A stretch of DNA of 64,000 nucleotides from Anaerolineales bacterium. Its GTDB lineage: Bacteria; Chloroflexota; Anaerolineae; Anaerolineales; DRMV01. Both the position numbers and the translations under genes were made by a program. Below the pieces are notes generated by a model. The model did no database searches. It was not told where the DNA came from and saw only the letters and a list, made by a program, of their open reading frames with translations. This document shows positions 1 to 64,000 of the stretch, piece after piece (the first letter of the stretch is position 1; each line of letters begins with the position of its first letter). Location of the stretch: assembly GCA_026996855.1 (NCBI GenBank), contig JALWJZ010000069.1, positions 31,628-95,627 on the forward strand. The letters run 5' to 3'.

Positions 1-323
1 ATGCGCTCGATATTGGCATACGTCCACTTCCGGGGGTGAATGCCGTGCTTGATGGCCGCGTTCTCCGCGGGCAGGCCGAAGGCGTCGAACCCCATGGGGA
101 AGAGCACGTTGTAACCCCGCATTCGCATGAAACGGGCCCGTGCATCGGAAGGCACCATCGCGTACCAGTGACCGATGTGCAGGTCCCCGCTGGGATAGGG
201 GAACATGGTGAGTGCGTAGTGCTTGGGCTTCTGGGGATTCACATCCGCGTGGTAGATGCCATCCTCTTCCCAACGTTGCTGCCATTTGGGTTCGATTTCG
301 CGGGGGTTGTAGGGGCGAGCCAT
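1..323 (-). CDS. leuS: leucyl-tRNA synthetase, N-terminal part (runs off left edge)
   Basis: Reverse strand from ATG at 323..321 reads [87 protein letters not shown]. This has the class I HIGH motif and a typical LeuRS N-terminus. Not in the ORF track because it is truncated by the window edge. Confidence 0.9.
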
Positions 324-361
324 GAGACACCTCCCTGGGCGAAGGGGTGAGTGATCAGTGC

Positions 362-739
362 TCAGTGGTCCGTGTGAGTATGTCGCAAGGTGCGTTCCAG
401 TCCAAAGAGCATACGACGGATTTCGTGCATTTCCTGAGTGAGGGCTTGATATTCCTCGGACGTGAGATACACCAAATTCCGGCAGATTTCCATAAACGTA
501 TCCAGTTCGGCCAGAGAACCACGGGCAATGCGCAAATGGTTGAGAAATCCCTTGGTGGAATGCATACTGCCTTCCGCAATGTTTGCCGGTATGGATACGG
601 CTGCTCGACGGATTTGCGACGTGAGATTGAATTGCTCATGCGGGGGAAACCGGGCCGTAACCTGGTATATCGTGGAAACAAAGGTCACTGCCCGCTTCCA
701 CACCTCCAAGTCCCTATAGGAAAGCACCTTGTTCCCCAT
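362..739 (-). CDS. four-helix-bundle protein (23S rRNA intervening-sequence protein family)
   Basis: [57 protein letters not shown]...GSLAELDT is the hallmark pattern of this family (recalled, TIGR02436-like). ATG at 739 is preceded by GGAGGAGG. The track ORF extends to a GTG at 763. Confidence 0.8.
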
Positions 740-804
740 ACACCCCTCCTCCTCACCCATCACTATCGACTATCCACTATTCACTGTCCACTGGGCACTT
801 AACC

Positions 805-835
805 AAAAAATCTCCCGCCCCTCAGGGACGGGAGA
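805..835 (-). terminator. intrinsic terminator of the T-box leader
   Basis: Minus strand reads UCUCCCGUCCCUGAGGGGCGGGAGA followed by UUUUUU (plus 811-835 stem, 805-810 A-run). The 5' arm overlaps the T-box antiterminator sequence, as expected. Confidence 0.75.
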
Positions 836-1073
836 CCAAACCCGCGGTACCACCCTGGTTCTGGAGAGGCGCTTTCTCTCCAGCCCTCGGACCCCATAAC
901 GCGGGGAAGCGGCGCGGCTCAAGGCCCCTTTCGGAGCGTTCACCGCACGGGCATGGGCAGGCGAGTTCGGCCTTGACGGCGCTCCGCTGGCGCCCTGCCG
1001 GGCTTTCACCCTCCCCGGCTCGCTGGCGGATGGCCTACTACTCCCGCCCAAACCGCCTGGCTCGCTGCAGGTG
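805..1073 (-). promoter_or_regulatory. T-box leader riboswitch, candidate Leu (CUC) specifier
   Basis: Minus strand carries the conserved T-box sequence AACCAGGGTGGTACCGCGG (complement of about 842-860), directly followed by a terminator hairpin plus U6. A Stem-I-like region has AGUAG and GGUGAAA motifs, and GAA-CUC-G lies at 968..962 (CUC = 965..963). The fold was not computed. Confidence 0.75.
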
Positions 1074-1079
1074 AGCACA

Positions 1080-1108
1080 ATTCTACAAAAGGGCAAAATC
1101 CCCGTCAA
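1080..1108 (-). promoter_or_regulatory. sigma70-type promoter for the T-box leader
   Basis: Minus strand has TTGACG (1108..1103), a 17-nt spacer, then TAGAAT (1085..1080). Confidence 0.6.
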
Positions 1109-1110
1109 GG

Positions 1111-1139
1111 TTGACTTCCCCCTCCCGGAGTGCTATAAT
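1111..1139 (+). promoter_or_regulatory. consensus sigma70-type promoter for tRNA-fMet
   Basis: TTGACT (1111-1116), exactly 17 nt, then TATAAT (1134-1139). The tRNA 5' end lies about 20 nt downstream. Confidence 0.65.
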
Positions 1140-1158
1140 GCGGCGTGCGGGAAATCGT

Positions 1159-1232
1159 TGCGGGGTGGAGCAGTGGTAGCTCGCCGGGCTCATAACCCGG
1201 AGGTCGCCGGTTCGAATCCGGCCCCCGCGACC
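1159..1232 (+). tRNA. initiator tRNA-Met (anticodon CAT)
   Basis: Near-identical in layout to E. coli tRNA-fMet. It has the anticodon arm CCGGG-CTCATAA-CCCGG with three G:C pairs next to the loop, the T arm GCCGG-TTCGAAT-CCGGC, a weak 1:72 pair (U:G) and discriminator A at 1230. Only CC of the CCA end is encoded. Confidence 0.9.
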
Positions 1233-1234
1233 TG

Positions 1235-1267
1235 AAAACCGCAGGCAAACCCTGCGGTTTTTGTTTT
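1235..1267 (+). terminator. intrinsic terminator after tRNA-fMet
   Basis: AACCGCAGG (1237-1245), loop CAAAC, CCTGCGGTT (1251-1259), followed by TTTGTTTT. Confidence 0.8.
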
Positions 1268-1346
1268 CTCAAAGATACGAACAGGTCTTCACCTCCGACA
1301 AAACGCCTTTCGAAGTCTGGCTACACCCCTGTAGGGAGGCAGTCCC

Positions 1347-3362
1347 ATGCCGCGAAGTGAAATGCTTTTGGCCTTCAACGAACTCATGGAAGAGCGCCAA
1401 TTGCCCCCAGAAATGATCGTGGAAGCGCTGAAACAAGCCATTGCTTCGGCTTACCGCAAGACCACCGGCGCGCCCTCGTCTCAAAAAGTGGACGTGGTCT
1501 TCGACCTGCCCAAAGGGCAGATTCGGGTGCTGGCAGAAAAGGAAATAGTGGCCGAGGTCAAGGACCCCCACCTGGAAATCAGCCTGGCCGAGGCCCGCAA
1601 AATCAACCCCGAAGCGCAAATCGGCGACTTCATCATGGTGGACGTCACCCCTCGCGACTTCGGCCGCATCGCCGCGCAAACAGCTCGCCAGGTGCTCAAG
1701 CAACGCCTGAGCGAACTGGAACGCAAGATGCAATACGACCACTTCAGCCAGTTGGTGGGGGAAATCGTGGCCGGCGTGGTGCAGGCGGTGCATCTCCAGG
1801 AAATCGTGGTGGGGCTGGAAAAACGGGCCGAAGGTCACCTGCCCCGTAAGGAGCAGATTCCCGGCGAACGTTTCCACGTACACGACCGCATCCGTGCCCT
1901 GCTGCTGGAAGTGAAAGAGACCAGCAAAGGGCCGTACATCGTGCTCTCCCGGGCGCACCCCAACTTCTTGCGGCGCCTGCTGGAGGAAGAGGTGCCCGAA
2001 ATCTACCGGGGTGAGGTGGAAATCCGGGCCATTGCCCGGGAACCGGGCCGCCGCTCCAAGGTGGCCGTTTCCGCCATCGCGCCCAACATCGACCCCGTGG
2101 GCGCGTGTGTGGGCATTCGTGGGGTGCGCATCCAGGCCATCATGCGGGAACTCAACGGCGAGAAAATCGACGTCATCCTGTGGGACCCCAACCCCGCAGT
2201 GTTCATCACCAAAGCCCTCAGCCCGGCCCGGGTGCTGCGGGTCTATCTGCGCCCTAACCCCGAAGGGGGTATCCCCCGAGGCACGGCCACCGTGGTCGTC
2301 CACGAAAACGAACTCAGCCAGGCCATCGGCAAAGAGGGCCAGAACGTGCGCCTGGCCGCCAAACTCACCCGCTGGCGCATCGACATCAAAAGCCTGGTGG
2401 AAGCCGCGTCCGAGGCCCTGGAGCGGGTTCAACAACAGCGGGAAGCCTTCGATTGGATGGACGACGCCACCCTGGAACAGGTGCACTCCCTGCTGGAAAA
2501 GAAACAGGCCGGACGCCCCCTGACCCCCGAAGAATACGACGTGCTCCTCCAGTTCCTGGACATGGTGGAACAGGGACACCGCCGCATGGAAGAAGAGCGC
2601 CGCCGCAAGGCGGAAGAAGAACGGGCCTTGCGGGAAGAAATTCCGGCCCAGGCCTTCGAGCAAACCCTGGAACATCTGAAACTGCCCCCGCGCCTGGTAG
2701 TCTTGCTTACCAACGCGGGGTACGCCACCGTAGGCGATTTGCTCTTGCAATGGAAACAAAACCCGGACGCCATCTTGGCCCTGAACGGCATTGGTCCCCG
2801 GGCCATGGAAACCATTCGCAAGGCCCTGGAGGCATACGAGGCCCAATACGCGGCCGAGCCCGAAGCAGAAGAGGCGGCCCCTGAGGCCCTTCCGGAACCC
2901 ACCGAAACGGTGGAGACTCTGGAACAAGTGGTGGCCGAGGCCGAAGAGGCCGAACCGGTATCCGTGACAGCCCAGCCGGTGGAGGGCGAAGCGGAACCCA
3001 TGCCCCTGGAAGCCGAAGAAGAGGCCCCCACCGCCCAGGCCCTGGAAGCCGAAGGCGTGGAAGCCAGCGTGCCGGAGGCCGCAGGAACCGAAGGGACGGC
3101 GGAAGCGGAGGCCGAACCGGAAACCCTGGACATGGAGGCAATCTTCGCGGCAGAACGGGTGCTTTCCGACCTCCCCCTGGAAGACTTGGGCGAAGAGGAA
3201 CCCGAAGTGCCGCAAGAACCCAAGAAGAAAAAGAAAAAGGCCAAAAAGAAGAAGGCCAAGAAACCCAAGCCCTTCGTGGAACTGGAAGAAGTGGAAGGCG
3301 AAGAAATCTACGTTGCCCGACGACGTCGGAAACGAGACGAGGACGAATGGGAGGAATGGTGA
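1347..3362 (+). CDS. nusA: transcription termination/antitermination factor NusA with a long acidic and lysine-rich C-terminal tail
   Basis: [38 protein letters not shown].., an S1/KH region ([29 protein letters not shown]) and an HhH-like segment ([13 protein letters not shown]). RBS GGGAGG precedes the ATG. Confidence 0.9.
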
Positions 3363-3426
3363 TCGGCCCCGGACCAACGACCCCAACGCAGAACCCAGGC
3401 CACGCCGCTCCAAAGGAGGCCGCTGT

Positions 3427-3744
3427 ATGGCCCGCAACAAACGGTCCAAAGCCAGGCATGTGCCTGTGCGCACCTGCATCGGCTGCCGAGAAACCCATGC
3501 CAAGTGGGAACTCATTCGCATCGTGCGCACACCCGAAGGGGTTTTCGTGGACCCGACCCGACGCAGGCCCGGCCGAGGCGCCTACCTTCACGCCCGTCGG
3601 GCGTGCTGGGAACAGGCCTTCAAACGAAAAGCCTTCGCCCGGGCATTGCGCACCCACCTGACGCCGGAGGACTGGGCCCGGCTACGGGCCTTCATGGAAA
3701 CCTTGCCCGAAGAACAGCCAGTTGCCGAAAGCGAGCGGGCCTGA
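3427..3744 (+). CDS. ylxR: YlxR/RnpM (DUF448) RNA-binding protein
   Basis: MARNKRSKARHVPVRTCIGCRETHAKWELIRIV...GRGAYLH is the typical YlxR signature, in the conserved position between nusA and infB. An internal ATG at 3427 was chosen over the track start at 3313, which overlaps nusA. Confidence 0.8.
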   Translation: MARNKRSKARHVPVRTCIGCRETHAKWELIRIVRTPEGVFVDPTRRRPGRGAYLHARRACWEQAFKRKAFARALRTHLTPEDWARLRAFMETLPEEQPVAESERA

Positions 3745-3918
3745 ACCTCCAGGCTTACGAAGCCTTCATCCTGGACGAACCAGGAGGGACGACGCCTTCA
3801 CCGAAGCGGGTACACCACCCGAAAGGCCAAACGCAAACATCCACCGAGGAACAGGCGCTCTCCTGCCTTTTCCTCCTCCCGACCAACAAGTTTCAACCCC
3901 AGAACGAAGGAGCGTGGA

Positions 3919-5733
3919 ATGACCCAAGCCAAGACGAACGAAGCCCAAACCAAAGTCGTGGAAATCCCCTCTCAAATCTCGGTGCGCGAACTGGCCCAGC
4001 GCCTGGACATCAGTCCCATTGCCCTCATCAAAGCCCTCATGAGCATCGGGGAGATGGTGAGCATCAACCAAACCATCGACTACGACACCGCGGCCATCGT
4101 CGCGTCCGAGTTGGGCTATCAGGTGCAGCCGGAAGCCCTCCCCGAAGCCGAAACCGCGGAAGAAGAAACCGAAGAAGCCCTTCCCCTCTGGCGCCGCTGG
4201 CTACAAGAGGAGCCGCCCGAGGCTCTGCAGCCTCGCCCTCCCGTGGTGGCTATTCTCGGCCACGTGGACCACGGCAAGACCACCCTGCTGGACACCATCC
4301 GCCACACCAACGTGGCCGAACGGGAGGCCGGGGGCATCACCCAACACATCGGCGCGTACCAAATCGAGTACAACGGCCAGAAAATCACCTTCCTGGACAC
4401 GCCCGGCCACGCCGCGTTCACCGAATTGCGGGCCCGCGGGGCCAAAGGCGCGGACATCGTGGTGCTGGTGGTGGCCGCAGACGACGGGGTGATGCCCCAA
4501 ACCCGGGAAGCCATCGACCACGCGCGCGCGGCCCAGGTGCCCATCGTGGTGGCCATCAACAAAATCGACAAACCCAACGCCCGGCCCGATGAAGTGAAAC
4601 GCCAACTGGCCGAACTGGGCCTGATGCCCGACGAGTGGGGCGGCGATACCATCATGGTGGAAGTGTCGGCCAAGCAGGGCATCGGCCTGGACGAACTCCT
4701 GGAGGCCATTTTGCTGGTGGCCGAGCAGGCCGACCTGAAGGCCAACCCCAAGGGCCGGGTCTTCGGCACCGTCATCGACGCCAAGGTGGAAAAGGGCCGT
4801 GGGGTGGTGGCTTCCCTGCTGGTGCAGAACGGCACCCTGCGGGTGGGCGACGTGGTGGTGGCCGGCACCGCATACGGCAAAATTCGCGCTATGTTCGACC
4901 ACCAGGGCCGGCGCATCAAGGAAGCCGGGCCCTCCACGCCCGTCTCCGTCATGGGTTTCCACGACCTGCCCAAGGCGGGTACCCTTTTCTACAAAGTGAA
5001 GGACGAAAAAGAAGCCCGGCGAATCGTGGAAGCCCTGAAAGAAAAGGAAAAAAGCCAGCAGACCCAACAGCCCACCCTCACCCTGGAAGAACTCTTCCGC
5101 CGCTTCCAGGAAGGCGAGGTCAAGGAACTACGCCTGATCGTGAAGGTGGACGTGCAAGGCTCCCTGGACCCGGTGGTGCGCTCGCTGGAGAAACTGGGCG
5201 AACAGAGCGAAATCGGCCTGCGCATCCTCCGGGCCGACGTGGGGCCCATCACCAAAGACGACGTCATGCTGGCCGCGGCCTCCAAAGCCGTGGTCATCGG
5301 TTTCAACGTGAAGCCGGACTCGGCCGCGCGCAAAACCGCCGAGGCCGAAAAGGTGGACATCCGCACCTACCGGGTGATTTACGAACTCCTGGACGATGTG
5401 GAGCGGGCCTTGAAGGGCCTGCTGGAACCCGAAGAGCGGGAGGTCTTTCTGGGCGAGGCCGAGGTGCTGGCCGTGTTCCCCTCTTCCCGCTTCGGCAAAG
5501 TGGCCGGATGCCGGGTGCGCCGGGGCGTGTTGCGTCGCGGGGAGCGGGTGCGGGTGAAACGCGGTACCCAGGTGGTGTACGAAGGCACCATTGCCTCCCT
5601 CAAGCGCTTCCAGGAAGACGTGAAGGAAGTGCGGGAAGGGTACGAGTGCGGCGTGGGCATCAAAGGTTTCAAAGACTACCACGTAGGCGACATCCTGATT
5701 TGTTTCACCGTAGAGCGGGTGAGCCAGGCTTGA
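3919..5733 (+). CDS. infB: translation initiation factor IF-2
   Basis: G domain [22 protein letters not shown] and NKID, plus the C-terminal IF-2 domains. 604 aa. Confidence 0.95.
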
Positions 5734-5778
5734 GGGAGCGCACCAAGCCCCCTGGCAAGGCTCCGGCGAAGCGGACCT

Positions 5779-7785
5779 ATGGTATCGCCAAAACGGTTCC
5801 CCCTTTTCCTGGCCTTGTGGCTGCTGCTGGTCTACGGCCTCTTCCTGCCCCAATGGGGCTTTTACTGGGATGACTGGACACCCTTGCTGGTCACCCACCT
5901 GCCCCATCCCGACCTGAAGGATTCCATCGCCGCTTTCTGGGGAAACCGCCCGGGAAGCGGCGTGTTGTTTTATCTTCTGTTTCGCGTGCTCCCGCCCGTG
6001 CCCTGGGTTTGGCAGGTGTGGGGTCTGGTTCTGCGCTGGTTCACGGCCCTCATGGCCTGGCTGCTTTGGCGACGGGTGTGGCCCGGCCGCGAAGCCCCGG
6101 CCCAACTGGCCGCCCTGTTGTTCACCGTCTACCCGGCTTTTCGCCAGCAACCCATTGCCGTGGCCTACAGCCCCCACTGGCTCAGCATCGGGCTGGCCCT
6201 GTTTTCCTTGTGGAGTATGCTCCGGGCCCTGGAAGACCCTCGCCCCCTGCGCTGGCTCGCCCCCTCCTGGCTCGGCCTGGCCGCCTCGTTCCTGCTCATC
6301 GAGTACGCGCTTCCCCTGGAAGCCTTCCGCTGGCTGCTTTTGGCCATCCATCTGCGCCATCGGCGACTTCCCCGCCGCCGATGGTTGGCCTGGTTCGCGC
6401 CCTATCTCCTCCTGTTCCTCGCAGGGGTCGGCTACACGCAGGTGTCCCGGGCCACCGACATCCATCTCCCCCGTGCCACCCCCCTGCACATGCTGACCAC
6501 GGGCGCCCGCATCGCTTCTTCTTCCCTGTACGCCTTCGTCGGCGCCTGGGTCCACTACTGGAGCCAACCTGATTGGTGGTGGCATCCCAATCCCACGCAC
6601 TGGAAAACCACCGTGCTCCCCGGGCTGGCTCTGGCCCTGGCCGCCGCGGTTTTGGTTTACACCCTGCTCCGCCGAAAGCCAACCCCCGGCACCCTCCACC
6701 TGGAACACCGGGACCTCCTGTACGTGCTGGTGGTCTTCTTCGCGGTCTCCCTTCCCTTCTGGGCCGTGAACCGCTACGTCTACGGCCTTTATTCCGACCG
6801 GTACCTCATGCCCGCGCTGTTTGCCCTGCCCGTGTTCTGGATTTGGCTGGCCCGCTTCCTGCGGGAAGGACCACCCCAATGGTTCTTCCTGGCTGCGCTG
6901 ACCGGCCTGGCCGTATTCCTCCAGGCCCAGCACGGCTGGACCTTCATCCGCTCCTGGAAGGACCAGCGGAATTTCTACACCCAACTCCACTGGCGCTTCC
7001 CCGACCTTCCCCCTGGCACCGCCTTCATCGGCCAGGGCGCGCTCACCGTGTACATCGACAAATACGTGGTAGCCGAAAGCATCAACGTGCTGTATCATGA
7101 ACGTATCCCCGCGGACGACCGTCTGGGGTTCTGGTTCTTCGGCGACGACGATTACGCCCTGCTGGACAAAGCCTGGCGCGAAGGGCAATCCGAGGTTCGG
7201 GTGCGGCACAAACAATGGACATTTCAGGGATCCTGGGAACGCATGGTGATGATTGCTCATAATCACCGAGGTATGCCTGGATGCTTGTGGGTGCTCGGCC
7301 CCTGGGACGCAACCAACCCCTGGCTGCCCGAGGCGATGCGTCTTTGGGTGAAACGCCTGGCCGGCATGTCGGTTGGCATGGAAAGGGGCACGATTCCCGA
7401 GGGCACGGAAGCGGCGCCCCCTTCCTTTCTCGTCGAAACGCCGGCAGAGCCCACCTGGTGCTTCTATTACCAAAAGGCCAACCGGGCGCGCGCCGCCGGT
7501 CAATGGGAAGCAGCCTGGCAATGGTGGCAGGAAGCCCAGGCCCGCGGGCTACGACCCGGCCACGCCCATGAGTATGGGCTTTTCATCGAGGCAGCCATGC
7601 ACACCCACCGCTGGGAGGAGGCCCTGGAACTCACCTGGCGCTACTGGGAACAGGCCCGAGATGCGGGTTTCCCGCGTCAGGCTCGCATTTATCTATGCCG
7701 CGGCGTTTGGAATCGAGAAGACATCGCGGAACCCGGATATCGGGAAGTCCGGCAGCGCGTGCGGCAACGCTTGTGTTCCGGCTGA
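5779..7785 (+). CDS. polytopic membrane protein, possibly a GT-C-type glycosyltransferase, with a soluble helical C-terminal domain
   Basis: About 12 predicted hydrophobic segments by eye in the first roughly 430 aa, then a W/E/A-rich, TPR-like tail (WEAAWQWWQEAQARGLRPGHAHEYGLFIEAAM). No family-specific motif was recognised. Confidence 0.4.
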   Translation: MVSPKRFPLFLALWLLLVYGLFLPQWGFYWDDWTPLLVTHLPHPDLKDSIAAFWGNRPGSGVLFYLLFRVLPPVPWVWQVWGLVLRWFTALMAWLLWRRVWPGREAPAQLAALLFTVYPAFRQQPIAVAYSPHWLSIGLALFSLWSMLRALEDPRPLRWLAPSWLGLAASFLLIEYALPLEAFRWLLLAIHLRHRRLPRRRWLAWFAPYLLLFLAGVGYTQVSRATDIHLPRATPLHMLTTGARIASSSLYAFVGAWVHYWSQPDWWWHPNPTHWKTTVLPGLALALAAAVLVYTLLRRKPTPGTLHLEHRDLLYVLVVFFAVSLPFWAVNRYVYGLYSDRYLMPALFALPVFWIWLARFLREGPPQWFFLAALTGLAVFLQAQHGWTFIRSWKDQRNFYTQLHWRFPDLPPGTAFIGQGALTVYIDKYVVAESINVLYHERIPADDRLGFWFFGDDDYALLDKAWREGQSEVRVRHKQWTFQGSWERMVMIAHNHRGMPGCLWVLGPWDATNPWLPEAMRLWVKRLAGMSVGMERGTIPEGTEAAPPSFLVETPAEPTWCFYYQKANRARAAGQWEAAWQWWQEAQARGLRPGHAHEYGLFIEAAMHTHRWEEALELTWRYWEQARDAGFPRQARIYLCRGVWNREDIAEPGYREVRQRVRQRLCSG

Positions 7786-7844
7786 ACACCGGCATCCCCA
7801 AAGGTGCCCGGGTACCTCATTCCACATACCGTGAGGAGACGGCC

Positions 7845-8702
7845 ATGAGTCAGCCTTTTCGCATCGGCACCGTGGGTACACCCCGCTCCACGCCCAAGCG
7901 CCCCGGCGGCACCGTGGGCGGCATTCGGCGCCTGGCCGAACTGGGACTGGACGCCCTGGAACTGGGCTGGGTACGCTCCGTACGGGTGAGTGAGAAAACC
8001 TGCAAGGCCATTCGCGACACCGCGCAACAGCACAACGTGGTCCTGAGCGTGCACGCGCCCTACTACATCAACCTGAACGCCAGCGACGAGGAATGGCCCA
8101 AATCCAAAAAGCGGCTGCTGGACGCGGCCTATTACGGCGCGCTGGCCGGGGCCACGGATATCGTGTTCCATCCCGGCTCCTACTTCGGGGCCGCGCCCAA
8201 AGAGGTCATGCCCCGGGTGCTGCGCCGACTGGAAGAAGTCATCCAGGAACTGGAGGCCAAAGGGGTAAAGGTGCGCCTGCGGCCGGAAACCATGGGCAAG
8301 CCGGCCATGCTGGGCTCCCTGGAAGACGTGCTGGAAATGAGCAAGGCCTTTCCCGGATGGGTGGAGCCCTGCCTGGACTTCGCCCACCTGCACGCCCGGG
8401 CCGGGGACGGTTCCATGAACACCTACGACGAATGGGCCCGGGTGCTGGAAGCCTACGGCAAGGCCCTGGGCGACGACGCGCTGAAGCGGCTGCACATCCA
8501 CCTTTCGGGCATCGATTACGGCCCCAAAGGGGAAAAAGAGCACCTGGTCTTCGCCGAGGCCGACCTGGACCTGGACGCCATCCTGCGGGTCCTGCGGGAT
8601 TTCGGCGCGGCCGGGCGCATCCTGGTGGAAAGCCCCATCCTGGAAGACGACGCCCTTTACCTGAAGGAGCGGTGGCAGGCGATACAAGAGGAAAATGGCT
8701 AA
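7845..8702 (+). CDS. endonuclease IV-like TIM-barrel protein (xylose-isomerase-like fold)
   Basis: SVHAPYYINLNAS...DIVFHPGSY...RLRPETMGK...CLDFAHLHA...HIHLSGIDYG resembles the metal-ligand pattern of the Nfo/AP endonuclease 2 family. ATG at 7845 follows GAGGAG. Confidence 0.6.
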   Translation: MSQPFRIGTVGTPRSTPKRPGGTVGGIRRLAELGLDALELGWVRSVRVSEKTCKAIRDTAQQHNVVLSVHAPYYINLNASDEEWPKSKKRLLDAAYYGALAGATDIVFHPGSYFGAAPKEVMPRVLRRLEEVIQELEAKGVKVRLRPETMGKPAMLGSLEDVLEMSKAFPGWVEPCLDFAHLHARAGDGSMNTYDEWARVLEAYGKALGDDALKRLHIHLSGIDYGPKGEKEHLVFAEADLDLDAILRVLRDFGAAGRILVESPILEDDALYLKERWQAIQEENG

Positions 8703-8714
8703 ATTGGAGGACCC

Positions 8715-9108
8715 ATGAAGCGCTGGCGCGATTGGTGGAAGCAAGCCCTGGCGGATGCGGAACATGCCCGCTATGCTTTAAAAGCCGGCCATTACGAATG
8801 GGCATGCTTTGCCGCCCAACAAGCGGCGGAAAAAGCGCTGAAAGCGTGCCTGAACCGCTTGGGAAAGGCCGCTTACGGGCATGTCCTGCTTCGTTTGTTA
8901 CAAGGCATACGAGAAAGCGGCATTGAAGTGCCTGCTGACTTAGAAGATGCCGCAAAAATCCTGGACAAATTCTACATTACCGACCCGCTACCCCAACGGC
9001 CTGGCAGAAGGCGCACCTACGGAATTCTATACCCGGCAGGAGGCAGAGAATGCCATCGGTCTTGCGGAGCAAATCCTACGGTTCTGTGCAAATCACCTGG
9101 ATCGATGA
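8715..9108 (+). pseudogene. HEPN-domain protein interrupted by a 1-nt insertion
   Basis: The N-terminus WWKQALADAEHARYALKAGHYEWACFAAQQAAEKALKA is HEPN-like. At 8973-8997 the read frame gives FYITDPLPQ. Deleting A8979 gives FYIPTRYPNGLAEGAPTEFYTRQEAENAIGLAEQILRFCANHLDR*, with stop at 9106-9108, which is the canonical HEPN C-terminus. Confidence 0.75.
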
Positions 9109-9472
9109 AGAGGCGCTGTGGGATTATCTCCATCGGCTGATGGAACGCTATCGCTCGCGGCCGGAAGTTCGGGCCGTGGTTTTGTTCGGCTCCCTGGTGA
9201 GCGGGGAATTCGCTGTAGGGAGCGACGTCGATTTACTCCTCGTTTTGGACGAAAGTCCGCAACCCTTCCCGGACCGCATTCCCAAATATCTGCCCGAAGA
9301 TGCGCCCATTGACGTCCAGGTGTTTCCCTATACCGTCGAGGAAATTCGCCGAGGACAACCCATGGCTCTGGAAGCCTTGCGCACCGGGAAGGTGCTGTGG
9401 GCCGATACGGACCTCGAGACGCTGCTCAACGCAAAATCCTCCCCGACACCTTCCGAAACGAGGTCACCATGA
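9086..9472 (+). CDS. minimal nucleotidyltransferase (MNT, Pol-beta superfamily), partner of the HEPN gene
   Basis: VVLFGSLVSGEFAVGSDVDLLLVL carries the GS...DxD NTase motif. The start is uncertain (GTG 9086 or ATG 9050). The stop overlaps the era ATG (ATGA at 9469-9472). Confidence 0.75.
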   Translation: MQITWIDEEALWDYLHRLMERYRSRPEVRAVVLFGSLVSGEFAVGSDVDLLLVLDESPQPFPDRIPKYLPEDAPIDVQVFPYTVEEIRRGQPMALEALRTGKVLWADTDLETLLNAKSSPTPSETRSP

Positions 9473-10434
9473 GCCTGTACGAGCGTATCCCCGAAGGCTT
9501 CAAAGCCGGTTTCGTGGCCGTGGCCGGACGCCCCAACGTGGGCAAGTCCACCCTCATCAACGCGCTGCTGGGGCAGAAGATCGCCGCGGTTTCGCCCAAA
9601 CCCCAAACCACCCGCAAGCGCCAGTTGGGCATCCTCACCCTGCCGGAGCGGGGCCAAATCGTGTTCATCGACACCCCCGGCATCCATTACCCCCTGCACG
9701 AACTGGGCCGCGCCCTGAACCTGGAAGCCCGGGAAGCCCTGGACGACGCCGACGTGGTGCTCTTCCTGGTGGACGGCAGCCAACTGCCCCACCAGGAGGA
9801 CCGGCTGGTGGCCCAAAACATCCGGCTGGGTGCCAAGGACAAACCCGTACTCCTGGCCATGAACAAAGTGGACAAAGTAAGCGAGGAAGACCGGCCCGCG
9901 CGGGAAGCCCTGTACCGCTCCCTGTACCCGGAGGCCGAATTTCTGGCTATCTCCGCGCTCACGGGGGAAAACCTGGACACCCTGGTGGACAAAATCCTGG
10001 AGCGCCTGCCCGAAAGCCCGCCCTACTACGACGAAGACCAAATCACGGACCTGTACGAACGGGAAATCGCCGCGGACCTGATTCGGGAGGCCGCGCTCCA
10101 CTTCCTCCACGACGAGGTGCCCCACGCCATCGCGGTGCGCATCGACGAGTACAAGGAGCGGGGCGACGACGCCGCCTACATCGCGGCCACCCTGTTCGTG
10201 GAGCGGGATTCCCAAAAGGCCATTGTCATCGGCAAGGGCGGCGCCATGATTAAGAAAATCGGTACCCTGGCTCGCCAATCCATCGAGGCCATGTCCGGCC
10301 GCAAGGTGTACCTGGACCTGCGGGTGAAAGTGCACAAGAACTGGCGCAACGACCCGGCCATGCTCATGCGCTTTGGCTTTCCGGCCCAATGGTTCAAAGG
10401 CAAACGCGGCCGACGGAGGAGGCGAAGACGATGA
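9469..10434 (+). CDS. era: GTPase Era
   Basis: GFVAVAGRPNVGKSTLINALLG, DTPG, NKVD and a C-terminal KH domain (VERDSQKAIVIGKGGAMIKKIG). Confidence 0.95.
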   Translation: MSLYERIPEGFKAGFVAVAGRPNVGKSTLINALLGQKIAAVSPKPQTTRKRQLGILTLPERGQIVFIDTPGIHYPLHELGRALNLEAREALDDADVVLFLVDGSQLPHQEDRLVAQNIRLGAKDKPVLLAMNKVDKVSEEDRPAREALYRSLYPEAEFLAISALTGENLDTLVDKILERLPESPPYYDEDQITDLYEREIAADLIREAALHFLHDEVPHAIAVRIDEYKERGDDAAYIAATLFVERDSQKAIVIGKGGAMIKKIGTLARQSIEAMSGRKVYLDLRVKVHKNWRNDPAMLMRFGFPAQWFKGKRGRRRRRRR

Positions 10435-11519
10435 CCAAGTTCCTTCACCGTCGGGATGTACTCAAACTCATGCTGGGGGCCGTGGGCGCCCTGGCCCTGC
10501 CTGCGTGGGCGCGGCGGGCGCCCCTGCTGCAACCCCAATTCCCCGATGCGCCCCTGCTGGGGCGCAACGCTTCCCAGGGCCGCATCGAAATCAAGGCCCA
10601 GCCCCACGCCGACAGCCCCACCATCGGCTACCTGTTCGAAGACGCGGTGGTGCCCTGGTTGCGGGAAGTGGTGGGCGTGCACCCCTACCGCATCAACCAG
10701 CGCTTCGTGGACACCGGCCAGGGATACATCTGGGCGCCGTATCTGCAACCCGTGCGCAACCTGCCCAATCAGCCCCTGGAGCAACTCCCTCAATACGGGG
10801 AAAAACCCGGCATGTGGGCCGAGGTGACGGTACCTTATGTGGACCTCATCCCCGCCAACCCGCCTTTACGCTCCCCCTGGTGGAAGGAAGTGAAGCATCC
10901 TCGCCTGTACTACGGCCAGGTGGTGTGGATTGATGCCCTCAAGACCGACGACCAGAGCCGGGTGTGGTACCACGTTACCGAGCGGCACGGCACCTACGGC
11001 GATACCTTTTGGGCCCTGGCCCAGGCCTTTCGCCCCGTGACGCCGGAAGAAATCGCGCCCCTTTCCCCCGGCGTGGAAGACAAACGCATCGTGGTGGACG
11101 TGACCTACCAGACCATGAGTTGCTACGAAGGCAACACCGAGGTGTACTTCTGCCGGGTTTCCACGGGCGCCAAGTTCGACGCGGAAGGCAACCCCGTGGA
11201 CAAATGGGCCACCCCCCTGGGCACCAATCCCATCTGGCGCAAGTTGATTTCCCTGCACATGACGGGCGGCACCACCGGCGGCGGCTGGGACGTGCCCGCG
11301 GTAACCTGGGTCTCCCTCTTCGTGGGCAGCGGTGTGGCCATCCACGGCACCTACTGGCACAACGATTTCGGCGTGCCTCGCTCCCACGGGTGCGTCAACG
11401 TCACCCACGAGGATGCCAAATGGGTCTTTCGCTGGACCCATCCCCCCGTGCCCTACGACCCCGGTGATATCACCATCCCCATGCCCGGCGGTACCCTGGT
11501 GCAGGTCGTCGAGCGTTAG
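10431..11519 (+). CDS. L,D-transpeptidase (YkuD domain) with a Tat-type signal peptide
   Basis: MTKFLHRRDVLKLMLGAVGALALPAWA is a twin-arginine-like signal. The catalytic region is HGTYWHNDFGVPRSHGCVNV. ATGA overlap with era. Confidence 0.8.
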   Translation: MTKFLHRRDVLKLMLGAVGALALPAWARRAPLLQPQFPDAPLLGRNASQGRIEIKAQPHADSPTIGYLFEDAVVPWLREVVGVHPYRINQRFVDTGQGYIWAPYLQPVRNLPNQPLEQLPQYGEKPGMWAEVTVPYVDLIPANPPLRSPWWKEVKHPRLYYGQVVWIDALKTDDQSRVWYHVTERHGTYGDTFWALAQAFRPVTPEEIAPLSPGVEDKRIVVDVTYQTMSCYEGNTEVYFCRVSTGAKFDAEGNPVDKWATPLGTNPIWRKLISLHMTGGTTGGGWDVPAVTWVSLFVGSGVAIHGTYWHNDFGVPRSHGCVNVTHEDAKWVFRWTHPPVPYDPGDITIPMPGGTLVQVVER

Positions 11520-11682
11520 TGCGCGGTATCGCAAAACCTCGCCCGCGGAAAATTCGTATCCGGCGGCACCCACCCCAAAAAGCGCGCACGTCTACACGCA
11601 TTCCTCGGTATAATGAGAGGCATCCCTGCCTTCAACAAAACACAAAGGGGCCCTTGCATTTCCTTACAGGAGGACGGTTTTC

Positions 11683-12420
11683 ATGATTGCCCAATTGCTC
11701 CAGGCCGTAACCGCCTTCGTCGGCGGTGTGGTCTCCTTTATCTCGCCCTGTGTGCTCCCCCTGGTGCCGGCTTACATTGGCTACCTGGGCAGCCAGGGAC
11801 TGACCATAAGCGACGAACCCAGCATGGAGCGAAAGTGGCACACGTTGCGCCACGGCTTTGCCTTCGTTCTGGGCTTCACCGTCATCTTTCTCACCCTGGG
11901 CTTTACGGCTTCCGCCCTGGGCACGCTGCTTTACGACCTGCGCTTCTACCTGGCCCGCATTGGTGGGGTCATCGTCATCCTCTTTGGTCTGCACATGCTG
12001 GGGATTTTGCGCATCCCCCTGCTCTCCTACGAATGGCGGGCCGGCGATATGGAACGGTGGGAAGGCCGCGGGTACATCACCTCTTTCTTCATGGGCATCT
12101 TCTTCTCCGCGGGATGGTCTCCGTGCGTAGGTCCCGTGCTGGGCACCATTCTCACCCTGACGTTACAGGAAGGTACCATCAGTTGGGGAATGGCCTTGCT
12201 GGCCATTTACTCCCTGGGACTGGCCGTGCCCTTCCTGGCTGCGGCCTGGAGCCTGGATTGGGTCCTGACCCTTCTGCATAAGTACGGGAAGGTCAGCCAC
12301 TGGGCCGAAAAATTCATGGGCGCGGTACTGGTACTCATGGGCATCCTGCTGGTCACCGGGCGCCTGGCTCGGCTGGCCAGTGTACAAACCTGGAGCGACC
12401 TCTGGAGGGTGTTATGGTAA
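11683..12420 (+). CDS. ccdA: cytochrome c biogenesis thiol-reductant transporter CcdA (DsbD family)
   Basis: FISPCVLPLVPAYIGYL and SAGWSPCVGPVLG are the two conserved Cys motifs. The protein is polytopic. Confidence 0.85.
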   Translation: MIAQLLQAVTAFVGGVVSFISPCVLPLVPAYIGYLGSQGLTISDEPSMERKWHTLRHGFAFVLGFTVIFLTLGFTASALGTLLYDLRFYLARIGGVIVILFGLHMLGILRIPLLSYEWRAGDMERWEGRGYITSFFMGIFFSAGWSPCVGPVLGTILTLTLQEGTISWGMALLAIYSLGLAVPFLAAAWSLDWVLTLLHKYGKVSHWAEKFMGAVLVLMGILLVTGRLARLASVQTWSDLWRVLW

Positions 12421-12980
12421 CGCGCAAACGACGCACCTCTCCCCAACTGACCTTGATGTTCGGTGTGGGCCTGGCTTTGATTCTGTTGGGCCTGGGGCTG
12501 GCCGTGGGCCGCTTTCTCCACGCCCGGGACGAACGCACCCAAACCACAGCCGGTGCTTCGGCTGCATGGAAGGGTACGGCGCCCGACTTCGCTTTGGTTT
12601 CCCTCACGGGAAAAACCTACCGCCTTTCGGAATTGCGAGGTACCCCCGTCGTGCTTAACTTCTGGGCCACCTGGTGTCCGCCGTGCAAAGCCGAAATGCC
12701 TTTGCTGGACCGCATGGCCGCGCAACTGGAAGGAAAGGTGCTCTTCCTGGCCGTCAACTTCGGCGAACCGAAGGACATGGTGGAAATTTTCCAGGAGAAC
12801 ATGGGCTTTCAACACATCATCCTCCTGGTGGACGAGAAAGGCATTGCCGGGCGGCGCTACGGCGTTCAAGCCCTACCTACCACCTTTTTCATCGATGCTC
12901 AGGGTAATGTGGTGGCCCAGCACATGGGCATTTTGGACGAAGGGAGCCTTTCTGCTTACCTGGACAAATTGTTGAAGTAA
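12414..12980 (+). CDS. membrane-anchored thioredoxin-like thiol:disulfide oxidoreductase (ResA/TlpA type)
   Basis: An N-terminal TM segment is followed by VVLNFWATWCPPCKAEMP (WCxxC thioredoxin motif). Overlaps the ccdA stop. Confidence 0.85.
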   Translation: MVTRKRRTSPQLTLMFGVGLALILLGLGLAVGRFLHARDERTQTTAGASAAWKGTAPDFALVSLTGKTYRLSELRGTPVVLNFWATWCPPCKAEMPLLDRMAAQLEGKVLFLAVNFGEPKDMVEIFQENMGFQHIILLVDEKGIAGRRYGVQALPTTFFIDAQGNVVAQHMGILDEGSLSAYLDKLLK

Positions 12981-13001
12981 AACGAACGCGAGGAGGCCGT
13001 A

Positions 13002-14027
13002 GTGAACGTGGAGGTTTTGGCGTATTTCCATCCCCAAGACGAAAAATGGTCCACCGTGCGCGGGTGGCTGGAAGAGTTGCGTTCTCGACACCCCTTCCAG
13101 CCGGTTTTCATCGACATCACGCAAGACCCGGCCCTGGAACGGCAGTACCGAGGCCAAACGCCCTTGCTGGAAATCGGCCCTTACGTACTGAAGGCCCCCT
13201 TCAGCAAGAAAACCCTGGAGGTCACCCTGGCGGCGGCGCGCGAAGGCCGGGCTTTCCGCGAGAGCCTGGGACGCGCCCCCCGACCCCAGGCCTTCGGACG
13301 CCTCGACCGTTTCTCCCTGTGGCTTTCCCAGAACTTCCTCTGGGTTTTCCTGGGCTTTCTCACCCTGTACGTCTCCCTTCCCTGGCTGGCACCGGTCTTC
13401 ATGAAGGTGGGTCTGGACGGCCCGGCCCGGCTGATTTACAAGGCCTACAGCGTGACCTGTCACCAACTTGCCTTTCGGTCATGGTTCTTGTTCGGGGAAC
13501 AACCGGCCTACCCGCGAGCCGCGGCCCGGGTTCCCGACCTGAAGACCTACGGCCAGGTCACGGGTTACGACGAAGAGGACCTGTGGACGGCGCGGGCCTT
13601 CATCGGCAATGAGCGCCTGGGCTACAAAGTGGCCATTTGCGAGCGGGATGTAGCCATTTGGGGCGCGTTCTGGCTCTTCACCCTCATCTACGCGGTGGCC
13701 TACAGCCGGGGCAAACGTTTACCGGCCTTGCCCTGGTATTTGTGGATTTTGCTGGGCTGGACGCCCGTCGGGTTGGATGGCTTCTCGCAACTTTTGAGCC
13801 AGATACCCAACTCCTTCCTGCCCTACCGGGAAAGCACGCCTCTCTTGCGCACCCTGACGGGTTTCATCTTCGGTTTCACCACGGCCTGGTTCATGGTTCC
13901 CATGATGATGGAAAGCATGGAAGAAACCCGGGTTTTGTTGTTGCGCAAAAAACGCCTGCTGGAAGCCCGACGGCAGGCCCGCCAGGACATACCCGAAAAA
14001 GCGGAACCTGCAGCCCCTGCATCGTAG
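13002..14027 (+). CDS. fusion of a glutaredoxin-like domain lacking CxxC with a DUF2085-type membrane domain
   Basis: The N-terminus VEVLAYFHPQDEKWSTVRGWLEEL...FIDITQDPALERQYRGQTPLLEI looks like a glutaredoxin-2/DUF836 fold without cysteines. The rest is polytopic with CHQLAFRSWF and ICERDVAIWG (DUF2085-like, recalled). GTG start. Confidence 0.55.
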   Translation: MNVEVLAYFHPQDEKWSTVRGWLEELRSRHPFQPVFIDITQDPALERQYRGQTPLLEIGPYVLKAPFSKKTLEVTLAAAREGRAFRESLGRAPRPQAFGRLDRFSLWLSQNFLWVFLGFLTLYVSLPWLAPVFMKVGLDGPARLIYKAYSVTCHQLAFRSWFLFGEQPAYPRAAARVPDLKTYGQVTGYDEEDLWTARAFIGNERLGYKVAICERDVAIWGAFWLFTLIYAVAYSRGKRLPALPWYLWILLGWTPVGLDGFSQLLSQIPNSFLPYRESTPLLRTLTGFIFGFTTAWFMVPMMMESMEETRVLLLRKKRLLEARRQARQDIPEKAEPAAPAS

Positions 14028-14045
14028 AAACAGCGGGAAGACCCC

Positions 14046-14831
14046 ATGCCCTTCCGAAGCGACAACGGCCTGACCTGGTGGTACGACGAAGCCCTGGACG
14101 CGCTGGGCGTGCTGCACGGCGTTTTCACCCGGCAGGGCGGGGTGAGCCCCGCACCCTGGGCCTCTTTGAATACCAGCATCACCACCGGCGACGCGCCCGA
14201 GAACGTGCGGGAAAACCTGGAGCGGGCTTTTCGCGCCCTGGGGCGGGACTTCGCCACCCGGTACGATACCTGGCTGGTGCACGGCACCCGGGTGGTGCTG
14301 GCTCCGGCCCCGCGGACCCATCGCATGCCGCCCCTGCAGGCCGATGCCATCATCACCCACAACCCGCGCGTGACCCTGCTCATGCGCTTTGCCGATTGCC
14401 TGCCCATCCTGGTGTACGAACCCAAGCGTCGGGTACTGGGGCTGGCCCATGCGGGGTGGCGCAGCACCGCGCAAGGCATCGCTCTGCGCCTGGTCGAGGC
14501 CCTGGCCCAGGCCTACAACGCCCGGCCCCGCCGGATGGTCGCGGTGCTGGGTCCGGCCATCGGCCCCGACCATTACGAAGTAGGGCCAGAGGTGGAAGCG
14601 GCTTTCCAGCATCACTTCGGGGAAACGGCCAAAACCTGGTTCCGCCCTTTGGGCCAGCGCCAGGCCCTGGATCTGTGGGCGGCCAACGCGTGGCAATTGC
14701 ACCGGGCCGGTGTGGGCCAGGTGCGCATTTCGGGCATATGCACCGCGTGCGATACCACCCGCTGGTTTTCCCACCGCGCGGAGCAAGGGCGGACCGGACG
14801 ATTTCCCGCGCTGGCTGCCCTGCCCGAATGA
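14046..14831 (+). CDS. pgeF: YfiH/PgeF family (laccase-domain) purine nucleoside phosphorylase / peptidoglycan editing factor
   Basis: GVLHGVFTRQGGVS...NTS...DAIITH...FADCLPIL...AHAGWRST...CTACD...FSHR shows the family's typical His/Cys/His pattern. Confidence 0.8.
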   Translation: MPFRSDNGLTWWYDEALDALGVLHGVFTRQGGVSPAPWASLNTSITTGDAPENVRENLERAFRALGRDFATRYDTWLVHGTRVVLAPAPRTHRMPPLQADAIITHNPRVTLLMRFADCLPILVYEPKRRVLGLAHAGWRSTAQGIALRLVEALAQAYNARPRRMVAVLGPAIGPDHYEVGPEVEAAFQHHFGETAKTWFRPLGQRQALDLWAANAWQLHRAGVGQVRISGICTACDTTRWFSHRAEQGRTGRFPALAALPE

Positions 14832-14870
14832 AAACAGCCGATAATCCTCCTCGATTGGCCCACGGAAAAA

Positions 14871-14901
14871 GAAAGGGCGGCCTGATCCGGGCCGCCCTTT
14901 C
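14871..14901. terminator. bidirectional intrinsic terminator between convergent pgeF and cbaA
   Basis: GAAAGGGCGGCC (14871-14882), a 7-nt loop, then GGCCGCCCTTTC (14890-14901). An A5 run lies upstream, which gives a T-run for the minus-strand operon. Confidence 0.75.
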
Positions 14902-14914
14902 TTGCATTTCCGCT

Positions 14915-16567
14915 TTACCACAACGGGATGCGGGGCGCGGTGACCAGCACCATGTTCTGAACCAGGTCCAACAACACGGGCGTGTAAGCCAACAGGACCA
15001 GGAACACCGCACCCACCACCCAGGGCCGCCAGGTATCCAGCCAGGCCGGGGTGAGTTGCGGATCTTGCAGGGCCTCGGCCACCGGCGGCTCTACCGTCAC
15101 CCGTTCCTTCGGTTTGGCAAAGGCAAAATACGCGGCAATGACGATGAACAGCGTGCCACCAGTCACCAAAAGGATGCCGCCGATGAGTTCCCGCAGCAGC
15201 AGGCCCTGCCACTCCGGCGGAATGTAGGGGGCATTGCCCAGAGGCGTGCGCCGGGGCGCGCCCAGCAACCCCAGGGCGTGCATGGCCTGGGAGAAAATGG
15301 CCATACCGATGGCATACAGCCACACCTGCACTCGGGCCAATTTCACCGGCAACGGCTTGCCCGTAAGATAAGGCGCCCACCAGTAAAAAATGCCGATGAA
15401 GGTCAGGGTCACCGCGGTACCCACCGTGAGATGGAAGTGGCCGGAAACCCAGGTGGTGTTGTGCAAAATCATGTTCACGTTGTACGAGGCGTTGATGACG
15501 CCACCGATGCCGCCGAACACGAAAATGAGGCCGGCCAGCAATTGCGCGGCCACCGACGGGTCACCCCAGGGCAGCGCGCGAATCCAACCCAAAAGGCCTT
15601 TACCACCCCGCTTACGGCCCGCGTATTCCAGCGAAGCCACCACCGTGAACAGGGTCATCATAGAGGGCACCACGACCGATAGGGTAAGCAACGCATGGAT
15701 GTACCGCCAGGTAGGGGGAACGCCGGGGTCCAGGTACTGATGATGGAACCCTACGGGCACCGAGAGCAACAGGAAGAGCCAAAAGGCCAATCGCGCCAAG
15801 GTATCGCTGAAGAGTTTGCCGCCGGCCTGGCGCGGCAAATAGCCGTACCAGGAAATGTACGCCGGCAACAACCAGAAGTACACCAACGGATGACCGAACC
15901 ACCAGAACAGGGTCCGGGCCAACTCCACATCCAGGCCCGGGGTCAGCCCCAGAGACCAGGGGAGGAGCAGAATCAACACTTCCGCGGCCACACCGATGGT
16001 AGCCAGTTGCCAAAGGAGAAAAGTCAGCACCGAAGCAAAGGCGATGAAGGGCGAACGCTGGCCGGGATTGGCCTTGCGCCAGGCAAAATAGGTCCAGGCC
16101 AAGCCCCAACCTTCAATCCAGGAACCAACTACCAGCAGGGCCAGGCCCAGATAGAAGAACCAGGGGGCCAGCATGGGCGGGTAGAAGGTGTACAACACCG
16201 TGGCCTGGTTGAGCCAGATGGGAATCGCGGCCAGCACCACACCCAGGGTCATTACCCAAAAACCAAGCCAGTTCACCTTGGCCGATTTCAACGGCTGTTT
16301 GAGGCCATAGACCACGTTGAAGGTCAAAAAGGCCATGATGAAGTACGTGGTCCACACGATGGCATTGAGCACACCGTGCAACGTCAGGCCCTGGTAGTAA
16401 TTCTTGATACCGATTTTGCTCAGCCAACCGTACCAATCGATACCGCCGTGGTTGAGGATCTGGAACAAACCCAAGGAACCGCCAATAGAGATGGCCACGA
16501 CCCCAATCACCAGATGCCAAACGATGAGTTTCTTCTCACTGGGGGGAAGCCGGAACGTTTCGGCCAT
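14915..16567 (-). CDS. cbaA: ba3-type cytochrome c oxidase subunit I
   Basis: Long collinear matches to Thermus ba3 subunit I as recalled: YYQGLTLHGVLNAIVWT, ATVLYTFYPP, ARTLFWWFGHPLVYFWLLPAY, VGFHHQY, GWIRALPWGDP, VSGHFHLTV. Confidence 0.9.
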   Translation of the reverse strand: MAETFRLPPSEKKLIVWHLVIGVVAISIGGSLGLFQILNHGGIDWYGWLSKIGIKNYYQGLTLHGVLNAIVWTTYFIMAFLTFNVVYGLKQPLKSAKVNWLGFWVMTLGVVLAAIPIWLNQATVLYTFYPPMLAPWFFYLGLALLVVGSWIEGWGLAWTYFAWRKANPGQRSPFIAFASVLTFLLWQLATIGVAAEVLILLLPWSLGLTPGLDVELARTLFWWFGHPLVYFWLLPAYISWYGYLPRQAGGKLFSDTLARLAFWLFLLLSVPVGFHHQYLDPGVPPTWRYIHALLTLSVVVPSMMTLFTVVASLEYAGRKRGGKGLLGWIRALPWGDPSVAAQLLAGLIFVFGGIGGVINASYNVNMILHNTTWVSGHFHLTVGTAVTLTFIGIFYWWAPYLTGKPLPVKLARVQVWLYAIGMAIFSQAMHALGLLGAPRRTPLGNAPYIPPEWQGLLLRELIGGILLVTGGTLFIVIAAYFAFAKPKERVTVEPPVAEALQDPQLTPAWLDTWRPWVVGAVFLVLLAYTPVLLDLVQNMVLVTAPRIPLW

Positions 16568-16600
16568 GGCACAACCCTCCTTATCATATTGAAGAGGTGC

Positions 16601-17110
16601 TTATTTCGATTCCGTCACCTTGATGACGCCATACATGGCCGCATGGCCAATGCCGCAATACTCGGTACAGATGAAGGAATATTCACCAGGTTCCTGAAAA
16701 GTGTAAGACACCTTCCCCACATAGCCCGGCAACACCTGCATGCTTACACTGGTGCCCACGATTTTGAAGGCGTGTTGCACATCCGCGCTGGTGACGTAGA
16801 AAGTAACCCTGGCACCCACCGGCACCTGGATTTCGCGCGGCTCGAATTGCCACACCTTGGCGATCATGTACACCTCGTAGTGCTTTCCCGGCACCACCTC
16901 CCGCACACCGGGATTGGACCAAATGGGGTCATCCTTGAGCCGAGCCGGGTCCACTCGACGCTCCAACGTGGGCACCTGCACGCCCCAGGCAAACGCGGCC
17001 ACACCGATGAGCACGGCGAAAGCCGCCATCAATGCGATACTGATTTGAATCCAACGCTTCTCCAAAACATCGATGTGCATGATGCACCTCCTGTGGCATC
17101 CTTCGAACAT
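16601..17110 (-). CDS. cbaB: ba3-type cytochrome c oxidase subunit II (CuA)
   Basis: A single N-terminal TM segment followed by a cupredoxin domain, ending FICTEYCGIGHAAMYGVIKV (CuA ligands CxxxCxxxH..M). Confidence 0.9.
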   Translation of the reverse strand: MFEGCHRRCIMHIDVLEKRWIQISIALMAAFAVLIGVAAFAWGVQVPTLERRVDPARLKDDPIWSNPGVREVVPGKHYEVYMIAKVWQFEPREIQVPVGARVTFYVTSADVQHAFKIVGTSVSMQVLPGYVGKVSYTFQEPGEYSFICTEYCGIGHAAMYGVIKVTESK

Positions 17111-17134
17111 TGAAGGGGAGGGTCCCTGCCCTTC

Positions 17135-17254
17135 TCACACCGTGGGGCCGTGCTGAATGAGCAAGTAATACACCGTGCCCCAAATGAGTACCAACAACAC
17201 CAAAAAGAGCAAAGCGAACACCCATGTGCCCTTGGGGACGAAATCCTCCTTCAT
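17135..17254 (-). CDS. cbaD: ba3 oxidase subunit IIa-like single-TM micropeptide (39 aa)
   Basis: Not in the ORF track because it is under 60 aa. GGAGGTGGCAAG-ATG starts it; the translation is MKEDFVPKGTWVFALLFLVLLVLIWGTVYYLLIQHGPTV*. It lies directly upstream of cbaB and has the same size and architecture as Thermus subunit IIa. Confidence 0.65.
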   Translation of the reverse strand: MKEDFVPKGTWVFALLFLVLLVLIWGTVYYLLIQHGPTV

Positions 17255-17294
17255 CTTGCCACCTCCTGAAAATGGACCGGTTTCCGGAACGGAA

Positions 17295-17747
17295 TCACTT
17301 GCGTACTTCCACTTCCACGGTGATGGGTTCGTGCTTTTCGAACGTCAAAGTCAACTGGAATTTGGTGCCCGGTTCGAAGGGGATTTGCTTGTGCATGCAC
17401 ATCATGTGCAAACCGCCAGGTTTCAACTCCACCGTTTCACCGGGGGGGAGGGGAATCCTGCCGCCTTCCACGGGTCGCATACCCATGGCCCCACCTTCTT
17501 TCTGATACGTCTCGTGGAATTCAATCATTTTGCAGGCTTCGGTAGAAGCGCCTACCAGCGCATCCGCCTCGGAACCCTTGTTGGCGAGTTTCATGTAAAT
17601 GGCACCCATTGCCGCGGCCATGGGGGAAGAGCGGGCCCACGGATCCTGTACCTCGATCTTCGGGCCTTTCGGCGCGGCAGTACAAGCGGCCAGGCCCAGA
17701 GCAAAGAGAAGCACAAGCACCACCAAACGAGCGGACCGGAACATCAA
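17295..17747 (-). CDS. copper chaperone PCu(A)C (DUF461) lipoprotein
   Basis: Lipobox LGLAAC, then AMGAIYMKLAN.G...MIEFHET......M.......PG..H.M motifs typical of PCuAC. Confidence 0.8.
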   Translation of the reverse strand: MMFRSARLVVLVLLFALGLAACTAAPKGPKIEVQDPWARSSPMAAAMGAIYMKLANKGSEADALVGASTEACKMIEFHETYQKEGGAMGMRPVEGGRIPLPPGETVELKPGGLHMMCMHKQIPFEPGTKFQLTLTFEKHEPITVEVEVRK

Positions 17748-17782
17748 AACACCTCCTCACCAGATAATGGACATGGGCTCGG

Positions 17783-18403
17783 TCATTCGCGGCTTATGAG
17801 GTACTTCAAATCCTCGGCCATTTGCTCGGGGGTGATTCCTTCGGGGCCAAAAGTGGGGGGAAAGATGACTTTGAGATAACCCTCGGGATTGATGAGCACG
17901 GTGAAAGCGCTGTGGTCTACCAGGTAACCCGTCTCCGGCGTACCCTCATGACGGTAATAGTACACGCCATACTGGGTTGCCACTTCCCGAATTTGTTCGG
18001 GCGTTCCCGTCAGACCGATGAACGAGGGGTGGAAATAGGATACGTATTCGGCCATGCGCTCGGGCGTGTCTCGTTCCGGATCCACCGAAATCATGATGAC
18101 CTGCAAATCTTTGGCCCTGGGGCCCAGCAGGTCCATCACCCGAGCCAGGTCGGCCAGAGTGGTCGGGCACACGTCCGGGCAGTAGGTGTAACCAAAAAAG
18201 AGCAGCACCCATTTGCCCCGAAAATCGCTCAACCGCACCGGGCCGTTGACCGACATGAGTTCGAAATCATAGGCCGGCTGGGGCGATTGGATAATGGTGC
18301 CGACAAAACGATGCGGCCAAAACCGCCACGCGGTCCATCCCGCCAGAGCCAGGAGGACCACCAATCCCAACAACCACAGGAGATTCGAACGCTTCTTGGT
18401 CAT
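17783..18403 (-). CDS. SCO1/SenC family copper-delivery thiol-disulfide protein
   Basis: N-terminal TM segment, FGYTYCPDVCPTT (CxxxC motif) and a downstream His (VDHSAF). Confidence 0.85.
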   Translation of the reverse strand: MTKKRSNLLWLLGLVVLLALAGWTAWRFWPHRFVGTIIQSPQPAYDFELMSVNGPVRLSDFRGKWVLLFFGYTYCPDVCPTTLADLARVMDLLGPRAKDLQVIMISVDPERDTPERMAEYVSYFHPSFIGLTGTPEQIREVATQYGVYYYRHEGTPETGYLVDHSAFTVLINPEGYLKVIFPPTFGPEGITPEQMAEDLKYLISRE

Positions 18404-18427
18404 GGTTACCTCACCGCTTTATGGCCC

Positions 18428-18856
18428 TTAGGGAGTTTGCACTGCAGCCGTTTCGGCAGCCAACTGAGCAAAGGTGGTGCTCTCCAACTCTTCTCGTAGG
18501 ATGCGCTGAAGCCGTATCCAACGACGTCGCACCGGACAGGTGGGCGCAAAGGGGCATACCTCCGGGTACTCGACGCATTCCGAAACCTGGGGCGGTTGCT
18601 CCACCGCGGTAATGACATCCCACAAAGTAATGCGCTCCGGCGAACGAGCCAGTTCCAGGCCGCCGCCTGCCCCCGGGTACGTGCGGACCAGGCCCGCCTG
18701 TGCCAGCGGCTTGAGCAAACGATACAACATCGGCAACGGAATGAGCATTTCCCGGCTCAGACGCTCGGCAGCCACCCGCGTCCCTTCCGGGTAACGGGCC
18801 AGCCCTAAAACCACCCGAATGGCATAATCCGTTCGCCGGTTGACCCAAAAACGCAT
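18428..18856 (-). CDS. Rrf2-family transcriptional regulator
   Basis: MRFWVNRRTDYAIRVVLGLARYPEGTRVAAERLSREMLIPLPMLYRLLKPLAQAGLVRTYPGAGGGLELAR is a typical Rrf2 wHTH. The C-terminal Cys cluster CVEYPEVCPFAPTCP suggests Fe-S ligation. An internal ATG at 18856 was chosen. Confidence 0.85.
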   Translation of the reverse strand: MRFWVNRRTDYAIRVVLGLARYPEGTRVAAERLSREMLIPLPMLYRLLKPLAQAGLVRTYPGAGGGLELARSPERITLWDVITAVEQPPQVSECVEYPEVCPFAPTCPVRRRWIRLQRILREELESTTFAQLAAETAAVQTP

Positions 18857-19041
18857 CTTACAACACGACCTTTCCAATTCTTGACCAAATTGGTCGAATT
18901 TGTCCAGGTAAAGTATACGAGCGAAGGCATCCTCCGCCGATATGACAAATGTCATGTTTTCAAGACGGCTCCCCATTCCTGAACCACATCCAGGGGCTGA
19001 AGCCAAACATGACCCGCGACCACAACGGATGCATACCAGAG

Positions 19042-19086
19042 ATAGATAATGTTGCAAGCGGCGAAGCCGCTTGCAACATTATCTAT
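19042..19086. repeat. perfect 21-bp inverted repeat with a GAA loop
   Basis: ATAGATAATGTTGCAAGCGGC-GAA-GCCGCTTGCAACATTATCTAT with no mismatch. It lies in a roughly 440-bp A/T-richer non-coding gap between the divergent Rrf2 operon and the GT39-like gene. Confidence 0.9.
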
Positions 19087-19294
19087 ATTCCTGCGTATTC
19101 CTGCGGCGGCCGACCGACGCGTCAGCCTTTGACCTCTTCGGCAACTCTTGAGTGCACCCACCAAAACCGTAATGCAGGGGGTGCTGTTTGAGATTTGGTA
19201 TGATTGCCTTTCGAAGGCCATCAGCCGCAAGGGTACGCCCAAAGGCCTACCTTCGAAATGGGACGAAGCCCTGTCCAAAAAGCGCGGTCCTACC

Positions 19295-20947
19295 ATGCTC
19301 AAGCCCTCTTCCCGGTTCCGCATGAAATACCTTCGCCTCCCGGCATGGCTCTGGCCCTTCCTGGTGGCTTTGGCGCTTCGGCTCATCGCGCTGGATATTC
19401 GACCCCTATGGTACGACGAAGCCTTTGGGGTGGTCCTGGCCCGGCAGGGCTGGGGAGGCATCGCCACGGCTACATGGCGGGCCTTGTTGCAGGGACATCG
19501 AGGGGAGCATCACACCCCCCTGTTCTATTTCCTCCTGTGGGGTTGGACGGAACTCTTCGGTGATGGCGTCGTCCAGGTACGGTTGCTCTCCGTGGTCTGG
19601 GGTATGGTCGCCTGGGCACTGGCCTGGAAGCTGGCCCACCGCTGGCTTTCGCCTTCCACGGCCCGCATGGCCGCCTGGATGGTAGCCCTTTCCCCTTTCC
19701 AAATCCACTACGCCCAAGAAGCCCGCATGTACAGCATGTTGGCCGCCGCCGCCCTGGGCCTGCTGTGGAGTTTTGAACAGGCGCGAACCACCGGCCGCCG
19801 CATTTGGTGGGTAGTCACGACCGGTTTCGGCATCCTGTTGCTCTACACCCACAACGCGGCCATCCTGTACCTGGCCGCCTGGGCGCCCCTGGCCTTTTAC
19901 ATCGCCCACAAGGAAAACCGGCTCGGTCCCCTGCTGGCCGCGGGGCTGGGCATGGGCCTGGCTTACCTTCCCTGGGCCTGGGTGTTGCGGGTTCAAGTGG
20001 GTCATGTAAAACAGGCCTACTGGATTCTCCCGCCCGGCCTGACCGAAATCCTGAACACGCTCCTGGCCTTCACCGTTCATGTTCCCATGCCCGGATGGAC
20101 GGCCATATCGGCTTTCGTCCTGACTATGGTCCTGCTGGCCGTGGGTTTGTGGCATACCTTGCGCCACTCTTCATCTCCCCGAACCCTTCTCATCGCCTTA
20201 TTGGCCCCCTGGGCCTTCATCTTTCTCTTTTCCCAATGGCTGCCCGTGTATCTGGTCCGGCTGCTGACCCCCCTGGGTATCCTCTACCTGTTCTGGCTGG
20301 CCTGGGCCTTGTGGGAGGCCGCCCCACGACGGGAAATCGGTCGCGTGTTGTTGGTGGTGTGGCTGCTGGCCGCGGGGCTGGGCATGGGGGTTCACCTCAC
20401 TTATCAGGGCTTTCCCTATGCACCCTTTCCCCAACTGGCGGCCTGGCTGGAAGCCCATCGCCAGGCCGGTGAGTGGATTGTGCATTCCAACAAACTCTCG
20501 TACCTGCCCATGCACTACATCGCACCACACCTGGAGCAGATGTACCTGCCCGACCCACCGGGAAGCGGCAGCGATACCCTTTCCCCCATGATGCAAAAGG
20601 GGCTGGGCATTCCCCCGCCCCTCAATCCCCAGGTTTTGGAAACCTACCAGAGCCGGATGTGGTTCCTGGTGTTCGAAAAGGAAATCCAGGACTATCACCG
20701 CCTGGGGCTGCCCCACCCCTACCTGGATGGTCCCCTGGCTCGCTTTTGCACCTCGGGTCCGGAACGCTGGGGCGATTTGCTGGTCTATGCCTTCCAGCCC
20801 TGCCCGCAAACCCGGTCCAACGAACCGTCCGCGGATGTCAAGGATGTTCAGGCGTCTTTGGGAAAGTGGTGCCAATCTGGGTGGCCACTTCCACCAAGCG
20901 CTGGGCGGCCCGCACGTAAGGCAGCAGGGCCATCAGATTCCCCTTGA
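19295..20947 (+). CDS. ArnT/PMT-like (GT39/GT83-type) membrane glycosyltransferase
   Basis: LPAWLWPFLVALALRLIALDIRPLWYDEAFGVVLA carries a DE-type motif in the first loop. The protein is polytopic throughout with a soluble tail. The start is uncertain (ATG 19295 or 19322). The 3' end overlaps the convergent SCP2 gene by about 110 nt. Confidence 0.6.
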   Translation: MLKPSSRFRMKYLRLPAWLWPFLVALALRLIALDIRPLWYDEAFGVVLARQGWGGIATATWRALLQGHRGEHHTPLFYFLLWGWTELFGDGVVQVRLLSVVWGMVAWALAWKLAHRWLSPSTARMAAWMVALSPFQIHYAQEARMYSMLAAAALGLLWSFEQARTTGRRIWWVVTTGFGILLLYTHNAAILYLAAWAPLAFYIAHKENRLGPLLAAGLGMGLAYLPWAWVLRVQVGHVKQAYWILPPGLTEILNTLLAFTVHVPMPGWTAISAFVLTMVLLAVGLWHTLRHSSSPRTLLIALLAPWAFIFLFSQWLPVYLVRLLTPLGILYLFWLAWALWEAAPRREIGRVLLVVWLLAAGLGMGVHLTYQGFPYAPFPQLAAWLEAHRQAGEWIVHSNKLSYLPMHYIAPHLEQMYLPDPPGSGSDTLSPMMQKGLGIPPPLNPQVLETYQSRMWFLVFEKEIQDYHRLGLPHPYLDGPLARFCTSGPERWGDLLVYAFQPCPQTRSNEPSADVKDVQASLGKWCQSGWPLPPSAGRPARKAAGPSDSP

Positions 20948-21269
20948 CCAACCGCAATTGCCCCCGCACCAAAGCGGGAATGGGGCCAACGTCGCCCGTC
21001 AACAGACGGTACCACACCGCCGCCGGGGCCTGTAAGACGTAATCCGCGGCTTCCACATCCTCCGGCCCGGCCACCCGCGCCTGCCGGCATCGGCCATGCC
21101 ACAGGTCCGCCAGCACATAGCGCGGCGTCTCCAGGCCGTAATCCGGGTCCGCCTCCATGACCAGGAGCAAACTCCCTTCCCACGTCCGGGCAACTCGGGC
21201 GTAGGTGGCATCCGCATTCAGGGCCTGGCACCAGCGCTCGGCCCATTCCGGGGTGAAGATTTCCGGCAT
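20838..21269 (-). CDS. SCP2 sterol-binding-domain protein
   Basis: MPEIFTPEWAERWCQALNADATYARVARTWEGSLLLVM...YVLQAPAAVWYRLLTGDVGPIPALVRGQLRLVKGNLMALLPY is the typical SCP-2-like small protein pattern. Confidence 0.65.
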   Translation of the reverse strand: MPEIFTPEWAERWCQALNADATYARVARTWEGSLLLVMEADPDYGLETPRYVLADLWHGRCRQARVAGPEDVEAADYVLQAPAAVWYRLLTGDVGPIPALVRGQLRLVKGNLMALLPYVRAAQRLVEVATQIGTTFPKTPEHP

Positions 21270-21327
21270 CGTTCTCTCCCAAGAGTGATATACTTTTTGC
21301 GGAACCCGCAGACAACGAGGTCGTTCG

Positions 21328-21822
21328 GTGCCTATTTTACGACCAAACGCGCTGGAATTCGTATCCCGTTCGCCGGAGCAAACCCGACGGGTAGGGATGC
21401 GTTTGGGCAGTCTGCTCCGAGCCGGGGATGTGATTGCTCTGGAGGGCCACCTGGGAAGCGGCAAAACCACCTTCATCCAGGGCATGGTTGCGGGCTGGGG
21501 TTCCACCGACCCGGTGACCAGCCCCACTTTTGTCCTGGTGAATGTGTACCGTCGGGGCGACGGCGCGCGTTTTTACCACCTGGATGCCTACCGTTTGAAC
21601 AACCCCCATGAACTCATGGCGTGGGACCTGGACGCCATGCTGGAAGAAGGTCCCCTGGCCGTGGAGTGGGCCGACAAAATCCGTGCCTGGCTACCCGAGG
21701 ACCGGCTCACCGTGCGCCTCTCCTGGTTAGCCGAAGAACAGCGTAATCTACTCTTCGAAGCGCAGGGGGCTCGCGCACTGTCCCTGCTCACCCAACTGCG
21801 CAAAGCCCTGTTAGGAGGCTGA
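21328..21822 (+). CDS. tsaE: tRNA t6A37 biosynthesis ATPase TsaE
   Basis: VIALEGHLGSGKTTFIQG (P-loop), SPTFVLVNVY, HLDAYRL. GTG start. Confidence 0.85.
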   Translation: MPILRPNALEFVSRSPEQTRRVGMRLGSLLRAGDVIALEGHLGSGKTTFIQGMVAGWGSTDPVTSPTFVLVNVYRRGDGARFYHLDAYRLNNPHELMAWDLDAMLEEGPLAVEWADKIRAWLPEDRLTVRLSWLAEEQRNLLFEAQGARALSLLTQLRKALLGG

Positions 21823-21825
21823 TCC

Positions 21826-22491
21826 GTGCTCCTCGCGCTGGATACATCCACCGAACACTTAGGGCTGGCCCTGTACGACGGCCAACAGGTCCGCAGCGAG
21901 GTGTGGTGGTACGCGGGTCGGCGCCACACCCAAACCCTGGCGCCCTGGATCCAACGCCTGCTGGAAGCCAACGGCCTCCAGGCCCGAGATTTGAAAGCCA
22001 TCGCCGTGGCCACCGGTCCGGGTTCCTTCACCGGCCTTCGGGCCGGCATGGCCGTGGCCAAGGCCATGGCCCTGGCCCTGGGGTTCCCCCTCATCGGGGT
22101 CTTCTCCCTGGACGTGGTCGTGGCCGGCATACCCCACCTTCCCCAGCATATGCTCCTGGCCCTGCTCCCCATGGGCCGGGGACGCCTGGCCGCGGGCTGG
22201 TACCGCTGGCGGCGCAACCACTGGCACGCGGAAGGCCCGCCTTTCCTGGTCACACCCGAAGAATTGCAAAGCATCATCACCGAACCCACGCTGGTAGCGG
22301 GCGAAATGCCTCCTTCGGCACGTACTCTGCTGGAACGGCACCCCCGGGCGCGATTGATGCCCCCTCCTCTGAACGTCCGTCGGGCCGGATGGCTGGCCTT
22401 CCTGGCCTGGGAACGCTTGCAAAAGGGATTGGTGGACGACCCCGTGACCCTGACCCCGTACTATCTGGGCGGACAGACCAAAAAACCTTGA
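21826..22491 (+). CDS. tsaB: tRNA t6A37 biosynthesis protein TsaB
   Basis: MLLALDTSTEHLGLALYDG...IAVATGPGSFTGLRAGMAVAKAMA. Adjacent to tsaE and rimI. Confidence 0.85.
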   Translation: MLLALDTSTEHLGLALYDGQQVRSEVWWYAGRRHTQTLAPWIQRLLEANGLQARDLKAIAVATGPGSFTGLRAGMAVAKAMALALGFPLIGVFSLDVVVAGIPHLPQHMLLALLPMGRGRLAAGWYRWRRNHWHAEGPPFLVTPEELQSIITEPTLVAGEMPPSARTLLERHPRARLMPPPLNVRRAGWLAFLAWERLQKGLVDDPVTLTPYYLGGQTKKP

Positions 22492-22556
22492 GAGGCTCAG
22501 GCCTTCGTTGTCCACGATTTCCGGTCGGAAGGGTTCCTTTTGCAAAGGGAAGGGCT

Positions 22557-23075
22557 ATGAAGACCTCAACCCAAACCGCGCAGCAAACCCGAAGGCTCCC
22601 TGTGCGCTTTCGCCTTCGGCCTGTACGCCGGGAAGACCTGGACTGGGTCGAAGCCCTGGAACGGGAACTCTGCCCGGACCCCTGGCCACGCGGGGCCTTT
22701 GAAACCCAAATGCGCAACCCGTACACCGAAATGTGGGTGGCGGTGGTGGAAGGGAATGAGGGTGGGAAAGAGCGCGTCATCGGTTATCTGGTGCTGTGGA
22801 TTCACGAGGACGCGGTGGAAGTGGCCAACATCGGCGTGGCGCAAGCGTACCAGGGCCGCAAGGTGGGGTCTGCTTTGTTAGAAAAAGCCCTGGACACCGC
22901 CCGACGCCTGGGGAAGACCTACGTGTATCTGGACGTGCGCATGGACAACCACAAGGCCTTGCAATGGTACCTGCGCCGCGGTTTTCAAATCGAACGGCGC
23001 CTGCCCCGCTATTACCGCATACCGCCCAACCGCTGGGAAGACGGCTTGCGCATGGTGAAGAAAATCGCGCCATGA
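22557..23075 (+). CDS. rimI: ribosomal-protein-alanine N-acetyltransferase (GNAT)
   Basis: IGVAQAYQGRKVGSALLEKAL is a GNAT acetyl-CoA motif, and the tsaE-tsaB-rimI context is conserved. An internal ATG at 22557 was chosen. Confidence 0.75.
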   Translation: MKTSTQTAQQTRRLPVRFRLRPVRREDLDWVEALERELCPDPWPRGAFETQMRNPYTEMWVAVVEGNEGGKERVIGYLVLWIHEDAVEVANIGVAQAYQGRKVGSALLEKALDTARRLGKTYVYLDVRMDNHKALQWYLRRGFQIERRLPRYYRIPPNRWEDGLRMVKKIAP

Positions 23076-23692
23076 ACCCGAAGGTATCTCCTTCTCCCGA
23101 AGACCTGCTGGAAGACCTGGCGCGAGCGATTCGCGCCTGCACCCGGTGCGGGCTGCACCGCACCCGTACCCAGGCCGTTCCCGGCGAAGGCCCGGCTTCG
23201 GCCCGCGTCATGCTGGTGGGCGAGGCTCCAGGCTTTCACGAAGACCGCACCGGACGGCCCTTCGTGGGTGCGGCCGGGCGCTTCCTGGACCGGCTCCTGG
23301 GGCTGGCCGGACTCGCCCGGAAGCAGGTTTTCATCACCAACATCGTGAAGTGCCGCCCGCCCCGCAACCGCGACCCCAAGCCCGAAGAAGTGGATGCCTG
23401 CAGCCCCTATTTGGAGCGCCAGTTGGCCCTTCTGGATCCGGCCGTCGTGGTCACTTTGGGACGCTTTGCCATGGCCTACTTCCTTCCCCAGGTCCGCATC
23501 AGCCAAGTGCACGGTCGGGCTTTTCGCCTTGGCTCCCGATGGCTGGTGCCCATGTACCATCCCGCGGCCGGGCTGTATCGCGAGGCCTTACGCCCGGTCA
23601 TCGAAGCCGACTTCCGCCAACTGGGGCAGTTCCTGCAACAGTGGGGCCTTGCCACCTTTGAAAAGGGAGCAACCGCACCAGAGGAAACGTGA
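23072..23692 (+). CDS. uracil-DNA glycosylase, family 4
   Basis: CTRCGLH...VMLVGEAPGFHEDRTGRPFVGAAGRFL...NIVKCRPP...HPAA carries the family 4 UDG motifs and Fe-S cysteines. Confidence 0.85.
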   Translation: MNPKVSPSPEDLLEDLARAIRACTRCGLHRTRTQAVPGEGPASARVMLVGEAPGFHEDRTGRPFVGAAGRFLDRLLGLAGLARKQVFITNIVKCRPPRNRDPKPEEVDACSPYLERQLALLDPAVVVTLGRFAMAYFLPQVRISQVHGRAFRLGSRWLVPMYHPAAGLYREALRPVIEADFRQLGQFLQQWGLATFEKGATAPEET

Positions 23693-23778
23693 ACGAATCC
23701 TGGCTGACCAAGGTGCTTTGCGCTCCCTCATCCCTTTTTCAGGTACAATGGAAGCGGGAACGCACACGGGAACCGACC

Positions 23779-25086
23779 ATGTTCAAAATCATCTTACACG
23801 ACCCTCGCCATATCCGGCCTTTCAACGAACCGGCCCGGGATTTGCGGGTGCAGAACAAACCCCTCTGGGCCTGGCAGCGGGATGTGCTGGCGCCCTATAC
23901 CACCCGGGAAATCACCCTTTTCCCCGGGCAGGGAATTCCTGCGCTCCAAGGAGAGGTGCTGGTCTACCGCGACAATCTGTTCTTCGACCGATATTTCATT
24001 GAGGCCTTTTTGGAAGAAGCCCGCAAACGCGACCGACCCAGTCGGGTAGCCTTTTCCCCCGACAATCCCGCTTTCACCGAACACATGCTTCCTCTCTCCC
24101 GCTCTTATACCCAACAGGGCGACCTGTATCTGGCCGACCTGTGGTACTACCCCAAGGGCGTGGTGCAGGAACCGGCGGAACCCCTGGTGGTGGACATGCA
24201 GGTGCAGGAAATCGGCTACCACCACGTTCCGCCTTACATGGCGCGCGAACTGGGCGACCTGACCTTCTACGTCCCCTTGCGCGGTTTCATCGCCATCGAT
24301 ACCTGGGTCCACATCCTTTTCGCCGATGTGGTCATGGGGCTGTTTGCCCGGGGAGCGCGGTTCGAGGCCCGTCTCAAACGCGACCCCTTGTTCAAACTGC
24401 GCATCCTGTTCAAGGCCATGCTGGAAGGCAAACAGGTGCTGCAATCCTCGGAACTGGTGAAAATCGGCAAGAACTGCGTCATCGACCCCAGTGCGGTGAT
24501 TCACGGCCCCACCACCATCGGCGACAACGTAACCATCGGTGCCGGCGTAGTCATCGACAACTGCATCATCGGCAACAACGTGAACATCTCCCAGGGGTGC
24601 CAGTTGTTGCTTTCCGTAGTGGGTGACGGCTCCTTCCTGCCCTTCCGGGCTTCCCTGTTCATGACCACCTTCATGGAAAACAGCACCGTGGCCCAAAACT
24701 CCTGTCTGCAACTGTGCGTGGTGGGGCGCAATTCCTTCGTGGGTGCAGGCACCACCTTCACCGATTTCAATCTGCTTTCCAAGCCCCTCAAGGTGCGCAA
24801 CGCCGACGGCCAACTGGAAGACACCAACTTCATCGTTTTGGGTAGCGCGGTGGGGCACAACTGCCGCATCGGCTCGGGCTTCGTGATCTACCCCGCTCGC
24901 ACCATCGAATCCGATGTGGTACTCATCGTGCGGGAAGACCGTCACGTCATCAAAAAGGACGTCACCTTCGAGGAAAGCGACCACCATCGGTGGCCGGACC
25001 ACCGACACCGACGCCTGTACCCTCGTGAGGGTGAAGAAGACCCGGAGGAGGGGAGCCATATCGCATCAGGACGTGGTTCCCTATGA
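23779..25086 (+). CDS. left-handed beta-helix (hexapeptide-repeat) protein of unknown function
   Basis: The C-terminal half is runs of hexapeptide repeats (IGKNCVIDPSAVIHGPTTIGDNVTIGAGVVIDNCIIGNNVNISQGC...). The N-terminal roughly 230 aa were not recognised. ATGA overlap with the next gene. Confidence 0.55.
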   Translation: MFKIILHDPRHIRPFNEPARDLRVQNKPLWAWQRDVLAPYTTREITLFPGQGIPALQGEVLVYRDNLFFDRYFIEAFLEEARKRDRPSRVAFSPDNPAFTEHMLPLSRSYTQQGDLYLADLWYYPKGVVQEPAEPLVVDMQVQEIGYHHVPPYMARELGDLTFYVPLRGFIAIDTWVHILFADVVMGLFARGARFEARLKRDPLFKLRILFKAMLEGKQVLQSSELVKIGKNCVIDPSAVIHGPTTIGDNVTIGAGVVIDNCIIGNNVNISQGCQLLLSVVGDGSFLPFRASLFMTTFMENSTVAQNSCLQLCVVGRNSFVGAGTTFTDFNLLSKPLKVRNADGQLEDTNFIVLGSAVGHNCRIGSGFVIYPARTIESDVVLIVREDRHVIKKDVTFEESDHHRWPDHRHRRLYPREGEEDPEEGSHIASGRGSL

Positions 25087-26204
25087 GCAGTTTTGCCTTC
25101 ATCATTCACCCCATCGACCCCAAACAGGATGTTGCCCGCAAATTCCCCTTGCTGGCCCGCATGCTTCCTGAGCGAGCCATTCATTTCCTTTCGGCTTACT
25201 TCCCGCCGGTGTACCTTTCCCGGGTGCGGGGCGTGGTTTCGCAACACACGGGCGAAGAACTCACCGGCCACCTCATCGCCTGCCCGCTGACCGCGCACCG
25301 GCTCCGCACCCTGCCCCTGGAACGGGCCTACGCCAAAATCATCCAGACCGGCCGGCTCGCGGAGCGCCTGGGCGTGGACATTTTGGGGCTGGGCGCGTTC
25401 ACCTCGGCCATCGGCGACGGGGGCATCACCGTTGCCAAAGCCCTGCGCATCCCGGTCACCACGGGCGACTCGTACACCGTGGCCTCCGCGGTGGAATTGG
25501 TGGAAGACGTGGTTCGCACCTACGACACCCCCCTCGATGCCCTCACCGTGGCCGTGGTGGGCGCCACGGGTGGTATCGGCCGGGCCGTGGCCTTGCTGTT
25601 GGCCCGCCGTGTGCACCGGCTGCTGGTTTTCAGCCGACGCCGCGCCGCGCTTCAGCACCTTCTGGAAGACCTGCAGGCCTATGCCCCCCACACTTCGCTG
25701 GAGGGCATCACCCGCCTGGAGGACTTGCACCGGGCCCACGTGGTGGTGAGCGCCACCGGCGCGACCTACGCTGTATTGCGCCCCCAATACCTCGCCCCTG
25801 GCACCGTGGTCATCGACATGGCCATCCCCCGGGATGCCACCGCCGCCCTGGCCAACCGCCGCGACCTGCTGGTGCTGGACGGCGGCCTGATACGAGTACC
25901 CGGGCCGGTGGACTTCGGCTTCAACTTTGGCCTTCCCCGCAAATTGGCTTATGCATGCATGGCCGAAACCATGATTCTCGCGCTCGAAAAGCGTTTTGAA
26001 TGTTATACTTTAGGCAAACGCATCGACCCGGAACGAGTATGGCAAATCCAACAGTGGGCGCATACGCACGGCTTTCGTTTGGCTGAGTGGTATGGCTTTG
26101 GCCGTCGCCTTCGGAAGACGCAAAAGGAGGCCTTTGGCGAAATTTGGCATCAACGCCTGAAACAGAAAAACCCGGCATCGTCCAGAAGGGCCTTGCCCGG
26201 CTGA
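25083..26204 (+). CDS. acyl-ACP-reductase-like (AAR family) NAD(P)-dependent dehydrogenase
   Basis: Collinear with cyanobacterial acyl-ACP reductase as recalled: F.FIIHP..., LGLGAFTSAIGDGG, TTGDSYTVA, VAVVGATGGIGRAV, ACMAETMILALE, and a C-terminal HGF. Confidence 0.6.
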   Translation: MSSFAFIIHPIDPKQDVARKFPLLARMLPERAIHFLSAYFPPVYLSRVRGVVSQHTGEELTGHLIACPLTAHRLRTLPLERAYAKIIQTGRLAERLGVDILGLGAFTSAIGDGGITVAKALRIPVTTGDSYTVASAVELVEDVVRTYDTPLDALTVAVVGATGGIGRAVALLLARRVHRLLVFSRRRAALQHLLEDLQAYAPHTSLEGITRLEDLHRAHVVVSATGATYAVLRPQYLAPGTVVIDMAIPRDATAALANRRDLLVLDGGLIRVPGPVDFGFNFGLPRKLAYACMAETMILALEKRFECYTLGKRIDPERVWQIQQWAHTHGFRLAEWYGFGRRLRKTQKEAFGEIWHQRLKQKNPASSRRALPG

Positions 26205-26283
26205 AAGTCAAATTCCGGGTTTGAAAACCGGGTTTTGAAAAATGCTTGGGTGCTTTTCCAACACCTCGTAAGGAGCAAAGACG

Positions 26284-27171
26284 ATGGAACACGCTCGCTT
26301 GCTCATCGTGGAAGATGACCCGGACATCGCCAACATGCTTCAAATGTACTTCAGCCGCCTGGGGTATCAGGTCGACGTGGCCATGCGCGGCAAAGAGGCG
26401 GTGGAAAAGAGCCGTCGTGAAATCCCCCACCTTATCATTCTGGACATCATGCTGCCGGACATCGACGGTTACGAAGTGTTTCGGGAAATCCGCTCCCACA
26501 TCCGCACCGCGCATGTTCCCGTCATCTTCCTGACCCAGCGGGACGAACGGGATGCCCGGCTCCAGGGCCTGGAAATGGGCGCGGACGATTACATCACCAA
26601 ACCTTTCGACATGGAAGAACTGCGCCTGCGGGTCAAGAACACCCTGGACCGCATCGAGCGGGAGCGCATGACCGACCCCCGAACCGGCCTACCTTCGGGC
26701 CGGGCGCTGGAAGAATACCTGCGGCAAATCTTGCATCGCAAAGACTGGGCCTTGCTGGACATTTGGATCCAACACTTCTACGAATTCCGCCAGGCCTATG
26801 GCTTCATGGCCGCAGACGACGTGCTCCGCTTCACCGCCCGCCTGCTCAACCAGGTGGTGAACCAATACGGTCGCCCCGAGGACTTCATCGGTCAGCCCGC
26901 GGATGCCAATTTCGTGGTCATCACCGGGGAAAACGAAGCCCTGCGCATTCGCGACGAACTCAAGGCCCGCTTTCGCGAGGCCATTCAAAGCCATTACCAC
27001 TTCCGAGACCGTCAACGAGGCTACCTGATTCTGAAAGAAGAGGACGGCACCGAACGCCACGTGCCCCTCATGTCCCTGGCCGTGGGTCTCGTCTTCGCTC
27101 GAGACCACGACTTCGCGGACATTCGGGAGATTGCCGAAATCGCTTCGGAAGCGCGACGGCGCGACATGTGA
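26284..27171 (+). CDS. response regulator: REC domain plus degenerate GGDEF domain
   Basis: REC: LLIVEDDPD...LIILDIMLPDIDG...KPF. GGDEF fold: DPRTGLPSGRAL...FMAADDVLRF. The active-site position reads ADANF instead of GG(D/E)EF, and an RxxD (RPED) sits 5 aa upstream. Confidence 0.8.
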   Translation: MEHARLLIVEDDPDIANMLQMYFSRLGYQVDVAMRGKEAVEKSRREIPHLIILDIMLPDIDGYEVFREIRSHIRTAHVPVIFLTQRDERDARLQGLEMGADDYITKPFDMEELRLRVKNTLDRIERERMTDPRTGLPSGRALEEYLRQILHRKDWALLDIWIQHFYEFRQAYGFMAADDVLRFTARLLNQVVNQYGRPEDFIGQPADANFVVITGENEALRIRDELKARFREAIQSHYHFRDRQRGYLILKEEDGTERHVPLMSLAVGLVFARDHDFADIREIAEIASEARRRDM

Positions 27172-27211
27172 AAACGCTGCACATGGGCTCCGAGGGGCCG
27201 TACCCCTGCCC

Positions 27212-30200
27212 ATGCCGACATCTCGAACAACCAACGGAACGGAAGCCGTGACTCGAACAAGCATAACCCCTGTGCAAACCCAAATCCTGCCCAACGCATG
27301 GCATCTACTCCTCCTGGATGCCTTGCGTTTGGTGCCCCAGGCCCAGGCGCTGACTTTGTGGAGCGGACGGCCTGGGGAACCTCTACGTTTTCAGCACGGC
27401 TTGGGTTTTGAGGCCCCACAAGCCTTTCTCCAGGCGCAATTGGAGCCGGACCATCCTGTGGTGCAAGTTGGGAGAACGGACCAATTCCATGTGTGGGACG
27501 AAACCCAAACGTCCCTATGGAAGGACGAAACAGGCCGATGGCGGGCGCGCTTTCGAGAGGCTCAGGGGCCCCAAGAGACGCCTCCTCGTTACACCCTGGC
27601 CGCGCCTTGGCCCTATACCAACACCCTTTTCCTCTTCCACGCCTGGGAAGCGCCCCCCCAGCCGCCAACCCGAGAAGCATGGAACACCTTACTGGAGCGC
27701 TTCCGCTCCCTGGGGGTGACGCTGGCCGCCTGGTCGGATTTCTACAACGCCGTTGGCCGGGCCGTGCGTTACTTCCCCCGCTTGCTGACCACCAAGCCGG
27801 AAGACTTCATGGAAACGGCGCTTCGAGTATTCCGCACCATGCTCCCCTACGACCGAGCCAGTGCCTGGCTGCGGGAAGGGAAAGAAATGGTGGTCAAGGC
27901 CACCGCAGGGGTCTCCCGGGAAGACATTCCCCTGGGCTTACGGGTTTCCCTTGAGGATAGCCGCATTTTGAAACGCCTGGCCGAAACCGGGAAGCCTTTA
28001 TGGCTCCCCACCGGACAGCCCGTCCTGGACGACAGCAGCCCCACTGGGGGAGGCAGTTGGTTAGGCTTGCCTTTGTACGACGCCGAACAGCGGAGCCTGC
28101 AAGGGCTGGTCATCCTGGAAAGGGACATCCCCCACGGCTTCCTGGGCGACGAAATTCGCATCGGTGCCCAATTCGCCCAAACCCTGACGACCTACCTGGA
28201 TTACAACCGCGCCTTCCACACCGCGGCGCAAACGCGCGCCGAACTGACGGCCCGCACGCGACAACTGGAGGCGCTTTATCGCCTTTCCGAAGCCCTGACC
28301 CAGACCCTGGACCCCGTCAGTTTGTGGGAACAAGGGGTGCAGCACCTGCACCGGGCTGTCAATGCCTCCCGCACTTTGGCCTGGGAAGCCGACCCCAAAA
28401 CCCTGCAGTGGCGCGCCCAGGCCCCAGAAGCCACCAACGGCGCGCCCAAGCCCACCCTGGCATCGGAGCACCTGGAGCCGTTGCTGGAATACCTGCGCGA
28501 AGGTCGGGCTTTCCAAACCTGCCGACCCCAGGAAGAAGCCTGGCTGCAACCCCTGTTGGACCTGCTTTCCCAACCCACCGGTACCGTGCTGCTGGTGCCT
28601 GCCGGCCAGGGCGACCAGTTCCAGGGGTTCTTCTGGCTGGAACGGGAGAGGCGCTTCCTGCCCGAGGAAATCGCGCTGGCTCAGGTCATGGCCCGGCACA
28701 TCGGCACCGCGTTGCACAATGCGCACCTGTTCCAGGTGGCCCAGCGGCTGACCCAAGAACTGGAAAACCGCATTCGCGAGCGCACCCAGGCCCTGCAACG
28801 GGAACAACAACGCGCCCAACTTCTGGCCCGGGTGTTCGCCGAACTGGCCGGCGCCCTGGACCTGGAACAAATTCTCAACCGTACCCTGGAAGCCCTGCTG
28901 GACGGCCTGAACCTGCAGCAGGCCTTGGTGGTGGTGGCCCGGCCCGACGAGCCGAACCTCTTCTGGCGGGCCGGTCGAGGGCGTCGCCAACCCAAATACG
29001 GCGGCGAAGCCACCACCATTCCCCTGAACGACCCCGTGGCCCAGGTCCTTTTGACCAAACGCACCCCCATGGTCATTCCCGATACCGACGCCTACGGCGA
29101 AGACCTCTCGGCCTGGTGGGACTACCTGGGCCAGAAGTACCGGAGCCTCATTGCGGTTCCTTTGCTGGTAGGCGCGGAAAGCCTGGGCGGCCTGGTGCTT
29201 CTACGGGACCGGCCCGGCGAATGGGACCCCGACGACGTGGACATGCTTCAGACTATCGGTATGCAGATGGCCACGGCCATCCAGAACGCGGAACTCTTCA
29301 ACATCATTCAAGAACAGGCCCAGAACCTGGGTGCCCTCTTCCGCCAGCAACAAATCGAAGCCCAGCGGGCCAAAGCCATATTGGAAGCCGTGGCCGACGG
29401 CATCCTGGTCACCGATGCCCGCATGCGCATCACCCTGCTGAACCCCTCGGCCGAACGACTGTTGGGCATTCAGGCCTCCCAGGTGCTGGGTAAACCCCTG
29501 GAGCACTTTCGCGGGCTTTTCGGCTCCGCGGGCGCCCGCTGGCTGGAAAACATCCAGCGCTGGTCCCAAGCGCCGGAAAACCTGGAAGAGGCCGTGGCCG
29601 AATCGCAAATCGAAATGGAGGACGGTCGGGTGCTTTCGGTGCGTTTGGCGCCCGTGTTCCTCCACAACGAATTCCTGGGCACGGTGTCGGTGATTCGCGA
29701 CATCACCCAGCACATCGAGATTGACCGCATGAAATCTGCGTTCGTGGCCAACGTAAGCCACGAACTCCGCACCCCCCTGACCGCCATCAAAGGCTACGCG
29801 GAAATCCTCCTGAAGGGACGGGTCGGTGAACTGGACGAACGCCAGCGCAAATTCCTGAACATCATCCACCGCCACACCGAGCGCCTCATCGTGCTGGTCA
29901 ACGACCTGCTGGACCTCTCCCGACTGGAAGCCGGACGCGTTCGCCTGCATCCAGAACAGGTAGACCTGCGAGAACTTATCCGAGACACGATGCGGGATTT
30001 CCGCCAAAAGGTAAAGAAAGACGGCCGGGACCTGACCCTGACATACGAAATACCCGAGGACCTGCCCCCGGTGTACGCCGACGTCAAACGCACCGCGCAA
30101 ATCCTGAACAACCTCGTCGAAAACGCCATTCGCTATACCCCCGACGGCGGTTCGGTACACGTTCGGGCCCGGGTCACCGAAGACGGCCAGTTCGTGGAAG

Positions 30201-30460
30201 TCGCGGTCAAGGACACCGGCGTGGGCATTCCCCCCGAAGAACAGGACCGGGTTTTCGAACGCTTTTACCGAGGGCAAAACACCCTGGTCATGGAAACCCC
30301 GGGTACGGGCTTGGGGCTTTCCATCGTGAAACAACTGGTGGAAATGCAAGGCGGCCGCATCTGGCTGGAAAGCACGGGCGTGCCGGGCGAAGGCACCACC
30401 TTTTACTTTACCCTGCCCGTGTTCACCGGTCAGGAGCCCCTGCCGGAAAGTTGGACGTAG
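27212..30460 (+). CDS. multi-GAF/PAS sensor histidine kinase
   Basis: The C-terminus has the H-box SHELRTPLTAIKGYAEIL and the N, G1 and G2 boxes (NLVENAIRYT, DTGVGI, GTGLGLSIV). The upstream part has repeated GAF-like and one PAS-like segment. The start is uncertain (27131 or 27212). Confidence 0.85.
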   Translation: MPTSRTTNGTEAVTRTSITPVQTQILPNAWHLLLLDALRLVPQAQALTLWSGRPGEPLRFQHGLGFEAPQAFLQAQLEPDHPVVQVGRTDQFHVWDETQTSLWKDETGRWRARFREAQGPQETPPRYTLAAPWPYTNTLFLFHAWEAPPQPPTREAWNTLLERFRSLGVTLAAWSDFYNAVGRAVRYFPRLLTTKPEDFMETALRVFRTMLPYDRASAWLREGKEMVVKATAGVSREDIPLGLRVSLEDSRILKRLAETGKPLWLPTGQPVLDDSSPTGGGSWLGLPLYDAEQRSLQGLVILERDIPHGFLGDEIRIGAQFAQTLTTYLDYNRAFHTAAQTRAELTARTRQLEALYRLSEALTQTLDPVSLWEQGVQHLHRAVNASRTLAWEADPKTLQWRAQAPEATNGAPKPTLASEHLEPLLEYLREGRAFQTCRPQEEAWLQPLLDLLSQPTGTVLLVPAGQGDQFQGFFWLERERRFLPEEIALAQVMARHIGTALHNAHLFQVAQRLTQELENRIRERTQALQREQQRAQLLARVFAELAGALDLEQILNRTLEALLDGLNLQQALVVVARPDEPNLFWRAGRGRRQPKYGGEATTIPLNDPVAQVLLTKRTPMVIPDTDAYGEDLSAWWDYLGQKYRSLIAVPLLVGAESLGGLVLLRDRPGEWDPDDVDMLQTIGMQMATAIQNAELFNIIQEQAQNLGALFRQQQIEAQRAKAILEAVADGILVTDARMRITLLNPSAERLLGIQASQVLGKPLEHFRGLFGSAGARWLENIQRWSQAPENLEEAVAESQIEMEDGRVLSVRLAPVFLHNEFLGTVSVIRDITQHIEIDRMKSAFVANVSHELRTPLTAIKGYAEILLKGRVGELDERQRKFLNIIHRHTERLIVLVNDLLDLSRLEAGRVRLHPEQVDLRELIRDTMRDFRQKVKKDGRDLTLTYEIPEDLPPVYADVKRTAQILNNLVENAIRYTPDGGSVHVRARVTEDGQFVEVAVKDTGVGIPPEEQDRVFERFYRGQNTLVMETPGTGLGLSIVKQLVEMQGGRIWLESTGVPGEGTTFYFTLPVFTGQEPLPESWT

Positions 30461-30496
30461 CGTTCTCCTCAGTATGGACGTAGACCGAGGAGCGTC

Positions 30497-30868
30497 ATGG
30501 CCACAATCGTACTCGCCGAAGACGAGCAGGACATCCGCGATCTCCTGGTCTTTCTCCTGGAGATGGAAGGGCACCAGGTCGTAGCCGTACCCGATGGAAG
30601 GCAGGCGGTCCAGGCCGTGCAACAAACCAAACCGGACCTGGTCATTCTGGACGTGCGCATGCCTTTCATGGACGGTTACGAAGCCTGCCGGGTGCTGAAG
30701 GCCGACGCCGAGACGAAGGACATCCCCATCATTTTCCTCTCCGCCCGGGGGCAGGAGAGCGAAATTCAGACCGGGCTGGAATTGGGAGCCGAGAAATACA
30801 TCGTCAAACCGTTTTCGCCGGACGAATTTCTGCGGGAAATCGCGCCTTACGTGAATACGCAATCATGA
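30497..30868 (+). CDS. single-domain CheY-like response regulator
   Basis: VLAEDEQDIRDLL...DLVILDVRMPFMDG...IIFLSA...KPF. Confidence 0.85.
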   Translation: MATIVLAEDEQDIRDLLVFLLEMEGHQVVAVPDGRQAVQAVQQTKPDLVILDVRMPFMDGYEACRVLKADAETKDIPIIFLSARGQESEIQTGLELGAEKYIVKPFSPDEFLREIAPYVNTQS

Positions 30869-31680
30869 GCGCCATTCTCTTGGACAACGGTTCTCTGCTA
30901 CACTACGAAGTGATGGGGCGAGGGCGTCCCCCGGTCCTCTTCCTGCATTCCTGGTTGGGTTCCTGGCGGTATTGGCTATTGAGCATGGAAGAGGCCGCCC
31001 TACACCGCCGGGCTTATGCCGTGGACCTGCCCGGTTACGGGGGGAGCGTGGCCCTGGACCCCAGCACCAAGGAGTTCCACGTCGAACAAGCCCTGGATGC
31101 GGTGCTGTTCTTCCTCAACACCCTGGGGGTGGACCGAGTCATCCTGGTGGGCCACGGGTTGGGTGGCCTGCTGGCGCTGGAAATGGCCCGGCGGCACCCG
31201 CACCGAGTGGACCGGTTGTTGACCGTATCCCTGCCTTGGAATGGGGTGCTCATGACCCGCTGGCAACGGTCCACTCCCCGGCAATTGGCAGGCAAACTGT
31301 TCGTACAAACCAAAGGCGGAGACGAACTCGAGGTCGCCCGCCAGGAAGTGGAGAACACCAACGAAGAGGTCTTCCGCCAGAGCATGGCCTGGGCCGAGAC
31401 GTACTGGAGCATGTTCCCCGGGGCTACGCTGCCCCAGCCCTGGCTGCTCCTTTACGGGGAAAAGGACCCCCTGGTCCCCCCGCCCCCGATGGAGAAACAA
31501 GCCCAGTTGCCCCAGGCCGCGCAACGGCACATCCTGGTCGTTCCGCAAACGGGGCACTTCCCCATGTTGGAACAACCCCGACCTTTCCACCGGGTGCTGC
31601 GGGCCTTCCTGGCCATGACACCGGAACAAGACCTGACCCAACTGCGCCTGCGGGAGGAATGGCAACGCCGCGTTCGCTAA
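30865..31680 (+). CDS. alpha/beta-fold hydrolase
   Basis: PVLFLHSWLGS...ILVGHGLGGLLA (GxGxG in place of the GxSxG nucleophile elbow)...GHFPMLEQP. Confidence 0.7.
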   Translation: MSAILLDNGSLLHYEVMGRGRPPVLFLHSWLGSWRYWLLSMEEAALHRRAYAVDLPGYGGSVALDPSTKEFHVEQALDAVLFFLNTLGVDRVILVGHGLGGLLALEMARRHPHRVDRLLTVSLPWNGVLMTRWQRSTPRQLAGKLFVQTKGGDELEVARQEVENTNEEVFRQSMAWAETYWSMFPGATLPQPWLLLYGEKDPLVPPPPMEKQAQLPQAAQRHILVVPQTGHFPMLEQPRPFHRVLRAFLAMTPEQDLTQLRLREEWQRRVR

Positions 31681-32534
31681 CCCCAACGCCCCGGCCTTTG
31701 CGCGGAAGGCCGGCCTTTCCCTTCTGGTGGCTTGCGTTGTTGCTCCTGGCATGGTGGCGGCCCACATCCCCGGGCTGGCCTCCGTTGTGCTTATGGCTGG
31801 GAGGACACATCGAACGGGTTTACATCCCGCTATCAACGGGTGAAAATCTCCCGGGGCGGGTTTACCTGCCGCCCTGCTATGACCAAAACCCTACACGGAG
31901 GTATCCCCTACTCCTTCTCTTGCACGGGCAGGGTTACACCGACAGCCAATGGGACTACCTGGGCCTGGACGAAACGGCCGACCGTCTTATCCCATCCCGG
32001 CGCCTGCCCCCCTTTGTGGCTTTCATGCCCCGGGAAACCACCTGGGACCTGCCCCCCCAGGCCGATTTCGACCGAATCCTGGTGCAGGAGGCCCTCCCCT
32101 GGCTGGAAAACCGTTACCGCCTGCGCGCCCGGCCGCGCTATCGGGCTGTGGGCGGTATCTCCCGAGGGGGTGCGTGGGCCTTGCGCCTGGGCCTGATGCA
32201 CTGGCAAATCTTCGGTGCCGTAGGCGGCCATAGCGCGCCCCTTTTTGCCGGCGACGGCATTCGGGTCCACCGCTGGTTGGACGCCATTCCCCAAGGCCGC
32301 TGGCCGCGGATTTATCTCGACATCGGTGATGCCGACCAGGCATCCATTTTGAAAAGCATACAAGATTTGGAACGTTTGTTGGCCCAGCGGGGCATCCCCC
32401 ATGTATGGCGCTTCAACGTAGGCCGGCACGACGATGTATACTGGCAGCGCCATTTACCCGAATACTTACGCTGGTACACCTGCTCGTGGGGAGCAACGGA
32501 AACATCATGCCCGGGCGAACAGATTCCGCCTTGA
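31659..32534 (+). CDS. putative esterase (esterase D / enterochelin-esterase-like)
   Basis: YPLLLLLHGQGYTDSQW...GGISRGGAWAL...GGHS...D.GD.D is the family pattern. An N-terminal TM/signal segment is present. The internal ATG at 31659 follows GGGAGG. Confidence 0.65.
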   Translation: MATPRSLTPTPRPLRGRPAFPFWWLALLLLAWWRPTSPGWPPLCLWLGGHIERVYIPLSTGENLPGRVYLPPCYDQNPTRRYPLLLLLHGQGYTDSQWDYLGLDETADRLIPSRRLPPFVAFMPRETTWDLPPQADFDRILVQEALPWLENRYRLRARPRYRAVGGISRGGAWALRLGLMHWQIFGAVGGHSAPLFAGDGIRVHRWLDAIPQGRWPRIYLDIGDADQASILKSIQDLERLLAQRGIPHVWRFNVGRHDDVYWQRHLPEYLRWYTCSWGATETSCPGEQIPP

Positions 32535-32733
32535 AAGGGAAGGAGAAGCCTGACCCCAAATACACGAAAAGGCTGAAGCGTCCTCGGGCCGTGGGTGTTG
32601 AGTTTTACCAGCAACGGAAAAGGTTTTACGGTAGAATGAGGAGACCATGAAAGCGTGCATTCAACTCCTTTCCGTGAAACCACGTGCGAACATGTGGTAA
32701 CTTTTGCATACCGTCCCATTGGGGAGGGACCAG

Positions 32734-33390
32734 ATGAGTGTGGATGTGGAAACCCGAATCTCCCAAGTGGAACAGGCCGTTTTGCAACTTACGGCCCGCA
32801 TGGAGGAATTCTTTGAAAGACTGGAACGCGCCCTGGAAAAAGAACGCCAGGAGCGTCAACGATCCCTGGAAGAGGAGCGCCGGGCGCGCCAACAGGCTTT
32901 GGAAGAGGAGCGCCGGGAGCGGGAACGCCAAATTCGCGAAATGAACCGACAATGGGGCCATTTGGCTGCTAAATACGGAACTCTGGTGGAAGACCTGCTT
33001 TCCCCCAGCACGCCCTACGTGGTAGAAACCGTGTTCGGCTGTTCCCGGGAAAACATCCTGGAGCAGGCCGAACGGGTGCGCAGACGCAAACAAGGCCGGA
33101 GCATGGAATTCGACGTGCTGGTCGTGTGTCCGGACTTCGTGCTCATCATGGAAATCAAGAGCCAGGGGCGGGCCGAATACGTGAAGGCTTTCGTGGAGAA
33201 GATGAAGCAAGCCCGGGATTTTCTTCCAGAGGAATACCGGGCGCTGCCCATTTACGGGGCTTTCGCCGCACCGCACCTGGATGCCGATGTCATTGCCTTT
33301 GGGGAACGGCAGGGGTTAATCATGCTGGCCGTGGGCCTGCCGCTTTTGGAGGTCAAGAACTCCCCCGGCTTTCAACCCAAAGCCTTTTGA
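32734..33390 (+). CDS. coiled-coil (DUF3782-like) plus PD-(D/E)XK-like nuclease-fold protein
   Basis: The N-terminus is E/R-rich coiled coil (EKERQERQRSLEEERRARQQALEEERRERERQIREM). The C-terminus has EFDVLVV...VLIMEIKS, compatible with a D...ExK motif. Confidence 0.5.
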   Translation: MSVDVETRISQVEQAVLQLTARMEEFFERLERALEKERQERQRSLEEERRARQQALEEERRERERQIREMNRQWGHLAAKYGTLVEDLLSPSTPYVVETVFGCSRENILEQAERVRRRKQGRSMEFDVLVVCPDFVLIMEIKSQGRAEYVKAFVEKMKQARDFLPEEYRALPIYGAFAAPHLDADVIAFGERQGLIMLAVGLPLLEVKNSPGFQPKAF

Positions 33391-33436
33391 GCGGGAATCG
33401 AAGAAACAAAACGGCAATCACCCAGGAGGGCACGCC

Positions 33437-33877
33437 ATGGCCGTTTCGGACCGTAGAATGCGGCGGATACAAGAACGCATCAAGGAAGAACTTTCAGAAA
33501 TTCTGCTTTATGAAGTGGCCGATCCGCGCCTCCAAGGGGTGACGGTCACCGATGTGGAGGTGGACCGAGAATTAGCCTACGCAGACATTTACGTCTCTTC
33601 CCTGGAAAGCGAACGCAAGCGGGAAATCCTGGAAGGTTTCGAACGGGCCAAGGGGTTCTTGCGTACCCTGCTGGCCCAGCGCATTCCCATGCGCACCTTC
33701 CCGCGGTTGCGCTTCCATTGGGACGACACCCCGGAACGCGCGGCCCGGCTGGAGCGACTTTTCGAACTGCTGAAAGCAGAACGAGAACAGCGCATGAAGG
33801 AGATGGCAGCCCCGTCCGGAGATGAAGCCGAAACCGCTTCATCGGAAGAAGGAGAAACTCAGGAGATGCCATCGTAG
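33437..33877 (+). CDS. rbfA: ribosome-binding factor A
   Basis: RIQERIKEELSEILLYEVADPRLQGVTVTDVEVDRELAYADIYVS...LLAQRIPMRTFPRLRFHWD. Confidence 0.9.
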   Translation: MAVSDRRMRRIQERIKEELSEILLYEVADPRLQGVTVTDVEVDRELAYADIYVSSLESERKREILEGFERAKGFLRTLLAQRIPMRTFPRLRFHWDDTPERAARLERLFELLKAEREQRMKEMAAPSGDEAETASSEEGETQEMPS

Positions 33878-34099
33878 AGGCATCCTTTCCCAGACCTTTC
33901 GAGTCCGAAGAAGGAGCGCGCAAACCCCGAATTCTTGAGTTCGGCGAAGGAAAGAAGGCCCGCTTTCGCGACCCTTCTTTGCCCATGAAAACACAGCGAA
34001 ATTGCGTGTTCCTTTGCCCTTTGTGTGCGTAGAATGGAACATTCGAAAGGGGTGGGCTACAAAGCCACAAACCAACAACGACTTCATCGGGAGAAAAGC

Positions 34100-35101
34100 A
34101 TGACCGAAGACATGCACAATATGATTGCCGGCCGTCTGGCCAAAGCCCAGCGCTTTGCAGTGGTCTCCCACATCAACCCTGATGGCGACGCGGTCGGCTC
34201 GGTGCTGGGTATGGGCCTGGCCCTGGAACAGGCGGGGAAACAAGTCTGGATGGCCTTGTGCCACGGCGTCCCTCCCGATTTCCGCTTCCTCCCCGGAGCC
34301 GAGCGCATCGGCCTGGCCATACCAGAAGACGTGCCCATCGACATGGTCATTGCGGTGGACGCCGGCGACCGAGAACGCCTGGGATCGGCCCTGCCCGCCG
34401 ACTGGCGCGTTGACCTGAACATCGACCACCACGCGACCAACACCCACTACGGCCTTTTGAACGTGGTCGAACCCGACGCGCCCTCCACCACCTCCATCCT
34501 GGCCCGCTATCTCCCCCGCTGGGGACTGCCCCTTTCCACCGAGGTGGCCACCGCCCTCCTCACCGGCCTCCTCACCGATACGCTGGGCTTCCGCACCGAA
34601 AGCGTCACCCCCGACACCCTGCGCCTGGCCGCAAGCCTTATGGAAAAGGGCGCGCCGCTGAGCACCCTTTACTACGAAACCATGGTGGCCAAATCCTTTG
34701 CCGCGCTCCGCTATTGGGGCTTTGGCCTTTCCCGAATGCAGCGGGATGGCGCGCTGGTTTGGAGCTACGTCACCCAGGCGGACCGGGACGCAGCCGGGTA
34801 CAAAATGGAAGACGACGCCGACCTGGTGAACCGGCTCATCACCGCGCGAGAAGCCCAAGTGGCCCTCATTTTCGTAGAGCGAAGCGGGCCTCGGGTGAAG
34901 ATGAGTTGGCGGGCCAAAGCCGGGTGGGATGTCAGCCATCTGGCCCGTCAGTTCGGCGGTGGCGGCCACGCCGCGGCCGCGGGCGCAATTCTTCCGGGAA
35001 CCCTGGAAGAGGTCATGCCTCGCGTATTGCAGGCCACCCGAGACTTCGTGCAACGCCACCTGGAACAGGTACAAAGCCCAACCCCGGTTACCCAGGTCTG
35101 A
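34100..35101 (+). CDS. nrnA: DHH/DHHA1 phosphoesterase NrnA (oligoribonuclease / pAp phosphatase)
   Basis: VVSHINPDGDAVGS, DAGD, NIDHH and a C-terminal GGGH (FGGGGHAAAAG). Confidence 0.85.
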   Translation: MTEDMHNMIAGRLAKAQRFAVVSHINPDGDAVGSVLGMGLALEQAGKQVWMALCHGVPPDFRFLPGAERIGLAIPEDVPIDMVIAVDAGDRERLGSALPADWRVDLNIDHHATNTHYGLLNVVEPDAPSTTSILARYLPRWGLPLSTEVATALLTGLLTDTLGFRTESVTPDTLRLAASLMEKGAPLSTLYYETMVAKSFAALRYWGFGLSRMQRDGALVWSYVTQADRDAAGYKMEDDADLVNRLITAREAQVALIFVERSGPRVKMSWRAKAGWDVSHLARQFGGGGHAAAAGAILPGTLEEVMPRVLQATRDFVQRHLEQVQSPTPVTQV

Positions 35102-35167
35102 GACTTGCTTCAGAAAGGCAGCCAAAGCGCCTTCGAATTCACTTTCGTAACGTCATGGGAGGATGCG

Positions 35168-36169
35168 ATGATGCACTACGAAAACCCCCACTACCACCCC
35201 GATAGAGGACACAACGGCCATCACAAACGACGCCGAGGGCGCAAACGCCGTCCGTATCGACCCTCGCCTCGCGATTGGGTTTCCGGTGTCCTGGTGGTGG
35301 ACAAACCGGCCGGCATGACCTCCCACCAGGTGGTGCAGGAAATTCGTCGCGGCACGGGCATTCGTCGAGCCGGACACACCGGAACCCTGGACCCCCGGGC
35401 CTCGGGCGTGCTGGTCATTCTATTGGGGCCGGCAGTACGCCTGAGTGAATGGGTGGCCTCCTCGGACAAGCGTTACCTGGCCACCATCCGCCTGGGCGAG
35501 GTCCGCGACACCTACGACGCGGAAGGTCGGGTACTGGAGACCCATCCCTGGGAACACATCACCGAAGAACGCCTGCGAGAGATCCTCAAGAGTTTTGAAG
35601 GGGAAATCGAGCAGGTGCCTCCGGCCTACTCCGCGGTGCGGGTGCAGGGCAAACGGGCCTACGACCTGGCCCGAGAGGGCAAACCCGTGGACCTGAAACC
35701 CCGCAAAATCAAAGTGTACAAACTGGACCTGCTGGAGTGGGAACCGCCCGACTTAGTGGTGGACGTGCATTGCTCTTCGGGCACGTACGTACGCTCCCTG
35801 GCCCACGACCTGGGCCAGAAATTGGGCACCGGCGCGTACCTGTTGGGCTTACGTCGTACCCAAAGCGGTCGCTTCACCCTTCGGGATGCCGTGCCCTTGA
35901 GCCGTCTGCAACAGGCTTTCCTGGAAGGCGACTGGTATCGCTTCGTGCTCCCCGCGGCCGATGCCCTTCCTCCGGATTGGCCCACCGTGACCCTGGACAG
36001 CGACCAGGTGGAAAAAGTCCGCCACGGGCATCGGGTACCGGCACCCGAACCCTATGAACCCGGGCAACTGGTGCGGGCCCTCTCGGAGCAGGGAGACCTG
36101 GTGGCCGTCATGCAGTACGTGCCCGAAACGGGCGAACTGCAACCCAAGAAGGTCTTTCTGCCTTCGTAA
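35168..36169 (+). CDS. truB: tRNA pseudouridine-55 synthase TruB with a basic, His-rich N-terminal extension
   Basis: GVLVVDKPAGMTSHQVV...GHTGTLDPRASGVLVILLG carries the catalytic Asp motif. About 35 extra N-terminal residues are present (MMHYENPHYHPDRGHNGHHKRRRGRKRRPY). Confidence 0.9.
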   Translation: MMHYENPHYHPDRGHNGHHKRRRGRKRRPYRPSPRDWVSGVLVVDKPAGMTSHQVVQEIRRGTGIRRAGHTGTLDPRASGVLVILLGPAVRLSEWVASSDKRYLATIRLGEVRDTYDAEGRVLETHPWEHITEERLREILKSFEGEIEQVPPAYSAVRVQGKRAYDLAREGKPVDLKPRKIKVYKLDLLEWEPPDLVVDVHCSSGTYVRSLAHDLGQKLGTGAYLLGLRRTQSGRFTLRDAVPLSRLQQAFLEGDWYRFVLPAADALPPDWPTVTLDSDQVEKVRHGHRVPAPEPYEPGQLVRALSEQGDLVAVMQYVPETGELQPKKVFLPS

Positions 36170-36258
36170 CGGCCTCATCCCCTGACCGGGAAAGGGACCT
36201 TCAGGGCCGAAGACAGGCGCGGGGAACCCCTTTCACCAACCACCGCAAAGGATGGCAC

Positions 36259-37218
36259 ATGCGCGTGTTGCATCGCTTGGACGACCTGGCCTTCCCGCGC
36301 TCCTGGGTAACCGTGGGCGGCTTCGACGGCGTGCATCGCGGTCATCAGGCCCTCATCCGGCGCACCGTGGAGGGTGCCCAGCGGGAACAGGCCCTGGCCG
36401 TGGTGGTCACCTTCGACCCGCTCCCGGCTGTGTTCTTCCGCCGCCGACCGGCCCGGTATCTGACGCCTTTACGGGAAAAACTCCCTCTGCTGGAAGCCCT
36501 GGGGGTAGACGTTGCCCTGATACTGACCTTCGACCAACGCCTGGCCGAGACGCCGGCCCGAGTTTTCCTCCAAGCCTTGCGACAACGCTTGGGCATGGCC
36601 ACCCTGGTAGCAGGCCCTTACCTCACCTTGGGGCGAAACCGAGAAGGTACCGTGGAACGCATTCAGGCCTGGGCCCCGGTCCTGGACTTTCGGGTGGAAA
36701 TGGTCGAACCCGTCCGGTTGAACGGGGAACGCATCTCCGCCAGTCTGGTTCGGAACCTGTTGGCCCAGGGTCGGGTAGACAAAGCCGCGACCTGCCTGGG
36801 GCGCTGGTACACCCTCACCGGCCCGGTCCGTCCGGGTGCCAGGCGAGGACAGCGCCTGGGGTTCCCCACGGCCAACGTGCTTCCTCCCCGGGACAAATGG
36901 CTTCCTGCCCAAGGCGTCTACGCCGGGTGGACCACCTGGGAAGGGGCGGACCAATGGCACCCGGCGGTGGCCAATCTGGGCCATCGGCCCACCTTCGACG
37001 GCAACGGCCGGCCCCTGTTAGAAGTGCACCTTCTGGAATGGGCCGGCACCCTTTACCACAAGCGTCTGACCTTCGCCTTCGTGCAACACATACGAGGTGA
37101 ACGGCGTTTTCCTTCGGTCCAAGCCCTGCGCGCTCAAATCGCTCGGGATGTCCAGACGGCCCAGGAGGTGTTGCGTCATGCAGCCCAGCCTGCGAGTATA
37201 CGCCCTCTCCACCCGTGA
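36259..37218 (+). CDS. ribF: bifunctional riboflavin kinase / FMN adenylyltransferase
   Basis: TVGGFDGVHRGHQALI...(FAD synthetase); GFPTANV...GVYAG...PTF...LEVHLLEW (riboflavin kinase). Confidence 0.9.
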   Translation: MRVLHRLDDLAFPRSWVTVGGFDGVHRGHQALIRRTVEGAQREQALAVVVTFDPLPAVFFRRRPARYLTPLREKLPLLEALGVDVALILTFDQRLAETPARVFLQALRQRLGMATLVAGPYLTLGRNREGTVERIQAWAPVLDFRVEMVEPVRLNGERISASLVRNLLAQGRVDKAATCLGRWYTLTGPVRPGARRGQRLGFPTANVLPPRDKWLPAQGVYAGWTTWEGADQWHPAVANLGHRPTFDGNGRPLLEVHLLEWAGTLYHKRLTFAFVQHIRGERRFPSVQALRAQIARDVQTAQEVLRHAAQPASIRPLHP

Positions 37219-38611
37219 ATTTTCGCCGGAAATCATCGCGGTGGCCTTCGCCAAGACATCCCGCTCCTCCGAGCCCTTCGACGTCATCGCCCGGGATTTG
37301 AACGAAGATCAAAGCCGTCGCTTCCATGAGAAATGGGTCATCGGTTACGGACATGCCTCGGTGGCCGAACACGCGGTGCTGCACCTGGCCATCGAAGGGG
37401 CTTCCCGATTGGCCATCGAAAGCCTGCAATCCGCGCGCCTGGCTTCCTATACCGAACAATCCACCCGCTACCAAAAGTGGAACCCAGAAGCCTTCCACCG
37501 CCCCACGGAACTGGACGGGCATCCGTTGCGGGAAGACTACGAAACCACGATACGCCGCCTCTTTCGCACCTACCAGGAAATCCAGGAGCCAGTGCAAAGG
37601 GTGATGCGTCGGTACCATCCGCCCCGCGAGGGCGAAACCCCAGAACGCTGGGAACGGCGGGTGCGCACCAAGTACATGGACGTATGCCGCTTCCTCCTTC
37701 CCGCAGCCACCCTGGCCAACGTGGGCATGACGGTCAACGCTCGCGTGCTGGCCCACACACTACGCAAAATGCTGGTCCACCCTTTAGTCGAAGTGCGGGA
37801 AATGGCTACACGCATCAAGGAGGTGGCCCTGCAAGAAGCCCCTACCCTGGTGCGCTACGTGGAACCCGACCGGGCCTTGGAGCAGGCCCTGCAAAACGCG
37901 CGCACCTGGGCCGACCCATTGCAGGCCGAAAACCCCGCCACCACCGCGCACGAGGGGGATTGGCTCCGTCTGGTTCATTATGATGCCGACGGCGAAGCCC
38001 GGGTGCTGGCCGCCGCGCTGTATCGGGTGAGCAACGAGCCTTACCAAGTGTGGTTGGAGCGGGTGCGGGCCATGCCTACCCAGGTCCGAATGCACCTGGC
38101 TCGCGACCTGCTGGAACATCTCGGGCCGCACGACATCCCCCTGCGGGAACTGGAGCACACCACCTACACCGTAGACGCGGTACTGGACCAGGGCGGGTAC
38201 TACGAACTGAAGCGCCACCGCATGATGACCCTGACCCCCCAGGCCCTGACGGCCCGCCTGGGCTACACCGTGCCCCGGGCCATTGTCGAGGCCCGTGTGG
38301 AAGGACGCTACCGAGAAGCCATGGAGCGCGCCGGCGAAACCTACGAACGCCTGGCCGCCTGGAACCCCCACGTGGCCGCCTACGTCGTACCCAACGGCTA
38401 CCGTCGGCGGGTCCTCTTCACCTTCAACGCCCGGCAGGCGTACCATCTGTGCCGTTTGCGCTCCGCACGCAACGCGCACTTTTCCATGCGACGCTTCGCC
38501 CTGCGCCTGGCCGAGGAACTGCGCCGGGTGCATCCAGCCTTGTTCACCTTCCTGGGACTCCCCGAAACCACCTGGCAAGCGGTGGAGCAAGCCCATTTCG
38601 CGGAGGCATGA
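37178..38611 (+). CDS. thyX: FAD-dependent thymidylate synthase ThyX-like, double-length form
   Basis: The first half has GHASVAEHAVLHL...SARLASYTEQSTRYQ, a ThyX-motif-like S..QSTRY. The second half has YYELKRHRMMT (RHR) and LCRLRSARNAHFSMRRF. 477 aa. ATG 37178 follows AGGAGG. Confidence 0.65.
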   Translation: MQPSLRVYALSTREFSPEIIAVAFAKTSRSSEPFDVIARDLNEDQSRRFHEKWVIGYGHASVAEHAVLHLAIEGASRLAIESLQSARLASYTEQSTRYQKWNPEAFHRPTELDGHPLREDYETTIRRLFRTYQEIQEPVQRVMRRYHPPREGETPERWERRVRTKYMDVCRFLLPAATLANVGMTVNARVLAHTLRKMLVHPLVEVREMATRIKEVALQEAPTLVRYVEPDRALEQALQNARTWADPLQAENPATTAHEGDWLRLVHYDADGEARVLAAALYRVSNEPYQVWLERVRAMPTQVRMHLARDLLEHLGPHDIPLRELEHTTYTVDAVLDQGGYYELKRHRMMTLTPQALTARLGYTVPRAIVEARVEGRYREAMERAGETYERLAAWNPHVAAYVVPNGYRRRVLFTFNARQAYHLCRLRSARNAHFSMRRFALRLAEELRRVHPALFTFLGLPETTWQAVEQAHFAEA

Positions 38612-38617
38612 AAACCC

Positions 38618-39487
38618 ATGCGCAACCATGGGGTCCTGCTGGCCAGTGTGGCCCATCCCGACGACGAAACCTTTGGCCTGGGCGGTGCGCTGGCCCATTA
38701 CGCCGCGCGCGGGGTTCAGGTCCACGTCATCTGCGCGACCAAAGGCGAGGCCGGCACCATTCTCGACCCCCAACTGCTGGAAGGCTACGGCTCCGTGGCC
38801 GAACGTCGCGTGGCCGAACTGGAATGCGCGGCCAAAGCCCTGGGGCTGGCCGGGGTGCATTTCCTGGGCTATCGGGATTCGGGCATGCCGGGTTCTCCCG
38901 ACAACCAGCATCCCCAGGCTCTCGTCAACGCGGACGAAGCAGAAGTAGCCGCGCGCATCGCCCAGGTCATGGAAGCCATCCGGCCCCAGGTGGTGGTCAC
39001 CTTCGACCCCATCGGCGGGTACTATCACCCGGACCACATTGTCATGCACCGGGCCACCACCCGGGCCTTTTTCGACCTGCGCCGAGGCTACGAAACCGGG
39101 GAAAGGGATTGGGCACCGGCCAAACTGTACTACCACTTCTTCCCCCGAGGCCGATTACGGTGGCTGGTGAGAATCATGCCGCTGTTAGGCCTGGATCCGC
39201 GACGAGCCGGAGCCAACAAGGACATCGACCTGGTGGCCATTGCCGAAGGGGCCAAAGGCTTCCGCACCCACGCCCGGATTCGCTACGAAGACGTGCTGGA
39301 ACGGGTGCGACAGGCCACCCTGTGCCACAAAAGCCAGTTGCACATGGCGCAACTTTCCTGGCGCGAGCGCCTGTTCCGGCGCCTTTCCCGTCCCCGCCGG
39401 GCCGAAGCCCACTTCATGCGGGCGTATCCCCCCGTGCGTCCCGGGGAACCGATGGAACACGACCTGTTCGCGGGGCTGGACCCATGA
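38618..39487 (+). CDS. PIG-L/LmbE family N-acetylglucosaminyl deacetylase
   Basis: VLLASVAHPDDETFGLGGALA...VHVICATKGEAG...HPDH is the typical LmbE zinc motif set. Confidence 0.8.
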   Translation: MRNHGVLLASVAHPDDETFGLGGALAHYAARGVQVHVICATKGEAGTILDPQLLEGYGSVAERRVAELECAAKALGLAGVHFLGYRDSGMPGSPDNQHPQALVNADEAEVAARIAQVMEAIRPQVVVTFDPIGGYYHPDHIVMHRATTRAFFDLRRGYETGERDWAPAKLYYHFFPRGRLRWLVRIMPLLGLDPRRAGANKDIDLVAIAEGAKGFRTHARIRYEDVLERVRQATLCHKSQLHMAQLSWRERLFRRLSRPRRAEAHFMRAYPPVRPGEPMEHDLFAGLDP

Positions 39488-39534
39488 CGAGGTCGGCCAT
39501 GCAAACATCGCAGCCCGAAAACAGGAGACAGCCC

Positions 39535-40443
39535 ATGCCTTCGACCAAACGAGAACTGGAAAGTTACGGCGGCCAGGCTCTCATCGAAGGGGTGCTCATG
39601 CGGGGGAAATGGGCCGCGGCCTGGGCCGTGCGCAAACCCGACGGCAGCATTTACATCCACACCGAACCCCTGGGGGGCCTGTATCGTCAACGCTGGATGC
39701 GCCTCCCCTTCTTGCGGGGCCTTTTGAGCCTGGCCGATGCCCTCTGGTTGGGTATGCGGGCTTTGACGGACTCGGCCAACCAACAGGCCACCCGGCCCGA
39801 AGAGCGGGTGGAAGGCGTCTCGGCTTACATCACCTTCGGCATTTCCTTCGCCGTAGCCCTGGTAGTGTTCCTCTGGCTTCCCATGGCCGCGGGCTTTGGC
39901 CTGGCCCGGGTCTTCCACCTTTCCGCCTGGGCGGCCCACCTCTTGGAGGGCTTTTTGCGGGTGGCCCTGCTGGTGGGTTATCTGATCTTCGTCGGACGCC
40001 TGTCCGAAGTGCAACGGCTTTTCGGCTACCACGCGGCTGAGCATCAGACCATCCACGCGTACGAGCACGGCGCGGACCTCACACCGGAAGCGGTGGCCCG
40101 CTTCCCCGCCGCGCATCCCCGTTGCGGCACCGGGTTCCTGCTCATGGTGGCCCTGGTGGCCATCGTGCTCTTCGCGCTGTGGGACCCGGGCACCTGGTGG
40201 GGACGTCTGCTGCTGCGCGTGGCCCTGATCCCCGTGCTGGTGGGCCTCTCCTACGAGTTCCTGCGCTGGACGTGGAAACACGCCCATGAGCCCTGGGCCA
40301 AATGGCTGCTCAAGCCCCATCTGGCATTGCAGCGCCTCACCACCCGCACCCCCGACCGGGGCATGATTGAGGTGGCCATCACCGCGTTTCTGGCCTTGCA
40401 AGAAGCCGAGTCCCGGTGGAAACCCACGGAGCAGGCCCGATGA
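39535..40443 (+). CDS. DUF1385 membrane protein
   Basis: YGGQALIEGVLMRG......YHAAEHQTIHAYE......HPRCGT is the characteristic DUF1385 pattern (recalled). ATG at 39535 follows AGGAGA. Confidence 0.7.
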   Translation: MPSTKRELESYGGQALIEGVLMRGKWAAAWAVRKPDGSIYIHTEPLGGLYRQRWMRLPFLRGLLSLADALWLGMRALTDSANQQATRPEERVEGVSAYITFGISFAVALVVFLWLPMAAGFGLARVFHLSAWAAHLLEGFLRVALLVGYLIFVGRLSEVQRLFGYHAAEHQTIHAYEHGADLTPEAVARFPAAHPRCGTGFLLMVALVAIVLFALWDPGTWWGRLLLRVALIPVLVGLSYEFLRWTWKHAHEPWAKWLLKPHLALQRLTTRTPDRGMIEVAITAFLALQEAESRWKPTEQAR

Positions 40444-41006
40444 GCGAAACCCGGTTGGTCCTCATCCGCCACGGGGAAACCGATTGGAACGTGGAAGGAC
40501 GCTACCAGGGACAGGCCGACCCGCCGTTGAACGAACGGGGGCGGGAGCAGGCCCGGCAGTTGGTGGAAGCGGTACGCCCCCTGGGTCTGGAAGTGGTCTA
40601 CAGCAGCCCTTTGCTGCGGGCCTGGGAAACCGCCTGCATCCTGGCCCGCGAATTGAATCTACCCCTTTACCCGGAGCCTCGCCTGAAGGAAATCCACCAG
40701 GGGGAATGGCAGGGCATGTTGGTCACGGAGATCCGACGACGCTATCCCCAACTCTTCGCCCGGTGGGAAGAAGAACCCTGGTCCGTACGGGTGCCCGGGG
40801 GCGAAACCCTGGAGGAGGTACAGCGACGGGTCTTCCAGGCGGTAGACGACATCCTGGCCCGGCACCCCGGGCAGACCGTGGCCATTGTGAGCCATCGGCT
40901 GCCCCTGGCCCTGCTGAAAATTCGCTACCAGGGCCTGGACCCCAACCAGGTACGGAAAATCCCCATCCCCAACACCGCCTGGGAAGTGATTGTGGTGAAA
41001 GAGTAA
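40440..41006 (+). CDS. histidine phosphatase family protein (phosphoglycerate-mutase-like)
   Basis: LVLIRHGETDWNVEGRYQGQADPPLNERG carries the RHG catalytic motif, with a downstream SH (IVSHRLP). Confidence 0.8.
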   Translation: MSETRLVLIRHGETDWNVEGRYQGQADPPLNERGREQARQLVEAVRPLGLEVVYSSPLLRAWETACILARELNLPLYPEPRLKEIHQGEWQGMLVTEIRRRYPQLFARWEEEPWSVRVPGGETLEEVQRRVFQAVDDILARHPGQTVAIVSHRLPLALLKIRYQGLDPNQVRKIPIPNTAWEVIVVKE

Positions 41007-41040
41007 AAGGGCAGCCGACAAATCGGCTGCCCTTTTGTTT
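41006..41040. terminator. bidirectional intrinsic terminator between convergent genes
   Basis: AAA-GGGCAGCCGA (41009-41018), loop CAAA, TCGGCTGCCC (41023-41032), followed by TTTTGTTT. Confidence 0.8.
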
Positions 41041-41055
41041 CGTACACTCCTGCAA

Positions 41056-42219
41056 CTATTCCCGCCGTGACGCGTGCAAGCGTTCCAGCCGCTCCTGCAG
41101 GAAAGGAGGCAAATCCACATCGTCTCCGAGTTGCCCCAAAGCCGGGCCTTGGGAACGGCCCTGAGACACGTCGCCCGTTCGGCGCTGGGGTGCGGCAGGC
41201 CGCTGGGCCTCTCGGGGCCGAGGCCGACGCTGGGAAGCCACCGAACTCCGCAAGGTGTGCACGTCTTGCGCAAAGCCCGTGGCCACCAGGGTAATGCGCA
41301 CCCGGTCTTCCATGTCCTCGTTGATGACCGCGCCGAAGATGATGTTGGCCTCGGGGTGAGCAGCGGCCTGGATGATGTCCGCGGCCTCGTACACTTCGTG
41401 CAGGGTCAGGTCGGGGCCGCCGGTGATGTTGAACAGGATGCCCCGAGCGCCGTCGATGGTGATGTCCAACAAGCGGCTGGTCACCGCGGCCTCGGCGGCC
41501 TTGCGGGCCTTTTCGTCGCCTTGGCCCTCGCCAATGGCCATGAGGGCCGCGCCACCCTCCTGCATGATGGAGCGCACGTCCGCGAAGTCCAGGTTGATGA
41601 GGCCGGGCACGGTGATGAGTTCGGAAATGCCCTGAACGCCCTGGAGCAGGACCTCGTCGGCCAGGCGGAAGGCATCCTGCAAGGAGAGCCGACGGTCGGA
41701 AATTTCCAGGAGCCGGTCGTTGGGGATGACGATGAGGGTGTCCACCTTTTCGGACAGGGCCAGGATGCCCTCTTCCGCGGCCTGCGCCCGCTTCTTCCCT
41801 TCGAAGCGGAAGGGCCGGGTGACCACGCCGATGGTGAGCGCCCCCTCTTCGCGCGCCAATTGGGCAATGACGGGCGCCGCGCCCGTGCCCGTGCCGCCGC
41901 CCATCCCGGCGGTGATGAACACCATGTCCGCGCCCTTGATGACCTCCCGCAGTTCCTCGATGGACTCCTCGGCCGCCTTGCGACCGATTTCCGGGTTGCC
42001 ACCGGAACCCAGGCCCCGGGTCAGTTTGTCTCCAATGCGCACCCGAATGGGCGCCAACGAACGATTCAGGTGCTGGGCATCGGTGTTCACCGCGATGAAT
42101 TCCACGCCCTGCACCCCCGCAGCCACCATGCGGTCCACCGCGTTGCTGCCACCTCCTCCCACGCCGATGACCTTAATGCGGGCAAAAGGCTCGGGATTGA
42201 TGAACGTTTCGCCTACCAT
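41056..42219 (-). CDS. ftsZ: cell division protein FtsZ
   Basis: [42 protein letters not shown]. Confidence 0.95.
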
Positions 42220-42318
42220 AGCGCACCCTCCTCACATTGTTTCGAGCATATTTGCGGTTGCATTTTTGGTATCATCGTAAATGCGCGAGATACATCGCGA
42301 AAATCGCAATTTCGCCAC

Positions 42319-42346
42319 ATTTTACCACATCCTTCAAAAAATGCAA
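42319..42346 (-). promoter_or_regulatory. candidate ftsZ promoter in the ftsA-ftsZ spacer
   Basis: Minus strand has TTGCAT (42346..42341), a 16-nt spacer, then TAAAAT (42324..42319), within an A/T-rich 130-nt gap. Confidence 0.35.
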
Positions 42347-42350
42347 ATTT

Positions 42351-43652
42351 TCATAGCACACCTCCTCCCATAGAAAAGAATCGGCTACCAAAGGCTGTGA
42401 TGGTGGGCCATGCAAACCACATCAGGGGCAACAACCCGCGCAAGAAGGTCAACAACCGCTGACCCCAGGTGGCCTCGACCGCCGGGGCCGGAGCGGTCTG
42501 TTCACCCGCGTAGGCTTCCACGAATTGCAATACCCCCAGCAACGTGGTGAATTCCGGGCCGCCCATTTGTTGCGGCCAATGGGCGCGGCCCTCGGGGCGG
42601 GCAATCCGCACGGGCATTTTCAGGTATTCCATAGCCATCTGCCGCAAGCCGGGCAAGCGGGCTGTGCCTCCGGTCAGGACCAGGCCCGCGGGCAGGGCAT
42701 CGGCTTTGCCCGAGGTCTTCAAGGTCTCCTGCACCCGATGGAAAATTTGCCGCAAACGCGCTTCCAGAATTTCCGCCACGTGACGAGGGTGCAACCGCAC
42801 CGGGTCGCCCTCGCCAAAAGGCCGGAAGGTCACCCAATCGGCATCCCGAGGTACCACATTGGGCGAAGCGAACCCGTGGTCCCGTTTCAGGGATTCGGCT
42901 TCGTGGAAGGGGATGCTCAGCACCACCGACAAATCCCGGGTCAGGTTGTAGCCGGCAACGGGAATCACGTCGGTATGGCACACTTCCCCGTCCACGTAGA
43001 CGGCCACGTCGGTGGTGCCCGCGCCGATGTCGCATACCACCACGCCCATTTCCCGTTCCCCCTCGCTCAGCACCGCTTCCCCCGCGGCCAGGCCGCTGAG
43101 CACGAAGCCTTCCACGGTGAAACCCGCGTCTTCAATGCACTGCTGCAAGTTGTACACTTCCGTCTTGGGCACGGTGATAAGGTGCACCTCCGCTTCCAAC
43201 CGGTAGCCGTACATCCCCACGGGCCATTTCACCTCTTTGTCGTCCAGCCGGTATCCCCGCCGGATGACGTGCAACAGCAACTGGTTGTGTTCCAGGGGCA
43301 CGGCTTGCGCGGCTTCCTCGGCCCGCAGCACGTCTTCCTCGTCCACCACGCCCTGGGTCACGCCCACCGCGCCGGTGTTGTTGAAGGCCTTGATGGGCGC
43401 GACGGCCACGTTGGCCCAAACGGGCAGGCGGGCGGGTTTGAGACGGGCCATACGCAACGCCCGCTGCATGGCTCTCGTCACGGAACGGGTCAACGCGGGC
43501 ATGTCCACCACCACGCCTTTTTGCAAACCCTGCGAAGGGGCCACACCAAAGCCCAACACCCGGGCCGGCCATCCCGGCCGCACCTCCACCACCAGGGCAC
43601 CGATTTTGGAAGAGCCGATGTCCAAAATACCCAACGTCCACGACCGGGTCAT
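42351..43652 (-). CDS. ftsA: cell division protein FtsA
   Basis: LGILDIGSSKIGALVVE...VVCDIGAGTTDVAVY...LTGGTARLPGL are actin-fold phosphate motifs. Confidence 0.9.
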   Translation of the reverse strand: MTRSWTLGILDIGSSKIGALVVEVRPGWPARVLGFGVAPSQGLQKGVVVDMPALTRSVTRAMQRALRMARLKPARLPVWANVAVAPIKAFNNTGAVGVTQGVVDEEDVLRAEEAAQAVPLEHNQLLLHVIRRGYRLDDKEVKWPVGMYGYRLEAEVHLITVPKTEVYNLQQCIEDAGFTVEGFVLSGLAAGEAVLSEGEREMGVVVCDIGAGTTDVAVYVDGEVCHTDVIPVAGYNLTRDLSVVLSIPFHEAESLKRDHGFASPNVVPRDADWVTFRPFGEGDPVRLHPRHVAEILEARLRQIFHRVQETLKTSGKADALPAGLVLTGGTARLPGLRQMAMEYLKMPVRIARPEGRAHWPQQMGGPEFTTLLGVLQFVEAYAGEQTAPAPAVEATWGQRLLTFLRGLLPLMWFAWPTITAFGSRFFSMGGGVL

Positions 43653-44578
43653 GGTTGCTGTCCCTCCTCCTCCGCTTCCGGAAGTACGACGACCGCTCGG
43701 GTTGACAACAGACGAATGACTTCGGGCCGTTGGTTTTTCTCCAGCAGCACGTTACGCAACGCCTGGTACAACTGCCATCGGGCCTCCCAGTCGTGCAAGG
43801 CATGGCCCAGGTACACCTGCCAGCCCTCGGGGGCCCGCCACCCCACCCCGTATTCGGGGTGATACACCAACTCACGGCTGCCCACCTTTTGCGCCAGGGA
43901 GAGCAACAAGCGCACCTGCTCGGGGCTTGGCCGCACCCCGGGTTCGTCGCCCATCACCTTTACCCGGGGCCAGGTGGGTTCGGCTGCGCCGGAAGGGTAG
44001 AACACCACCCCCTCCTCGTCCATCCAAAACGTCTCTCGGCCCTCGATCCAAACCAACACCGGATCCCGTTCTTCCACCACCAGGAGCACCCGGTTGGGAA
44101 AACCCACGTGCACCGACACCCGACGAAACTCGGGGAAAGCCTCCCGCACCCGTTGCACCAGGTCTTCGGGGCGCACAGCCACCGCGGGTTGCCCCACCAC
44201 GTTTGCGAAACCCGTCCAGTTTTGCAAACGGGTTGGGTCCGTGCGCACCAGGCCCTGCACCTGCACCTTTTCCACTCGAAAGGCCGGATGCATCCACAGC
44301 AGCGCCACCAGCAGACCGAACACGCCCGCCAGCGACGCGGCTGCCAGCCGTGGCAGGGACAGCGCCACGGGAACCGCCCCACGCGCCGCGCGGCGGGACC
44401 GCGACGCCTTTCGCCGCCGTCGCCCGGAGCGGGCCGCGGTGCGGGTGCCCGGACGTGCCCGAGACGGCGTGGGAACCCGCGAACCGCCCTGCCGTCGGCG
44501 CTGGGGCAGCACCACCGAGGCCAGACGCGGAGCCTCTTCCCGTCGAGTTGCGACCGGAGTCGCGGCGGTGCGACTCAT
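43649..44578 (-). CDS. ftsQ: cell division protein FtsQ/DivIB (POTRA) with an Arg-rich cytoplasmic N-terminus
   Basis: A basic tail, one TM segment (LAAASLAGVFGLLVALLW), then FRVEKVQVQGL...(POTRA). It sits between ddl and ftsA. An internal ATG at 44578 was chosen. Confidence 0.75.
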   Translation of the reverse strand: MSRTAATPVATRREEAPRLASVVLPQRRRQGGSRVPTPSRARPGTRTAARSGRRRRKASRSRRAARGAVPVALSLPRLAAASLAGVFGLLVALLWMHPAFRVEKVQVQGLVRTDPTRLQNWTGFANVVGQPAVAVRPEDLVQRVREAFPEFRRVSVHVGFPNRVLLVVEERDPVLVWIEGRETFWMDEEGVVFYPSGAAEPTWPRVKVMGDEPGVRPSPEQVRLLLSLAQKVGSRELVYHPEYGVGWRAPEGWQVYLGHALHDWEARWQLYQALRNVLLEKNQRPEVIRLLSTRAVVVLPEAEEEGQQP

Positions 44579-45681
44579 GCTTCCTCCTCGGGACGAAAGC
44601 GGTACACCGTGCGCTGCCGTTCCGCATGACGTTCCAGGGCCAGTTGGATGAGCCGGTCCAGGAGCGCCGGATACGGAAGGCCGCTGGCCTCCCACAATTT
44701 GGGATACATGCTGATAGGCGTGAACCCGGGAATGGTGTTCACCTCGCTAATGAACAAGGTGCCCGTTTCTCGATGCATCAGAAAATCTACCCGGGCCATG
44801 CCCGCAGCATCGATGGCCCGATAAGCCGCCAGGGCCAGCCGCTGCACTTCTCGGGCCTGGTCCTCCGTCAGCGGCGCGGGGATGAGCAACTGCGAGGTAT
44901 CGTCCAGGTACTTGGCCCGATAGGTGTAGAATTCATCCCCCGGGACGACTTCGCCAGGTACGGAGGCTTGGGGAGATTCGTTCCCCAACACGCTCACCTC
45001 GATTTCCCGCGCCGGGATGCCCTCCTCCACCACCAAACGGCGGTCGTAACGAGCCGCTTCGTCCAGACCGGCCCGAAGTTCCTCTCGATTGCGCGCCTTG
45101 GTCACACCCACCGACGAACCCAAATTCGCAGGCTTGACGAACAGCGGGTAAGGGGCCAGGTCTTCGCACGCGTCCAGCACCTCTTCGGGGCGGGTTTCCC
45201 ACACATGCCGGGTGAACACCCGATACCGAACCACGGGCAACCCGTGCGCTTTCATAACGTCCTTGAACAACCCTTTGTCCATGGCCAGTGCGGACGCGGC
45301 CACTCCGGCACCCACATAGGCCACCCCGGCCATTTCCAAAAGGCCCTGCAAAGTGCCGTCTTCCCCAAAGGGGCCGTGCAGCACGGGGAAGACCACGTCC
45401 AGCTGGGCCAGACGCTCCAGCACCGGCTCCAGGGCCCACAAGCCCGGCCGGGTGGGGTCGGGCAAAATGGTCACGGGGCGCAGGCCCTGGGTGCTGCCCT
45501 GTTCCAGCATTTCCCGCGCCTGGGCGCCGAAGTACCAGGCTCCTTGGTGGGTGATGCCAATGGGGTAAACCTCGTACTTATCGGTCGAAAGATGCCGCAG
45601 CACGGAACGAGCCGAGACCAGAGAAACCTCGTGCTCGCCCGAACGCCCACCGAAGAGAACACCCACGCGCAATTTCTTCAT
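44575..45681 (-). CDS. ddl: D-alanine--D-alanine ligase
   Basis: [24 protein letters not shown]...FPVLHGPFGEDGTLQGLLE...EVNTIPGFT. Confidence 0.95.
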   Translation of the reverse strand: MKKLRVGVLFGGRSGEHEVSLVSARSVLRHLSTDKYEVYPIGITHQGAWYFGAQAREMLEQGSTQGLRPVTILPDPTRPGLWALEPVLERLAQLDVVFPVLHGPFGEDGTLQGLLEMAGVAYVGAGVAASALAMDKGLFKDVMKAHGLPVVRYRVFTRHVWETRPEEVLDACEDLAPYPLFVKPANLGSSVGVTKARNREELRAGLDEAARYDRRLVVEEGIPAREIEVSVLGNESPQASVPGEVVPGDEFYTYRAKYLDDTSQLLIPAPLTEDQAREVQRLALAAYRAIDAAGMARVDFLMHRETGTLFISEVNTIPGFTPISMYPKLWEASGLPYPALLDRLIQLALERHAERQRTVYRFRPEEEA

Positions 45682-46643
45682 GGCCGCACGCTCCTTGCAT
45701 CCGGAACCATCAACGCCTGAACCTGCTCGGGGGGCCAGGCCCCCACCAACTGGATTTCCGGCTCCAACCACACGCCGAACTGCCGGGCGACCCGCTCCTG
45801 GGCCAGGCGCATCAGCCGCCACACCTGGTAGGCCGTGCCCTGCCCGTGGTTGATGAAGAAGTTGGCGTGCAACGGACTGATTTCCACGTCGCCAATGCGG
45901 GTGCCCTTCAGGCCCGCGGCGTCGATGAGCCGACCGGCATAATCCCCGGGCGGGTTCTTGAACATGGAACCCACGCTGGCCCCGGGGGGTTGGGTGCGTC
46001 GGCGTCGCTGCTGGTACTCCGCCACCCGGCGCCGCAGGGCCTCGGGGTCGCCCCGATACAACCGCAACACCGCGGCCAGCACCACCGCCGGCTCGCCCTG
46101 TTTGAGCCGGGTGGTCCGGTAGCCCATCTCCAGGTCGGCGGGGGACCAGGTTTCCCGGCCCCGCTCCCGGTGCCACAGGTCCACCTCCACCAACACACCG
46201 GCCATGTCACCTCCGAAGGCACCGGCGTTGCCCACCACCGCGCCGCCCACAGTACCGGGAATACCCACGGCCCACTCCAGGCCCGCGTACCCCTGCTCCA
46301 CGGTCTGACGGGCCAGGACGCTCAAGCCCGTACCCGACGCGACCCACAACAGGGCTTCGTCGCCCTGCTGCAACCAGCGCCAGGCCCGGTATCGGTTGTG
46401 CACCACCAGGCCGGGCACCCCCGCGTCGGCAATCAACACGTTGGAACCGCCGCCCAGTACCCAAAAGGAGGCTTGCAGGTCCCACAACACCGGCAGGAGC
46501 CGGAGCCATTGCGCCTCGGAGAACACCCGCACCAAAACCTGCGCCGGCCCGCCGATGCGGGACGAAGTGTACGGTGCCAGGGGCGCCTTTTCCGCCCACT
46601 CCAGACCCAACTTTTCCAACTTGGCCGTCAACCGTTGCACCAT
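45678..46643 (-). CDS. murB: UDP-N-acetylenolpyruvoylglucosamine reductase
   Basis: [13 protein letters not shown]...VLGGGSNVL...[18 protein letters not shown]...GSMFKNP. Confidence 0.9.
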
Positions 46644-46651
46644 GACATGCC

Positions 46652-46876
46652 TCACAAACGCCGCACCCGCTCGATGATGCGTTGAATCAAATCCTCGTCG
46701 TACCACCACGGCTCCTCGCCGCTGGAAGGCGACTCGTCCGTTTCCAGGTGCGCGGGCCTGGATTCGGCCTCCAACCACGGGGACGGGGGTGTGGGTTGCT
46801 CTTGGGACATACCTCCCTCCGAACGGGGCCGAAGCATTTGCAAAAAGCGTCGCAACCGTTCAAACCATCCCATCAT
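46652..46876 (-). CDS. small acidic hypothetical protein (74 aa) between murC and murB
   Basis: ATGATG at 46876 follows AAGGAAG and overlaps the last codons of murC. The translation is MMGWFERLRRFLQMLRPRSEGGMSQEQPTPPSPWLEAESRPAHLETDESPSSGEEPWWYDEDLIQRIIERVRRL. The stop lies 8 nt before the murB ATG. No family was recognised. Confidence 0.35.
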   Translation of the reverse strand: MMGWFERLRRFLQMLRPRSEGGMSQEQPTPPSPWLEAESRPAHLETDESPSSGEEPWWYDEDLIQRIIERVRRL

Positions 46877-48290
46877 GGTCTTCCTTGTTTGCAACCACGA
46901 CAGATTGAGCCAGGGAAGGCCCTTCCTTCAAAGCCCGCTCCAGTCGCGTCAGCAGGGCAGGTGCATCTCCGGCGGAAAACAAGAGCACCACCGCAGGGGG
47001 TCGGACCTCCCGCAACAGCAGGGCCGTGGCCTCCTCCAGGCTTTCGGCGAAAAAGCCCCGAGGATGAGCCAGGCGGGAGAGCAAATCGGCCTCCCGGAAG
47101 CCGGTCGGACGCGTTTCCCGGGCCGGGTACACCGGCAGCAGCACCAGAGCGTCGGCCCGGCGCAACGCACGGGCGAAGTCTTCCAGCAGCCCCAGGGTGC
47201 GAGAATAGGTGTGGGGCTGCCACACAGCCCACAAGGTATGTTCGGGGAAGCGCTGCCGGGCCGCGTCCAGCGTGGTGGCAATCTCCACAGGGTGATGCCC
47301 GTAATCGTTCACCAGTACCCAACCGGCCTGCCGGGCCACCTCGGTGAAGCGCCGCTCCACCCCGCGGAAGTCGGCCAGCGCCCGGGCCGTGGCAGCCACG
47401 TCCATCCCCAGTTGATGCACCAGGGCCAAGACGGCCAGCGCGTTGCGCACGTTGTGCAGGCCGGGCAAAGGCAAGAACACCGTGGCCAGCGGGGTTGTCC
47501 CGTGCACCAACACAAACCGGGTACCTTCGGGTCGGGCCTCCAGGTTTTGTACCCAGTAGTCGGCCGGGGCCTGAGTGTCGTAGGTCACCATCTCCAGCCC
47601 CTGCACGTTCTTCAGCACCCGACGGGCCTCGGCATCCTGCGCCCAGTAGACCACCACACCCCCCGGCTCGAACCGTTCCACGAAGGCCCGAAACGCGGCC
47701 CGGTAAGCCTCCCGATTCGGGAAACAATCCGGGTGGTCGTAATCCACGTAAGTCAGGATGCCAGCGTGGGGCCGCAACCCCAGGAACATGTGGTCGTACT
47801 CGTCGGCCTCGATGACGAAGTAAGGCCCCCGCCCGGCCCGACCGTTGCGGCCGGTGTTGGCCATCACCCCACCCAGAATGTAGGTAGGGTCCTGCCCCAG
47901 GGACAGCAACACCCAGGCCAGCATGGCCGTAGTGGTGGTCTTGCCGTGGGTACCGGCCACGGCCAGGGTGCGGTACCCCTGGGTAAGCCGGGGTAAAAAC
48001 TGGGCCCGGGTCAGCACGGGGATGCCGCGCACCTGCGCGGCCTGCACCTCGAGGTGGTCGGGCGGCACCGCGGAACTGCGCAACAGCAAGGTCACGTCCT
48101 CCAGGTGCCCCGGCTCATGACCGATGTGCACGGGAATCCCCCGCCGGCGCAGGGTTTCGACCATCGGTCCTGGGGCGCGGTCACAGCCGGAGACCTGCAA
48201 ACCCCGGTCCTGGAGCACCTGGGCAATGGCCGAGAGCCCGGTGCCGCCTATTCCCATGAGATGCACGTATTCTTCCCGATGCCTATACAT
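46860..48290 (-). CDS. murC: UDP-N-acetylmuramate--L-alanine ligase
   Basis: VHLMGIGGTGLSAIAQVL...VAGTHGKTTTTAM...; Mur ligase middle and C-terminal domains. Confidence 0.9.
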   Translation of the reverse strand: MYRHREEYVHLMGIGGTGLSAIAQVLQDRGLQVSGCDRAPGPMVETLRRRGIPVHIGHEPGHLEDVTLLLRSSAVPPDHLEVQAAQVRGIPVLTRAQFLPRLTQGYRTLAVAGTHGKTTTTAMLAWVLLSLGQDPTYILGGVMANTGRNGRAGRGPYFVIEADEYDHMFLGLRPHAGILTYVDYDHPDCFPNREAYRAAFRAFVERFEPGGVVVYWAQDAEARRVLKNVQGLEMVTYDTQAPADYWVQNLEARPEGTRFVLVHGTTPLATVFLPLPGLHNVRNALAVLALVHQLGMDVAATARALADFRGVERRFTEVARQAGWVLVNDYGHHPVEIATTLDAARQRFPEHTLWAVWQPHTYSRTLGLLEDFARALRRADALVLLPVYPARETRPTGFREADLLSRLAHPRGFFAESLEEATALLLREVRPPAVVLLFSAGDAPALLTRLERALKEGPSLAQSVVVANKEDHDGMV

Positions 48291-48364
48291 GCCCGCTCCT
48301 CGAAAAGCACCGCCGTTTCTCCACGATTGCCATCCCCATCGAAAGGGAAAACCCAAAACCCCGA

Positions 48365-48955
48365 CTACAAGAAAACCACAATCAACAGCACACCCATGGC
48401 CAGGGTGAGGAAGTAAATCCACGGCCACCCGATGACATTGGGCAGGGCCCATCGCAAAATGATTTCCTGTCCATCGTACAGATTCTCCAACATCACAGCC
48501 AGACGATTTTGAACTTCCGGGTCTGCATGAAACAAATCGGCAGCCTGCGCCGGAGACAGGACATATCCCAACGGATAATTGGCCTGATCCAGGTAATACC
48601 AGACGGTGGACATGATGAGGAAACCGTTAACCAGACCGAAGACAAAACCCAGAACCATATCACGCACATTTTCCCGACGGGTACGGGGTTCGAAACGCCC
48701 CGTGCGAGGCACGTGGTATCCGAAGAAAACCAAAGGCAAAAACACCAGCATACGGGCGATGAAGTAAGCCTTCTCCTTTCCCGGAACCAGTTGGGGGAAG
48801 ATGGGCATGAAACGTTCCAGAGTCAAAATCAAAGTGATGGCCCACACCACTGCGATGGCCACCAACAGTTCCTTGGCCCACCCACGCAAAGCACCGATGA
48901 CGCCGAAAAAGAGCAAAAACATCCAAAAAACCGTTGTCAAAGTCACCATGGTCAT
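48365..48955 (-). CDS. CvpA-like polytopic membrane protein
   Basis: MTMVTLTTVFWMFLLFFGVIGALRGWAKELL... with 4-5 hydrophobic segments. It is visibly A/T-richer than its neighbours. The family call is tentative. Confidence 0.45.
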   Translation of the reverse strand: MTMVTLTTVFWMFLLFFGVIGALRGWAKELLVAIAVVWAITLILTLERFMPIFPQLVPGKEKAYFIARMLVFLPLVFFGYHVPRTGRFEPRTRRENVRDMVLGFVFGLVNGFLIMSTVWYYLDQANYPLGYVLSPAQAADLFHADPEVQNRLAVMLENLYDGQEIILRWALPNVIGWPWIYFLTLAMGVLLIVVFL

Positions 48956-50046
48956 ACCCCTCCTTGCGCCAGGGCCGCCAAACCCCGGGCCATACTCTGG
49001 GCCGCGTCGGGCCGAAACAGGGCCTTCATGGCCCAACGCATCGCGCGGCGCCGTTCCACATCGGCCATCAAATCCAGGACAAGGGGAACCAGGCGTTCCT
49101 CCAGTTCCTCGTCGGGCAATAACACGGCCGCGCCCCGGTCTACCAAATAGGCCGCGTTCACCTTCTGATAGTCCCAGGCATACGGGTAAGGCACCAGCAC
49201 CGCGGGCAGGCCGTGGGCTGGCAGCTCGCCCAGGGTGGAGGCACCGGCCCGGGAAACCACCAGGTCGGCCGCGGCCAGGGCCGCGCCCATCTCCTCGTGC
49301 AGGTAGGGGAAGGGATGATACCGCTCGAGGAGCGAAGCGGGCAGGTCTGGTTTTTGGCTTGCCAGCAGGGGCCAGTCGCGACGGCCGGTGATGTGCACCA
49401 CGTGCATATGGGGCAGCAGCCGGGGCAGGGCCTTCCACAGCGCCAGGTTGATGGAACGTGCGCCCAGGCTTCCCCCAAAAACCAACAACACCGGTTCCTC
49501 TGGGGGAAGTCGGAAAAAGGCCCGCGCCCTTCCTCGATTCCAGGCCAAGATCTCCTCCCGCACGGGGTACCCGACCACTTCCACCTCTTTGTTCGGGAAA
49601 TAGCCACGGCTCTCCTCGGCCACGACGAAAATGCGACGGGCAAAGCGGGCCAGCACCTGCAGGGCCAGGCCAGGCTTGATGTCGGGCACGAACAGGGCAA
49701 TGGGCACGCGCTTCCGGGCGGCGAACCCCATGGGCGCGGCCACGAAGCCGCCGGTGAAGAACAGCACCTGGGGACGAAACTCCCGCAGAAGGCGCCGCGA
49801 GGCCCCGTACCCCCGCAGAATTTTCACGGCATTGGGCAGCAGCCGACGCCAGCCCACCCCGTGCACTTTGCCCGCGGGAATGGCCCGAAAAGACACCCGA
49901 TAACGGGCCAGCAGGTCGGCCTCGATGCCCCCCTGGCTGCCTACCCACAGCACCCGGTCCCGGTCGGCTTCAGGAAGCCGTTGATACACGGCCAGCGCGG
50001 GATACACGCCCCCGCCCGTGCCGCCGGTGCATATGAGCAACCGCAT
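48952..50046 (-). CDS. murG: undecaprenyldiphospho-muramoylpentapeptide beta-N-acetylglucosaminyltransferase
   Basis: MRLLICTGGTGGGVYPALAV...FFTGGFVAAP...VFGGSLGA...SRAGASTLGE. Confidence 0.9.
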   Translation of the reverse strand: MRLLICTGGTGGGVYPALAVYQRLPEADRDRVLWVGSQGGIEADLLARYRVSFRAIPAGKVHGVGWRRLLPNAVKILRGYGASRRLLREFRPQVLFFTGGFVAAPMGFAARKRVPIALFVPDIKPGLALQVLARFARRIFVVAEESRGYFPNKEVEVVGYPVREEILAWNRGRARAFFRLPPEEPVLLVFGGSLGARSINLALWKALPRLLPHMHVVHITGRRDWPLLASQKPDLPASLLERYHPFPYLHEEMGAALAAADLVVSRAGASTLGELPAHGLPAVLVPYPYAWDYQKVNAAYLVDRGAAVLLPDEELEERLVPLVLDLMADVERRRAMRWAMKALFRPDAAQSMARGLAALAQGGV

Positions 50047-51244
50047 AGGAAGATGCCTCCTGGGCTTGACGCCCCACGCGAGCAATGCTGAGCAACAAAC
50101 CGACGGACAACATGGAAGCCACCAAGTTGGAACCGCCGTAACTGAAGAAAGGCAGGGCGTTGCCGGCCTGGGGCAAAAAGCCCACCATCCCGCCCATGTG
50201 GATGAAGGCTTCGGTTACCAACCACAACGTAAGCCCCGCGGCCAGCAGCCGACCGAGGGAGTCCGAAGTTTGCGCGGCCAGCCACAGTCCTCGCCACAAC
50301 AGCAAGGTGAAAAGCACCAGCACTACCAGGGCCCCCACCACGCCCCATTCTTCACCGATGACCGCGAAGACGCTGTCCGTGTGAGGAAGGGGCAGGGTAA
50401 ACACCTTTCCCCGGCTGGCTCCGGGCCCCTGCCCAAACCAGCCGCCCCGAATGAAGGCGTAGAAGGCCTGACGTATGTGCCCTTCCACCGCGGTGGGGTC
50501 CTCCCACACCACCAGATACGCCCGGATGCGATGCTGGGCCGGTGGATACACGGCCATGGCCAGACGCAACCCACCGGCCACCACCACGGCCAACGTGGCC
50601 AGTGCGGCCAGGGCCTGGCGCCAGGTCGCACCGGAGAGGAGGAGCATCATGAGGCCCAACATCACCGCGGTACCGGCCGCGCTCAGGTCCGGCTGCAACA
50701 CCAAAAGCAGGGTGAACACGGCGATAATCCAACCGCCGTACCACCACACCTTTCCCGGCGCTTCCATCTCGGGCCGCCGACGGGCCAGCCACGCGGCCAG
50801 GTACACCACCAACAGCGGTTTGACGAACTCACCGGGTTGCACCGAACCCATACCCACGAACAGGGTACGCCCCGGTGTATCGCTCACCAAATTGCGCACG
50901 TCCACGAAGAACAGCAGGCCCAACAAGCCCGTGGTCACCAAGAGCAAATAACGACGCTGCAACAACCGGCGGTAGTCCAGAAACGCCAGGACCATCATGC
51001 CCACAAAGCCCACGGTGACGAACAACAAGTGCCGCTTGAAGAAGTAGTAGGCATCCCGGTACTCGGTTCGGGTGAGGGCAAAGGGCACGGTGGTGGAATA
51101 CGCCACCAACACCCCCGCCAACACCATACCGACCACCAGGAAGAACAACACCTTGTCCAGCCGCTGCCATTCCTGCCAGAAGCGCAACCACAAGGGTTGC
51201 ACCGGCGGATTTTGGGTCCGAAGCGGAAGGAATCGGCGCTTCAT
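49970..51244 (-). CDS. ftsW: FtsW/RodA (SEDS) peptidoglycan glycosyltransferase
   Basis: Polytopic, with SVQPGEFVKP, LQPDLSAAG, LPLPHTDSVFAVIGEEWG and FFSYGGSN motifs. The 3' end overlaps the murG start by 77 nt. Confidence 0.85.
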   Translation of the reverse strand: MKRRFLPLRTQNPPVQPLWLRFWQEWQRLDKVLFFLVVGMVLAGVLVAYSTTVPFALTRTEYRDAYYFFKRHLLFVTVGFVGMMVLAFLDYRRLLQRRYLLLVTTGLLGLLFFVDVRNLVSDTPGRTLFVGMGSVQPGEFVKPLLVVYLAAWLARRRPEMEAPGKVWWYGGWIIAVFTLLLVLQPDLSAAGTAVMLGLMMLLLSGATWRQALAALATLAVVVAGGLRLAMAVYPPAQHRIRAYLVVWEDPTAVEGHIRQAFYAFIRGGWFGQGPGASRGKVFTLPLPHTDSVFAVIGEEWGVVGALVVLVLFTLLLWRGLWLAAQTSDSLGRLLAAGLTLWLVTEAFIHMGGMVGFLPQAGNALPFFSYGGSNLVASMLSVGLLLSIARVGRQAQEASSYAVAHMHRRHGRGRVSRAGRVSTAS

Positions 51245-52737
51245 ACACCACCTCGCAGGGCTTGTTCCGCCTGGATGCGCTCCACGGCCTGCCGCGCCCA
51301 TTCCCGAAAACGCTGGCCCCGCACTTCGTAGTTGGGGAACTCGTCGAAACTGGTCGCGCCTGGGGAAAGGAGCACCACCGCACCGGGTCGGGCCAGGCGC
51401 GCGGCTTTCTCCACGGCTTCCTGCAAACCCGTACACACCTCCACCGTGCGCGGGCCGGGGCCCCGGGTTTTGTCCAGCGCGGCCTGTATCTTCGACGCGG
51501 CCGGGCCAAAGACCACCAGGTGCTCCACCATGTGCCGCACCAGGTGGGCCCAGTCCTCCCAGGGCAGGTTCTTGTCCTTGCCTCCGGCCAGCAGCACGAT
51601 GGGCCGCCCCCGAAAGGCCCGCAGGGCCACCATAGCCCGCTCCGGCGTGGTGGCAATGGAGTCGTCGTACCAGACCACACCGTTGTGCTCCAGTACCGGC
51701 TCCAGACGATGGGGCACGCCCCGGAAGCCCTCCAACCCAGCCAGCATGTGTTCGGGGTGCAACCCCATGAGCGCGGCCATAAGGGCCGCGGCGGCCACAT
51801 TGCGCAGGTTGTGTTCGCCGGGCAGGGCTACCTTCTCCACGGGGAAAAGGCGATGCTCCTCGCCGCGCATATCCCGCAAGACGAAGGCTCCATTGCTCAC
51901 GAAAACCGCGGGCACGGCCTGGGGAGGTGCCTCCAGCCCGAACGCGGCCAGGCGAGCCGGGGTGCGATGACGCAAATCCCAGGCCGGAGGACTTTCGTGG
52001 CCCAGAACGGCCCAATCCTGGGGGCGTTGATGGCCCACGATATGGGCTTTGGCCTCCACGTAGGCTTCCATGGTGCCGTGCCGGTCCAGGTGGTTGGGGG
52101 TGATGTTGAGCACCGCGGCCACTTCGGGGGAAACCCGAGTCAGGTCCAACTGAAAACTGGAAAGTTCCACCACGGCCACGTCCGTGGGATGCAAGTGGTC
52201 CACGAAATCCATCAGGGCCGGGCCGATGTTGCCCAGCACCCACACCCGGCGGAAACGGCGAGGCAGACCGGACACCAGGGCATCCTCCCGGGCCGCAGCC
52301 CGGGCCATGCGGCCCAGAAGGGTGGTCGTGGTGGTCTTTCCCGAAGAGCCGGTGATACCCACCACCGGGCAGGGTGCCAGTTCCAGGAAGAGGTGGGCGT
52401 CGCTGTACAGGGGCAGCCCGCGGCGCCGGGCTTCCCGAAGCAACGGCAGGGTCAGGGGCACGCCGCCGGATACGAAGACCACGTTCACCTCCTCCAGCAA
52501 TTCCAGCGGATGCCCCCCCAGGGCCCAGGTGATGGGCAGCCCCTCCAGGCCGCGACGGGTCTCGGCCAGTTCCTCGGGCGGGCGTCGGTCGTTGAGCACC
52601 ACCCACGCGCCGCGACGGGCCAGAAACCGGGCCACCGCCGTGCCCTGCCGCGCCGCACCGACCACCAGCGCCCGGATGCGGGGCCAGTCCCATTGGTGAA
52701 GGGTTCGGGTGCGCCGGAACGGCGGAAAGGTGTACAT
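51241..52737 (-). CDS. murD: UDP-N-acetylmuramoylalanine--D-glutamate ligase
   Basis: ALVVGAARQGTAVARFL...GITGSSGKTTTTTLL... with Mur ligase domains, in the position between mraY and ftsW. Confidence 0.9.
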   Translation of the reverse strand: MYTFPPFRRTRTLHQWDWPRIRALVVGAARQGTAVARFLARRGAWVVLNDRRPPEELAETRRGLEGLPITWALGGHPLELLEEVNVVFVSGGVPLTLPLLREARRRGLPLYSDAHLFLELAPCPVVGITGSSGKTTTTTLLGRMARAAAREDALVSGLPRRFRRVWVLGNIGPALMDFVDHLHPTDVAVVELSSFQLDLTRVSPEVAAVLNITPNHLDRHGTMEAYVEAKAHIVGHQRPQDWAVLGHESPPAWDLRHRTPARLAAFGLEAPPQAVPAVFVSNGAFVLRDMRGEEHRLFPVEKVALPGEHNLRNVAAAALMAALMGLHPEHMLAGLEGFRGVPHRLEPVLEHNGVVWYDDSIATTPERAMVALRAFRGRPIVLLAGGKDKNLPWEDWAHLVRHMVEHLVVFGPAASKIQAALDKTRGPGPRTVEVCTGLQEAVEKAARLARPGAVVLLSPGATSFDEFPNYEVRGQRFREWARQAVERIQAEQALRGGV

Positions 52738-52763
52738 GGCTTACTCCAAAGGGCCTCCTCGCA

Positions 52764-53756
52764 CTACGCCAGGGCCAGGGCCACGCCCACCAGCGCGGCC
52801 ATGACCTGGGTCAACCAAAAACGGGTCACCACCTGGGTTTCGGCCCAGCCGGATAGTTCGAAATGATGGTGCAACGGACTCATCTTGAAAATGCGACGGC
52901 CGCCCGTGAGTTTGAAATAGGCCACCTGCAAAATCACGCTCAGGGTTTCCAGCACGGGTATGAGGGCCAGAAAAGGAAGCACGAACCATTCCCCCAGCAT
53001 GAGCGCGACCACCCCCAGGGCCGCGCCCACGGCCAGGGAGCCGGTATCGCCCATGAAAACCTGGGCCGGATGGACGTTGAACCAGAGGAAGCCCAGCAAA
53101 CTCCCCGTGAGCAGGAAACAAAACTGCGCCAGTTCCATGGCCTCATGATGCAAAGCCAGGAAACCAAAAGCCGCAAAGGACGTGGCCGTAACCAGAGAAG
53201 CCAGACCGTCCAGGCCGTCGGTGAGGTTCACTGCGTTGGACGACCCCACGATGATGAAAATCCCCAGGGGGAAATACCACCACCCCACGGGCACCGGCTT
53301 GGGAATGCCGGGCAGGAACAGGGGCGGCGCGGCGTAGATGTGCTGAATCCACCAGACACCCACCGCGGCCAACAGCACCTGCACCACGAATTTGGTGCGG
53401 GCGCGAAGACCGTAGCCTCGCCGAATGCCCAGCCAGTCGTCCACCGCGCCCAAAAGCCCAAACCCAAAGACCATGGCCAGGGGCAACAGCACCACCTGCC
53501 CGGAAAACCGCAAACGATACACCCGCGTGGCGTGGATGAAGAGCAACATGAACACCACGGGCAACCAAATGACCCAACCGCCCATGGTCACCGTGCCCAG
53601 TTTGGCCAGGTGCCGCTCGGGCACGTCCGCTCGCAGGCCTTTCCCCATGCCCAAGGCCCGCAACAGACGCAACAGAGGCGGCGTCCACAGCCACGTGAGC
53701 AAAAAGGTGACCACCAGCAAACCCAGGGCCACCAGTCCAGGGTCAGGCGTGTGCAT
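52764..53756 (-). CDS. mraY: phospho-N-acetylmuramoyl-pentapeptide transferase
   Basis: GAVDDWLGI, NAVNLTDGLDGLA, FMGDTGSLAVG, PLHHHFELSGW. Confidence 0.95.
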   Translation of the reverse strand: MHTPDPGLVALGLLVVTFLLTWLWTPPLLRLLRALGMGKGLRADVPERHLAKLGTVTMGGWVIWLPVVFMLLFIHATRVYRLRFSGQVVLLPLAMVFGFGLLGAVDDWLGIRRGYGLRARTKFVVQVLLAAVGVWWIQHIYAAPPLFLPGIPKPVPVGWWYFPLGIFIIVGSSNAVNLTDGLDGLASLVTATSFAAFGFLALHHEAMELAQFCFLLTGSLLGFLWFNVHPAQVFMGDTGSLAVGAALGVVALMLGEWFVLPFLALIPVLETLSVILQVAYFKLTGGRRIFKMSPLHHHFELSGWAETQVVTRFWLTQVMAALVGVALALA

Positions 53757-55185
53757 GGGCTACTTCCTCCTTCAAGCGGGCTATGAGACGGTCCAGGCCC
53801 ACCGCTCGCGAGGCTTTGACCAGCACCACCGCACCGGGGTGCAGTTTGGGCAACAAGGCACGCAGGGCTTCCTCGGGGTCGTCGGCCAGGAACACGGCTT
53901 CGCGCGGCAGCCCGGCTTCCATCGCGGCCTGGGCCAGGATGCGGGCCCGGGGACCGACCGCGATGAGGTACTGCACCACTTGCGCGGCCCGCCGGCCCAC
54001 CTGCACGTGCCCTTCCTCTTCGTAGGGTCCCAGTTCCAACATGTCGCCCAACACCGCGATGCGCTCACCGGGCAGTTCGGCCAGGAAATCCAGCGCGGCC
54101 AGGGTGGAACGGGGGGCTGCGTTGTAAGCATCGTCCAGAATCCAGGCCCCTTGCGGCCCCAGGAAGGGGCGGAGCCGCGGACGCTGGTGGGCATGAGCCA
54201 GCGCGGTCAAAATGGTTTCCCAGGGAAGGCCCAGCGCGCGAGCCGCGGCCGTGGCGGCCAGGGCGTTGTAAACCGCGTGCTTGCCCAAAAGGGGCGTGGA
54301 AACGGTGAAGGTGCGTCCCTCGGCATGCAGGTGAAAGCGAATACCCTCCAGACCTCGGGTTTCGATGTGAGAAGCCCGCACCTGGGCATGGGGCGCCAGG
54401 CCGTACCCCACCACTCGGGCCGGGGTGAAACGGCGCATCGGCCACACCCAGGGGTCGTCGGTGTTGAGCACGGCCACGCCCTCCGGAGGCAGGCTTTGCA
54501 CCAGTTCCGCCTTTCCCCGGAAAATGGCCTCCAGGGAACCGGCCCGCTCCGCGTGCACCCGGTCAATGGTGGTCACAATGCCCACGTGGGGCCGGGCGAT
54601 GTGGCACAGCAAGGCGATGTCGCCGGGCACGTAGAAGCCCATCTCCAACACCGCGAAGCGATGATACCCACGCGCCCGCACCAGGCTGAGGGGCAGGCCG
54701 ATTTCGCTGTTGTAGTTCCCCGGGTTTTTCAGGGTCGCGGCATGAAGAGCCAGCACCTGGGCCACCAATTCCTTGGTGGTGGTCTTCCCCACGCTGCCGG
54801 TAATGCCCACCACCTGCAAATGGGGAAAGCGGGCACGCCAGTACCGGGCCAGTTTTTGCAGGCCCTGCAAGGCGTCTTCCACCCGCAGCACCAGGGGCTG
54901 CCCCCAAGAGGAAGGAGGCGACCAATCCGGGGTGCGCAAATCCAGCACCAAGGCACCGGGCGCGTCCACTGCGCGATGCACCAGCGCGGCCCGGGCGCGG
55001 TTGGCAAAGGCGTGGGCCACGTAATGGTGTCCATCCGTCCGGGTACCGGGCAGGGCGATGAACAACCCACCCACCCCCAGGATGCGCGAATCCAGGCCGA
55101 AATCCAGCACCGCGGGAGTGGGTTCCGGCACCTCCCGGCCCGTCAAGGCCCGCAACACATGCCCCAACGTCCACCAATCGGTCAC
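53743..55185 (-). CDS. murF: UDP-N-acetylmuramoyl-tripeptide--D-alanyl-D-alanine ligase
   Basis: GITGSVGKTTTKEL...PGNYNSEIGLPLSL...ILDDAYNAAP... Confidence 0.9.
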   Translation of the reverse strand: MTDWWTLGHVLRALTGREVPEPTPAVLDFGLDSRILGVGGLFIALPGTRTDGHHYVAHAFANRARAALVHRAVDAPGALVLDLRTPDWSPPSSWGQPLVLRVEDALQGLQKLARYWRARFPHLQVVGITGSVGKTTTKELVAQVLALHAATLKNPGNYNSEIGLPLSLVRARGYHRFAVLEMGFYVPGDIALLCHIARPHVGIVTTIDRVHAERAGSLEAIFRGKAELVQSLPPEGVAVLNTDDPWVWPMRRFTPARVVGYGLAPHAQVRASHIETRGLEGIRFHLHAEGRTFTVSTPLLGKHAVYNALAATAAARALGLPWETILTALAHAHQRPRLRPFLGPQGAWILDDAYNAAPRSTLAALDFLAELPGERIAVLGDMLELGPYEEEGHVQVGRRAAQVVQYLIAVGPRARILAQAAMEAGLPREAVFLADDPEEALRALLPKLHPGAVVLVKASRAVGLDRLIARLKEEVAHAHA

Positions 55186-57053
55186 GGTTCGCCTCCCGGA
55201 GGGAGATGCGCGGCCTGTTTCTCAGCCTCCGGTTGGTCGGGTGGCACACCCAACATCACCACCAGCCGCTGGACCACTTCGCGAAACACCGGTGCAGCCG
55301 TCAACGAGGCCCAGCCGTCCTGCTCCTTGGGGTCCTCCAGCCAGACCAGCACCAGGAATTTGGGGTCGGGCACGGGGCCCCAACCTATCATGGTAGCATC
55401 CAAACGGTCGTTTTCGTCGCCGGGGTTGAACGCAGTGCCCGTTTTACCGGCCAGGGTATAGCCGGACACCACCGCATTCTTGTACGAATCCTTGGTCAAA
55501 GCCTGGACCAGAAACTCGTTCACTAACCGAGCCGTCTCCGGCGAAACCACCTGGCGCAACATCTGCGGCCGGCCCACTGGCACCCAGCCGGTGTCCTCCA
55601 CCCGGTAGGCGACCAGGTAGGGCTTCAGGTAACGCCCGCCATTGGCCAGGGCGCTCATGGCCGCGGCCAGTTGCAACGGCGTGGCCGAAATGGCATGTCC
55701 GAAGCCCACCCGAGCGTGGTCCACGCAAGTGTTCACGGAAAAGGTACCGGAGTCTTCCGCGTCCAGGTCCACACCGGTGGGCCGCCCGAACCCATAGGCC
55801 TCCAGGTAACGCAACAAGGTCTGCCGGGGCACCCGGCGGGCAATCGCCGCGAAGCAGGTGTTCAGCGAAAGGGCCAGGCAACCGACCAAATCCTGCTGGC
55901 CGTGCCCGATCCAATCCCAATTGCGCACCGGCGCCACCCCACCGCAAGGGGTTTCCACACCGGTGTCTTCGTAGACAAAGTCTTCTTCGATGGCACCGGT
56001 TTCCAGTGCTACGGACAGAATCAGGGGCTTGAGCACCGAACCCGGCTCGTACGCATGGCTCACCGCCCAGTTCCACCCTTCCCCCTGAAACCGGTTCATG
56101 AAAAGGAGGATGTCCTCGTAATCCGACAGGTCAGGCCGGGGCGACATGGCCATGGCCAGGATTTCGCCGGTGTTGGGGTTCATGACCAGGATGACCCCGC
56201 GACGGGCCTGGTACGTTTCCAAAGCCCGGTCCAACACTTCCTCCGTCATGGCTTGCATGGCGGCATCCAGGGTGAGCACCAGGGCCGGCGCATCCTCCGG
56301 CAGGCGCACCGATTCAGGAGGCATGCTGAAGGGGTCGTAGGCCACGGCTTCCAACACAGGCCGACGATACAGCCAGTCGTTGTAAAAGCCCTCCACGCCG
56401 AAATTTCCCACCAAAGGCGTCATCAAAGGGTCGTACACATCCTGCCGCTGGGAAACGAAGCCCAGCACGTTGGAGGCCAGGTCCCCGTAGGGGTATTCCC
56501 GCAAAAGCCGCGGGGTCAGGCGAAAGATGTCCCAGTCCAGAGGGTCGATGGGGCTGTCCGCGCCTTGCCGGTACCATGCGCTCAAACGCTCTTCCAGGGC
56601 TTCCTTTTGCAGGCGACTCAAATGCATGGTCAGCATGACCACGGGCGCGTCCAGGGTCAGGCGCTCCAGCAGGTCGTCCACCGGCATACCCAAAATGCTG
56701 GACAGGGCCAGGGCCACCCGGTAGGGGTCCCGGATGCCCGCGGGCACCACATCCAACTGGTAAACGAAGCGGTTGCTGGCCAGGAGGGTTCCGTAACGGT
56801 CCACGATGACGCCGCGGGGCACGGTGTAGGTACGGTACTGCAACGCCAGGGTACGGGAAGGGTCCTGCCGTTCGAGGCGCCACTCCGGGCCTACCTGGAA
56901 CCATATCAGCCGGGCGCCGATGCCCACGGCCAGCACGGTGAACCAAACCCCCAACATCCACAACATGGGAAAAGAGAAGCCCATGTGGACCTCGGGGGAA
57001 GCGGCGGAAGTGCCTTGGGGCGACCAGGCCCGAAAGGGTCGAAGGGTGCTCAT
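55182..57053 (-). CDS. ftsI: class B penicillin-binding protein (FtsI-type transpeptidase)
   Basis: N-terminal TM segment, a dimerisation domain, and the SxxK (GSVLKP), SxN (SLN) and KTG (GKTGTA) motifs. ATGA overlap with ftsL. Confidence 0.85.
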   Translation of the reverse strand: MSTLRPFRAWSPQGTSAASPEVHMGFSFPMLWMLGVWFTVLAVGIGARLIWFQVGPEWRLERQDPSRTLALQYRTYTVPRGVIVDRYGTLLASNRFVYQLDVVPAGIRDPYRVALALSSILGMPVDDLLERLTLDAPVVMLTMHLSRLQKEALEERLSAWYRQGADSPIDPLDWDIFRLTPRLLREYPYGDLASNVLGFVSQRQDVYDPLMTPLVGNFGVEGFYNDWLYRRPVLEAVAYDPFSMPPESVRLPEDAPALVLTLDAAMQAMTEEVLDRALETYQARRGVILVMNPNTGEILAMAMSPRPDLSDYEDILLFMNRFQGEGWNWAVSHAYEPGSVLKPLILSVALETGAIEEDFVYEDTGVETPCGGVAPVRNWDWIGHGQQDLVGCLALSLNTCFAAIARRVPRQTLLRYLEAYGFGRPTGVDLDAEDSGTFSVNTCVDHARVGFGHAISATPLQLAAAMSALANGGRYLKPYLVAYRVEDTGWVPVGRPQMLRQVVSPETARLVNEFLVQALTKDSYKNAVVSGYTLAGKTGTAFNPGDENDRLDATMIGWGPVPDPKFLVLVWLEDPKEQDGWASLTAAPVFREVVQRLVVMLGVPPDQPEAEKQAAHLPPGGEP

Positions 57054-57565
57054 GGGCCGCCCTCCTGCCACCACACACGGCCGTGCTTTTGCCACCAAAT
57101 GTGCAACCAATCGACCAGGGAGTGCATGTACGCCTCGGGCACACCTGGCATCTCGCCGGGTTCTGGGAAGGGTGGAAGCACCCAACCACTGGTGTTCCAG
57201 GAATCGGTGGAGGCTCCGGCTATTTCCTGGGTCACGTAAAGCACCTCTTGGGGCTGGGGCCAAAGCCAATCGCGGGTTTTCACAAAGTCTTCCATGGCCT
57301 GACGCCGTCGCACTTCCAGATGCGTGCGCAGGTCCTGAATGTCCCACCACAGGGTCCAGTTTTGGCTGCGCAAACGCTGAATTTGATGCCACCGCATCAC
57401 CGCGCGATTGGCCAGATACATGTGGGAACCCAAAGCCACCATCACCAGGACCACCGGCCACAAAATTTGCAATTTGAGCCGCCGCCAGCGGTGCCACCCT
57501 TCCCGCAGACGGCGCAGCCACCAGCGGGGACGAGGACCCTGGGATGCGGACGAAGCGACGGTCAT
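57050..57565 (-). CDS. ftsL: FtsL-like bitopic division protein with an extended W-rich C-terminus
   Basis: It lies between rsmH and ftsI. A basic N-terminus is followed by one TM segment (ILWPVVLVMVALGSHMYL) and then a heptad-like helix. Sequence identity to FtsL could not be judged. Confidence 0.5.
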   Translation of the reverse strand: MTVASSASQGPRPRWWLRRLREGWHRWRRLKLQILWPVVLVMVALGSHMYLANRAVMRWHQIQRLRSQNWTLWWDIQDLRTHLEVRRRQAMEDFVKTRDWLWPQPQEVLYVTQEIAGASTDSWNTSGWVLPPFPEPGEMPGVPEAYMHSLVDWLHIWWQKHGRVWWQEGGP

Positions 57566-57610
57566 GATGCACCACCAACGAAGCGTTTCAACCGGGTTAC
57601 GAAACCGGGA

Positions 57611-58543
57611 CTACAACCGTTCCACCACGCGCAATCGGGCGCTTCGGGCCCGGGGGTTGCGCCGCACTTCCTCTTCCGAAGGCCGCATGGGAAAGGGCTT
57701 CACGATGCGCACCCTGGGTGTGCGCCCGCATTGACACACCGGCACCGAAGGCGGGCAGACGCAACCCCGGGCCTCTTCTTTGAAAACATGCTTGACGATG
57801 CGGTCCTCCAGCGAATGAAAGGCAATTACGGCCAGGCGTCCTCCGGGTTTCAAAGCCTCGATGGCCAGAGGCAGGAAGCGCTCCAGGTTCTCCAATTCCC
57901 GATTCACGGCAATGCGCAGCGCCTGAAACACCCGGGTCGCGGGATGAAAACCCGGCCGCTGGAAAGGCACCACTCGGGCCACCAGGTCGGCCAGTTCCCG
58001 GGTGGTGTGCAGGGGTCGGGCCCGCACGATGGCCCGGGCAATGCGCCGGGCGTACCGCTCTTCGCCGTACTTCCAGAAAATTTCGGCCAGGGCCTCCTCG
58101 GTCAGGGTGTTCACCAGTTGCGCTGCGGTCACCGGGGCCTCCGGGTCGAAGCGCATGTCCAAGGGACCCGCTTCCCGAAAGGAAAAGCCCCGGTCGGGCC
58201 GATCCAGTTGCAGGGAGGACACGCCCAGGTCGGCCACGATGCCGTCCACCTCCTCCCAGCCCAGGCGGGCCAGTTCGGTGGGGAGCCGGGTGTACGAAGC
58301 CCGACGCAGCACGACCCGGTCACCATAGGGGGCCAACCGCTCCCGGGCCAGGGCCAGGGCGTCGGGGTCCACATCCAGGCCCAAAAGGCGTACCCGGGGC
58401 GCGGCCTCCAGGATGGCCTGCGCGTGGCCCCCGGTGCCCACGGTGGCGTCCACGTATCGGCCCCCGTCATGCACCTGCAAGGCCCGCACCACCTCTTCCA
58501 CCATGACCGGCTGGTGAAAGGCGGCGCCCGGTAGACGGCCCAT
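57611..58543 (-). CDS. rsmH: 16S rRNA (cytosine1402-N4)-methyltransferase
   Basis: HQPVMVEEVV...YVDATVGTGGHA...DLGVSSLQLD...FHSLEDRIVK. Confidence 0.95.
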   Translation of the reverse strand: MGRLPGAAFHQPVMVEEVVRALQVHDGGRYVDATVGTGGHAQAILEAAPRVRLLGLDVDPDALALARERLAPYGDRVVLRRASYTRLPTELARLGWEEVDGIVADLGVSSLQLDRPDRGFSFREAGPLDMRFDPEAPVTAAQLVNTLTEEALAEIFWKYGEERYARRIARAIVRARPLHTTRELADLVARVVPFQRPGFHPATRVFQALRIAVNRELENLERFLPLAIEALKPGGRLAVIAFHSLEDRIVKHVFKEEARGCVCPPSVPVCQCGRTPRVRIVKPFPMRPSEEEVRRNPRARSARLRVVERL

Positions 58544-58560
58544 GGTCCCTCCCCTCCTCT

Positions 58561-59043
58561 TCACGCCGCGGGCCCGGGTGGCGCTGCGCTTTCCTCGCTC
58601 CCATCCTCGCTCAAGGCCAGGTGAAACACTGCGAAACGCTGGGCATTGGCTTCCGCGTCTTCCAGCAGGGCCTGCTGGGCCTGCCATCCCTCCGGCGACC
58701 ACAACTCGAAATAATCGCCCACACCCACCACCACCACGTCCTTTTCCAGGCCGGCGCGGCGGCGCAGGTCTTGGGGAATGCGAATGCGCCCCGCCCGGTC
58801 CACCCGGGTTTTGGCCGCGGCCGCGAACACCAAACGCCGCAATTGCCGGGCCACCGGGTCGGTGAGGCTCAACCGTTGCAACTGCCGGTACAGCACCTGG
58901 AACCGTTCCGGCGGCAACACCATGAGGTTTTCGTCCAGACCCTGTACAATGTACACATCCCCCGGCAGCAACGCCCGATAAGCCGAGGGCAGGGTCAAAC
59001 GGCCGGCATCGTCCAGCGAGTGACGAAATTCGCCCAAGAACAT
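58561..59043 (-). CDS. mraZ: transcriptional regulator MraZ
   Basis: MFLGEFRHSLDDAGRLTLPSAYR... and a second SpoVT/AbrB-like repeat VDRAGRIRIPQDLR. It is the first gene of the dcw cluster. Confidence 0.9.
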   Translation of the reverse strand: MFLGEFRHSLDDAGRLTLPSAYRALLPGDVYIVQGLDENLMVLPPERFQVLYRQLQRLSLTDPVARQLRRLVFAAAAKTRVDRAGRIRIPQDLRRRAGLEKDVVVVGVGDYFELWSPEGWQAQQALLEDAEANAQRFAVFHLALSEDGSEESAAPPGPAA

Positions 59044-59090
59044 ATGTTCGCTTCCCATCATTACGACGAAACGCCGGGATAGGCCCGGCG

Positions 59091-59125
59091 TCCCAAAATC
59101 TCCCATTTTGTCCCGTTCTGCCCCA
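59091..59125 (-). promoter_or_regulatory. candidate MraZ operator: four direct repeats at 10-bp spacing
   Basis: Plus strand has TCCCA (59091), TCCCA (59101), TCCCG (59111) and CCCCA (59121). On the mraZ strand these read TGGGG/CGGGA/TGGGA/TGGGA, with TATACT (59131..59126) immediately upstream as a possible -10. Confidence 0.55.
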
Positions 59126-59306
59126 AGTATACCCGCAAAGCGCCCACGGGGGAAGGCAAGGGGCACAAATTTAAGGTTGCGAATGTAAAATCAAAGGAGG
59201 AAACGACGGAAGTCGGAGGCAACCATCGAAACGCTCCGTTTTCCTTTGCCGCTCAATTTCGTTGTGGAAAGCAGGGCCACCCCATCTCGAAGGAAGGCCA
59301 CCTCCC

Positions 59307-59684
59307 ATGACCCACCTTCGATTGCCGGTGGACGTCGAACGGGGCATTGCCCTCGTCAACCGTGGAGAATACTTCGAAGCCCACGAGGTGCTGGAAGCAG
59401 CCTGGCGGGCCGAGCCCGGGCCGATACGGGAACTGTACCGGGGGCTGTTGCAGGCCGCGGTGGCGGCGTATCACCTGGAGCGGGGCAACTGGCGGGGGGC
59501 CTGGAAGGTCGCGGGCCGGGCCTTGCGCCACCTGGCCCCCTGGCCCGAGGTGGTGCTGGGGATCGACGTGGCGGCCCTGCGCCGGGATGTGGCGGCCTTG
59601 CGTACCCTGGCCCAAAGGGCCATGGAGGGGGAAATACCGGAAGCCGTACCAAAACTAAAGGTGGTGATGAAGAGGGAGGGCTAA
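59307..59684 (+). CDS. DUF309 domain protein
   Basis: RGIALVNRGEYFEAHEVLEAAWR...LYRGLLQAAVAAYHLERGNWRGA is the typical DUF309 helical pattern (recalled). Confidence 0.6.
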   Translation: MTHLRLPVDVERGIALVNRGEYFEAHEVLEAAWRAEPGPIRELYRGLLQAAVAAYHLERGNWRGAWKVAGRALRHLAPWPEVVLGIDVAALRRDVAALRTLAQRAMEGEIPEAVPKLKVVMKREG

Positions 59685-59715
59685 AATTAGGCATTTTTCA
59701 TGTGCTGACACATGC

Positions 59716-59789
59716 TCACACAGAGCCACGGGGACACAGAGAATAGGCTGAAGAAGGCTAAAATTTTCTTCGTGTTTGCCTCCGTGAGA
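59716..59789 (+). repeat. CAC/GTG-rich hairpin element, copy 1 (degenerate)
   Basis: Left arm TCACACAGAGCCACGGGGACACAGAGAA (59716-59743), a 22-nt loop, and a shortened right arm TTCTTCGTGTTTGCCTCCGTGAGA (59766-59789). These form two roughly 10-bp helices of 8/10 each. Confidence 0.6.
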
Positions 59790-59979
59790 AAATGCGATGG
59801 CTTTCGCCGTTTTTGAAAAACGCCCGGGCCAAAATCGTGAAAAATGTATGAAACTCCGGCGCGACCATAACGGAAATCAAAACCCTATGTTATACTGATA
59901 ATTGTATTCCAGTCTTCCAACAACATTCGAACGGTCATGCGGGGAAATCGTGTCTTCTCTTTTGGAAGGAGGCACCCCT

Positions 59980-61551
59980 ATGACGGATTCCCTCACCATC
60001 CACATCCGCACCCGCACGCCCCTGTGGACCGGGGGCATCGACGGCACCATGGACCGCATCCACGAAACGGGGCTCATCGGCTCCCTGCGCTGGTGGTACG
60101 AGGCCATCGTGCGGGGGCTGGGGGGATACGCGTGTGACCCGACGGGACATGAGTACGAATTTACGGGCGAACGCCTGCGTCGCTATGAGCGTGCCCGGCA
60201 GCAAGGCAAAGACTGGTGGGAAGCCCTGGATGAAGCCGGCATTTGCGACGCGTGCAAGGTGTTCGGGACTACGGGCTGGCGGAGAAGGTTTCGGCTGGAA
60301 GCACGTCCCCTTGAAGGCGAATTTGACATTACCGAAGGCATGTTCCTCAGCGGGCGAGTGCATCCCGACAGAAGAAATCCTTACCGGACCGGTGGGTGGC
60401 TTTTGCGCGGCGGCTATCATGGCGAGTTGGAATTGAAGTTCATTGGCGACAAAGAGGTGCTGTGGTGTGAAATTTTGCCTGTCTTGCTTTTTATGGAGAA
60501 ATGGGGCGCCCTGGGCGCGAAGACTTCGTTGGGGTATGGCGTGTTTCAAATTCTTTCCATCAATGGACACCGCAAGGAAGCAGGCCAGTGTTGGCGGGAA
60601 TTTTTGAGGGAGAGCAGGGACATTGCCCCTCTTAACCTTCAGCAATGCTCAAGCTGGGTAGGTCAATGGTGGTGGAGAGGGGGATCATCAAACGGCAACC
60701 AATATCAAGGTATATTGCCTGCACTTACCAATATGTTCTTCGCTAAAGTACGGTTTTCTCCAGATGCGTCATCGGCTTCGGGGGAATGGTGGGAACAATT
60801 GTCAGAGGTGCGGTGGCTCAGTCAAGGCCAAATTCCTGAACAAGAAGCAACGTGGACAGGCGATCCTCAACGGCAACCCCCTGGCCCCTATGGAATTTCC
60901 AATCCTTTGCCCCTCTCCCGGCTTCAGTACTGGGTGGAGTGTCATAAGATGTTTCCAATCGCACCAATCCTACGTTCGCGTTTACGTTACGGCTATAGAT
61001 TTCCCAACGTCCAGGAGTTTCACTCCATATGCAATGGTGGTGGCGAAAGTGATTGGTGTAGGTTTGTGTTTGGGACAGTGCAGGGTAAAAGCCCCGTGTG
61101 TGGTTATTGCGGTACTCCGGTGCGACCGGATAGAGAAGACCAAAATCGCTGGTGGTGCAAGACTGGAAGGGTCTCACTGGATAACCCGGAAGTTGTTCAC
61201 GATGCAAAACGCATCCAAAGTAAAATTCGCATTTCGTGGGCATACTACATAAATGAGCAAGAGAGGGAAATACGCCTTTGGGGATGGCTCCCGGAAGATC
61301 AACGGGATCAACACAGCCAACAGCGTGCCTCACTCCTGCGGAAGTTGCGAAGTGTTCTGGGTGTCAATCGTTCCAACGCACGCCAATGGCATTCGGCCCA
61401 AAACGGCGCGCTGTGGTCGGCCCTCAATCTGATGCCAGCGCAAGTGTGCTGGTTTGAGCGAGGCGATAACGATAGAGAATCTTACCTGAAAGCCCTCTTG
61501 GAGGATTGCGGACAAACTTCACACGGAGACACGGGGAACACAGAGAAATAA
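59980..61551 (+). CDS. cmr1: type III CRISPR-associated RAMP protein, Cmr1-like (two RAMP-like halves)
   Basis: TPLWTGGIDG...IHETGLIGSLRWWYEAIVRGLGG, ICDACKVFGTTGWRRRF and a G-rich loop WGALGAKTSLGYGVF. The second half has CRFVFGT and SKIRISWAY. ATG 59980 follows GGAAGGAGG. The subfamily assignment is from memory only. Confidence 0.65.
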   Translation: MTDSLTIHIRTRTPLWTGGIDGTMDRIHETGLIGSLRWWYEAIVRGLGGYACDPTGHEYEFTGERLRRYERARQQGKDWWEALDEAGICDACKVFGTTGWRRRFRLEARPLEGEFDITEGMFLSGRVHPDRRNPYRTGGWLLRGGYHGELELKFIGDKEVLWCEILPVLLFMEKWGALGAKTSLGYGVFQILSINGHRKEAGQCWREFLRESRDIAPLNLQQCSSWVGQWWWRGGSSNGNQYQGILPALTNMFFAKVRFSPDASSASGEWWEQLSEVRWLSQGQIPEQEATWTGDPQRQPPGPYGISNPLPLSRLQYWVECHKMFPIAPILRSRLRYGYRFPNVQEFHSICNGGGESDWCRFVFGTVQGKSPVCGYCGTPVRPDREDQNRWWCKTGRVSLDNPEVVHDAKRIQSKIRISWAYYINEQEREIRLWGWLPEDQRDQHSQQRASLLRKLRSVLGVNRSNARQWHSAQNGALWSALNLMPAQVCWFERGDNDRESYLKALLEDCGQTSHGDTGNTEK

Positions 61552-61587
61552 TAGAAACTTCTCTGTGCTCTCTGTGGCTCTGTGTGA
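61519..61587 (+). repeat. CAC/GTG-rich hairpin element, copy 2
   Basis: TCACACGGAGACACGGGGAACACAGAGAA (61519-61547), an 11-nt loop, then TTCTCTGTGCTCTCTGTGGCTCTGTGTGA (61559-61587). Over 29 positions there are 24 Watson-Crick pairs, 3 G:U pairs (valid only as plus-strand RNA) and 2 mismatches. The cmr1-like stop TAA (61549-61551) lies in the loop. Confidence 0.85.
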
Positions 61588-61604
61588 GTTCTGTGGAAAA
61601 GGCG

Positions 61605-62066
61605 ATGAACGAGCAAGACCTGCACCGGCTTGTTGAACACCTGCAACAAACCCTGGGCGAGCGCCTGGAAGCGGTGGTGCTCTTCGGCTCCCGGGCCCGG
61701 GGCGAGGCCCGGCCCGAAAGCGATTGGGACCTGCTCGTCGTGGTCCAGGGCCTGCCCCGAAGCCCGCTGAAGCGATGGCAATGGTTTCTTGAGCAAGCCG
61801 GCCGTCCTGAGCCGGGCGTGGATGTCTTGCTCAAAACCCCCGAAGAATGGTACACGCATCTTTCCTCCCTTACGCTGGACGTGGCGCTGGATGGGCAGAT
61901 TCTCTACGATGCCCATGGCCGTATGAGCCGCTTCCTGGAACGGGTGCGGCAAAGCCTTCAAAAGGCAGGCCTGCGCCGGGAATTCCGCCGGGGGCACTAT
62001 CTCTGGAGATCGTCTTCCCACGAGAAGCCGTGGTACGAACGTCTTCGGGAGGCCCTTGCCCTATGA
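61605..62066 (+). CDS. minimal nucleotidyltransferase (MNT)
   Basis: VVLFGSRARGEARPESDWDLLVVV carries the GS...DxD motif. ATGA overlap with the HEPN gene. Confidence 0.8.
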   Translation: MNEQDLHRLVEHLQQTLGERLEAVVLFGSRARGEARPESDWDLLVVVQGLPRSPLKRWQWFLEQAGRPEPGVDVLLKTPEEWYTHLSSLTLDVALDGQILYDAHGRMSRFLERVRQSLQKAGLRREFRRGHYLWRSSSHEKPWYERLREALAL

Positions 62067-62503
62067 GTTCGCCCGTCACATACAGGTTTCGCCTGGCCCG
62101 GGGGTTCCTGCAAGAGGCCGAACAGGACGCTTCCCTTGGCCGCTGGCGAGCGTGCGTCGCCCACGCGCAACTGGCCGTGGAAAATGCACTGAAGGCCGTC
62201 ATCGCCTTGTTTGCTCCTGTGCCACGAACCCACGCCCCCACAGATGTTCTGCGCATGATGCTGGAAGAGGGCGACATTCCCCAGACCATGCGGACTGATG
62301 TTCAGGAATTGGTGGACATCGTGCAAGGCTTGGATTTGGCCACTATCCACATCCAGACCGACTACGGCGACGAAACCCACGGCTTGACGCCCTGGGAACT
62401 CTTCTCCGAAGAAGACGCCCGCGAAGCCCTGGCCATCGCCCGGCGGGTGGTGGCGAAGGCCGCGAGGCTGACTCAAGAACAAGGAGGCGCCGATGAAGCG
62501 TGA
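62063..62503 (+). CDS. HEPN-domain protein
   Basis: FRLARGFLQEAEQDASLGRWRACVAHAQLAVENALKAVIALF is a HEPN helix pair like the 8715 gene. It is partnered with the MNT. Its last 11 nt overlap the start of the cmr6-like gene. Confidence 0.75.
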   Translation: MSSPVTYRFRLARGFLQEAEQDASLGRWRACVAHAQLAVENALKAVIALFAPVPRTHAPTDVLRMMLEEGDIPQTMRTDVQELVDIVQGLDLATIHIQTDYGDETHGLTPWELFSEEDAREALAIARRVVAKAARLTQEQGGADEA

Positions 62504-63680
62504 ATTTTGGGCAGAGTTTGATTTGTACAATGAGCCTCAGAAACGTAATCTCATCCATTACTTTGTTGGAAAATCTCAGCGTAACGGAGAGCCACCGCAG
62601 CCACCTGAGCGACAAAATGGTCAGTTATCATGGGAATTGTTAGAAAACCAGGCCGTCCGACAACATATGTTGGCCCAACTTTTGGCTTCCGAAGAGAAAT
62701 GCGCCAAGACCAAATGCAAAGATTACGCCAAGGGCAAAAACGGCCTGCAATGGTGGTATTATGCTGGGAATCTTGCGGATCCACAAGGTGAATTTCAGAA
62801 CTTTCTGCGAAACCGCGTAAGGTGGATGGCGTCTGTCCTTGGTCTTGTCTATCAGCAAACTATAGTAGTCCCCGCCCTCCCCGACCTCTCCCGCTTCCCG
62901 CCCGGCACCTGGGCCGTTCAGGTCACTTTCACCCTGCGCAAGCCCTACATCAGCAAGGACGATGTGGACTTCTACATCCTGGACAACCCTGTCAAGAAGG
63001 AATGGGTCTTCAAGGTGCCCTACGTGGCCCCCAGCCAGTGGAAGGGCGCGCTGCGGGCGGCCATGGTGCGGGAACTGGTCATGGCTTTTGGGGAAGGTGA
63101 AATAAACGAAGACGAGTTTGTCGAAAAGCGACTTCAAATGTATCGCCTTTTCGGCAATGAAAAGGATGGCACGGCTGAGTTTCTCAACCGTACCCTGGCA
63201 CGGTTCCGCGTAGGCCCACCGCCCCAAGAAAATGGTAAGGAAGCAACAAGACAATGGCGAGAACGGCTGGAACGGGAAACGAAAGTTGTTGCTGAGGAAT
63301 TTGAAAGCGCGTTGCGTGAGAATGGGTATCGCGTTGGGGATATTGAGAGTTTCCAGGGCCGCCTCCACTTCTACCCCACCTTCTTCGACCGCATCGGCCA
63401 GGAGATCATCAACCCCCACGACCGGAAGAAGGGCGCGGGGAAGCACCCCATTTACTTTGAGTGTGTGCCCCCGGAGACCAGCGGTATTTTCACCCTGCTC
63501 TATGTCCCCATCGGCGGTGGCCCAAAGGACGAGACAACCTGCAAAGCCGATCTGGAAGCAGTGGTACAAGGCATCCGCGCCATGCTCACCACATACGGCT
63601 TCGGCGCCAAGACCAGCAGCGGGTATGGTGTGGCGAAAATTGAAAATTTTCACACGGAGGCACAGAGAACACAGGGATAA
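62493..63680 (+). CDS. cmr6: type III CRISPR-associated RAMP (Cas7-fold) protein, Cmr6-like
   Basis: ILDNPVKKEWVFKVPYVAPSQWKGALRAA, MYRLFGNE, GRLHFYPTFFD...IINPH and a C-terminal G-rich loop YGFGAKTSSGYGVAKI. ATG follows AAGGAGG. The first roughly 110 aa are A/T-richer and were not recognised. Confidence 0.65.
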   Translation: MKREFWAEFDLYNEPQKRNLIHYFVGKSQRNGEPPQPPERQNGQLSWELLENQAVRQHMLAQLLASEEKCAKTKCKDYAKGKNGLQWWYYAGNLADPQGEFQNFLRNRVRWMASVLGLVYQQTIVVPALPDLSRFPPGTWAVQVTFTLRKPYISKDDVDFYILDNPVKKEWVFKVPYVAPSQWKGALRAAMVRELVMAFGEGEINEDEFVEKRLQMYRLFGNEKDGTAEFLNRTLARFRVGPPPQENGKEATRQWRERLERETKVVAEEFESALRENGYRVGDIESFQGRLHFYPTFFDRIGQEIINPHDRKKGAGKHPIYFECVPPETSGIFTLLYVPIGGGPKDETTCKADLEAVVQGIRAMLTTYGFGAKTSSGYGVAKIENFHTEAQRTQG

Positions 63681-63712
63681 AAATCCTCCGTGTCCTCTGT
63701 GCCTCTGTGTGA
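63650..63712 (+). repeat. CAC/GTG-rich hairpin element, copy 3
   Basis: TCACACGGAGGCACAGAGAACACAGGGAT (63650-63678), loop AAAA, then ATCCTCCGTGTCCTCTGTGCCTCTGTGTGA (63683-63712). The outer 23 positions give 21 WC, 1 G:U and 1 mismatch. The stem is extended by AUUUU/AAAAU. The cmr6-like stop TAA (63678-63680) sits at the apex. Confidence 0.85.
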
Positions 63713-63734
63713 AAATCCCTTGGAGACATAGGTT

Positions 63735-64000
63735 ATGCACGAGAATCAAATTGGCACAATCATTGTGCAAACGGCTATAGAACTGCACAAAGACCTTGGG
63801 CCAGGACTGTTAGAGAGCGTGTATGAAGTGCTGCTGGCCCATCGTCTGCGGCAGAAAGGCCTACGGGTGGAACGCCAGGTTCCAATAGCCATTGAAGTCG
63901 ATGGCTACCGGTTTGAAGAAGCCTTTCGCGCGGACCTGATTGTGGAAGGCAAGGTGATCGTGGAGTTGAAGTCTGTCGAGCAAGTGCACCCCGCGCACAA
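63735..64000 (+). CDS. GxxExxY protein (PD-(D/E)XK-like small protein), truncated by the window end
   Basis: MHENQIGTIIVQTAIELHKDLGPGLLESVYEVLLAHRLRQKGLRVERQVPIAIEVDGYRFEEAFRADLIVEGKVIVELKSVEQ contains the eponymous G..E..Y and a D...ELK motif. Not in the ORF track because no stop falls within the window. Confidence 0.8.
   Translation, partial: MHENQIGTIIVQTAIELHKDLGPGLLESVYEVLLAHRLRQKGLRVERQVPIAIEVDGYRFEEAFRADLIVEGKVIVELKSVEQVHPAH

Follow-up and report, generated by a model that had tools for sequence, protein, structure and literature searches.

An apparent lineage-specific insertion of an IVS-type four-helix-bundle cassette between a predicted leucine T-box riboswitch and leuS in Anaerolineales

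Main finding

In a 64,000-nucleotide stretch of Anaerolineales DNA (the window), a small four-helix-bundle (4HB) gene lies between a T-box leader and leuS. We consider it probable that the promoter, the Leu(CUC) T-box leader, an IVS-type 4HB cassette lacking a promoter of its own, and leuS form a single transcription unit, the cassette having been inserted into the spacer. Comparison with related genomes indicates that the cassette is a lineage-specific insertion in a narrow clade of Anaerolineales. The T-box itself is ordinary and the kind of element is known; the cassette and its placement are new. Nothing ties the function of the 4HB protein to leucine. An earlier reading of the same DNA, made from the letters alone (hereafter the sequence-only reading), had proposed that an accessory gene was inserted between a Leu-type T-box leader and leuS, and its coordinates were all found correct on the minus strand when the sequence was re-read.

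Organization of the locus

On the minus strand the order is promoter (1108..1080), leader (about 1073..803), 4HB ORF (739..362) and leuS (323..1), with the individual elements listed in Table 1. The promoter, described as near-consensus in the sequence-only reading, is kept as TTGACG-17-TA(C/G)AAT in two sister loci (L082 and L085), in which the spacer sequence has diverged. Back to back with it stands a tRNA-Met promoter (1111..1139, plus strand). The N-terminal LeuS fragment has leuS_bact as its best profile match (E 2e-42). Between the 4HB stop codon (364..362) and the leuS ATG at 323 there are 38 nt, the same gap that had been counted before.

Table 1. Elements of the leuS leader, the inserted cassette and leuS, in window coordinates
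Feature	Position	Strand	Details and basis
Leader promoter	1108..1080	-	-35 TTGACG (1108..1103), 17-nt spacer, -10 TAGAAT (1085..1080); promoter-like, 10/12 matches
Stem I	955..1049	-	base helix GGGCGGG (1049..1043) with CCUGCCC (961..955); covariation in helices 1-4
Stem I specifier loop	AGUAGUA 1042..1036 and GAACUCG 968..962	-	sequence
Specifier codon CUC (Leu)	965..963	-	GAA before, purine G after
Stem I AGCGAG bay	1024..1019	-	sequence
Stem I distal stem and GGUGAAAG loop	1018..998	-	sequence, 24-leader alignment
Stem II, Stem IIA, Stem III (883..861)	861..950	-	helices 5-7 with compensatory changes; partly inside the Rfam alignment
Stem IIA element CCGCGUUA	904..897	-	sequence
T-box region: antiterminator and competing intrinsic terminator	803..860	-	helices 8-9; Rfam alignment; terminator search
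T-box sequence AACCAGGGUGGUACCGCG with UGGU bulge	860..843	-	core invariant in 24 leaders
Terminator	13-bp stem 837..809, U-run 810..805	-	terminator search
Whole inserted cassette, about 450 nt	344..793	-	absent from L002; no 4HB gene in 80 relatives
Upstream arm, G-rich on coding strand	752..793	-	CAGTGGA CAGTGAA TAGTGGA TAGTCGA TAGTGAT GGGTGAG; inverted-repeat pair with downstream arm
4HB Shine-Dalgarno region GAGGAGGAGGGG	743..754	-	4-15 nt upstream of ATG; identical in all sister loci
Four-helix-bundle (4HB) gene	362..739	-	125 aa plus stop; PF05635, TIGR02436
Downstream arm	344..370	-	GACCACT GAGCACT GATCACT CACCCC; overlaps the 4HB stop codon
leuS	1..336	-	Shine-Dalgarno AGGGAGG 336..330; ATG 323..321; CDS leaves the window

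The T-box leader

Rfam at its gathering threshold found no T-box in the leader, and E-value mode was required. RF00230, the check proposed by the sequence-only reading, then matched 943..821 only, a match that is significant by E-value (5e-9 in a 1-kb scan, 3.2e-7 in the whole 64-kb window), yet at 47.1 bits stays below the gathering score of 93 and skips Stem I. It is the sole T-box match in the 64 kb. Because the score is below the gathering score, assignment to the T-box class rests on comparative analysis, for which 24 Anaerolineae leuS leaders were aligned and the canonical structure was compared with slid-partner controls and 500 shuffles. In the canonical structure 93.4% of cells are paired, compared with 32-50% for slid partners, and 35 of 47 pairs show compensatory changes; none of the 500 shuffles reached the observed values. 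Each canonical helix is backed by covariation, with changes on both sides in 20 of the 22 pairs of helices 1-4 (Stem I), and the antiterminator helices 8-9 are paired in 98-100% of cases. Single-sequence folding of the leader is unremarkable (z about -1), the structural support coming from the comparative analysis only. RNAalifold also offered a pairing of the invariant ACUCGCC at the specifier with the invariant GGGUGGU of the T-box, but this showed no covariation and the covarying base helix of Stem I was used instead.

The expected parts of a T-box are all present. Stem I carries AGUAGUA, GAA-CUC-G, AGCGAG and GGUGAAAG, its distal loop, of the GGUGNRA type expected to receive the tRNA elbow, reading GGUGNNAG, and a CCGUUA element accompanies Stem II and Stem III. 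The conserved 14-nt T-box sequence, AGGGUGGUACCGCG at 856..843 with the core GGGUGGUACCGCG at 855..843, is invariant in the 24 leaders. So are the GAA-CUC-G specifier and GAACUCGC; among about 50 Anaerolineae leuS leaders, GAACUCGC occurs in at least 38. The UGGU bulge calls for a tRNA with discriminator A73, which is what bacterial tRNA-Leu has. Below the specifier loop we saw no obvious K-turn/GA motif, and the 64-kb window holds no tRNA-Leu(GAG) gene. CUC is a Leu codon and the gene downstream is leuS, so that specifier and gene agree. The candidate specifier, the terminator/antiterminator pair and the Leu-type T-box of the sequence-only reading have thus all been borne out. Taken together, the comparative evidence identifies the leader as a genuine leucine-sensing T-box riboswitch of the transcriptional type, with a predicted response to tRNA.

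An insertion between the T-box and leuS

In the window, 532 nt separate the T-box core from leuS, against about 60-200 nt in 41 of 80 related species, and a 4HB ORF near leuS was found by profile-HMM and tblastn searches in none of the 80 species-level relatives. In the nearest insert-free relative, L002, a near-identical leader leads directly into the leuS ribosome-binding site, and alignment with it leaves a clean block of about 450 nt that is present in the window only. The insert occurs at the same position in just five sister loci, whose LeuS N-termini are 92-94% identical. Diverged copies of the arrangement come from independent assemblies and samples, namely a Logan contig (SRR13622958), GCA_026990755.1, GCA_027051155.1 and three ENA metagenomes. 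The comparison of leuS upstream regions suggested by the sequence-only reading therefore favors its insertion claim. That reading had also named three things that would count against it, and none of them applies: the T-box match reaches significance, the specifier encodes Leu, and the related loci do not all carry a 4HB gene with an independent promoter. We conclude from these comparisons that the cassette most probably entered the locus in a recent ancestor of a narrow Anaerolineales clade.

The 4HB protein

The ORF had been recognized from its translation as a 125-aa protein of the 23S-IVS type with its own Shine-Dalgarno sequence, and this is upheld by profile scores of 124.5 bits for PF05635 (cut-off 33.8) and 119.2 bits for TIGR02436 (cut-off 24), together with GAGGAGGAGGGG upstream of the ATG. 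The protein has a GxxRxxxSxxxNxxE-type motif, described in PMC3936711, and all 20 invariant columns of a 26-sequence family alignment. Two solved structures are homologous to it by sequence, PDB 2gsc (E 2e-22) and 2rld (E 4.5e-9), and both depositions contain five chains. A second 4HB copy was sought in the window with tblastn and HMM and none was found. Membership in the Avd family of diversity-generating retroelements (DGR) was rejected on score (PF22296, 32 against 40 bits; NF033474, 38.8 against 80 bits) and on context.

Compared with sister L082, the ORF has dS 0.45, dN 0.021 and dN/dS 0.05, values that indicate an intact gene under strong purifying selection. In sisters L085-L087 an in-frame deletion of 15 nt has removed family-invariant V and W residues, a sign that selection may be loosening in some members of the clade. 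Outside the sister clade, the best-matching homologues share only 54-57% identity and belong to unrelated phyla.

Heptamer arms

Inverted heptamer arrays bracket the 4HB ORF, a feature missing from the sequence-only reading, and it is because of these arrays that we read the insert as an IVS-type cassette. The units of the downstream arm are approximately the reverse complement of those of the upstream arm, which Tandem Repeats Finder (TRF) reports with period 7 and 4.6 copies and whose copy number varies between sister strains. The window arms form an 18-nt pair that is 83% complementary and paired in the MFE and centroid folds of 806..325; against dinucleotide shuffles this complementarity is not above chance (z -0.12), and single-sequence folding of the cassette is unremarkable (z about -1). 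Arm complementarity is significant in sisters L082 (z -4.3) and L085 (z -6.4) and not in L083, in which the downstream array is almost lost. Among the arm mismatches of 26 loci there is no sense-strand excess of G.U over A.C (33 vs 37); complementarity may be kept up at the DNA level instead of through selection for an RNA stem.

Cassettes of this architecture elsewhere

We surveyed 71 metagenomic 4HB loci for short-period arrays within 120 nt of the ORF. Of the 71 loci, 45 had such an array upstream, 55 had one downstream and 39 had both (55-77%), against a background rate of 0.04 per 120 bp, and period 7 accounted for 71 of 84 arrays. Where arrays were available on both sides, the downstream unit matched the reverse complement of its upstream partner, allowing one mismatch, in 38 of 42 loci, compared with about 5% in the mismatched-locus control. 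The neighbors of the 4HB genes are split housekeeping operons (carA|carB, sdhA|sdhB, dnaK|dnaJ, pncA|pncB), and other members of the family are spread over many unrelated operons as well as rRNA genes. In this sample, then, heptamer arms are general among 4HB loci, the cassettes typically lying inside housekeeping operons.

A short-period array is present in the 300 nt ahead of leuS in 9 of 75 relatives, against 0.03 per 300 bp elsewhere, a background that is mostly coding; this is only a hint of arrays upstream of leuS in relatives. Inverted-heptamer hairpins without an ORF were seen in the T-box-to-leuS spacer of other Anaerolineae. The window's own cmr operon likewise holds a small gene between its genes. 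Literature searches for a general account of heptamer-flanked PF05635 cassettes outside rRNA turned up only the paper on the Coxiella IVS; coverage was incomplete and earlier work may exist.

Proposed mechanism and alternatives

In the established T-box mechanism, uncharged tRNA tips the balance from terminator to antiterminator, and transcription continues. Here, the anticodon of uncharged tRNA-Leu(GAG) would pair with the CUC of the specifier loop in Stem I and the free ACCA end of the tRNA with the UGGU bulge; the antiterminator would thereby be favored over the terminator at 837..809, giving read-through. The 4HB gene would stand outside this regulatory logic. It has its own Shine-Dalgarno sequence and belongs to a cassette of about 450 nt, lacking a promoter, that would have landed, in a recent ancestor of a narrow Anaerolineales clade, in a transcribed but non-coding stretch downstream of the terminator U-run and ahead of the leuS ribosome-binding site. 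T-box control of leuS would survive because the cassette carries no terminator, and the cassette would be transcribed whenever leuS is, that is, on a drop in tRNA-Leu charging. Co-transcription of the 4HB gene and leuS under tRNA-Leu control is our best inference, since no terminator was found between the two genes, no conserved internal promoter was detected, and the T-box is kept in the insert-bearing clade. Hitch-hiking on leuS transcription would be the reason for the location of the cassette. The protein, being kept by purifying selection, presumably does something for the element or the host.

A promoter of the 4HB gene's own, driving it and leuS constitutively and leaving the T-box bypassed or vestigial, could be sought in the weak promoter-like TGGACA-17-GATAGT (9/12 matches) at 790..762 inside the upstream array, but the site was not detected in sisters L082 and L085, its predicted start falls inside or after the 4HB Shine-Dalgarno region, and the T-box core, terminator and leader promoter are all retained in the insert-bearing clade despite a dS of about 0.45, which is unexpected for a bypassed switch. 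We regard this as unlikely. Still harder to sustain is recruitment of the 4HB protein to the leuS operon to serve LeuRS or tRNA-Leu metabolism as a dedicated partner: proximity to leuS, probable co-regulation and strong purifying selection would suit it, yet the gene is missing from the leuS loci of all 80 related species, its nearest homologues outside the clade belong to unrelated phyla, and its relatives are scattered among many unrelated operons and rRNA genes; we consider it very improbable. An assembly or metagenome chimera might be suspected in a window from an uncultured organism, but the recurrence of the arrangement, with diverged sequences, in independent assemblies from different samples makes the chance of this negligible.

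One further reading extends the single-unit explanation without contradicting it. By analogy with rRNA intervening sequences, the heptamer arms could pair in the mRNA and be cut by RNase III, which would free a discrete 4HB mRNA and sever the leuS mRNA, now beginning with a short new 5' end, from the T-box leader. In ORF family, in size and in its variable upstream heptamers the cassette matches the RNase III-excised IVS of Coxiella (PMC4990558), the arms pair in the predicted folds of the window cassette, and complementarity is strong in two sisters and recurs at nearly all two-armed 4HB loci of the survey. Against it stand the chance-level complementarity of the window arms, the loss of most of one arm in L083 and the lack of a G.U excess. 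We offer it as a conjecture with an appreciable, if less than even, chance of being correct.

More tentatively, PF05635 genes with inverted heptamer arrays might constitute one widespread class of promoter-less selfish cassettes that settle in transcribed spacers, with arms that neutralize the insertion and a protein that recognizes its own heptamers. Targets would include rRNA helices (the classical IVS), gaps in housekeeping operons and, here, the gap between riboswitch and gene. The arms would render the insertion harmless, be it by removal or processing at the RNA level or by a hairpin in the DNA. Recognition by the pentameric protein of its own lineage-specific heptamer repeats would account for the joint change of protein clade and repeat unit. 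The ORF-less hairpins in other Anaerolineae leuS spacers could then be decayed or non-autonomous relatives. As a whole this generalization seems to us possible but on balance rather unlikely.

For T-box biology the locus is a natural experiment, in which about 450 nt of foreign coding RNA has come to separate the decision point from the regulated gene while the switch is preserved; the selfish gene would thereby have become inducible by amino-acid starvation. The IVS of rRNA and their 'S23p' ORFs are a 30-year-old puzzle, and the module is now seen to be common outside rRNA, in housekeeping operons and with complementary arms, from which a concrete, testable model of IVS-type elements follows. 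Such loci allow assays of processing, mobility and protein-repeat recognition on an mRNA instead of the ribosome. For annotation, short-period inverted arrays around a 120-aa ORF point to an inserted cassette and not to an operon member.

Comparison with known systems

T-boxes are on record in Chloroflexi (PMC2494555). Like other Leu T-boxes, such as those of Bacillus subtilis leuS and ilv-leu (CUC; RF00230), the present leader has an S-turn specifier loop with CUC, an AG bay and a distal loop, Stem II, IIA and III, a 14-nt T-box with UGGU, and mutually exclusive antiterminator and terminator, and it is sited upstream of an aminoacyl-tRNA synthetase gene. It differs from RF00230 T-boxes in being G+C-rich, in reaching half the gathering score and in having a Stem I that falls outside the model, and from known Leu T-boxes in the roughly 450 nt, with a foreign gene, between terminator and regulated gene.

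The closest parallel to the insert is the 23S rRNA IVS of Coxiella burnetii and Leptospira. The Coxiella IVS is 428 nt long, with an S23p ORF, tandem heptamers of strain-variable copy number and a terminal stem cleaved by RNase III; its ORF was reported to be probably not expressed and decaying (PMC4990558). The two share the PF05635 ORF family, a similar size (about 450 vs 428 nt), tandem heptamers of strain-variable copy number directly upstream of the ORF, terminal inverted complementarity that in the window itself stays at chance level, the lack of an own promoter and a position inside a host transcript. However, the IVS lies in helix 45 of 23S rRNA, whereas the cassette described here lies in an mRNA leader of leuS, in a window without an rRNA match. 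Its ORF, in contrast to that of Coxiella, has a strong Shine-Dalgarno sequence and signs of purifying selection, the arms in the window are degenerate, and RNase III excision is conjectural here.

Two other systems are more distant. Avd of diversity-generating retroelements (PF22296/NF033474) belongs to a distantly related four-helix-bundle fold family, but no reverse transcriptase or template/variable repeat adjoins the 4HB gene, whose neighbors are the T-box leader and leuS. In Pleurocapsa a PF05635 gene lies between cmr3 and cmr2, and toxin-antitoxin genes occur in cas loci (PMC3936711); as here, a small gene is interposed in an otherwise conserved operon. That paper treats such genes as possible Cas-associated functions, and the passages considered do not describe flanking heptamer arrays or an interpretation as hitch-hikers.

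Layout of the leuS locus

The sequence-only reading had described, on the minus strand, a promoter, a T-box leader with a CUC codon at 965..963, and a 125-aa four-helix-bundle (4HB) ORF ending shortly before leuS, and all of its coordinates were correct. The promoter is present where claimed and is kept in sister loci. The ORF scores 124.5 bits with PF05635 and 119 bits with TIGR02436, 'four helix bundle protein', and the top profile match of the leuS fragment is bacterial leuS (E 2e-42). The adjoining tRNA-Met(CAU) has its own near-consensus promoter (TTGACT-17-TATAAT, extended TG) back to back with that of the leuS leader (1103..1139), the -35 boxes lying 2 nt apart. tRNA-Met and the terminator-like hairpin behind it (1159..1263) precede nusA (1347..3362), an order resembling the metY-nusA-infB arrangement of E. 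coli.

Features of the leuS locus, of the cmr operon in the window and of related leuS loci (L numbers)
Feature	Position	Strand	Description
Promoter	1108..1080	-	sigma-70-like, TTGACG-17-TAGAAT; from sequence
Leader	downstream of 1108..1080	-	~270 nt; closes in hairpin and U-run
Specifier/T-box segments	966..959 with 855..849		ACUCGCC/GGGUGGU complement; A4 columns 150-157 with 302-308
Terminator	837..809	-	13-bp G+C-rich hairpin, then U-run; predicted
Upstream array	793..752	-	CAGTGGA CAGTGAA TAGTGGA TAGTCGA TAGTGAT GGGTGAG; TRF period 7
4HB ORF	739..362	-	125 aa; GAGGAGGAGGGG ahead of start; from sequence
Downstream array	370..344	-	GACCACT GAGCACT GATCACT CACCCC; units approximately reverse complement of upstream units
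leuS ATG	323	-	38 nt past 4HB stop codon
Cmr1-like ORF	59902..61548	+
MntA-like nucleotidyltransferase	61605..62063	+	interposed in cmr operon
Cmr6-like ORF	62493..63677	+
GxxExxY protein (TIGR04256)	from 63735, past window end	+	interposed in cmr operon
Three homologous hairpins	59710..59790, 61518..61592, 63646..63716		~70 nt; inverted CACAGAG/CTCTGTG-type units
ORF-less hairpins	L012:2335-2440 (z -3.0), L014:1885-1998, L052:2870-2965		inverted heptamers/octamers directly upstream of leuS
MITE-like elements	L018:2660-2780, L075:1840-1900		in T-box-to-leuS spacer; ends GTCATTGCGAG...CTCGCAATGAC

A leucine-specific T-box

At the gathering threshold, Rfam reported the adjoining tRNA-Met alone and no T-box at the leuS leader. 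In E-value mode RF00230 matched 943..821, the sole T-box match in the window, with significant E-values (5e-9 when 1 kb was scanned, 3.2e-7 over the whole window), though its 47.1 bits fall short of the gathering score, 93, and Stem I is left out. Because of the low score and the skipped Stem I, 80 related leuS loci were fetched for comparison. They place the organism in Chloroflexota, class Anaerolineae, the top match, at 88% identity, being an Anaerolineales MAG. The core GGGUGGUACC(G/A)CG was found 60-470 nt upstream of leuS in 47 of these loci, within ~200 nt in 41 of the 47, and typically at ~100 nt. Across an alignment of 24 Anaerolineae leuS leaders (A4), AGUAGUA, AGCGAG, GGUG..AG, GAACUCGCC, CCCGUUA and the T-box core are invariant or nearly so. 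When the canonical T-box structure was imposed on A4, 93.4% of cells were paired, compared with 32-50% with slid partners, and 35 of 47 pairs showed compensatory changes; the observed values were reached by no shuffle. All A4 leaders have the specifier GAA-CUC-G, which occurs also in at least 38 related leaders, and the UGGU bulge is compatible with A73 as discriminator base, which is what tRNA-Leu has. The RF00230 match, the covariation and the invariant CUC support the earlier claim of a leucine-type T-box, and we take the leader to be a real, transcription-attenuating, leucine-specific one. CUC is the classical leucine specifier in Bacillus (reference list of PMC2494555), and T-boxes are already on record in Chloroflexi (PMC2494555). 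This part of the locus is therefore ordinary, the T-box adding one more routine member to a known family.

Two invariant segments, ACUCGCC at the specifier and GGGUGGU in the T-box, are also complementary, with 7 positions paired by RNAalifold. Since the pairing is without covariation, it may be due to chance or be an alternative, off-state contact.

The 4HB gene as an insertion

In the window, 532 nt separate the T-box core from leuS. L002, the closest insert-free relative, is nearly identical to the window across leader and terminator, and the alignment picks up again at CCCC..GGGAGGUGUC.CAUG, leaving a ~450-nt block (~793..344) in the window only. This cassette consists of the 4HB ORF and flanking heptamer arrays, or arms. 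Searches with tblastn and a profile HMM from 26 family members recovered the ORF in none of the 80 related leuS loci, yet found it in the window. Close homologues are confined to one 90%-identity cluster (P0001 at 97% identity), whose members come from independent assemblies and keep the order nusA, tRNA-Met, promoter, T-box, 4HB, leuS. The LeuS N-terminus is 92-94% identical to that of the window in these insert-bearing sisters, versus 88% in L002. Beyond the cluster, the next-best 4HB homologues reach only 54-57% identity and come from unrelated phyla. Because of the block relative to L002, the absence from 80 loci and the confinement of the closest homologues to sisters, we conclude that the 4HB gene is an insertion within the leader-to-CDS interval, as had been claimed. 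The simplest history would be one acquisition by the ancestor of the insert-bearing clade.

Different insertions occupy the T-box-to-leuS spacer of other Anaerolineae. ORF-less hairpins are found in three loci, lying between T-box terminator and leuS in L012 and L014; L052 yielded no T-box core. These hairpins may be relatives of the 4HB cassette that have decayed or are non-autonomous. MITE-like elements occur in two loci and a long one-sided array in L056. Evidently the spacer, transcribed and non-coding, tolerates terminator-free insertions. Short ORFs were also seen in the spacer in L049, L075 and L078, and L056 carries partly complementary 7-8-nt arrays (956-991 and 1077-1158; CGTTGGAA upstream, TTTCAAC downstream) around the T-box antiterminator and terminator.

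Expression and constraint

No terminator is predicted from the T-box terminator to leuS. The single weak promoter-like site within the insert (790..762, 9/12 matches) is missing from the sisters, where the leader promoter is kept, and the T-box is intact throughout the insert-bearing clade. For these reasons, the best inference is that 4HB and leuS are co-transcribed under T-box control. Between the window and its sister L082, the 4HB gene has a dS of 0.45 and a dN of 0.021 (ratio 0.05), and the invariant residues of the family are all present in the window protein. The L085-L087 sub-lineage has a 15-nt in-frame deletion in which an invariant V and W are gone, so constraint may be relaxing there.

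Other observations in the window

A type III-B cmr operon (59700..64000, plus strand) also has small genes lodged within it, as 4HB is at leuS. Its three hairpins each lie in a spacer, 15-25 nt upstream of an ATG, and are similar to the ORF-less heptamer hairpins that precede leuS in other Anaerolineae. The hairpin at 63.7 kb (MFE -48.8 kcal/mol, z -7.9) matches miRNA-precursor models in Rfam. ARAGORN called a 101-nt tRNA-Arg(ACG) at 53352..53452 on the minus strand that the Rfam tRNA model did not report even at an E-value of 0.05; the call could be spurious, or the tRNA atypical or interrupted.

Cassettes at metagenomic 4HB loci

The general cassette architecture and its siting inside operons are the more interesting result. 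Eighty metagenomic 4HB loci were fetched, 71 with both flanks available. Within 120 nt, 45 of the 71 had a short-period array upstream, 55 had one downstream and 39 had both, the rate elsewhere in the same loci being 0.04 per 120 bp. The period was 7 in 71 of 84 arrays. Upstream arrays stop ~24 nt short of the ATG, and downstream arrays begin ~5 nt beyond the stop codon. Of 42 loci with two-sided arrays, 38 have upstream and downstream units that are reverse complements of each other, allowing one mismatch at most, versus ~5% of mismatched locus pairs; in 40 of the 42, the coding strand of the upstream unit is rich in G. For 38% of the metagenomic loci, the duplex energy between the two flanks lies beyond the 5th percentile obtained with mismatched pairs.

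Unit sequence varies between loci and tracks protein clade. Related proteins in contexts without blastn similarity have related units, one group sharing GTGGATA with the window, which suggests that ORF and arms move together. In a separate case, L116 and L129/L133 have orthologous flanks (DNA 95% and 84% identical) around 4HB proteins just 76% identical; either the cassette gene has a far higher evolutionary rate than the host genes or it was replaced in situ.

Upstream neighbours are mostly co-directional (52/68), and 4HB lies between the halves of housekeeping operons (carA|carB, sdhA|sdhB, dnaK|dnaJ, pncA|pncB). In our incomplete coverage of the literature, no description of the inverted-heptamer architecture and operon habit was found beyond the Coxiella IVS.

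Comparison with rRNA intervening sequences

[quoted passage not shown] Heptamer copy number at leuS likewise varies among sister strains, in both arms. Complementarity of the window arms is no greater than in dinucleotide shuffles (z -0.12); it is significant in the sisters L082 (z -4.3) and L085 (z -6.4), and L083 has mostly lost one arm. Among arm mismatches at 26 loci, sense-strand G.U was not in excess over A.C (33 vs 37), so a process acting on DNA, and not selection for an RNA stem, could be what maintains complementarity. With the window arms at chance level and no G.U excess, RNase III processing of leuS mRNA at the cassette, modelled on Coxiella, is a tentative and rather doubtful proposal.

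Placement within housekeeping operons echoes insertions in rRNA genes and the published cmr3|cmr2 case of an interposed gene (PMC3936711). The leuS-leader cassette shares with the Coxiella IVS a PF05635 ORF and strain-variable tandem heptamers, but its host is a riboswitch leader in an mRNA rather than 23S rRNA; what was inserted at leuS is an IVS-type PF05635 cassette at an unusual host site.

Follow-up and report, generated by a model that had tools for sequence, protein, structure and literature searches.

The three hairpins in the Cmr locus of the window (the whole 64,000-nucleotide stretch of Anaerolineales DNA that was analysed) are, in the reading that we favour as probable, copies without an ORF of a palindromic element of the type found as intervening sequences (IVSs) in 23S rRNA genes, and their transcripts are probably processed by RNase III. 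Selfish insertion seems a better description of them than a purpose-built RNA structure. Each arm is a short tandem array of the unit CACRGRG, the two complete copies supply the last codons and the stop codons of two cmr genes, and the same element brackets GxxExxY genes in related loci.

Hairpin anatomy and hairpin-encoded gene ends

The hairpins and the genes between them are arranged as follows.

59716..59789, plus strand: copy 1, decayed, at the upstream boundary of the Cmr locus
59980..61551, plus strand: cmr1-like RAMP gene (TIGR01894, E 3.9e-13)
61512..61594, plus strand: copy 2, complete hairpin (arms 61519-61547 and 61559-61587, loop 61548-61558)
61605..62503, plus strand: MNT-HEPN pair (MNT 61605-62066, HEPN 62063-62503)
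62493..63680, plus strand: cmr6-like RAMP gene
63646..63716, plus strand: copy 3, complete hairpin (arms 63650-63677 and 63686-63712)
63735..64000, plus strand, truncated by the window end: GxxExxY gene (PD-(D/E)XK fold, PF13366; TIGR04256, E 2.1e-26)

Three copies had been described in the first-pass annotation. Copies 2 and 3 are indeed strong folds, whereas copy 1 retains an intact left arm (59716-59743, three CACRGRG units) beside a degenerate right arm and has a z-score of only −2.4. Copy 2 folds with −44.8 kcal/mol (z −8.0), its 36-nt arms being 78% complementary. Copy 3 folds with −48.8 kcal/mol (z −11.4) on the plus strand and better, with −55.4 kcal/mol, on the minus strand; its 27-nt arms show 93% complementarity and the stem is extended by the flanking T-run and A-run. 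For either copy, none of 200 shuffled sequences folded as well. Both have three CACRGRG units per arm and loops of 8 to 11 nt without an ORF. The units recur with a period of 8 to 10 nt as a result of spacers of 1 to 3 nt, and the arrays are always short (three to four units) and usually paired. The 19-nt arm motif occurs five times in the window against 0.28 expected, and all three copies lie inside 4 kb, with none in the remaining 60 kb.

The left arm is devoid of T and the right arm of A, so that a stop codon is impossible in either arm and the cmr1 and cmr6 ORFs continue to the TAA of the loop. The last 10 codons of cmr1 (SHGDTGNTEK) and its stop (TAA 61549-61551, followed in the loop by an in-frame TAG) lie in copy 2, within its left arm and its loop. 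In the same way, copy 3 provides the last nine codons of cmr6 (HTEAQRTQG) and the stop, TAA 63678-63680, within its loop GATAAAAATC. The earlier observation that both RAMP ORFs end in the loop was thus confirmed. Orthologues from loci that lack the hairpin end in other residues, and we therefore attribute the tails SHGDTGNTEK and FHTEAQRTQG to the element. The cmr6 product of the window lacks the native C-terminal tail of about 28 residues found in most orthologues; in most related loci the hairpin is absent and the stop codon of cmr6 directly adjoins or overlaps the start of cas10. Junction points vary among orthologues, and the tails are always in frame, ending at the loop stop. Rickettsia palindromic elements and Correia-type MITEs are known cases in which a palindromic repeat becomes coding and the host protein gains element-encoded residues. 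The cmr tails are comparable in that such residues have been added to a host protein, but here the overlap is limited to the last 9 to 10 codons and the stop, and it arises because the arms are free of stop codons and not from an in-frame internal insertion.

Small genes had been noted close behind each hairpin. MNT starts 17 nt past copy 2 and GxxExxY 22 nt past copy 3, whereas nothing supports gene status for the 33-codon ORF after copy 1. Proximity to copy 2 does not tie MNT-HEPN to the hairpin, since the pair is present between cmr1 and cmr6 in many loci without a hairpin at this position (L122, L129, L157 and L159; in L125 and L141 MNT alone was detected). MNT-HEPN belongs to the normal gene set of this Cmr subtype; the hairpin did not bring it in.

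Strand symmetry and the absence of RNA-specific selection

The case for a transcribed RNA structure had been built on an excess of G:U pairs read from the plus strand. No such excess was observed: copy 2 has three G·U against two A·C, copy 3 one against two, and the 18 Cmr-locus copies together 50 against 45 (p = 0.68); a further count of 18 G·U to 24 A·C was likewise without strand bias. The sense strand folded better in 11 of the 18 copies. Compensatory changes were not found either. In the Cmr-locus copies, pairing was not above that of shuffles in 500 of 500 trials, with 88.4% of cells paired versus 90.2% in shuffles and a covariation score of 0.108 versus 0.143, and the variable positions were anti-correlated between the arms (odds ratio 0.3). 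The missing covariation, together with A·C mismatches at 24% of the variable positions, indicates that the stem is not visibly under selection. Selection specific to RNA is lacking at these hairpins. In the large family, the arms do match at variable positions (odds ratio 44), with G·T roughly as frequent as A·C.

These results bear directly on the idea of an RNA structure for which this operon has been selected, with the hairpin stabilising 3' ends or setting subunit stoichiometry as a translational insulator. The stability of the stems is very high, orthologues of 56 to 78% identity also have a hairpin immediately behind cmr6, and in locus L121 most cistrons, core cmr and cas10 genes included, are followed by a hairpin, all of which would suit such a role. 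The shuffle comparison and the near-equality of sense and antisense strands argue against it, as does the L123 hairpin, which is almost identical to copy 3 and differs from it by two changes, neither of them compensatory. The hairpin is, moreover, missing from most loci of the same Cmr subtype: arms are present in only about 12 of 82 related Cmr loci and are patchy among orthologous ones. We consider this explanation very improbable.

Intrinsic transcription termination has next to no probability. The stems are GC-rich and located at gene 3' ends, and many Gemmatimonadota copies stand between a preceding A-run and a following T-run, like bidirectional terminators; in the window and the related Cmr loci, however, the order is reversed, with T-runs before the stem, A-runs after it and no U-tract. 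A terminator scan made no call at the hairpins, and termination at these points within the operon would deprive the genes further downstream of the transcription that they need. A search against Rfam matched no family to the hairpins and found no rRNA in the window.

Distribution of the family and its link to GxxExxY genes

The motif is not specific to the Cmr locus. One pattern scan of species-representative genomes gave at least 203 matches in at least 120 loci, many of them as close plus/minus pairs, where about 2 to 3 would be expected by chance (our own estimate, assuming equal base frequencies), and the matches listed come from more than ten phyla. The element is also present in isolates (Bacteroides, Gemmatirosa), with arms in Nostoc and Scytonema, and reaches high copy number in Gemmatimonadota, whose contigs contain as many as 6 matches per 8 kb. 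The proposal of a RAMP-specific family could not be maintained, as most copies elsewhere flank ordinary housekeeping genes. Of 75 full hairpins, 58 have convergent or co-directional genes as neighbours and 5 have divergent ones; the typical position is 9 to 16 nt past a stop codon. Tandem hairpin units and duplicated flanks are found among L122, L187, L233 and L234, and copy 1 has decayed or rearranged counterparts in L137 and L141.

Such a distribution recalls REP, BIME and REPIN sequences, which are dispersed imperfect palindromes positioned just after genes, within or between operons, with high copy number in some genomes and the possibility of tandem clusters. The hairpins could then be an ordinary REP-like or MITE-like selfish palindrome, spread by a transposase unrelated to GxxExxY and without a role at the RNA level, the IVS resemblance being superficial. 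The Gemmatimonadota copy numbers, the random housekeeping neighbours, the decayed copies and the patchy presence among orthologous loci are in line with this, and so is the symmetry of wobble pairs without covariation in the Cmr-locus copies. As for MITE features, inverted repeats are present and flanking sequences read by eye showed no consistent direct repeat. Yet the GTAG/CGTC tag at the 5' end of REPs is absent, the arms beginning with (T)CACAC; no Y1 transposase occurs among 114 flanking proteins, and where RAYT-like genes do occur, in L130, L137 and L159, they stand apart from the hairpins. REP families are usually genus-specific, whereas this one spans phyla, with the copies of the window confined to one locus. 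Its arms are tandem sub-repeats and not a single palindrome, the heptamer design is common to IVS stems, and the arms are strongly enriched beside GxxExxY genes. We therefore regard a REP-like or MITE-like origin as unlikely, though it retains some weight.

The enrichment is clear in 13 loci fetched by GxxExxY homology, where arm density was 2.75 per kb at distances of up to 250 nt from the gene versus 0.36 per kb elsewhere (p = 8e-9). In related Cmr loci, all six GxxExxY genes, which occupy three different positions, have hairpins on both sides. The arms may also be split around the gene: in B. finegoldii, radA is followed by left arm, gene and right arm (duplex z −7.6), and in Opitutaceae the gene has the left arm on one side and the right arm on the other. 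Loaded forms of the element are represented by L210, L218 and L232. Among 38 flanks of genes of the GxxExxY or four-helix-bundle type in isolates, 29 had arrays with a period of 5 to 11. Four of 21 GxxExxY loci (L001, L211, L213 and L214) had only direct repeats or nothing. The best 120 GxxExxY homologues share 68 to 94% identity despite belonging to different phyla. The GxxExxY gene of the window adjoins a complete hairpin and does not lie between half arms, and no loop in the window holds a gene; it is a cargo-type gene of the kind bracketed by these hairpins in related loci. Of the earlier suggestion that the hairpins are junctions of a mobile gene-insertion system, the part concerning MNT-HEPN falls away, whereas the sequence context supports a probable link of copy 3 to a mobile cassette.

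Units of gene plus hairpin, GxxExxY for example, might alternatively have moved as folded single-stranded DNA, the hairpins being recombination sites analogous to attC and acting at the DNA level. The hairpin-gene-hairpin order, seen at three places in Cmr loci whose gene order is otherwise conserved, the tandem units and the duplicated flanks point in this direction, as do mismatches that are symmetric between strands and the matching arms of the large family. This route is nonetheless rather improbable: no integrase or recombinase gene was seen in the vicinity of the loci examined (for integrase, those of L121, L122 and L226-L235), and the element ends in TCACAC/GTGTGA where attC has the core sites R''/R' (RYYYAAC ... 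GTTRRRY). Most solo hairpins stand among housekeeping genes, and the hairpin-followed core cmr and cas10 genes of L121 are implausible as independent cassettes. Neither a consistent target-site duplication nor a transposase gene was seen beside the hairpins examined.

Resemblance to 23S rRNA intervening sequences

We return to the IVS-type element, whose likeness to 23S rRNA intervening sequences is the best-supported part of the original annotation. IVSs of this kind occur in helix 25/45 in Coxiella, Leptospira and Salmonella, some without an S23p/four-helix-bundle ORF in the loop. In the 23S rRNA gene of Azospirillum lipoferum 4B (Rfam LSU), a four-helix-bundle ORF lies between arms of GACGGAT/GACAGAG/GACGGAG/GACAGAA, and the CACRGRG heptamers are one base off this GACRGAG unit. 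In the Coxiella IVS the arms are made of GACAGAT/GACAGAA heptamers, the GACAGAT units forming a 28-bp stem that is cut by RNase III in vitro (PMC4990558). Common to the hairpins and the IVSs are terminal inverted repeats, tandem-heptamer arms, a stem of about 28 to 31 bp, the capacity to carry a small ORF and tolerance within a transcribed unit. The copies of the window differ in lying between protein-coding cas genes of an mRNA operon and not in rRNA, in overlapping the coding 3' ends of host genes, in having loops without an ORF and in their association with GxxExxY instead of a four-helix-bundle gene; moreover, the Coxiella stem is a demonstrated RNase III substrate, whereas cleavage of the window hairpins is suggested by analogy.

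The element consists of two complementary arms with the architecture of IVS stems and, in its loaded form, of a small gene between or beside them, here GxxExxY. It probably arrived secondarily, together with a GxxExxY gene, in one clade of type III-B loci, where it now sits at junctions between cistrons; in the window it has probably overwritten the 3' ends of cmr1 and cmr6. When transcribed, it would have to form a stem of 27 to 31 bp without a U-tract, and by analogy with IVS stems its likeliest fate would be cleavage by RNase III, so that the operon transcript would be severed between cistrons. If the left arm were cut, however, cmr1 and cmr6 would lose their stop codons, at an apparent cost. 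In phage T7, related intercistronic hairpins punctuate a polycistronic transcript, internal loops direct a single cut and processing by RNase III is proven; the window hairpins are similarly placed, but their processing is proposed from likeness.

A broader and more tentative proposal, for which we see a real but lesser chance, is that a single class of mobile cassettes, shared across phyla and delimited by complementary tandem-heptamer arms, carries GxxExxY and four-helix-bundle genes as cargo, inserts into transcribed DNA and is tolerated through RNase III excision. Insertion targets would then include rRNA helices and the gaps between cistrons of housekeeping and CRISPR-Cas operons. Host RNase III would cut the arm-arm stem and thereby remove the cassette from the transcript, amounting to excision from the RNA with no ligation step. 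The short CACRGRG hairpins would then derive from such cassettes and lack the cargo, the classical 23S rRNA IVS would represent the particular case of insertion into rRNA, and the PD-(D/E)XK protein encoded by GxxExxY might be the nuclease that mobilises the element.

Part of the cross-phylum similarity could reflect convergence of simple heptamer repeats. Heptamer families have been described with the units GGGAATC in Xanthomonas and GGGGA(C/T)T in Nostoc (PMC4692102) and TAACTGA in Beggiatoaceae, Cyanobacteria and Bacteroidetes (PMC4679880). Like these and the cyanobacterial STRR sequences, the present arrays have heptamer-size tandem units, are intergenic and near gene ends, and often occur as convergent inverted pairs (70 to 75 cases in Xanthomonas); the puzzling spread across phyla is also shared, for which horizontal transfer was suggested in those studies without a mechanism. 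They differ in unit sequence, in the longer period and in the short, usually paired arrays. The terms S23 and 'four helix' are absent from both papers.

Finally, the window contains a second cassette of the same architecture.

345..812, minus strand: cassette with a four-helix-bundle gene at 362-739

Four-helix-bundle genes have heptamer variants of their own. This gene has an upstream array of CAGTGRA/TAGTGRA heptamers at 761-812 (TRF array 761-792) and a downstream array at 345-383, TCACACGGAC CACTGAG CACTGAT CACTCAC, the two arms being partly complementary and their pairing weak (z +0.6). The hairpin motif said to end this ORF at 364-380 does have a match, but one of only 13 nt (TCACACGGACCAC) that gives way to CACTGAK units; it belongs to the downstream arm of this different repeat pair.

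Hairpins and gene ends in the Cmr locus

Genes of the window were named by NCBIfam profile matches and the 146-aa ORF via Pfam HEPN matches of its counterparts elsewhere.

Genes of the Cmr locus, in window coordinates
59980-61551, cmr1-like gene (NCBIfam)
61605-62066, MNT nucleotidyltransferase (NCBIfam)
62063-62503, 146-aa ORF whose counterparts in related loci match Pfam HEPN
62493-63680, cmr6-like gene (NCBIfam)
from 63735, continuing past the window end, GxxExxY gene (NCBIfam)

Copies 2 and 3 of the hairpin (61512-61594 and 63646-63716) fold with -44.8 and -48.8 kcal/mol (z -8.0 and -11.4), values equalled by 0 of 200 shuffles in either case. Copy 1 (59716-59789) has a good left arm and a decayed right arm (folding z -2.4). 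The window contains five occurrences of the 19-nt arm motif, where 0.28 would be expected; all of them lie within the three copies, and the remaining 60 kb are free of it. The GC content of the Cmr region (60001-64000) is 0.56, while elsewhere in the window it is 0.58-0.67 and for the most part exceeds 0.62; the lower value fits a horizontally acquired island. The nearest named homologue of the window Cmr6 belongs to Ardenticatena sp. (71% identity).

As read from the sequence, each arm contains three CACRGRG units spaced by 1-3 nt, with no T in the left arm and no A in the right arm. TAA, TAG and TGA are therefore impossible in the arms, in any frame and on either strand, and an ORF entering the element must extend to the loop, where the first T precedes purines (GATAAAA, GATGAAA) and a stop codon arises. 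Cmr1 orthologues end in ...YLKALLxxCxx followed by a short variable tail; in L182 (L-numbers denote loci fetched for comparison) the cmr1 stop codon comes first and the hairpin after, and in L122 cmr1 overlaps MNT and there is no hairpin. Most Cmr6 orthologues still have the native tail, about 28 residues long (...VADV...W..F..AW..), which is missing from the window protein, and about 10 carry hairpin-encoded tails (HTGAQGTQG, HTETQGAQR, HTETQRVQG, LTQRHREHGG) with differing junction points. The first-pass annotation had both genes reading through the left arm, and this is borne out: orthologues without a hairpin end differently, and the comparison shows the element-encoded cmr1 and cmr6 tails of the window to be foreign. 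In annotation, some 9-10-residue C-terminal tails (HTEAQRTQG, TQRHREHGG, PRASVSQ) should be recognized as read-through into the element.

The Cmr-subtype sample comprised 82 loci: the window itself, two contigs reached by way of exact proteins, and 79 loci from metagenomes. In the commonest state cmr6 abuts or overlaps cas10 and no hairpin is present; arms occur in only about 12 of the 82 loci. The MNT-HEPN pair often lies between cmr1 and cmr6 without a hairpin (L122, L129, L157, L159), MNT alone was detected there in L125 and L141, and a hairpin without MNT-HEPN occupies the position in L124 and L182. Since each occurs without the other, the two are independent features, and the pair after copy 2 cannot be counted as a hairpin-linked gene as initially thought. 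Delivery of MNT-HEPN as a hairpin-borne cassette was likewise rejected on account of its frequency in hairpin-free Cmr loci. Many loci of this type III-B subtype, L226 and L227 included, conserve the pair, and it looks like an integral accessory module. In L121 there are hairpins behind cmr6, GxxExxY, a cas10-like gene of 1169 aa, a RAMP gene of 415 aa and a gene of 228 aa, and no hairpin accompanies the adjacent WYL and Cas3 genes.

Across many lineages, small foreign genes are drawn to the cmr6-cas10 junction, among them a RAYT-like Y1 transposase N-terminus (MSHDPKRHHRRSIRLKGYDYTQPG...) and a protein of about 75 aa (PPRHIVWS...DPFQRRWY...), after which an AbiEii gene comes in L122, L141 and L226.

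Small foreign genes at the cmr6-cas10 junction
L130, 1571-1723
L137, 808-954
L159, 2633-2779
L122, 8900-9797
L134, L139, L161, L174, L175 and L177, directly after cmr6

Arm pairing and spread of the family

An RNA-level function had been proposed because the mismatches of copies 2 and 3 appeared as G:U on the plus strand. In 18 Cmr-locus hairpins the ratio of G·U to A·C on the sense strand is 50:45 (p = 0.68), and the summed folding energy is -622 sense and -582 antisense, with the sense strand better in 11 of 18. Copy 3 itself is more stable as the minus strand (-55.4 vs -48.8 kcal/mol). In the 18-copy alignment 88.4% of cells are paired vs 90.2% after shuffling, 500 of 500 shuffles being at least as high, and the covariation score falls under the shuffled mean. 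Variable R/Y positions are anti-correlated between the arms (odds ratio 0.3), and stem pairing rests on the invariant CAC/GTG and the G/C columns. L123 is near-identical to copy 3, with two differences, neither of them compensatory. The Cmr-locus hairpins show no sign of RNA-structure selection, and the plus-strand argument fails on the wobble split, the lack of covariation and the better antisense folding of copy 3. An Rfam search of the whole window returned no family at gathering score; with the E-value set permissively, the matches were confined to generic miRNA-precursor hairpin models. An intrinsic terminator was rejected, as the terminator scan makes no call at the hairpins and T-runs precede and A-runs follow the stem. 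CACRGRG hairpins should carry neither a terminator nor a structured-RNA label.

Scanning one genome per species for TCACACRGRG-N1-3-CACRGRG-N1-3-CACRGRG gave at least 203 matches in at least 120 loci, against about 2-3 expected by chance by our own estimate assuming equal base frequencies; many form +/- pairs 10-35 nt apart. The motif thus belongs to a widespread family. By record titles, the matches listed come from Gemmatimonadota (many copies per contig), Verrucomicrobiota, Bacteroidota, Chloroflexota, Planctomycetota, Spirochaetota, Acidobacteriota, Pseudomonadota, Desulfobacterota, Nitrospirota and others, and include one archaeon (Methanocellaceae). Among isolates, Bacteroides finegoldii and B. 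ovatus both carry the element, in the spacer from gmd to the gene for GDP-fucose synthase and downstream of miaB, and it is present in Gemmatirosa; arms are also present in Nostoc and Scytonema. Among 75 full hairpins, 58 have convergent or co-directional neighbours and 5 have divergent ones, the usual position being 9-16 nt past a stop codon; these counts are approximate because genes in the scan loci (L001-L120) were called with a home-made ORF and GC3 heuristic. By Pfam, the 114 proteins that flank hairpins outside Gemmatimonadota are of ordinary housekeeping kinds, with no transposase among them. In this large family the arms match at variable positions (A-T 287, G-C 52, G·T 20, A·C 17; odds ratio 44), and co-directional contexts show no strand bias (18 G·U vs 24 A·C). 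Target-site duplications were not seen when the hairpin flanks were read by eye, and RAYT mobilisation was rejected, no association with the hairpins having been found.

In the gmd-fcl spacer, the B. ovatus hairpin (L204 3001-3062) is inverted in its loop and inner units relative to that of B. finegoldii (L203 3001-3061), which suggests either flipping by recombination between the arms or independent insertions in both orientations. Tandem hairpin units of about 60-190 nt were seen in L122 (8460-8750), L187 (965-1200), L234 (2740-2990), L230 (3749-4504) and L233 (3001-3600); sometimes, as in L122 and L233, the unit takes in the last 20-90 nt or so of the preceding gene. This points to duplicated hairpin-plus-flank units. 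Other heptamer-run families, with ATCCGTG/CACGGAT and CGCAGAT units, adjoin CACRGRG arms in gut and termite-gut genomes (L018, L008, L012, L057, L110, L112).

Association with GxxExxY genes

The GxxExxY genes found in Cmr loci are bracketed by hairpins in 6 of 6 cases, at three different positions.

GxxExxY genes in Cmr loci
after cmr6: window, L121, L122, L123
after cas10: L141
before cmr1: L187 (GxxExxY preceded by three hairpins in tandem and followed by one)

Searched by tblastn against the 120 motif loci, the window GxxExxY protein gave two matches and the window 4HB (four-helix-bundle, 'S23p'), MNT, HEPN, Cmr1 and Cmr6 proteins none; the absence of a cassette link that this first suggested was overturned by starting from the GxxExxY genes. 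In B. finegoldii, where the gene lies between radA and a gene for a FAD-dependent protein, the left arm TTCACCACAGAGGACGCAGAGGACACGGAGG is upstream and the right arm CTCTGTGACCTCTGTGTCCTCTGTGGTGAA downstream, with a duplex energy of -77.9 kcal/mol and a z-score of -7.6, a crude measure that uses mononucleotide shuffles, is inflated by low-complexity direct arrays (L220) and is insensitive in GC-rich DNA (window 4HB gene, L221). The arms are likewise split in Bernardetia, between ade and the mannose-1-phosphate guanylyltransferase gene. Flanking units are CGCGAAG in Sphingomonas (between fabD and fabG), CGCAGAG in Gemmatirosa and CACGGAT in Treponema. Another six homologues come from Opitutaceae, Pirellulales, a deltaproteobacterium and others; every one has CACRGRG arms no more than 200 nt away, in layouts that include split hairpins, hairpin-gene-hairpin and tandem hairpins. 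In total, 14 of 21 GxxExxY loci have CACRGRG arms, 3 variant heptamers and 4 direct repeats only or nothing. In the 13 homology-fetched loci, arm density is 2.75/kb within 250 nt of GxxExxY vs 0.36/kb elsewhere (p = 8e-9), and the arms counted as elsewhere mostly prolong arrays beside these genes.

The best 120 GxxExxY homologues have 68-94% identity and are labelled Anaerolineae, Planctomycetota, Opitutaceae and Deltaproteobacteria; some of them end in left-arm- or right-arm-encoded tails. Such identity across phyla fits horizontal spread, which would account for the conservation of the arms across phyla.

Four-helix-bundle genes and 23S rRNA intervening sequences

In isolates, 4HB genes lie co-oriented between host genes, cas genes among them: between cas6 and cas4 in Anabaena sp. 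90 (L215) and Pseudanabaena (galeata, L220), and between cas10/cmr2 and cmr3 in Picosynechococcus (PCC 7003, L221). An exception is Nostoc edaphicum, with the gene on the opposite strand between nrdB and nrdA. Their flanks hold tandem heptamer-size arrays, as a rule rich in purines on the upstream side and complementary to this on the downstream side: (GGGAGTA)n/(TACTCCC)n in N. edaphicum (z -6.3), GGTGACA/TGTCACC in Anabaena (z -6.6) and GGGAAAA/TTTTCCC in Geminocystis (z -9.7). Arrays of period 5-11 were present at 29 of 38 flanks of isolate GxxExxY and 4HB genes, with about 0.28 expected per flank; in some cases they are direct instead of inverted (L220, L222). In Pseudanabaena, direct arrays of about 15 GCTAAAA upstream (1100-1210) and about 14 GCCAAAA downstream (1578-1680) flank the gene.

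One 4HB match, that of Azospirillum lipoferum 4B, falls within a gene for 23S rRNA (Rfam LSU, 2150 bits) and is a classical intervening sequence (IVS), its ORF enclosed by ...GACGGAT GACAGAG GACGGAG GACAGAA... arms and their complement in a stem of about 31 bp. The Coxiella IVS has a terminal stem of 28 bp, carries GACAGAT/GACAGAA heptamers in tandem ahead of its S23p ORF, and is excised in vitro by the RNase III of C. burnetii and of E. coli, the enzyme cutting at the first repeat (PMC4990558). The CACRGRG arms of the window are one base off these heptamers and form stems of equal length, so that the resemblance to rRNA intervening sequences noted in the first-pass annotation is upheld.

The best reading of the three hairpins is that of cargo-less IVS-type elements that came into this type III-B clade together with a GxxExxY gene. 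They sit at cistron junctions, where the ends of cmr1 and cmr6 have been overwritten. Once transcribed, the element must fold, and given its 27-31 bp stem and the lack of a U-tract it would most likely be cleaved by RNase III, like IVS stems. If the left arm were cut, the mRNAs of cmr1 and cmr6 would lack stop codons, which raises the question of whether insertions lower Cmr1 and Cmr6 subunit expression through stop-codon loss. If true, this reading joins four puzzles until now handled one by one: the origin of the intervening sequences in 23S rRNA, the multi-copy GxxExxY and 4HB gene families, which lack an explanation, the over-representation and cross-phylum spread of intergenic heptamer repeats, and the recurrence of small foreign genes inside CRISPR-Cas and housekeeping operons.

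Cross-phylum intergenic heptamer-repeat families have been described, the mechanism not being given (PMC4692102, PMC4679880), and mobility of IVSs is a long-standing suspicion (PMC4990558). In the literature searched, neither the CACRGRG family nor its tie to GxxExxY nor IVS-type elements in protein-coding operons were described; a text search for six arm sequences had no match, GxxExxY, PF13366 and TIGR04256 were mentioned only in passing, and nothing relevant was found on REP in Gemmatimonadetes.

The window has its own 4HB gene, on the minus strand.

362-739, minus strand, four-helix-bundle gene

A CAGTGRA-type array lies upstream (761-812), and a downstream array (345-383) begins with TCACACGGACCAC and continues with CACTGAG CACTGAT CACTCAC; the two are only weakly complementary and the arms pair poorly. 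The stretch 345-812 (minus strand) is a second small-gene cassette with the architecture of the hairpin/GxxExxY cassettes. The gene has a structured-looking leader or tRNA-Met region on one side and the next minus-strand gene on the other. Elsewhere in the window, ARAGORN called a tRNA-Arg(ACG) of 101 nt, with the anticodon at position 40, at 53352-53452 (minus strand); the Rfam tRNA model made no report there at gathering score, and the call may be an intron-containing gene or false. The sole other long close palindrome of the window is a perfect inverted repeat of 21+21 nt with a 3-nt spacer at 19042-19086 (ATAGATAATGTTGCAAGCGGC / GCCGCTTGCAACATTATCTAT).

Follow-up and report, generated by a model that had tools for sequence, protein, structure and literature searches.

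The window, that is, the whole 64-kb stretch of DNA analysed here, closes with a run of five plus-strand genes, which the open reading frame list and the sequence both confirm as first annotated. Separated from mraZ by a DUF309 gene, the run comprises cmr1 (59980-61551), encoding a 523-aa Cas7-group RAMP protein and carrying GGAAGGAGG 8 nt ahead of its ATG; a gene for a minimal Pol-beta-fold nucleotidyltransferase of 153 aa (MNT, 61605-62066); a gene for a 146-aa HEPN protein of the HEPN-T class (62063-62503); cmr6 (62493-63680), encoding a 395-aa Cas7-group RAMP protein; and a GxxExxY-type PD-(D/E)XK gene (63735-64000), partial at the window end. The ATGA overlap between MNT and HEPN (62063-62066) and the 11-nt overlap between the HEPN stop and the cmr6 start (62493-62503) are real and recur with identical lengths in three relatives (L002, L098 and L106), supporting the earlier proposal that MNT, HEPN and cmr6 are translationally coupled. 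In the I-D loci L100-L103, the HEPN gene likewise overlaps the downstream ORF by 11 nt.

Palindromic hairpin elements, to which no strand is assigned, accompany these genes and within the 64 kb are confined to the cmr1-cmr6 locus. The copy lying 5' of cmr1 (59715-59790), recognised from the sequence and from alignment with the other copies, is degenerate and folds weakly (-26.5 kcal/mol, z -2.0). A second element, defined by RNA folding and motif search, occupies the cmr1/MNT gap (61512-61594; -44.8 kcal/mol, z -8.3) and is found at the same border in L026. The third, 3' of cmr6 (63646-63716; -48.8 kcal/mol, z -10.7), was delimited by RNA folding and by homologous copies 3' of cmr6 in L083 and L098; a search of Rfam with it returned no family above threshold. 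In both of these hairpins the stop codon of the preceding gene sits in the loop, with the last ~10 codons of cmr1 forming a 5' arm and the final codons of cmr6 also forming an arm. No CRISPR array was found within the 64-kb window.

The A/T-rich stretches that had been taken as signs of horizontal origin are present: GC is 0.62-0.73 in the dcw region but falls to 0.50-0.55 at about 60400-61450 and to 0.46 at 62500-62800. For cmr1 this origin is supported by comparison with the sibling locus L098, with which the low-GC body of the gene (60148-61641) shares no homology, showing it to be a swapped gene body.

Subtype of the effector operon

Profile searches agree that both RAMP genes encode genuine Cmr1 and Cmr6 homologues. 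Cmr1 matches Pfam RAMPs (2.4e-23), PADLOC Cmr1 (1e-24) and TIGR01894 (3.9e-13; 49.9 bits, above the cut-off of 28.65), and is 52-62% identical over about 500 aa to Cmr1 of the III-C loci L011, L065, L022 and L006. Cmr6 matches the PADLOC models PDLC00988 (Cmr6, 8e-85) and PDLC01535 (III-B/III-C, 3.4e-72), its score with TIGR01898 (1.2e-7) being under that model's cut-off, and is 70% identical to Cmr6 of L002. The latter is the closest full locus, with the order cmr1-MNT-HEPN-cmr6-AbiEii-Cas10c-Cmr4-Cmr5-Cmr3, and its Cas10c matches the PADLOC CAS-III-C large subunit at 1e-168. The III-B gene order against which the locus had first been measured was the wrong comparison, since the operon follows that of III-C: cmr1-cmr6-cas10-cmr4-cmr5-cmr3 is standard across 84 non-redundant loci and uninterrupted in many of them. 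On the strength of its relatives, then, these genes make up the 5' half of an ordinary III-C effector operon, the rest of which is predicted to lie beyond the window in the full order cmr1 - [MNT-HEPN] - cmr6 - [GxxExxY] - (cas10c-cmr4-cmr5-cmr3).

It had been observed that no cas10 was in view, and it was speculated that a Cas10-poor or rearranged RAMP complex existed here; such a system might have MNT-HEPN in place of Cas10. The observation is literally correct, no homologue of the III-C cas10c, cmr4, cmr5 and cmr3 reference proteins being detected within the 64-kb window, and it is the sole support for the speculation. As a trait of the system, however, it is a window-edge artefact, because the window stops about 0.3-0.7 kb short of the position of cas10c in relatives. 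The nearest downstream relative, L083, is 84-95% identical in nucleotides to 63367-64000 and reads cmr6-hairpin-GxxExxY-hairpin-cas10c, with cas10c some 0.7 kb beyond the point that corresponds to the window end; its GxxExxY gene (84% nucleotide identity to the window gene over L083 353-702) is complete at 138 aa, and its Cas10c has an intact N-terminal HD motif. Two loci (L008 and L018) show other defence genes and no cas10c in the 7-10 kb fetched 3' of cmr6, but the gene may be present at a greater distance, L037 having its cas10c 7.7 kb 3' of cmr6. With cas10c-cmr4-cmr5-cmr3 following in canonical order in relatives, a Cas10-less system is highly improbable. A standard downstream cas10 set, combined with absence of the pair from orthologous loci, had also been named as the mark of a simple selfish insertion. 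The set does follow in relatives, and the pair is missing from many orthologous loci, the close sibling L036 included, but it is kept in many others.

The GGD[DE] cyclase motif was found in none of 32 full-length Cas10c proteins, in agreement with published descriptions of Cas10c as lacking GGDD (PMC11229360; PMC12669027). As their Cas10 is cyclase-dead, III-C complexes are unable to signal by cyclic oligoadenylate (cOA), and the subtype is described as lacking both a cyclase and known effectors (PMC11229360).

The MNT and HEPN proteins

MNT matches NTP_transf_2 (1.6e-8), Polbeta (1.9e-8) and PADLOC PDC-S09 (3.9e-14), and the alignment shows its catalytic GS...DWD motif to be intact. Its score with the MntA model (40.2 bits) is under the cut-off of 60, and among solved structures it comes closest to HalB (1.9e-6 over residues 20-114). 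The HEPN protein matches PF05168 (8.9e-16), and its AF2 model (pLDDT 92) has TT1696, AF0298 and the sacsin HEPN as best Foldseek matches. In place of the Rx4-6H RNase motif it carries an invariant D100-Y-G-D-E104 at the end of helix 3, present in 117 of 120 homologues, with D100 falling on the catalytic Arg in alignments with TT1696 and TM0613; a [RK]-T56-H57 motif is also conserved. The initial view of this protein as a classic RNase effector is thus not supported, and a conventional HEPN RNase toxin is not assured either, because the whole clade is without Rx4-6H. A further HEPN/MNT pair, of the classical type, is encoded elsewhere in the window.

Distribution and mobility of the pair

Co-occurrence of the pair with cmr operons, suspected from the window, is borne out in relatives, where it recurs at the same slot as an optional component. 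In a III-C locus set gathered via Cmr6, 13 of 78 informative loci have HEPN or MNT directly 5' of cmr6, and 4 of 57 have MNT on its 3' side, accompanied by HEPN in L021 and L032. Carriers of the pair in III-C operons belong to at least four phyla (Chloroflexota, Thermodesulfobacteriota, Bacteroidota and WOR-3). Genomic context was looked up for nine HEPN homologues (47-91% identity), eight of which proved to lie within a cluster of CRISPR effector genes or at its end, the clusters being III-C, III-B, I-D and one of unclassified RAMP genes. With 289 cluster representatives at E<=1e-10 among 1.84 billion, the family is a small one, and searches of phage, viral and plasmid collections found no member. 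The pair is part of a distinct HEPN-T/MNT clade of limited size, specialised in class 1 CRISPR effector operons, and its occurrence at one slot across phyla, together with these contexts, supports the earlier suspicion that it is more than an accidental bystander.

The pair is patchy on the Cmr6 tree and its identities are mosaic. The sibling L036 (93-97% nucleotide identity) has lost it but retains, as a scar, the last part of the HEPN gene with the cmr6 RBS and ATG; in several independent contexts the terminal HEPN sequence supplies RBS and start codon for the next cas gene. MNT is kept with HEPN deleted or decayed in four loci, cleanly in L007 and L051, by internal deletion in L038 and with a remnant in L050. 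No HEPN without MNT was encountered among III-C relatives and sampled homologue contexts, and this asymmetry suggests that MNT restrains HEPN. The slot between cmr1 and cmr6 is empty in 27 of 78 loci and holds an AriA/AbiL/OLD-like ATPase pair (ABC-ATPase plus a 250-aa protein) in 36, with co-occurrence rather than exclusion of MNT-HEPN in L021, L032, L035 and L066. The window's GxxExxY gene (PDDEXK_3, 3.6e-25; G-L-L-E-S-V-Y) occupies the cmr6/cas10c slot, and the two slots also receive restriction-modification genes, AbiEii NTases and GxxExxY genes.

Possible role of the pair and comparison with known systems

The explanation we moderately favour is that MNT-HEPN is an optional, mobile cassette, specialised for class 1 CRISPR operons, that acts as a guard in the manner of a toxin-antitoxin system. 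A non-CRISPR occurrence of the pair is a tandem duplication, an arrangement typical for toxin-antitoxin modules. The catalytically intact MNT would continuously restrain its HEPN partner by nucleotidyl transfer, probably with Tyr101, invariant within the D-Y-G-D-E loop, as acceptor, by analogy with MntA, which AMPylates a HepT Tyr, and with the Tyr-primed oligo-dA synthesis of HalB. MNT-type nucleotidyltransferases negatively regulate a toxic partner in Hailong (PMC13434031) and, according to references cited in PMC12737573, in type VII toxin-antitoxin systems. Given the translational coupling of the pair to the cmr genes, HEPN would be set free if the cas operon were shut off, lost or sabotaged, and growth would be arrested; such arrest might serve as an abortive-infection back-up or as an addiction stabilising the locus. 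Counting against this guard role are the missing Rx4-6H motif, the small sample of nine genomic contexts, the placement of HEPN outside the HepT/DUF86 class together with the sub-cut-off MntA score, and the MNT-HEPN fusions found in the same family, for which an enzyme of two domains is a better match than a labile-antitoxin scheme.

Such fusions speak instead for a true ancillary module, an unlikely but credible reading in which the pair, which might form a nucleotidyltransferase of two subunits or a switch that binds RNA, is coupled functionally or physically to III-C or another class 1 effector complex independently of cOA. It would then provide the collateral or regulatory response that a cyclase-dead Cas10c cannot trigger through cOA, with the ATPase pair of that slot as a putative alternative to it. 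The absence of known III-C effectors, the start/stop overlaps that embed the pair in effector operons of several CRISPR subtypes, the CRISPR linkage of eight of nine contexts, the clade's own invariant acidic motif, which takes the place of the RNase one, the stable retention of MNT alone in L007 and L051, and the frequency of the ATPase pair all favour it. Yet the pair is optional, being deleted from L036 and with the slot empty in 27 loci, it also occurs remote from any cas gene, it co-occurs with the ATPase pair, its presence is not associated with whether Cas10c has lost its HD motif, and it has no sensor domain; any contact with the complex would be putative. Patchiness, frequent gain, loss and swapping, the L036 scar, slots open to unrelated genes, borders marked by palindromic elements, the earlier decay of HEPN and the classical pair elsewhere in the window would suit an ordinary toxin-antitoxin cassette sitting in a permissive gap of the cas operon with no benefit to CRISPR. 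Such a selfish bystander is nevertheless rather improbable, since an opportunist would be expected in many neighbourhoods, yet the family is small and distinct, is CRISPR-linked in eight of nine cases across four CRISPR subtypes and several phyla, and in several independent contexts encodes, at the end of HEPN, the RBS and start of the cas gene that follows. As a member of a rare family nearly confined to CRISPR effector operons, the pair may serve as a helper for III-C, a subtype without known helpers.

Among known systems, the operon resembles the III-C module (MTH326-like; cmr1-cmr6-cas10-cmr4-cmr5-cmr3) in the order of Cmr1 and Cmr6, in the GGDD-less Cas10c of its relatives, which matches the CAS-III-C large-subunit model, and in having no nearby array or adaptation genes, as is usual for III-C (PMC12669027). 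It departs from the norm in its interruption by MNT-HEPN and then, after cmr6, by the GxxExxY gene, in its long cmr1 variant, swapped relative to the sibling strain, and in the hairpins that overlap its gene ends. The pair shares fold (Foldseek TM 0.66-0.76), Pfam family, 4-nt MNT overlap and occasional fusions with the classical HEPN-T (PF05168)/MNT pairs of thermophiles (TT1696 1UFB, AF0298 2HSB, TM0613 1O3U), but its HEPN is only weakly similar to all solved members (E >= 1e-3), replaces the catalytic Arg of 'RYPD..H' with Asp and, in the contexts sampled, nearly always accompanies CRISPR effector genes. Like Csm6/Csx1, it places a HEPN-fold protein with a type III effector module, although this protein has neither a CARF/SAVED sensor nor Rx4-6H, and a cyclase-dead Cas10c would provide no cOA. 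With type VII HepT-MntA it has in common a minimal nucleotidyltransferase with intact motif beside a HEPN-fold protein, a Tyr in the loop where HepT is AMPylated, and the retention of MNT when HEPN is lost; it differs in HEPN class (HepT being DUF86 with Rx4H; Foldseek TM 0.33-0.46), in the sub-cut-off MntA score, and in gene order and operon context. The similarity to Hailong HalB, a Tyr-primed oligo-dA synthase that keeps the HalA channel closed as a constitutive negative regulator of its toxic partner, extends into the helical part after the nucleotidyltransferase core, but MNT scores far under the HalB family cut-off (29.9 against 190 bits) and is partnered by a HEPN protein rather than a HalA channel. 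Finally, both partners are proteins with no visible link to crRNA-guided repression, unlike the Cascade-controlled RNA pair CreTA, while as a small toxin-antitoxin-like module within a cas locus the pair is akin to CreTA/CrePA, which guard CRISPR-Cas and for which addiction or abortive infection upon CRISPR loss or inhibition has been proposed (PMC12737573).

Gene content and subtype of the locus

The locus lies on the + strand at the right edge of the window (59980-64000) and opens with cmr1 (59980-61551, 523 aa), whose ATG is located 8 nt downstream of GGAAGGAGG and whose product matched Pfam RAMPs (2.4e-23), TIGR01894 Cmr1 (above cut-off) and PADLOC Cmr1 (1e-24). It is followed, on the same strand, by the genes of a minimal nucleotidyltransferase of Pol-beta type that keeps its GS...DWD motif (MNT, 61605-62066), a HEPN protein (62063-62503; PF05168, 8.9e-16), cmr6 (62493-63680; PADLOC Cmr6, 8e-85) and a GxxExxY-type gene that runs from 63735 to the window end at 64000 (PDDEXK_3, 3.6e-25). 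The 4-nt ATGA overlap of MNT with HEPN and the 11-nt overlap of HEPN with cmr6, both pointed out in the first-pass annotation, are indeed present, and its recognition of two RAMPs is borne out by the profile matches to the Cmr1 and Cmr6 families (Cas7 group). A 2.4-kb contig from another metagenome sample (L001, ERZ23491300) is 99.8% identical to window 60883-63306 and carries cmr1-MNT-HEPN-cmr6, meaning that the same strain and arrangement were sampled independently. Searches of the 64-kb window revealed no CRISPR array and no homologues of the III-C cas10c, cmr4, cmr5 and cmr3 reference proteins. No CARF or SAVED domain was matched by the cmr1, MNT, HEPN and cmr6 proteins in Pfam, NCBIfam or PADLOC, nor by the window part of the GxxExxY gene in Pfam or PADLOC.

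The subtype could be addressed through relatives of the locus. Cmr6-based scans retrieved 34 genomic and 62 metagenomic loci, which were annotated with reference proteins validated on L002, an Ardenticatena sp. MAG. Its genes are ordered cmr1-MNT-HEPN-cmr6-AbiEii-like NTase-Cas10c-Cmr4-Cmr5-Cmr3, and its Cas10c was recognised, at 1e-168, by the model that PADLOC provides for the CAS-III-C large subunit. The order cmr1-cmr6-cas10-cmr4-cmr5-cmr3, which is the canonical III-C order, recurs throughout the locus set and is complete or continuing in L002, L004, L026 and L083; the visible cmr1 to cmr6 part of the window fits it, with the remaining genes beyond 64000. The closest relative of the window's last 630 bases, L083 (94.8% and 84% nucleotide identity), continues as cmr6-hairpin-GxxExxY-hairpin-cas10c, with a Cas10c N-terminus reading ...AAWLHDVGK. 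As far as testable, the window locus thus appears to be a member of III-C, an assignment that rests on these relatives, and the “missing” cas10 is, by the same comparison, most probably a window-edge artefact. The suggestion of a Cas10-poor RAMP locus was rejected on the evidence of relatives, as was a Cas10-less system: L002 and L083 carry cas10c downstream, and the operon appears to be an ordinary III-C one. The III-B order, with cas10 after cmr1, was an unsuitable yardstick, the visible part of the locus fitting the III-C order instead.

The Cas10c proteins of the relatives have the features expected of this subtype. The GGD[DE] motif was found in 0 of 32 full-length sequences; 19 proteins have an intact HD dipeptide, and 12 have HN or HM in its place. 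HD-intact loci divide into 10 without and 9 with a module, and HN/HM loci into 4 without and 8 with one, so that no clear link between carrying a module and losing HD emerged from these small numbers, which include some truncated loci. CRISPR arrays occur near few relatives only (L053/L054, L070 and L080). Both the motif counts and the scarcity of arrays agree with published statements that III-C lacks cyclase sites and known effectors, with about half of the systems keeping HD (PMC11229360), and that arrays are missing from most III-C loci (PMC12669027).

Operon slots, gene exchange and hairpins

The gene directly upstream of cmr6 was readable in 78 of 84 non-redundant loci and the downstream gene in 57. 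The upstream position is held by the ~250-aa partner of an ABC ATPase in 36 loci, by cmr1 with no insert in 27, by HEPN in 9, by MNT alone in 4 and by other genes in 2, with about two thirds of the 78 informative III-C loci having a co-oriented insert between cmr1 and cmr6, and MNT with or without HEPN accounting for 13. Downstream of cmr6, cas10c follows in 35 of 57 loci, an AbiEii-type NTase in 8, MNT in 4 (with HEPN in L021 and L032), GxxExxY in 1 and other genes, including restriction-modification genes, in 9. These counts indicate that two operon slots, one between cmr1 and cmr6 and the other between cmr6 and cas10c, take co-oriented cassettes. The commonest occupant of the first slot (36/78; L009, L010, L017, L029, L030, L035, L053 and about 30 more) is a ~440-aa ABC ATPase (AAA_21/AAA_15) resembling AriA, AbiL and OLD. 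Its ~250-aa partner, which matched no Pfam or PADLOC family, begins with a Toprim-like ...EG.TE motif, and the two may constitute an undescribed III-C accessory pair. MNT-HEPN and the ATPase pair co-occur in L021, L032, L035 and L066.

Larger inserts of other defence genes surround cmr6 in L008 (3620-12829), L018 (10618-12639), L028 (6395-9894) and L037 (2906-10599), their content including type IIG restriction-modification/methyltransferase genes, a SIR2/pAgo-associated-like protein and an HKD+Snf2 helicase (C3a139). The L028 insert sits upstream of cmr6 and that of L037 places cas10c 7.7 kb from cmr6; no cas10c was seen within the 7-10 kb fetched downstream in L008 and L018.

The taxa in which MNT-HEPN separates cmr1 from cmr6 include Ardenticatena, Thermoflexus, Thermodesulfatator, a Saprospiraceae MAG and WOR-3. 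On the Cmr6 tree the presence of the cassette is patchy, and slot content differs between sister loci. Protein identities are equally mosaic: the window MNT and HEPN are ~70% identical to their counterparts in L008 and L065, whose Cmr6 reaches only ~45%, and the window Cmr6 is 70% identical to that of L002 with a Cmr1 at only 34%. Together, the patchy tree and the mosaic identities rule out monophyly of MNT-HEPN and its vertical co-inheritance with Cmr6.

Two sibling loci document such exchange at close range. L098/L099 represents a sibling strain that shares the dcw-DUF309 synteny of the window; L098 is 94.7% identical up to 60147 and 87.5% identical from 61642 on, and the intervening cmr1 body (window 60148-61641, L098 8540-9579) is wholly non-homologous. 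The sibling's Cmr1 has 394 aa and its gene overlaps MNT, while the 523-aa Cmr1 of the window shares 59-62% identity with its counterparts in L011, from a Bacteroidetes MAG, and L065, on an unassigned metagenome contig. From this alignment, the cmr1 body is best described as an in-operon gene swap. The A/T-rich stretches of the RAMP genes had been read as signs of horizontal origin; both were measurable (GC 0.50-0.55 at ~60400-61450 and 0.46 at 62500-62800, against 0.62-0.73 in the adjoining dcw cluster), and that at ~60400-61450 is explained by the swap seen against L098. In the other sibling, L036 (93-97% identical), cmr1 is directly followed by cmr6, but a HEPN 3'-end remnant of ~40-70 nt persists, including AAGGAGG and the cmr6 ATG, meaning that the pair was deleted in that lineage.

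A conserved palindromic hairpin of ~65-70 nt marks the gene ends of the locus. One copy follows cmr1 (61512-61594) and another cmr6 (63646-63716), each with the respective stop codon in its loop and its 5' arm supplying the last ~10 codons of the gene; their folding energies are -45 and -49 kcal/mol (z -8 and -11). A degenerate copy lies at 59715-59790, and none was detected elsewhere in the 64 kb. Copies in relatives were located in L026 (~9000-9070), L083 (353-415 and 818-881), L051 (~8010-8060) and L098 (11651-11713), the element being absent from sibling L036. In the III-C loci that have them, hairpins stand exactly at cassette borders: after cmr1, after cmr6 and on both sides of GxxExxY. 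An intrinsic terminator was rejected, there being no T-tract after the hairpin and the terminator scan scoring at chance level, and so was a known RNA, as Rfam returned no family and only sub-threshold miRNA-like matches. Candidate roles for the hairpin are those of a mobile element, a site of recombination and a signal for RNA processing. GxxExxY (PDDEXK_3) genes occur in or beside III-C loci at L083 434-850, L051 7645-8028, L085 1196-1606 and window 63735-64000. The bracketing of the L083 gene by two hairpin copies suggests that gene and hairpins form a small mobile unit.

The HEPN family and its genomic contexts

The HEPN AF2 model (pLDDT 92) has as its top Foldseek matches the HEPN-T structures 1UFB, 2HSB, sacsin HEPN and 1WOL (TM 0.64-0.79), with TM values of 0.33-0.46 to HepT toxins, and PF05168 was the only Pfam match above cut-off. 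When aligned to TT1696 (1UFB) and TM0613 (1O3U), the window sequence H-I-Q-T-D-Y-G-D-E falls on Y-I-P-T-R-Y-P-D-A, which puts Asp100 in the position of the catalytic Arg. The Rx4-6H motif sits at exactly this location (PMC3710099). D-Y-G-D-E, with its Arg to Asp replacement, is carried by 117 of 120 homologues, among which a His after the motif is not conserved, and the invariant positions are R8, R27, W28, T56, H57, Y101, G102, D103, E104, P110 and W111. The conserved T56-H57 falls in the helix 2-3 insert, the “alternative His” site of AF0298-type proteins. Judged by the published motif criteria, namely Rx4-6H or an AF0298-type basic residue plus upstream His (PMC3710099), the protein is of the HEPN-T fold class yet fails the catalytic-motif test. 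The view of it as a classic RNase effector is thus not supported, although other conserved basic residues (R27, R29, H57, H96) might still confer RNase activity. More distant family members have S/T-Y-G-D instead of D-Y-G-D-E, which identifies Y-G-D as the core conserved across a wider HEPN-T subgroup without the catalytic Arg; in the clade itself an invariant acidic motif takes the position of the RNase site, which sets it apart as a HEPN variant. Single-polypeptide MNT-HEPN fusions of ~290-310 aa belong to the same family (P0122, P0123, P0143, P0155, P0213, P0223 and P0261).

A second HEPN/MNT pair, of classical type, is found beside era at window 8715-9472. Its gene order is opposite (HEPN 8715-9140, then MNT 9050-9472), and its HEPN, which has “LDKFYITDPLPQRP” where relatives have “YIPTRYPD”, may be frameshifted.

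The family is a small one, with 675 members at E<=1e-3 in a collection of 1.84 billion clusters, of which 289 representatives remain at E<=1e-10 and 48 at E<=1e-30. Among 163 homologues of the window HEPN at E<=1e-5, contexts were looked up for nine on long contigs (47-91% identity), and MNT lies directly upstream of HEPN in all nine. Three homologues (P0003, P0079, P0036) occupy one or the other slot of III-C operons, three (P0031, P0078, P0055) lie inside or end type I-D or I-D-like operons, P0076 heads a III-B operon that also carries the Card1 effector, and P0117 heads an unclassified RAMP cluster of Methanothrix. The only one away from cas genes, P0100, consists of two tandem MNT-HEPN pairs among sugar/KDO genes of Methylomirabilis. 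In these nine sampled contexts the MNT-HEPN clade is thus nearly confined to class 1 effector operons. Co-occurrence of MNT, with or without HEPN, with relatives' cmr operons is recurrent, as seen in 13 of 78 cmr1-cmr6 slots and the three III-C contexts, and the cassette is a real, recurrent, CRISPR-linked feature. The phage, viral and plasmid collections searched returned no match to the HEPN clade, which argues against an origin in such elements.

No description of the clade or of its CRISPR linkage was found in the literature searched. The type III accessory genes of Shah et al. include no recovered toxin-antitoxin pairs; a three-member “nucleotidyl trans.” cluster (C3a174, III-B/C) and a “III-C specific” cluster are listed there and not discussed. 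General statements of 2012-2013 already have HEPN toxins and toxin-antitoxin genes accompanying immunity loci.

Possible roles of the pair and its relation to known systems

MNT is kept in four loci that have lost HEPN or carry a defective one: L007 and L051 show clean losses, the L038 HEPN lacks residues ~34-113 and L050 retains a C-terminal remnant only. The reverse, HEPN without MNT, occurs in none of the loci or sampled contexts, an asymmetry classically expected where a harmful partner is checked by its neighbour. Precedents for constitutive negative regulation exist in MntA, which according to references cited in PMC12737573 modifies a Tyr of the HepT active-site loop by AMPylation, and in HalB, which primes oligo-dA on a Tyr and keeps HalA closed (PMC13434031). 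Asymmetry and precedents lead us to favour a guard model, of which we infer the toxicity, the chemistry and the trigger alike. MNT would nucleotidylylate or otherwise neutralise HEPN, the invariant Tyr101 being the likely acceptor, and translational coupling would make the stoichiometry of the pair follow the expression of the cas operon. Were the operon lost or shut off, HEPN would be set free and growth would be arrested, resulting in abortive infection or in addiction to the cas locus, conceptually as in CreTA. In this reading the pairs may be “guardian” toxin-antitoxin modules of cas operons, made of protein where their analogue CreTA is made of RNA.

In the main rival reading, cyclase-dead complexes have in the pair a true ancillary module that works independently of cyclic oligoadenylate (cOA). 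Operon embedding, the distinct HEPN motif, the existence of MNT-HEPN fusions, the stability of MNT-only loci and the use of the same slot by a parallel ATPase module all speak for it, but the pair is dispensable, coexists with the ATPase pair in four loci and has no sensor domain of any kind. In its strongest form, D-Y-G-D-E pairs would be an unrecognised cOA-independent, nucleotidyltransferase-controlled class 1 effector or regulator, chiefly of III-C and Cas10d-bearing I-D, alongside the same-slot ABC ATPase plus 250-aa module; we regard this as rather unlikely. If true, the pair would be the “second arm” that III-C immunity otherwise lacks. Subtype III-C is described as cyclase-dead and as having no known ancillary effectors (PMC11229360), and the inserts between cmr1 and cmr6 and the MNT-HEPN clade are concrete, testable candidates for the missing protective function. 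A purely selfish bystander is possible; CRISPR linkage in eight of nine contexts, a small sample with one counter-example (P0100), is a cas-operon specificity hard to reconcile with purely opportunistic toxin-antitoxin insertion. Ahead of these readings we keep the guard model, and the embedded MNT/non-canonical-HEPN cassette merits experiments.

Regarding known systems, the closest solved structure to MNT is HalB of Hailong (1.9e-6 over residues 20-114), MntA being less close (1.1e-3, core only). Scores of 40.2 bits with the MntA model NF047752 (cut-off 60) and 29.9 bits with the HalB model (cut-off 190) place MNT outside both families by NCBIfam cut-offs. In common with type VII HepT-MntA it has the generic GS...DxD NTase motif, whereas the window HEPN is not a HepT/DUF86 toxin with Rx4H. 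Hailong differs in its HalB-family nucleotidyltransferase and in HalA, no HalA-like membrane protein being among the products of the five locus genes, and Csm6/Csx1 differ in their CARF or SAVED sensor, absent from the window locus. With classical HEPN-T/MNT pairs the window pair shares a PF05168 fold beside a minimal NTase and the 4-nt ATGA overlap, departing from them in a HEPN that has neither Rx4-6H nor the AF0298-type alternative. The pair is therefore not type VII HepT-MntA, Hailong or Csm6/Csx1, but a new variant of HEPN-T/MNT.
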